Positions 1 to 8,639 of a stretch of 8,639 bases of DNA are shown here, one piece after another. The translations under genes were made by a program, and so were the position numbers. The notes under the pieces were generated by a model. That model made no database searches and was not told the origin of the DNA. It saw nothing but the letters and a program-made list of their open reading frames with translations. This DNA comes from a virus (Duplodnaviria; Heunggongvirae; Uroviricota; Caudoviricetes): the IMG/VR virus record IMGVR_UViG_2534681604_000013; one strand, 5' to 3'. Position 1 is the first letter of the stretch. The number at the start of each line of letters is the position of its first letter.

Positions 1-85
1 TTATATTCCTTCAATATTCATTTAAATGTCGGGTTCTCTCTACTGATATAAATTACAATTAAAATCATTGGTAGGGAAGCGCGCA

Positions 86-104
86 GTGCTTTCCCCGCCT
101 CGCC
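86..104 (-). other. cos site: 19-nt P2/P4-type cohesive-end sequence, present as reverse complement
   Basis: Plus strand 86-104 reads GTGCTTTCCCCGCCTCGCC, the exact reverse complement of GGCGAGGCGGGGAAAGCAC (the P2/P4 cohesive end as I recall it). It sits just beyond the 3' end of psu, where cos lies in P4, and is flanked by GC-rich inverted repeats (about 101-127 and 164-183). Confidence 0.7.
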
Positions 105-204
105 CGCCCGCTTTGCGGGGCGGTTTCAATGCAGTTGCACTGACACGCTCAGGCCGCGCCGGGAATGGCGCGGTCTGCAGAAAATGAGGCAGGAAAACGC
201 ATGC

Positions 205-238
205 AAAGCCATGCACCTTATCGATGCATGGCTTTTTT
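205..238. terminator. Intrinsic terminator-like hairpin downstream of psu
   Basis: Perfect 11-bp inverted repeat AAAGCCATGCA (205-215) / TGCATGGCTTT (225-235) with a 9-nt loop. On the plus strand it runs straight into a T-run (233-238); on the minus strand it is followed by GCGTTTTCC. Could terminate the late operon or a transcript entering from the left. Confidence 0.6.
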
Positions 239-389
239 CAGTAAAACGGGCGGATTTTCGGGGAATTTTACACAGACTGATGTGATGCCAGTTGCGCACT
301 TTTACGCGAAAAAATCATGTTCTGCGCAGGGGTGAATTTTTCACGGCTGTCATCCACCGAAGCCGCGTCAGGCCTGAATCCGATGGTCG

Positions 390-839
390 TTAAAATGTCA
401 CTATCCTGTGCGGAATAATTAATTTTTCCCCCTTCGCAAGCCAGGACAGAAGGGCTTCACGCAGGGCATCTGTGGCACGCTGTATGGCACAGTTTCGGGC
501 AATGGCCGTCAGCTCACTGTATCCCATCAGCTCCGGTGCCAGTGCCGCCGCCAGTGCTGTGCCGTGCTGCTGCATAAAATCATTCAGCCGGTCGCGGATG
601 CTGATGTGCTGAACGGCTTCATGCGAACGAATATAACGACCGGCGGCCTGATTCACCTGCCATTTTCTGACTTCGATAATATTGCGTAATTCGTCCAGGC
701 GACTGACGTTTCTGCCTTCCCCGGACAGAAGCCGCAGATATTCCTGTTCGGCCGCAGCCAGCTCATTTTTGCGTTGCAGCCATGCTGCTTTGTTATTCTG
801 ACAGGTGTCAAAGGCCTGCTGTAAGGCTGTGCTCTCCAT
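390..839 (-). CDS. psu: Psu (polarity suppression / capsid decoration protein), C-terminally truncated to 149 aa by a frameshift
   Basis: 149-aa ORF, last gene of the sid-delta-psu late operon. A -1 frame continues the reading to a stop at 268-270, giving 190 aa, the length I recall for P4 Psu. The frame change maps to the homopolymer T5C5 at 423-432. Confidence 0.85.
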   Translation of the reverse strand: MESTALQQAFDTCQNNKAAWLQRKNELAAAEQEYLRLLSGEGRNVSRLDELRNIIEVRKWQVNQAAGRYIRSHEAVQHISIRDRLNDFMQQHGTALAAALAPELMGYSELTAIARNCAIQRATDALREALLSWLAKGEKLIIPHRIVTF

Positions 840-912
840 CGTTATCTCTTTCTCATCATGCTGAAGAATAAAAATACGGTGTGCGGCGACGGCCGGGGTT
901 AACCGGCAGCCC

Positions 913-1413
913 TCATTCCAGACGCAGCGAATATGATTGTGTTTTTAACCGTACTGGCGGCAGTTCCTGTTTTTCATGCAGGCGTTCTGCCAGTTCGTCC
1001 GGCGTGACCGGGCGGACAATGAAGCGGTTGATGGTCTGAAGCGTTTTAAACACCAGACCACAGCCCGGATCCGTGCACACATAAAAACGCTCGGTGACTT
1101 CCTGAGACAGACGCCGCGATGTTCTTGACAGTGCAAGGCCTTTACATCTCCGACAACAATATCCGGTAACAAGCATTCTTTTCGGGCGTTTCATACTGCC
1201 GGAGGCTGACGTCAGTGAATCGCGGTATCTCTGTTTGCCTGAAATGTATTCCATTCCTGAATCTTTACAGTCAGAGAAAAAGCTTTCACTCGCTTCAAAT
1301 GTCGCAGAGCAATAAATATTCCGGCACTGTGCAATCATTATCTTGGTGCCATCGTCCATGAAATGTGCGCGACGGGTGTGAGCAACATGTCCACACGACG
1401 GGCAGTAAATCAT
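913..1413 (-). CDS. delta: Delta: late-gene transcriptional activator, tandem Ogr-like zinc-finger protein (166 aa)
   Basis: Two Ogr-like halves, each with paired Cys motifs: CPSCGH...CRNIYC in the first half and CCRRC...CTDPGC in the second. 166 aa matches P4 delta. Start ATG overlaps the sid stop as ATGA (1410-1413). Confidence 0.9.
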   Translation of the reverse strand: MIYCPSCGHVAHTRRAHFMDDGTKIMIAQCRNIYCSATFEASESFFSDCKDSGMEYISGKQRYRDSLTSASGSMKRPKRMLVTGYCCRRCKGLALSRTSRRLSQEVTERFYVCTDPGCGLVFKTLQTINRFIVRPVTPDELAERLHEKQELPPVRLKTQSYSLRLE

Positions 1414-2144
1414 GACAGCAGTCCTCTGGCCTTAAGCTCTGCACCCTGCTGGTCTATTTTGTCCTGCCACACCTTGCGCTGTGCCGGTGTGCCTGCCACC
1501 TCATAATCCATGTGCGGGAGTGTTGCCGCTGACAGTCCGGTCAGCCGGAGAACCGGCTCGCCGGTGAGGCTGATTTGCATCTGTTTAATTTTCTGTTCCA
1601 GCGATGATTTCACCTGCTGCATGACAGCCTTTTCCGGTGCGACGTAGCCCTGATGCCCGGTGGTGTTGGCGAGCGGATTTTCCTGTACCAGGATACTCAG
1701 ATGCATTGCCCGGACAAGCGCCTCACAGGTTTCATTCAGGGCGTGTTCCAGCTCATGCTCTGCATACAGACTCAGAAGGTGATGATGTGCCTTCCGGTAG
1801 GCGGTGGCCGTGCTGTCACACGCCCCTTTCAGGCGTTCGCGTTCAAAATTCAGCACCACGGCCAGATTGTCATATTCCTGTACCAGCTCCCGGCGTGCCA
1901 CGCGCTCAATGTGGCGCTGTTTCAGCTCGTCGCTCAGGACACCACCGGCTGCACGAAAGGCCGTGCGCCAGTCGTCAGCGTCGTTTCCGTCGGCCTGCGT
2001 CAGCGCATTTTTTTCCTGCTCTGCCCGTTCAATGGCCGTGACGGTCTCATCCATCAGGCGGGCATTCTCAAGGTGGGCGGCTCTGGCCTTTTCCAGTTGT
2101 GCCAGTGCGGGTTGCAGATATTCAGGGATGGTGTGGTCAGACAT
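1410..2144 (-). CDS. sid: Sid: external scaffold / capsid size-determination protein (244 aa from the internal Met)
   Basis: The six-frame ORF runs 1410..2210 (266 aa), but the Met at 2144 (MSDHTIPEY...) has a GAGGAG Shine-Dalgarno 7 nt upstream and gives 244 aa, the P4 Sid length as I recall it. Starting at 2210 would place the TGT-N12-ACA dyads inside the gene. Confidence 0.85.
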   Translation of the reverse strand: MSDHTIPEYLQPALAQLEKARAAHLENARLMDETVTAIERAEQEKNALTQADGNDADDWRTAFRAAGGVLSDELKQRHIERVARRELVQEYDNLAVVLNFERERLKGACDSTATAYRKAHHHLLSLYAEHELEHALNETCEALVRAMHLSILVQENPLANTTGHQGYVAPEKAVMQQVKSSLEQKIKQMQISLTGEPVLRLTGLSAATLPHMDYEVAGTPAQRKVWQDKIDQQGAELKARGLLS

Positions 2145-2178
2145 TTTCCGGCTCCTCGTCACTTCAGGTTGAGAAAAT

Positions 2179-2234
2179 TGTGACGTACACCGGACAACAA
2201 CACGACGCATTGCAGATGTGCCAGCCCTGACACA
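2179..2234 (-). promoter_or_regulatory. Psid-like late promoter region with two TGT-N12-ACA dyads (Delta/Ogr-type activator sites)
   Basis: TGT(2217-2219)-N12-ACA(2232-2234) is centred about 81 bp upstream of the sid ATG, consistent with a -55 activator site if the transcript starts near 2170. A second perfect dyad, TGT(2179-2181)-N12-ACA(2194-2196), lies 38 bp closer to the gene. Confidence 0.6.
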
Positions 2235-2290
2235 GGAGACTCATCCTCAGACCGGCAAGCCAGGAAAAGGTCGCAGGAAAAACCGGCTTA

Positions 2291-2418
2291 CTGTTTGTTT
2301 TTTTATATTTTACTGTTCACCTCTGTTCACCTTAAGAAAAAAGATAATTAATACAGTAAGTTAAAGGGTGAACAATCGCAGTAATGACTGTTCACCGTCT
2401 GTTCACCACTGTTCACCC
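2291..2418. repeat. ori-like iteron cluster: six copies of the P4 type I iteron TGTTCACC in AT-rich context
   Basis: TGTTCACC at 2314-2321, 2324-2331, 2389-2396, 2400-2407, 2410-2417 and its complement GGTGAACA at 2367-2374, flanked by T-rich tracts. The same octamer recurs in the crr about 4.8 kb away, matching the P4 ori/crr arrangement. Confidence 0.8.
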
Positions 2419-2520
2419 GCTCATGGACTTTTTGTGCTGTTTACTACTGTTTGTTTTTATTAATTCGCCGGGAATGAATAAGAAGAAACGATTTGTATTT
2501 CACTATAAAAATTACGAATT

Positions 2521-2550
2521 GCTTTAAGTGGCTTTAAATGACTTTAAGTG
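2521..2550. repeat. Three tandem 10-bp units (CTTTAAGTGG / CTTTAAATGA / CTTTAAGTGG) upstream of the PLL-like promoter
   Basis: Directly visible head-to-tail repeats. Function unknown; possibly a DNA-binding-protein site. Confidence 0.5.
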
Positions 2551-2575
2551 GGAATGAACAAAAAACACACAGTCA

Positions 2576-2650
2576 TTGTAAGGCTGCCGGAACAAATCCC
2601 CCCTGTTGCGTCTGCCAAAAATATTCACAAAATAAAGCGCTACCCGAAGC
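2576..2650 (+). promoter_or_regulatory. PLL-like late promoter for vis, with one TGT-N12-ACA activator dyad
   Basis: TGT(2576-2578)-N12-ACA(2591-2593). A centre at -55 would put the transcript start near 2640, about 57 nt upstream of the vis ATG. A weak TTGCGT -35-like hexamer lies at 2615-2620. Confidence 0.5.
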
Positions 2651-2696
2651 CGGACGGACTTATCCGGTGCTGTATGGACATTAACGAGGTAGCCCG

Positions 2697-2963
2697 ATGC
2701 AAGCTGTTTTTTCTTCCCCGTCTCCCGCCCCTGTGACGCCACTGATGCCGCTGCCGGACATCACGCAGGAGCGTTTTTTACGTCTGCCGGAAGTGATGCA
2801 CCTGTGCGGCCTGTCACGCTCGACCATCTACGAACTCATCCGTAAGGGGGAATTTCCGCCGCAGGTGAGTCTTGGCGGTAAAAATGTGGCCTGGCTGCAC
2901 TCTGAAGTCACCGCATGGATGGCCGGGCGCATCGCCGGACGCAAACGGGGGTACGACGCATGA
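2697..2963 (+). CDS. vis: Vis / AlpA-family helix-turn-helix regulator-excisionase (88 aa)
   Basis: 88 aa, matching P4 orf88 (vis). Core [28 protein letters not shown] is a typical AlpA/Vis HTH segment. GAGG Shine-Dalgarno at 2685-2688. Confidence 0.85.
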
Positions 2964-3550
2964 TGATGCCTGTTCTGCAAAAACACCCTTTTTCTGGCTT
3001 GCCTTTTTCCGGCATTTGCGGATATAGTTTTTCCGCTGTCGCAAAATCGGCAGCCGGGCGTGAGAACCCGAGTATGTTATCGGCGACATATGACGCGCCA
3101 TGCGTCTTTTTTTGTGTCGCAATCAACGCCACAGAGCACCAGATTATGGTGTGGCGTGTGGTTTGCCGTGCAGGTATGATCCTGTTCGCAATCGCATGTT
3201 ATACCTCTGAGTCAATGGTAGCTCAGGCGGGGCAGCCTCCGGGCTGGCCGGTTTCCGATAACGCCGGTATTCTCACCCCCGTCTGGGCTATCGCCATCGA
3301 GCGTGAGAACTCCGGCGATAGCGTCATTTACGCTGTTATCGGAGGTTGCCTTATGGCTATGACCCTTACCCCCTCACACCCTGAATTTGTCTTTGTGTTT
3401 GCGGCTGTCCGTCGCGCAGACCGTCATCCCCGTATCTGCATGCTTCGCACCGTCGCCGGTGATGAACGCAGCGCCCGCCGTTCCCTTGTCCGTGACTATG
3501 TGCTCTCCCTTGCTGCCCGTCTGCCGGTGGTGGAGGTGTCCCGTGCGTAA
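2960..3550 (+). CDS. Hypothetical ORF (196 aa) spanning the predicted immunity region; may not be a real gene
   Basis: Open frame whose ATG overlaps the vis stop (ATGA at 2960-2963), with decent codon structure. But it starts upstream of the predicted PLE, overlaps the putative RNA-immunity elements, and the product is Cys/Trp-rich with no motif I recognise. Confidence 0.25.
2999..3028 (+). promoter_or_regulatory. Sigma70-like promoter TTGCCT-N18-TATAGT, candidate PLE (early/immunity promoter)
   Basis: -35 TTGCCT at 2999-3004 and -10 TATAGT at 3023-3028. It lies about 390 bp downstream of the predicted PLL start, matching the roughly 400-nt PLL-to-PLE spacing described for P4. Confidence 0.5.
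3050..3320 (+). ncRNA. Candidate RNA-immunity leader (P4 CI-RNA / seqA-seqB-seqC-like arrangement)
   Basis: GCGTGAGAAC occurs twice in direct orientation (3058-3067 and 3301-3310). Its partial complement TTCTCAC (3270-3276) lies between them, just downstream of the predicted PLE start. Boundaries are not determinable by eye. Confidence 0.3.
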
Positions 3551-3830
3551 TAAAAAAGCCCCTCAGACCGTCTCAGCGCGTCATGACGCCCGTGAACACC
3601 TCAGCATTGAGGCTTACCATAAGCTCAACCGCGCCAGCGCCGTATCCCAGTTTGTTGGGGGTGATTTGATTCACCGTGAACTCTCCGGCCTGCATCAGCT
3701 CTATATTCCGCATATTTTCAGCTACCTGAATGAAGATATTGATTTTGTGCTGAATGAGCTGAAAGCCAAAGGCCTGTGCCGCGATTTTCTCGCCCAGCAG
3801 AAAGACCGGGGAGACAGGACGCATGTTTGA
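3543..3830 (+). CDS. epsilon: Epsilon-like protein (95 aa with GTG start); P4 epsilon derepresses the helper prophage
   Basis: GTG at 3543 preceded by GGAGG (3532-3536). The reading frame contains no internal Met, so the upstream ATG at 3387 is unlikely to be the start. 95 aa, placed immediately upstream of orf151 as in P4. Stop overlaps the orf151 ATG. Confidence 0.6.
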
Positions 3831-4278
3831 TTTTCCCCAGCCCGGTGAGATTTACCGTTCTGCCGGTTTTCCCGATGTGGCCGTGGTCGGCATTCTGGAA
3901 GACGGTATTCCGTGGGAAATGCCGTACCGCTGCCCGGACATTGTCTGGAATCCGTACCGCCGTAAATTCAGTATCCTTGTGCGTATCCTCGCTGACGGGC
4001 GCACCACAGACATCCCGCTGGGGCGTTTTCTGCGGGAATTTACCTGTGACCGTCCTGACCTGTTCAGACGCAGCCCCGTAAACCGGCATGCGGTACTGAA
4101 AGAAATGGCCGGAGACCCGGAATTACAGAAATGGCGGGAGAAATATCTGGATATTTACCCGCAGGACCCTGTTCCGGTCAGCCGGGCGGCACCGGTGGCG
4201 CGGGAATGGCGGGAAATTCCCCGCACGGAGCCTGACCCGGAAATCACCCCGGATAACAGTTACCGCAATTATCTGTAA
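3823..4278 (+). CDS. P4 orf151-like protein (151 aa), function unknown
   Basis: Size and position match P4 orf151. ATG overlaps the upstream stop (ATGTTTGA). GGAGACAGG ribosome-binding region upstream. Confidence 0.8.
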   Translation: MFDFPQPGEIYRSAGFPDVAVVGILEDGIPWEMPYRCPDIVWNPYRRKFSILVRILADGRTTDIPLGRFLREFTCDRPDLFRRSPVNRHAVLKEMAGDPELQKWREKYLDIYPQDPVPVSRAAPVAREWREIPRTEPDPEITPDNSYRNYL

Positions 4279-4413
4279 TTAAAAAACGACACCCGAAAAA
4301 TTAAATGTGCGTATTCGCGCAGGGATACGCACGTCTTCAGGAGACGCAGATATGCCTTATCAGTTAATGCAACCGGCACAGAATGCAGTCATCTGTCACA
4401 GGGAGGAAAGCAA

Positions 4414-4734
4414 ATGAAAACACCCTTACCGCCCGTCTTACGCGCTGCCCTTTACCGTCGCGCTGTCGCCTGTGCCTGGCTGACCGTGTGCGAACGTCAG
4501 CACCGCTACCCGCATCTCACCCTTGAGTCACTGGAGGCGGCCATCGCCGCTGAGCTGGAGGGCTTTTATCTGCGCCAGCACGGTGAGGAAAAAGGGCGTC
4601 AGATAGCCTGTGCCCTGCTGGAAGATTTAATGGAATCCGGCCCCCTGAAGGCCGCACCGTCGCTGTCCTTTCTCGGGCTGGTTGTGATGGATGAACTCTG
4701 TGCCCGTCACATAAAAGCGCCGGTACTGCACTGA
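4414..4734 (+). CDS. P4 orf106-like protein (106 aa), function unknown
   Basis: Strong Shine-Dalgarno (AGGGAGGAAAG) before the ATG. Size and position match P4 orf106, directly upstream of alpha. Confidence 0.8.
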
Positions 4735-4748
4735 AGGAGAACAACACC

Positions 4749-7082
4749 ATGAAAATGAACGTAACCGCCACCGTCAGCCATGCGCTCGGCCACTGGACGC
4801 GTATTCTCCCGGCGCTGGGGATTCAGGTGCTGAAGAACCGTCATCAGCCCTGTCCGGTCTGTGGCGGGAGTGACCGCTTCCGTTTTGATGACAGGGAGGG
4901 GCGCGGCACCTGGTACTGCAATCAGTGTGGTGCCGGTGACGGCCTGAAACTGGTTGAAAAGGTGTTTGGTGTTTCCCCGTCCGACGCGGCCGCAAAGGTG
5001 GCTGCCGTGACCGGCAGCCTGCCACCGGCTGACCCGGCAGTGACGACCGCCGCCGTTGCTGAAACAGACGCTGCCCGGAAGAACGCCGCCGCACTGGCAC
5101 AAACCCTGATGGCGAAAACCCGTCCCGGAACCGGTAACGCCTACCTGACCCGCAAGGGCTTTCCCGGCCGGGAATGCCGGATGCTGACCGGCACACACAG
5201 AGCCGGTGGCGTGAGCTGGCGCGCCGGTGACCTTGTGGTGCCACTGTATGACGACAGCGGCGAACTGGTTAACCTTCAGTTAATCAGTGCTGACGGCCGT
5301 AAGCGCACCCTGAAAGGCGGACAGGTCAGGGGCACCTGTCACACCCTTGAAGGACAGAATCAGGCCGGAAAACGTCTGTGGATAGCGGAGGGATACGCGA
5401 CCGCACTTACCGTGCATCACCTGACCGGTGAAACGGTAATGGTGGCGCTTTCTTCCGTGAACCTCCTTTCTCTGGCCAGCCTTGCCCGGCAGAAGCATCC
5501 GGCCTGTCAGATTGTCCTTGCCGCAGACCGTGACCTCAGCGGTGACGGCCAGAAAAAAGCCGCCGCAGCCGCAGATGCGTGTGAAGGTGTTGTTGCCCTG
5601 CCGCCGGTCTTCGGTGACTGGAATGATGCCTTCACGCAGTACGGCGGGGAAGCCACCCGTAAGGCCATTTATGATGCCATCCGGCCACCGGCTGAAAGCC
5701 CGTTCGACACCATGAGCGAAGCGGAGTTCTCCGCCATGAGTACCAGCGAAAAGGCCATGCGTATCTATGAGCATTACGGCGAGGCGCTCGCGGTTGATGC
5801 CAACGGCCAGCTTCTGTCCCGTTATGAAAATGGTGTCTGGAAGGTGCTGCCACCACAGGACTTTGCCCGGGATGTGGCCGGGCTGTTTCAGCGTCTGCGC
5901 GCGCCGTTCTCCTCCGGGAAGGTGGCCTCCGTGGTGGACACCCTGAAGCTGATTATTCCGCAGCAGGAAGCCCCCTCCCGCCGCCTGATTGGCTTTCGTA
6001 ACGGCGTGCTCGACACGCAGAACGGCACGTTCCACCCGCACAGTCCGTTACACTGGATGCGCACCCTGTGCGATGTGGATTTCACCCCGCCGGTGGACGG
6101 TGAAACGCTGGAGACCCACGCCCCCGCGTTCTGGCGCTGGCTTGACCGTGCCGCCGGTGGCCGTGCGGAAAAACGCGACGTGATTCTGGCCGCACTGTTT
6201 ATGGTGCTGGCAAACCGCTACGACTGGCAGCTCTTTCTGGAGGTGACCGGTCCCGGCGGCAGCGGCAAAAGTATCATGGCCGAAATAGCCACCCTGCTGG
6301 CCGGGGAGGATAACGCCACGTCGGCCACCATTGAGACGCTGGAATCCCCGCGTGAACGTGCCGCGTTAACTGGCTTCTCACTGATACGCCTGCCGGACCA
6401 GGAAAAATGGAGCGGCGACGGAGCCGGACTCAAGGCCATCACCGGCGGCGATGCAGTGTCCGTTGACCCGAAATACCGGGATGCGTACTCCACGCATATC
6501 CCGGCGGTGATTCTGGCCGTGAACAATAACCCGATGCGCTTCACCGACCGCAGCGGCGGCGTGTCACGCCGGCGGGTGATTATTCACTTCCCGGAACAGA
6601 TAGCCCCGCAGGAGCGCGACCCGCAGCTTAAGGACAAAATCACCCGCGAGCTGGCGGTCATCGTGCGTCACCTGATGCAGAAATTCAGCGACCCGATGCT
6701 CGCCCGGTCACTGCTTCAGTCCCAGCAGAACTCAGACGAGGCGCTGAACATCAAACGGGATGCCGACCCGACGTTTGATTTTATCGGCTATCTGGAAACC
6801 CTGCCGCAGACCAGCGGCATGTATATGGGGAACGCCAGTATCATCCCGCGGAATTACCGTAAATACCTCTATCACGCCTATCTGGCCTACATGGAGGCAA
6901 ACGGCTACCGGAATGTACTCAGTCTGAAAATGTTCGGGCTGGGGCTGCCGGTGATGCTGAAGGAATACGGACTGAATTACGAGAAGCGCCATACCAAACA
7001 GGGGATACAGACCAACCTGACGCTGAAAGAGGAAAGCTACGGCGACTGGCTGCCAAAATGTGACGACCCTGCAACAACCTGA
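4749..7082 (+). CDS. alpha: Alpha: bifunctional DNA primase-helicase with C-terminal origin-binding domain (777 aa)
   Basis: N-terminal zinc motif CPVCGG...CNQCG, a Toprim-like acidic segment (AEGYATALT ... AADRD), and Walker A GPGGSGKS near residue 500. 777 aa equals the P4 alpha length. Strong AAGGAGA ribosome-binding site. Confidence 0.95.
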   Translation: MKMNVTATVSHALGHWTRILPALGIQVLKNRHQPCPVCGGSDRFRFDDREGRGTWYCNQCGAGDGLKLVEKVFGVSPSDAAAKVAAVTGSLPPADPAVTTAAVAETDAARKNAAALAQTLMAKTRPGTGNAYLTRKGFPGRECRMLTGTHRAGGVSWRAGDLVVPLYDDSGELVNLQLISADGRKRTLKGGQVRGTCHTLEGQNQAGKRLWIAEGYATALTVHHLTGETVMVALSSVNLLSLASLARQKHPACQIVLAADRDLSGDGQKKAAAAADACEGVVALPPVFGDWNDAFTQYGGEATRKAIYDAIRPPAESPFDTMSEAEFSAMSTSEKAMRIYEHYGEALAVDANGQLLSRYENGVWKVLPPQDFARDVAGLFQRLRAPFSSGKVASVVDTLKLIIPQQEAPSRRLIGFRNGVLDTQNGTFHPHSPLHWMRTLCDVDFTPPVDGETLETHAPAFWRWLDRAAGGRAEKRDVILAALFMVLANRYDWQLFLEVTGPGGSGKSIMAEIATLLAGEDNATSATIETLESPRERAALTGFSLIRLPDQEKWSGDGAGLKAITGGDAVSVDPKYRDAYSTHIPAVILAVNNNPMRFTDRSGGVSRRRVIIHFPEQIAPQERDPQLKDKITRELAVIVRHLMQKFSDPMLARSLLQSQQNSDEALNIKRDADPTFDFIGYLETLPQTSGMYMGNASIIPRNYRKYLYHAYLAYMEANGYRNVLSLKMFGLGLPVMLKEYGLNYEKRHTKQGIQTNLTLKEESYGDWLPKCDDPATT

Positions 7083-7098
7083 CCCTCATGACTCATCT

Positions 7099-7123
7099 GA
7101 CCGGCATCTGCCGGTCTTTTTTT
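7099..7123 (+). terminator. Rho-independent terminator after alpha
   Basis: Stem GACCGG (7099-7104) / CCGGTC (7111-7116) followed by T7 (7117-7123), 17 nt past the alpha stop. Confidence 0.8.
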
Positions 7124-7136
7124 ATCCCTGAATCCC

Positions 7137-7438
7137 CCGAAGGTGAACAATCCACTGTTCACCCTTCACCGTATGTTCACCCGTTATCACACTGAAATTA
7201 AAAGAGAAAAACGAAAGGTGAACAGTGTGAACAATCAAATCAAAAAAAACTTTTTTCTCCCTGTGTGATTTCAGTGCGGAGGATTAATCACCGGTATGAG
7301 TCACACCGGCAGAATGCCGGAGGTGAAGAATCGAATGTTCACCCTTCACCCACTATTCACCACCTATCATACTGAAATAAAAGGAGAAAAAAGAAAGGTG
7401 AACAGTGTGAACAGTTCTTTCGAAAAAAAATTTTTTTC
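7137..7438. repeat. crr (cis replication region): two ~122-bp direct repeats with a 180-bp period, each carrying TGTTCACC/GGTGAACA iterons and an A8-T6/7 tract
   Basis: Repeat 1 about 7137-7258 and repeat 2 about 7317-7438 align with roughly 85-90% identity. Iterons include GGTGAACA at 7142-7149 and 7217-7224 and TGTTCACC at 7155-7162 and 7173-7180. Matches the P4 crr description of two 120-bp repeats separated by about 60 bp. Confidence 0.85.
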
Positions 7439-7575
7439 CTGTACGATATAGCATCAATCCAAGTAAAAATGCGCTTTAATTTCACATTAACTTACAGCCA
7501 TTGGTATACAATTAGGTATACGCACAAAAACTGAATTAAACAAAATCGTTAAAAATCAAAGCAATATAATATTTA

Positions 7576-7595
7576 TTCAAACTCCGCCAGCCCCA
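7576..7595 (+). other. Possible attachment-site remnant resembling the 3' end of tmRNA (ssrA)
   Basis: TTCAAACTCCGCCAGCCCCA resembles the tmRNA 3' end GGGTTCAACTCCCGCCAGCTCCACCA as I recall it (about 18 of 23 positions, with indels). It lies 136 bp past crr, where the int-distal junction of a P4-type prophage is expected. Weak evidence. Confidence 0.3.
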
Positions 7596-7639
7596 AAATT
7601 CTCCATCGGTGATTACCAGAGTCATCCGATGAAGTCCTG

Positions 7640-7675
7640 AAAGCCCGCATGGCGCAAGCCCTGCGGGCTTTTTTG
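7640..7675 (+). terminator. Rho-independent terminator
   Basis: Stem GCCCGCA (7643-7649) / TGCGGGC (7662-7668) followed by T6 (7669-7674). Preceded by a second hairpin, CATCGG (7604-7609) / CCGATG (7626-7631). Could be the trailer of the host gene targeted by the prophage. Confidence 0.65.
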
Positions 7676-8082
7676 TGCCTTCAATTTGTCTCGCAAAATC
7701 TCAAGCAAACTAATTTATTCTGAACTTTTTAAGCCCATTGTCAGTCCCAACGAAAAGAACCATCGTTTTCATTGGGTCTAAAAGCATGGAGACGACTCAT
7801 GGCAATGACGCTCCTCTGGAACATCAGAAAAAACAGCGAGAAACTCCCATGAGGCCAATACCAACACTTTCTGTTAGTTGCCGAGCGTAGGTGGAATGTA
7901 AAGAAAGACAGAGCCATAGAAGTGTGTGCTGACGATATTTCGCACTCATAAAATAAATCAAATGGATACGCGAAAGCGTAGCCTTTTTCTTGGGCTGTGG
8001 CGGCAAAATGGCGACAGCGAATTTGAGTAGTGACAATAAAGAACCATGTAATGCGGATTGCGACTGATGACAAATGCAAATT

Positions 8083-8108
8083 GCCTGATGCGCTACGCTT
8101 ATCAGGCC
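8083..8108. repeat. REP (repetitive extragenic palindrome) element
   Basis: GCCTGATGCGCTACGCTTATCAGGCC matches the enterobacterial REP consensus. A partial second copy (CCCGCATCCGGC) lies at 8169-8180. Indicates chromosomal intergenic DNA. Confidence 0.8.
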
Positions 8109-8332
8109 GACTAACCTCCTGAAATGCATTGTATTTTATTGACATTTCAGGACGAACAAAACATTTACCCCGCATCCGGCAGTAACAATGCGCAATTTAT
8201 CAAGAATCTGAACCCGCGTATTGCGAATTCAGTCTGCTTATGCGGACAAAAATATAATCCTCAAACTCTACCGTTCTCACATCATTGATGATGTAGGCGT
8301 GCATCTGAATAGTAGATGCGAAGTGCCATATC

Positions 8333-8381
8333 TTGAATACTGGTTAGAAATACAGTATAAAAACTGTATATACGTCCAGTT
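8333..8381 (+). promoter_or_regulatory. SOS-regulated promoter: TTGAAT-N17-TATAAA with two LexA boxes
   Basis: LexA box 1 TACTGGTTAGAAATACAGTA (8338-8357) overlaps the spacer and -10. LexA box 2 AACTGTATATACGTCCAGTT (8362-8381) sits at the expected transcript start. Both fit CTG-N10-CAG. AAGAGG ribosome-binding site at 8382-8387. Confidence 0.7.
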
Positions 8382-8396
8382 AAGAGGCAATGCGCA

Positions 8397-8639
8397 ATGT
8401 TCGTGGAACTCGTTTATGACAAAAGGAATTTTGATGGTCTGCCTGGTGCAAAAGAGATCATTTTAGATGAACTGAGTAAGAGAGTGCACCGGATCTTCCC
8501 GGATGCAGATGTCCGGGTTAAACCGATGATGACACTGCCAGCGATTAACACGGATGCCAGCAAACATGAGAAAGAGCGGATAAGTGCCGTCGTTCAGGAA
8601 ATGTTCGAAGAAGCGGAATTCTGGCTGGTAAGTGAGTGA
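8397..8639 (+). CDS. DinI-family protein (79 aa), MsgA/DinI-like SOS-inducible regulator
   Basis: MFVELVYDKRN...FWLVSE has the DinI-family architecture and the characteristic acidic C-terminus ending W(F/L)VSE. Compare E. coli DinI MRIEVTIAK...DWFVSE. Complete ORF with its stop at the window end. Confidence 0.85.
   Translation: MFVELVYDKRNFDGLPGAKEIILDELSKRVHRIFPDADVRVKPMMTLPAINTDASKHEKERISAVVQEMFEEAEFWLVSE

Follow-up and report, generated by a model that had tools for sequence, protein, structure and literature searches.

A P4-like satellite beside ssrA in Escherichia fergusonii B253

The window, by which we mean the whole stretch of 8,639 nucleotides analysed here, carries a P4-like satellite prophage integrated beside ssrA in Escherichia fergusonii B253. 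Its reverse complement is an exact substring of scaffold GL870860.1 of the draft assembly GCA_000190495.1, and its gene order is that of P4: sid, delta, psu, a vis-like regulator, the C4/CI immunity RNA together with isrK, epsilon, orf151, orf106, the alpha primase (777 aa), and the crr repeats. All genes of the element and its flanks other than psu are of the usual length.

The late operon occupies the left-hand part of the window and is read from the minus strand. Its first gene, sid (1410..2144), is intact and encodes 244 aa, agreeing in length and position with P4 sid and with a 244-aa gene in the locus L003. It is followed by delta (913..1413, minus), an intact gene for an Ogr/Delta zinc finger protein which, at 166 aa, has the length of P4 delta and lies directly upstream of psu. 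Downstream of the usual psu stop there is a hairpin with a 13-bp stem (205..235, minus; -22.6 kcal/mol, z = -3.56). P4 shares both the sid-delta-psu operon and the hairpin behind it, and the P4 record X02534 lists a region of dyad symmetry at the corresponding place; the hairpin is probably the terminator of the operon. With psu at the end of the late operon and this strong hairpin behind it, a lesion within the gene is not expected to have polar effects further downstream.

Further along, isrK (3035-3112, plus strand; Rfam, 68.3 bits) and the C4 antisense RNA of the P4 CI immunity RNA family (3211-3298, plus; Rfam, 76.2 bits) both fall within a mechanically called ORF at 2915-3550; this is the ordinary P4 immunity region. 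Two crr-like direct repeats of 120 nt each (7137-7256 and 7317-7436) are 82% identical and start 180 nt apart, as in the P4 crr replication region. Similarity to other P4-like elements stops between ~7596 and 7805, so that the boundary of the element is to be placed in that stretch. A DinI-family gene at the right end of the window (8397-8639, plus; 80 aa; PF06183, 68.1 bits) lies outside the satellite.

Past the left end of the window there are two cargo genes, then the integrase and ssrA. In P4-like satellites, anti-phage systems are found in the interval between psu and the integrase (PMC11718236, Fig. 9). In L003 the products of this interval (10840-14516) are a Pua-like metallophosphoesterase of 537 aa and a HAD hydrolase of 279 aa, and the same pair is present in E. 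coli PK6.

The psu reading frame and its one-base frameshift

As deposited, psu (390..839, minus) encodes a 149-aa protein (GenBank EGC05241.1, labelled Escherichia fergusonii B253), the C-terminus of which reads ...LAKGEKLIIPHRIVTF* in the ORF list. It is composed of Psu residues 1-139 and ten out-of-frame residues: from K139 onward the frame continues as LIIPHRIVTF and ends in a stop at 390-392. The change of frame takes place at a G5A5 tract (423..432, minus; G5 at 432-428, A5 at 427-423; T5C5 on the plus strand), which alignments with P4 and PK6 show to be one A short of an intact G5A6. The 3' part of the gene (268..422, minus) is displaced into the -1 frame, where codons 140-190 (INYSAQ...SHQSV) run to the usual stop at 268-270 with no internal stops; the adjacent-frame translation of 268-426 on the minus strand is KINYSAQDSDILTTIGFRPDAASVDDSREKFTPAQNMIFSRKSAQLASHQSV*.

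Both parts correspond to Psu. Residues 1-139 are identical to the 190-aa P4 Psu represented in PDB 3RX6 and 8PEU, while the displaced tail of 51 residues agrees at all 51 positions with the intact PK6 protein, likewise of 190 aa, and at 49 of 51 with P4 Psu. The Psu profile PF07455 recognises the 149-aa protein with 211.7 bits against a curated cut-off of 27.4, matching profile positions 1-136 of 182; on the intact allele the match extends over positions 1-181 of 182, which argues that the similarity of the tail is not due to chance. The arithmetic of length is equally exact, in that the 572 nt of the region plus one base give 573 nt, or 190 codons and a stop. The gene thus scores as a member of the Psu family and takes the expected place as last gene in the sid-delta-psu late operon of a P4-like satellite. 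The full-length domain, including the C-terminal Rho-binding helices alpha6-alpha7, is absent from the deposited frame, and this is owed to a single base, since the missing part is intact in the -1 frame.

A sequence-only reading of this locus had proposed that psu is frameshifted in the T5C5/G5A5 tract, giving 149 instead of 190 aa, and that one base had been lost either by the gene or by the assembly. Translation in both frames and the alignments with P4 and PK6 bear this out: the one-base frameshift is present in the deposited sequence in every detail described, and the choice between gene and assembly was rightly framed. Whereas that reading left the lost base anywhere within the tract, comparison with the intact G5A6 allele narrows it to the A6 run, where one A is missing (plus-strand T, 423-427). 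P4 itself has GGTGA6 at this place, its codons being AAG GGT GAA AAA ATT; the window reads GGG GAA AAA TT, one base short in the A run at codons 138-140, so that the deposited frame ends with a product of 149 aa.

The closest relative that we found is psu of E. coli PK6 (WP_000446131.1), which is identical over all 701 nt of window positions 200-900 except for its G5A6. The PK6 element also has the same cargo, integrase and ssrA site as that in B253, and the remainder of the element is ~98% identical.

What would be lost with the displaced tail can be judged from published work. Psu is a seven-helix protein forming a knotted dimer, in which helices alpha1 and alpha2 make up a coiled coil that is wrapped, belt-like, by alpha5-alpha7 (PMC3821671). 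Helix alpha7 (residues 170-186) fits into the cleft between two Rho C-terminal domains, above the nucleotide pocket (PMC11718236), and Rho binding needs P157, R166 and F169 (mutants P157L/S, R166C/P and F169V) as well as region 170-190 (PMC3737525). The loss of some 51 C-terminal residues, the Rho-binding region among them, had also been anticipated in the sequence-only reading, and it agrees with the 51 displaced codons and with these three studies. If the deletion is real, the 149-aa product would be left without helices alpha6-alpha7 and without every known Rho-binding determinant, and as all of these lie past codon 139, it is predicted not to inhibit Rho. It is doubtful whether such a putative product could fold, dimerise or decorate capsids, given that it would lack the alpha5-alpha7 belt around the N-terminal coiled coil (as judged from the structure in PMC3821671).

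Distribution of the A5 allele and the origin of the missing base

A 66-nt probe across the tract found matches at 909 places in 801 complete E. coli genomes, and only one of the 801 (~0.1%) carries the A5 allele. This is strain SA31-1, which is 100% identical to the probe and in which PGAP annotates psu as a frameshifted pseudogene (A7A21_RS23115). It shares with the window the G5A5 allele and the 149-aa reading, but the gene belongs to a different element, located beside a tRNA-Leu gene, with other cargo and with eight substitutions in the 701-nt psu region, all of which point to an independent frameshift event. The exact 149-aa product occurs on six contigs in a collection of 15 billion proteins, compared with at least 1000 contigs for each of two intact 190-aa sequences. 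Psu relatives that naturally end near residue 149 would have accounted for the short frame in another way, but a Pfam profile that reaches position 182, an intact allele that differs by one base and the single occurrence among the probe-matching complete genomes argue against a natural short Psu.

An exact-protein look-up returned eight contigs. Counting SA31-1 as well, the allele is on record from seven strains, on at least five psu DNA haplotypes and at three integration sites, namely beside ssrA, beside a tRNA-Leu gene and at a third site that we take from its neighbour genes to be selC. In all carriers the displaced tail is open and differs from that of the window by substitutions only, A160T and H187R, the latter being the residue of intact P4. 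With open tails and no changes other than substitutions across these haplotypes and sites, the A5 alleles look like independent, young events. A single old frameshift allele spread by descent is unlikely, as there are at least five haplotypes on elements 1-3% apart at three integration sites. One of the carriers is itself a decayed element: at the third site (inferred selC) in SRR9696888 (L007, 7701-9430), an internal deletion leaves alpha with 450 aa and sid with 98.

The data behind the B253 assembly are prone to errors of just this kind. A separate assembly of run SRR031803 (L008) aligns to 8,024 nt of the window without a mismatch, and hence represents the same strain, but has six one-base deletions (window positions 2014, 2304, 2712, 3365, 7249, and 7251), all in homopolymers. 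Three of them would break or fuse genes, affecting sid, the vis-like gene and an Ash-family/derepression fusion. Of 21 runs of at least 6 nt, 5 are shortened in L008, as compared with none of the 38 that are 5 nt long and 1 of the 362 that are 3-4 nt long, indicating that the SRR031803 reads cannot be relied on where a run reaches 6 nt. The B253 reads would appear to be of a pyrosequencing type, judging from this error pattern and the early accession number; a literature search returned nothing useful on the platform. Similarly, the assembly of Shigella flexneri 1485-80 (L004) and that of run SRR061722 (L006) differ by no mismatches and by indels at four homopolymer sites only, and SRR024132 (L009) has an A7-to-A6 break in sid in common with L008. 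Further runs of at least 6 nt in the deposited assembly may be unreliable as well. The non-coding T7 run after alpha (7117-7123) lacks one base relative to E. coli PK6, which could be a second under-call or a true difference.

We consider an assembly artefact to be the probable cause of the missing A, and favour it over a real recent null mutation. B253 would then likely hold an intact 190-aa psu, and a homopolymer under-call would have persisted into the draft assembly from pyrosequencing-type reads. The observed indel, the source of the window, the errors typical of the read set and the scarcity of A5 lead us to infer that the psu tract itself is among the read errors. Beyond the scarcity of A5 in finished genomes, this explanation agrees with a psu region that is otherwise identical to the intact allele (701/701), with 51 displaced codons that have suffered no damage and with the normal length of the remaining genes of the element and flanks. 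Further to that, three of the seven A5-allele strains (B253, Shigella flexneri 1485-80, and SRR024132) come from error-prone data, and pyrosequencing-type data make up, by our estimate, a tiny share of sequenced Enterobacteriaceae. The rate at which a draft consensus retains homopolymer errors entered this judgement as a general estimate.

Some of the evidence speaks against an artefact. Both the deposited consensus and the SRR031803 assembly have A5, and the majority of B253 reads are therefore probably A5, but a systematic error would give equal agreement. A5 is also found in the clean-looking later assemblies L005, L007, and L010 and in the finished genome of SA31-1, which suggests that the deletion probably also arises naturally. 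Accordingly, a recent slipped-strand loss of one A from A6, turning psu into a pseudogene in B253, is a tenable if distinctly less probable explanation. In its favour are the two concordant assemblies of B253, the occurrence of A5 on at least five DNA haplotypes at three integration sites, apparently clean assemblies and one finished genome included, and the presence of +1 and -1 variants of both G5 and A6 in the collection of 15 billion proteins (12 contigs with A7, 6 with A5, 3 with G4, and 2 with G6). The Rho-binding residues 157, 166, 169 and 170-190 are all encoded past codon 139 (PMC3737525, PMC3821671, PMC11718236). Weighing against it, a prior of ~0.1% from finished genomes has to be set beside a read set that is unreliable at runs of at least 6 nt, and the displaced frame shows no secondary decay, nor is there damage to the rest of the element, so that a real mutation would have to be very young.

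The two explanations differ in what they mean for the element. With a real deletion, replication and packaging of the satellite would go on, while polarity suppression would be lost and, probably, the decoration of capsids by Psu as well. This would be one satellite copy lacking a Rho inhibitor, a natural psu-null allele, which fits with psu being dispensable. The gene is not essential for P4 growth. If, as we favour, the missing base is an artefact, the draft assembly carries homopolymer errors and the psu annotation should be changed from 149 to 190 aa. In either case the finding is an ordinary one: a familiar gene has an indel of one base in a homopolymer, and this allele is already annotated as a pseudogene in one finished genome.

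Variability of the tract

That the tract itself is functional, either as a programmed -1 ribosomal frameshift site or as a phase-variable switch of Psu anti-Rho activity, is very improbable. As judged from the sequence, the wild-type ...GEK-INY... would be regained if tRNA-Lys slipped by -1 on A-AAA, and length variants in both directions are present in databases. However, a slippery heptamer of the form X XXY YYZ was sought in the zero frame and none was found, the codons being AAG GGG GAA AAA TTA, and a search for a stimulatory structure in the 93 nt downstream was equally negative, their fold being like that of shuffled sequence (z = -0.16). Neither is the two-frame arrangement conserved: it occurs in the single genome among the 801 with probe matches, and the reading frame is uninterrupted in P4, in PK6 and in more than 99% of alleles from the probe-matching complete E. 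coli genomes. Lacking heptamer, downstream structure and conservation, the tract can be rejected as a site of programmed frameshifting.

The same holds for a mutational hotspot or phase variation. The 2 to 12 contigs that carry each of the four length variants stand against at least 1000 for each of the two intact sequences, and a T6 run at codon 176 of psu, taken as a control, gave comparable variant counts (12 contigs with T7, 3 with T5); the tract thus failed as a contingency locus, the A5 allele making up ~0.1% of finished genomes. Runs of 5-6 nt are, to our knowledge, far below the length of known contingency tracts. It is just as hard to credit a low-rate on/off switch at G5A6, by which psu-off satellites would be spared the cost of Rho inhibition during residence; slippage would bring about reversion, or else an occasional -1 ribosomal slip on A-AAA would rescue them. 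By these counts the tract appears to be no more variable than other 5-6-nt runs of the heavily sequenced psu gene, and its variants would represent background slippage together with sequencing error. For users of databases, this means that a 'Psu' entry of 140 or 149 aa is to be read as a slip in the tract and not as a natural short form.

Follow-up and report, generated by a model that had tools for sequence, protein, structure and literature searches.

Does the DNA between vis and epsilon in a P4-like satellite encode regulatory RNAs, a protein, or both at once? The question is raised by positions 2960-3550 of the window (the whole stretch of 8,639 nucleotides analysed here, IMG/VR record IMGVR_UViG_2534681604_000013), where an uninterrupted frame of 196 codons covers a predicted promoter and short complementary repeats. 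The initial annotation proposed RNA-based immunity with a seqA/seqB/seqC layout for this interval, and regarded the frame either as an artefact or as a protein gene standing where P4 has RNA regulators and small kil and eta peptides. This choice proved to be a false one: the same ORF is present in P4, where it has 199 codons, so that eta is not a small peptide and the RNAs and the ORF coexist. The genes concerned are as follows.

2697-2963, + strand: vis (P4 ORF88, AlpA-type regulator/excisionase); Pfam Phage_AlpA, 74 bits; aligns to P4 ORF88.
2960-3550, + strand: eta ORF, 196 codons, from translation and comparison with P4; extends over promoter, leader, CI RNA and seqC, with kil as its last part.
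3353-3550, + strand: kil, 65 codons in the eta frame; Icd-like, NCBIfam NF033153, 76 bits.
3543-3830, + strand: epsilon, helper derepression protein; Pfam Derepression, 170 bits; aligns to P4 epsilon.

The frame is coupled to the vis stop as described in the initial annotation, the ATG and TGA overlapping as ATGA at 2960-2963, and in P4 the start of eta is likewise ATGATGATG, across the vis stop. As in P4 eta, the start lies ahead of the PLE promoter and the stop is that of kil. Its product matches Pfam Phage_ASH (PF10554) over residues 22-143 (76.6 bits against a cut-off of 26) and an NCBIfam Icd-like model over residues 143-190. The Icd-like kil forms the in-frame C-terminal 65 codons and has its own ribosome site, with GGAGG at 3341-3345 seven bases ahead of the ATG at 3353. 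The GTG start of epsilon overlaps the eta/kil stop; being the first downstream gene, epsilon falls under immunity control.

Comparison with P4 gave 97.6% identity across 105-7436 (aligned with P4 11624-4291), and the P4-matching part holds psu, delta, sid, vis, the immunity region, epsilon, orf151, orf106, alpha and crr in that order, the region of interest thus lying between vis and epsilon/alpha as it does in a P4-like satellite. The alignment to the P4 PLE-kil-cI region suggested in the initial annotation showed 94.7% identity over 2600-3900. Altogether 184 differences from P4 were found, 58 of them inside 3001-3400. The three sites seqA, seqB and seqC (termed a1, a' and a2 below) did not differ from P4 at any base, and the PLE promoter, the t1 hairpin and kil were the same or nearly the same. 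The 601 bases of the immunity region had a 100% match in the RefSeq genome of E. coli MSI001, and similar DNA was present in 2,674 of 5,426 complete E. coli genomes. We therefore interpret 2960-3550, with high confidence, as the immunity region of an E. coli satellite prophage of the P4 type. The system is already known, contains nothing new in kind, and is a member of the P4 immunity family in every testable feature.

Several observations concern the rest of the window. Positions 79-104 correspond to P4 1-26, where the circular form has its cos junction, and no P4 similarity was seen in 1-78 or from 7437 onward, past the crr repeat. On the - strand, psu (390-839) has a one-base deletion near 429 relative to P4 and encodes 149 rather than 190 residues, reflecting either true inactivation or a sequencing error. 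A smaller second cluster of 12 differences from P4 in 100 bases lies at 7001-7100, the end of alpha. At 7618-7674 a strong hairpin is followed by six T; this segment was considered as IsrM and rejected, with only the terminator end matched (31.6 bits against a gathering score of 376). Positions 7576-7757 are 85.5% identical to a Klebsiella phage, and a DinI-like ORF (Pfam, 68 bits) runs from 8397 until interrupted by the window end. Neither a tRNA nor the P4 attP core turned up when the window was searched for marks of the prophage end. In the MSI001 locus (L004, 2037-4625), an IS66 element lies between sid and vis and delta is a short ogr-like gene, which indicates that the window comes from a different, more P4-like element.

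The published account of P4 provides the frame in which the remaining features were read. One source (PMC10111431, citing Forti et al. 1999) states that P4 eta holds a constitutive promoter internally, that full-length Eta is made from the upstream late promoter only, its translation being coupled to that of the alpA homologue, that Eta translation blocks termination, and that Kil is a truncated Eta translated upon read-through. A second source describes CI RNA as a processing product of a primary transcript that is not translated; it pairs with the flanking seqA and seqC, leading to termination (PMC4825925). The window fits this arrangement of eta, kil, CI and seqA point by point, and the RNA-related features were located as follows.

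2999-3028, + strand: predicted PLE promoter, inside eta; -35 TTGCCT at 2999-3004, -10 TATAGT at 3023-3028.
3035-3112, + strand: leader RNA with seqA and t1; Rfam isrK RF01394, 68.3 bits against a gathering score of 50.
3092-3113, + strand: intrinsic terminator from a terminator scan; stem-loop 3092-3106, then seven T.
3211-3298, + strand: CI RNA gene, the immunity factor (Rfam bounds; helix 3217-3292); Rfam C4 RF01695, 76.2 bits against a gathering score of 45.
3287-3295 with 3314-3322, + strand: alternative hairpin; pairing of 99.5% across 42 relatives, both sides being altered in three pairs.

These features were followed through relatives using a protein-guided scan of one genome per species; this gave 53 loci with 48-97% protein identity, spread over many Enterobacterales genera. 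Both isrK and C4 matches were found inside the homologous ORF in all 40 loci scanned, and these 40 loci were aligned with the window and P4 (n = 42). The promoter recognized in the initial annotation was indeed present, with an 18-nt spacer and 9 of 12 consensus matches, and was the sole promoter-like site in 2200-3900 by consensus scan. Its sequence is identical to that of P4, its -10 is the 'consensus -10 sequence' annotated in the P4 record X02534, and the hexamers were kept in relatives while the spacer varied. Consensus, P4 identity and X02534 together place PLE just upstream of seqA.

Downstream of the promoter, the leader was predicted to form a hairpin at 3035-3054 and a second one at 3055-3070 with a1 in its loop. 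The fold of the leader alone was unremarkable (z = -1.7, with 12 of 200 shuffles folding equally well); its helices were paired in 98-100% of cases across the alignment and contained compensatory changes. The related model c4-a1b1 (RF03163) scored 46.4 bits at 3022-3074 (E = 2e-9), 0.3 below its gathering score of 46.7, and a near-identical relative (L005) reached 50.8. The hairpin at 3092-3113 was the sole intrinsic-terminator-like site on the + strand and equals the 3' hairpin of the isrK model; its basal pair is swapped from G-C to C-G in 11 relatives. We infer that it corresponds to P4 t1, a name that, like t4 and timm, is reportedly that of Briani et al. 2000.

The CI RNA, whose P4 version is a member of the C4 family, had a predicted folding energy of -47.2 kcal/mol (z = -5.6); in this fold a closing stem of 16 bp carries two hairpins, the first of 5 bp and the second with a loop of 10-12 nt. 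When the leader and CI helices were examined together in the 42 sequences, 99.7% of cells were paired and eight pairs were altered on both sides; these pairing and covariation values were reached by 0 of 500 shuffles, and slid controls paired at 33-45%. Rfam, fold and covariation thus agree on a structured CI RNA gene inside the left-operon leader. The alternative hairpin at 3287-3322 is built in part from the 3' arm of the CI closing stem, with a2/seqC in the loop. In the unprocessed transcript this hairpin would be a competitor of the CI fold, and we guess that it could be the P4 terminator t4.

The CI RNA and its flanks contain six sites that form two modules, a and b.

3058-3067, + strand: a1, seqA core GCGTGAGAAC; complementary to a' in CI RNA.
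3076-3083, + strand: b1, GTTATCGG; complementary to the CI hairpin-2 loop; TTCACAGG in P4.
3254-3262, + strand: b', TCCGATAAC, the CI hairpin-2 loop; pairs with b1 and b2; TCCTGTGAA in P4.
3270-3285, + strand: a', or seqB (TTCTCAC plus CCCCGTCTG); pairs with a1 and a2.
3301-3310, + strand: a2, seqC core GCGTGAGAAC; the CI complementarity spans 3298-3323.
3335-3343, + strand: b2, GTTATCGGA; overlaps the kil Shine-Dalgarno GGAGG at 3341-3345.

Both copies of GCGTGAGAAC reported in the initial annotation were exact and had no further copies in the window, and the TTCTCAC at 3270-3276 was found to belong to a longer complementarity than had been noticed. It lies in a', immediately 3' of CI hairpin 2. 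Pairing between the two repeats and the area 3265-3285, which had been put forward as a check, was borne out by complementarities of 16 nt (3051-3066 with 3270-3285, 88%) and 26 nt (3298-3323 with 3256-3281, 77%). The complementarity described earlier amounted to module a and was correct; module b, which sets this element apart from P4, had been missed.

Taken by itself, the GCGTGAGAAC pair is not beyond chance: at least two matches at one mismatch or fewer occurred in 23 of 200 shuffles, which is what could be said for treating the pair and TTCTCAC as chance short repeats with no pairing role. Its significance comes from the P4 identity, the Rfam matches and the three-way covariation in relatives. 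There a1, a' and a2 change together, GCGTAGGAAC occurring with TTCCTAC, ATTGGCGT with ACGCCAA, ATTTGCAG with CTGCAAA and GCGTGGAAAC with TTTCCAC, and every variable position remained paired in 42 of 42 sequences. This covariation already refutes the chance reading, to which we assign a negligible probability. Pairs were counted in register; counting at free offsets was dropped after it did not separate cognate from non-cognate combinations, since 9-mers with G-U pairs reach six pairs by chance. On the in-register counts, the variable core positions of a1:a', a2:a' and b1:b' were paired in all 42 sequences, including all seven variable positions of a1, and b2:b' had a single unpaired cell in one sequence, although such counts overstate the number of independent events because the relatives share phylogeny. 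Two to four pair types were seen at each variable core position. Three-way covariation of both modules therefore marks target sites on both sides of the CI RNA on one transcript, in agreement with the seqA/seqB/seqC layout and RNA-based immunity proposed initially, to which the P4 identity and the Rfam matches to CI RNA and leader also point.

The 42 elements contained 5 a-types and 13 b-types in 20 combinations. For the window, the predicted duplex energy of b1 was -15.0 kcal/mol with the cognate loop and -4.3 with the P4 loop, and that of b2 was -15.4 and -7.7 kcal/mol, respectively; the window b loop gave predicted values of -4.6 and -7.8 kcal/mol with P4 b1 and b2, the reverse comparison being alike. 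In IMG/VR, 11 contigs contained the window-type CI sequence and 6 the P4 type; each of the 17 kept its cognate b1 and b2, apart from one b2 with a single mismatch. With the a module of P4 and a b module changed in concert at b1, b' and b2, the element could define its own immunity group. The overlap of b2 with the kil Shine-Dalgarno GGAGG further suggests that pairing there should block kil translation.

We then considered whether the eta frame is real. From the promoter to the kil ATG, the eta frame was free of stops in 40 of 42 elements, whereas the remaining frames contained 113 and 219. The spacer separating t1 from CI evolves fast and was present in 41 distinct versions; within it, the eta frame had 0 stops and the other frames 28 and 14, and the spacer length classes were separated by multiples of three. 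Seven loci (L014, L015, L019, L022, L049, L050 and L053) lacked one base in a' and two just after CI, so that about 10 codons are read in another frame before the eta frame is restored; two further loci (L048 and L052) lose the frame, and their t1 run has six T rather than seven. Selection acted very differently along the ORF. For kil, dN/dS was 0.24, compared with 1.34 and 1.75 in the shifted frames, with change at third positions in clear excess. For eta codons 1-131, dN/dS was 0.87, compared with 0.94 and 0.85 in the shifted frames, and change was spread evenly across codon positions.

These results bear on the artefact option of the initial annotation, in which the 196-codon frame would be a chance, untranslated opening over RNA genes and kil (3353-3550) the sole gene. 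Such a reading would account for the missing amino-acid constraint in codons 1-131, where dN/dS equals that of the controls and no third-position excess is seen, and for the shifted reading of the CI 3' half in the seven relatives. It does not account for the near-complete absence of stops in the eta frame among relatives when the other frames contain many, for the spacer lengths, for a -1 shift always restored by -2, or for the conserved ATGA overlap with the upstream gene, and it conflicts with the published genetics of P4 eta (PMC10111431). We regard it as very unlikely, and conclude from the pattern across relatives that the eta frame is kept open by selection.

If the frame is maintained, its N-terminal two thirds might be thought to encode a folded 'Ash' domain with a function of its own, such as that of a regulator. 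The Phage_ASH match points this way, as do the P4 RefSeq label of 'transcriptional repressor' for the in-frame legacy ORF137 and the placement of 'ash family protein' by PGAP over C4-like DNA on plasmids. In contrast, the substitution pattern in this part is that of the out-of-frame controls, conservation follows RNA helices and pairing boxes rather than codons, the compensated frameshift swaps about 10 residues in seven relatives, and the repressor label is older than the discovery of RNA-based P4 immunity (PMC4825925). An independent domain is thus unlikely here, although less so than a chance frame. Instead, we concluded that the first two thirds of eta probably have a sequence dictated by RNA and promoter needs and not by protein; in codons 1-131 translation seems to matter rather than its product. 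An open frame free of amino-acid constraint is consistent with a prediction of the published model of anti-termination by translation. A separate protein repressor, the legacy P4 'cI gene product' of 137 residues (ORF137), was also considered and rejected, being simply an in-frame part of eta. The Phage_ASH match (window 3023-3388, Eta 22-143) overlies the leader and the CI gene, and the family may mostly reflect RNA conservation.

A broader interpretation, which we advance tentatively and hold at somewhat below even chances, is that immunity in the P4 family uses a reshuffled two-part a/b address code, so that the window, with the P4 a module and a different b module, could be heteroimmune or partly cross-immune with P4, and that eta codons 1-131 are open only to carry ribosomes, the Pfam 'Ash' family being largely a translated RNA gene.

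The proposed mechanism combines our results with the P4 literature. In a lysogen, constitutive transcription from PLE (2999-3028) would yield the leader transcript, and processing of this leader would release a stable CI RNA (about 3215-3296). Its a' (3270-3285) would pair with a1/seqA (3058-3067) and a2/seqC (3301-3310) on later PLE transcripts, and its hairpin-2 loop b' (3254-3262) with b1 (3076-3083) and b2 (3335-3343). Upstream, pairing may favour termination at t1 (3092-3113); downstream, it would hide the kil ribosome site GGAGG (3341-3345) and leave kil untranslated, whereupon transcription would end ahead of epsilon and alpha. Once PLL, the regulated promoter further upstream, is active, ribosomes arriving from vis would re-initiate at the overlapping ATGA and translate eta (2960-3550) across the leader, CI and seqC sequences, and this translation may keep the transcript from termination. 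The present analysis provides the P4 identity, the RNA families and structure, the covariation of two modules, the geometry of kil ribosome-site occlusion, the upkeep of the frame and the confinement of selection to kil. Promoter activity, CI processing, the termination sites, Kil toxicity and PLL read-through with anti-termination by translation are carried over from the P4 literature and would apply here by analogy.

For annotation, the labels 'transcriptional repressor', 'ash family protein' and 'Icd-like protein' on the whole ORF are misleading, as the region is an RNA regulator under a translated-through frame and behaves like a protein gene in its last 65 codons only. The a and b boxes offer a simple sorting of P4-like satellites into predicted immunity groups, and the catalogue of modules may be a small addition to one large survey of P4-like satellites, in which the immunity RNA was not discussed. 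The bearing on mechanism is small, a textbook system having been met again in another E. coli prophage.

Among known systems, P4 itself is the closest. The order of PLE, seqA, cI/CI RNA/seqB and seqC with nested eta and kil, the position between vis and epsilon, the PLE promoter, the t1 hairpin, the CI structure, the eta coupling and kil are all shared. The window differs from P4 in that the b module is swapped at three sites (GTTATCGG / CCGATAAC, compared with TTCACAGG / CCTGTGAA in P4) and in that an in-frame 9-bp deletion in the spacer gives 196 codons rather than 199. The immI operon of P1/P7 (c4 antisense RNA, icd and ant) shares with the window the Rfam family C4 RF01695, and the a/b target naming of RF03163 applies to both systems. 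In P1/P7 the regulatory RNA is cut out of the transcript under its control, as CI RNA would be here, and in both systems an Icd-like gene has its ribosome site overlapped by the downstream target. Control falls on epsilon and the alpha primase in the window and on an antirepressor in P1/P7, and in the window, unlike P1/P7, a long vis-coupled ORF covers the whole region. P1/P7 heteroimmunity was reportedly traced by Citron and Schuster in 1990 to small b'/b2 changes. A third relative is IsrK of Salmonella Gifsy-1, whose family is matched by the window leader (3035-3112) at 68 bits. IsrK is a small RNA and a messenger that controls an antiterminator-like protein, whereas the window leader is the target of CI RNA; P4 SeqA RNA has been described as a structural homologue of IsrK, and a processed RNA has been noted downstream of IsrK (PMC4825925).

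Follow-up and report, generated by a model that had tools for sequence, protein, structure and literature searches.

Probable damaged attR of a P4-like satellite at the ssrA 3′ end, in tandem with the remnant of an older CP4-57-type island

Background

Excision of the island CP4-57 leaves an ssrA gene that lacks T357/U and is inactive (Onodera et al. 2022, PMC10107115), and excision of CP4So in Shewanella leads to the same tmRNA inactivation (Zeng et al. 2016, PMC5148205). Lesions after CGCCAGC, of the forms -CCACCA, ----CCA and -----CA, were reported in the attR sites of ssrA islands from several genera (PMC10107115 Table 1, citing Williams 2003). Loss of U357, as well as the other lesions tested, abolishes trans-translation, with ribosome rescue switching to ArfA, and the larger attR lesions (-----CA and ----CCA) also inactivate tmRNA (PMC10107115). 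P4-like satellites with swapped integration modules, ssrA as a much-used integration site, tandem islands and damaged attR sites that inactivate tmRNA on excision have all been described before, and the attR of a P4-like satellite at ssrA beside an older island is an already known, ordinary arrangement in Escherichia coli.

Here we describe one such junction. The DNA analysed, referred to below as the window, is a stretch of 8,639 nt from a Caudoviricetes record in IMG/VR (IMGVR_UViG_2534681604_000013). A first-pass annotation had pointed to a 20-mer resembling the tmRNA 3′ end, followed by a hairpin and an intrinsic terminator, as the possible int-distal junction of an ssrA-integrated element, and had allowed that the imperfect match might be a decayed site or a coincidence. 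We consider it very probable that a P4-like satellite has integrated in the ssrA 3′ end, in tandem with an older CP4-57-type remnant, and that 7437–7595 is its int-distal junction, attR.

Results

The satellite body and the end of its homology to P4

From the cos end through crr (window 105–7436, ~7.3 kb), the DNA is 97.5% identical to phage P4 (X51522 / NC_001609). The genes follow the P4 order, namely psu, delta, sid, the immunity region, epsilon, alpha and crr, with ori also in its P4 place, and Rfam matches to C4, c4-a1b1 and isrK were detected in the immunity region. All the hallmarks of a P4-like satellite were therefore found in P4 order (alpha, crr, ori, sid-delta-psu, epsilon and the CI/C4 immunity RNA). 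Homology to P4 stops at 7436, with the second of the two 120-bp direct repeats that make up crr (7137–7256 and 7317–7436), and this end at crr shows that the whole int/att module was exchanged relative to P4. An AlpA/Vis-like gene of the element lies at 2697–2963. The features from alpha to the right flank are as follows.

4749–7082, + strand: alpha primase-helicase gene (777-aa ORF with Pfam primase/D5 domains), the last gene before the junction
7099–7116, + strand: t-alpha intrinsic terminator, found by the terminator scan and equal to the annotated P4 terminator 4604–4628
7137–7436, no strand assigned: crr, the cis-required replication region, homologous to P4 crr 4291–4590
7437–7583, + strand: P arm of attR, element-borne and specific to ssrA-targeting P4-like satellites, with no P4 match
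7500–7521, + strand: a tandem pair of putative arm-type sites for the integrase, ATTGGTATAC and TTAGGTATAC, set 12 bp apart (GGTATAC repeats)
7584–7591, + strand: att core CCGCCAGC, the probable strand-exchange region, from the attL/attR alignment
7592–7595, + strand: CCCA, the damaged remnant of the last 7 nt of ssrA (TCCACCA), from the ssrA alignment, locus L042 and 37 junctions
7596–7798, + strand: trailer of ssrA, apparently displaced, and the region upstream of int, both from an older CP4-57-type island and 84% identical to the K-12 DNA from the ssrA CCA end to intA
7799–7947, + strand: integrase pseudogene remnant of the older island, by blastn to K-12 intA and to the integrase pseudogene of E. 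coli 382634_2f
7950–8020, + strand: third ssrA-trailer-type module, with a small terminator-like hairpin (7967–7980) and without the ssrA core, by terminator scan and homology

The psu gene (390–839, − strand) encodes a product identical to P4 Psu through residue 139, after which a frameshift near position 420 gives 149 aa instead of 190 aa, while a relative (L009) has all 190 aa. A satellite with this psu may lack polarity suppression. With psu frameshifted (~codon 140), the satellite may also be defective in part, and productive excision may never take place.

The int-proximal end at ssrA

An exact match to the alpha protein led to locus L008 (NCBI draft contig GL870860.1, GCA_000190495.1), of which 5253–13891 is identical to the window. 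The ratA-smpB-ssrA region of L008 shows 98.7% identity to K-12, so the contig comes from E. coli or something very closely related. The order on L008 is smpB, ssrA (1029–1391), int (1576–2769), two cargo genes, psu, delta, sid and so on to alpha, crr and attR. The ssrA gene, ~4 kb to the left of the window, is complete (ARAGORN; tag ANDENYALAA), and its trailer at attL is element-borne, with AATAATGA, a small hairpin and a terminator. The integrase has 397 aa with Arm-DNA-bind_3, Phage_int_M and Phage_integrase domains, and is 61% identical to IntA of K-12 (the CP4-57 integrase) and 36% to P4 Int. The int-proximal end thus carries a full target gene with an adjoining integrase, which is the arrangement looked for in RNA-gene integration by a P4-subfamily integrase. 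In E. coli S1-INA-02-A, whose genome is complete, an element with 97% identity has the same layout, and there ssrA and the integrase are annotated.

These findings bear on several proposals of the first-pass annotation. It had proposed to look for a repeat of the junction segment beside an integrase beyond the left edge, where ssrA and a P4-subfamily int indeed lie, and it had named a different tRNA at the other end as the observation that would speak against an ssrA-integrated element; that end abuts ssrA. Its remark that no integrase follows crr holds for the element's own int, which is absent there because integration at attP moves int to the other prophage end, but not for the DNA as a whole, since a remnant of an older IntA-type integrase lies at 7799–7947. 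The tRNA-Leu site that it gave for P4 is correct (leuX).

At L008 2797–5252, where P4 has gop-beta-cII, we identified two cargo genes, whose products are a HAD-family hydrolase of 279 aa and a 537-aa Pua-like/metallophosphatase protein; the S1-INA-02-A relative has two other hypothetical genes in this slot. The slot, between int and psu/cos, is known in P4-like satellites as a variable (defence) hotspot. The attL and attR terminators of this genome (L008 1420–1465 and window 7636–7677) share ~45 nt that are nearly identical, with one mismatch, and this direct repeat could support a RecA-dependent, integrase-independent loss of the satellite.

Arm, core and damaged end of attR

The 20-mer TTCAAACTCCGCCAGCCCCA occupies 7576–7595 exactly, as had been reported, and the 3′ end of ssrA in the same genome, which the first-pass annotation had proposed to align with it, reads GGGTTCAACTCCCGCCAGCTCCACCA (L008 1029–1391) and matches. 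The two have in common a T-loop-like TTCAA and the exact 8-mer CCGCCAGC, and the fragment ends in CCCA where ssrA has TCCACCA, so that the attR sequence runs ...ATATTTATTCAAACTCCGCCAGC-CCCA-AAATTCTCCATCGG... The alignment extends further in K-12: window 7580–7805 matched the last 20 nt of ssrA and the ssrA-intA spacer up to the intA start (230 nt, 84%, E = 2e-62, 28 Gb searched). The likeness of the fragment to a tmRNA end is far beyond chance. On the other hand, no complete tRNA or tmRNA gene was detected in the window by ARAGORN or Rfam, and the full tRNA-like domain and the tag reading frame of tmRNA are absent from it, leaving just ~20 nt of 3′-end-like sequence.

The P arm to the left of the core shows 97% identity to the P4-like elements that other E. 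coli carry at ssrA, and its homology always stops at ~7593, whatever the right-hand sequence. The 10-mers of its two putative arm-type sites recur in the P′ arm directly upstream of int, as two direct and two inverted copies (L008 1503–1556), and the 22-kb locus has one further copy of GGTATAC/GTATACC elsewhere. By analogy with the P4 attP layout, these 10-mers are candidate arm-type integrase sites.

The P arm ends in the imperfect T-loop-like TTCAAACT (7576–7583), where ssrA has TTCAACTC, and this left part never was a copy of the host's ssrA but belongs to the element. To its right lies CCGCCAGC, 8 bp long, the only block identical in attL (inside ssrA) and attR; the exact direct repeat at the distal junction is limited to it, and the remainder is imperfect or damaged. 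The match to ssrA is thus imperfect because its left part is element-borne and its right part is a damaged copy of TCCACCA. This is the typical damaged attR of ssrA-specific P4-subfamily integrases, rather than the coincidence or decayed site that had been allowed for.

The crossover likely lies within CCGCCAGC, by analogy with the published excision products of CP4-57; we place it to the left of T357 because those products lose T357. We also considered a crossover at the terminal CCA, by which the short attR end would be element-borne, and rejected it, as the excision products of CP4-57 and CP4So lose T357/U and the junction in locus L020 keeps the full TCCACCA. No one simple left-anchored deletion turns TCCACCA into CCCA, which could have arisen by loss of T and of AC, or by a T to C change and loss of CCA.

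After the fragment, the predicted hairpin and intrinsic terminator were both recovered (7604–7674), as a hairpin at 7604–7631 and a G+C-rich stem with a T run at 7639–7674. The region folded with an MFE of −38.2 kcal/mol (z = −4.6), equalled by 0 of 200 shuffles, and the terminator scan also picked up the site.

Older island debris to the right of attR

The 7596–7798 segment consists of this hairpin, the intrinsic terminator and a spacer up to the start of an integrase gene. What follows is a pseudogene remnant with an ATG at 7799–7801, a ~250 bp internal deletion after 7805 and a frameshifted part at 7812–7947, after which it is truncated. The ~135 bp of 7812–7947 correspond to about residues 88–133 of IntA (tblastn, 17/24 and 9/13 identities in two frames). 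A second, CP4-57-type layer is thus left with its trailer and int-upstream region at 84% and, of its integrase, just the ATG and the frameshifted ~135 bp, and is a remnant rather than a functional island. In E. coli 382634_2f, which is 98% identical over window 2900–7805, a nearly full-length integrase pseudogene occupies the same place.

In the unoccupied E. coli site, the ssrA end TCCACCA is directly followed by ATCATGATTGGACGG, and the native trailer is ATCATGATTGG. Strains that lack the element had been proposed as a comparison, and the reconstructed empty site, with TCCACCA followed by ATCATGATTGG, occurs with 100% identity, and at least 80% of its length is covered in 2528 of the 5426 complete E. 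coli genomes. Some 1100 complete E. coli genomes bear islands at ssrA. The native trailer is also present at the far end of CP4-57 in K-12. The hairpin and terminator in the window are therefore very probably an ssrA trailer supplied by the older CP4-57-type island, and not native chromosome.

The third module (7950–8020) is ~85% identical to the sequence after the ssrA CCA end in L021 and after attR in L019 and L062. Judged by its sequence, the locus is layered: a P4-like satellite that looks intact is stacked with the CP4-57-type remnant, and one more layer has left a trace. None of the 5426 complete E. coli genomes covers the junction with its right flank, and both 7948 to ~8325 and the sugar/dihydroxyacetone gene cluster that lies beyond the window in L008 are absent from these genomes.

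An ORF of 144 aa on the minus strand (7741–8175) spans the integrase remnant, the third trailer-type module and a REP repeat, and was rejected as spurious. The REP/BIME-like repeat (8035–8220, including GCCTGATGCGCTACGCTTATCAGGCC) occurs at 12–45 places per complete E. coli genome with ~71% identity. At 8341–8379 and 8397–8639 lie two LexA-box-like sequences, CTGGTTAGAAATACAG and CTGTATATACGTCCAG, and, after them, an 80-aa DinI-family gene (Pfam DinI) that is 86% identical to the DinI-like prophage genes of E. coli Nissle.

Lesions in related attR junctions

We surveyed 37 junctions bearing the P arm, drawn from viral contigs and the loci compared in the analysis. TCCACCA was kept in 1 junction and CCACCA, without the T, in 13, while the other 23 showed larger losses (CCCA, CCA, CA, up to 11 nt). 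Losses lie just to the right of CCGCCAGC in 36 of the 37 junctions and to its left in none (0/37). The junctions span five downstream contexts and at least a dozen lesion states. The CCCA state of the window recurs independently in L069, before the native trailer, and the closely related prophage contig L042 has CCACCA between the same flanks as the window (99% over the 461 nt compared).

As the first junction pattern required an intact core, we asked whether the pattern itself had produced the constant left edge of the lesions as an artefact. The rescan, with an arm pattern 26 nt upstream that did not require the core, gave no leftward lesions, and the artefact was rejected: TTCAAACTCCGCCAGC was intact in every P4-like match, so the lesions do lie only to the right of the core.

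Just 3′ of CCGCCAGC in attR, the ssrA-specific P4-subfamily integrase might maintain an active hot spot of polar mutation, an idea that we put forward tentatively and hold to be rather doubtful. Such a hot spot could come about, for example, if the integrase cleaved abortively at the right-hand edge of the overlap region. If it were true, the satellite would progressively make its own excision a tmRNA-killing switch, which would penalise cells that lose the satellite. Integrase-promoted att damage as such is already in the literature; the Williams 2003 abstract reportedly says that the ssrA-specific P4-subfamily integrase seems to cause damage routinely at its attachment sites.

When genome contigs were scanned with the junction pattern, the sole match was a Kosakonia oryzendophytica contig (NZ_FMAY01000012.1, L007), in which 3867–4118 holds TTCAAACTCCGCCAGC-CCACCA and a CP4-57-type trailer beside a P4-like alpha (79% identical). 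The module that targets ssrA thus also occurs outside Escherichia. In L033 (941–1000), the attR reads CCGCCAGC-CCA-AATAATGATTGGACGG and looks like a hybrid in which an element-borne trailer (AATAATGAT...) passes at ATGAT into the native one (ATCATGATTGG); this may be a scar left when a neighbouring element was lost by illegitimate deletion.

Alternative readings of the junction

Just 8 contiguous bases of the 20-mer are identical to ssrA and neither ARAGORN nor Rfam found a tmRNA in the window, so one could hold that the 20-mer resembles ssrA by chance or is a decayed site unrelated to the integration of the element. We give this next to no credence, as in this genome the element's other end has ssrA followed by an integrase, the K-12 homology does not stop at the fragment but continues into the ssrA trailer over 230 nt (E = 2e-62), and the element arm ends at exactly this point in dozens of genomes with five right-hand contexts. 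If the junction is accepted, everything to the right of 7595 could still be native chromosome downstream of ssrA, with a single element and no tandem array. In many E. coli the same trailer is indeed conserved after ssrA, in some of them with no annotated intA (H64–H70), and it also flanks a Klebsiella prophage record. However, the unoccupied site has the different trailer ATCATGATTGG in genomes that make up nearly half of those searched (the 2528 of 5426 with at least 80% coverage), and in K-12 this trailer is found again where CP4-57 has its far end. In the window, moreover, remains of an IntA-type integrase (its start and one fragment) follow the trailer, where E. coli 382634_2f has its nearly full-length pseudogene, and a purely native right flank is thus very unlikely.

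The hairpin and terminator could also be read as a small RNA gene, since 7618–7674 matched IsrM (RF02763) in Rfam with E = 6e-6 at a permissive threshold, the only match there apart from the P4 immunity RNAs. The match scored 31.6 bits, while the gathering score is 376, and only the first 8 and last ~47 positions of the 329-nt model align, with 274 internal positions missing. What the two have in common is the terminator module found with the ssrA trailers of this island family, and no promoter-like site was found on the + strand in 7000–8639. An IsrM-like gene in place of a displaced terminator is therefore extremely improbable, and we keep to the reading of 7437–7595 as the attR of the satellite beside an older trailer. 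The terminator module after ssrA trailers, which reads AAGTCTACTAAGCCCGCACAGCACAAGCTCTGCGGGCTTTTTT in several loci, is nearly identical to the consensus 3′ end of Salmonella IsrM; besides window 7618–7674, it was seen in L021, L047, L057, L066 and L076. This similarity suggests that the Salmonella IsrM ends in a displaced ssrA-island terminator.

Discussion

A model of the locus

In the arrangement that we favour, the satellite carries an ssrA-specific int/att module in place of the leuX-specific one of P4. Its 397-aa integrase would bind the GGTATAC arm-type sites on both arms and exchange strands within CCGCCAGC. On integration, the element supplied ssrA at attL with a new end (TCCACCA), trailer hairpin and terminator, and displaced the old ssrA end, trailer and terminator to attR, where they appear as the tmRNA-like fragment, the hairpin and the terminator. 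The displaced trailer came from an earlier CP4-57-type island, since cut down to its trailer, its int-upstream region and a ~150-bp integrase remnant; with such an older trailer at attR, the locus is therefore a tandem array.

Excision through CCGCCAGC would leave an ssrA that ends in ...GCCAGCCCCAAAA. The resulting tmRNA, without the G3.U357 pair and the encoded CCA, would be expected to be inactive, and loss of the satellite would therefore be costly.

For annotation, the right boundary of the satellite is fixed at 7591–7595, 7596–8020 is to be taken as island debris and not as core chromosome, and the partial IsrM match is explained. The locus adds a further instance of island stacking at ssrA with a damaged attR, at which excision would inactivate tmRNA and shift rescue to ArfA.

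Comparison with known systems

P4 itself has its attP core ~200 bp past crr, followed by int. The order alpha, crr and att is shared with the element described here, as is the design of attP, with tandem arm repeats that flank a core from the 3′ end of an RNA gene. In contrast, P4 integrates at a tRNA-Leu gene (leuX) with a 20-bp core, and its Int is just 36% identical to that of the element.

CP4-57 of K-12 (ssrA-intA ... attR before ypjA) shares the ssrA 3′ end as target and the core CCGCCAGC. In its attR, too, the T-loop-like left part is imperfect in the same way (TTCAGACTCC; the window has TTCAAACTCC) and the copy of the ssrA end is damaged, to CCACCA. Identity between the integrases is 61%, and the trailer, terminator and int-upstream region at the left end of CP4-57 are 84% identical to window 7596–7805. 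On the other hand, the element here is a true P4-type satellite with alpha, crr, sid, delta, psu and the CI RNA, the CP4-57-type island beside it is just a ~350-bp remnant, and the damage is larger (CCCA). The published stacked ssrA islands with damaged attR sites are of the same kind as this locus, which adds the lesion state CCCA and has a P4 satellite as its youngest layer.
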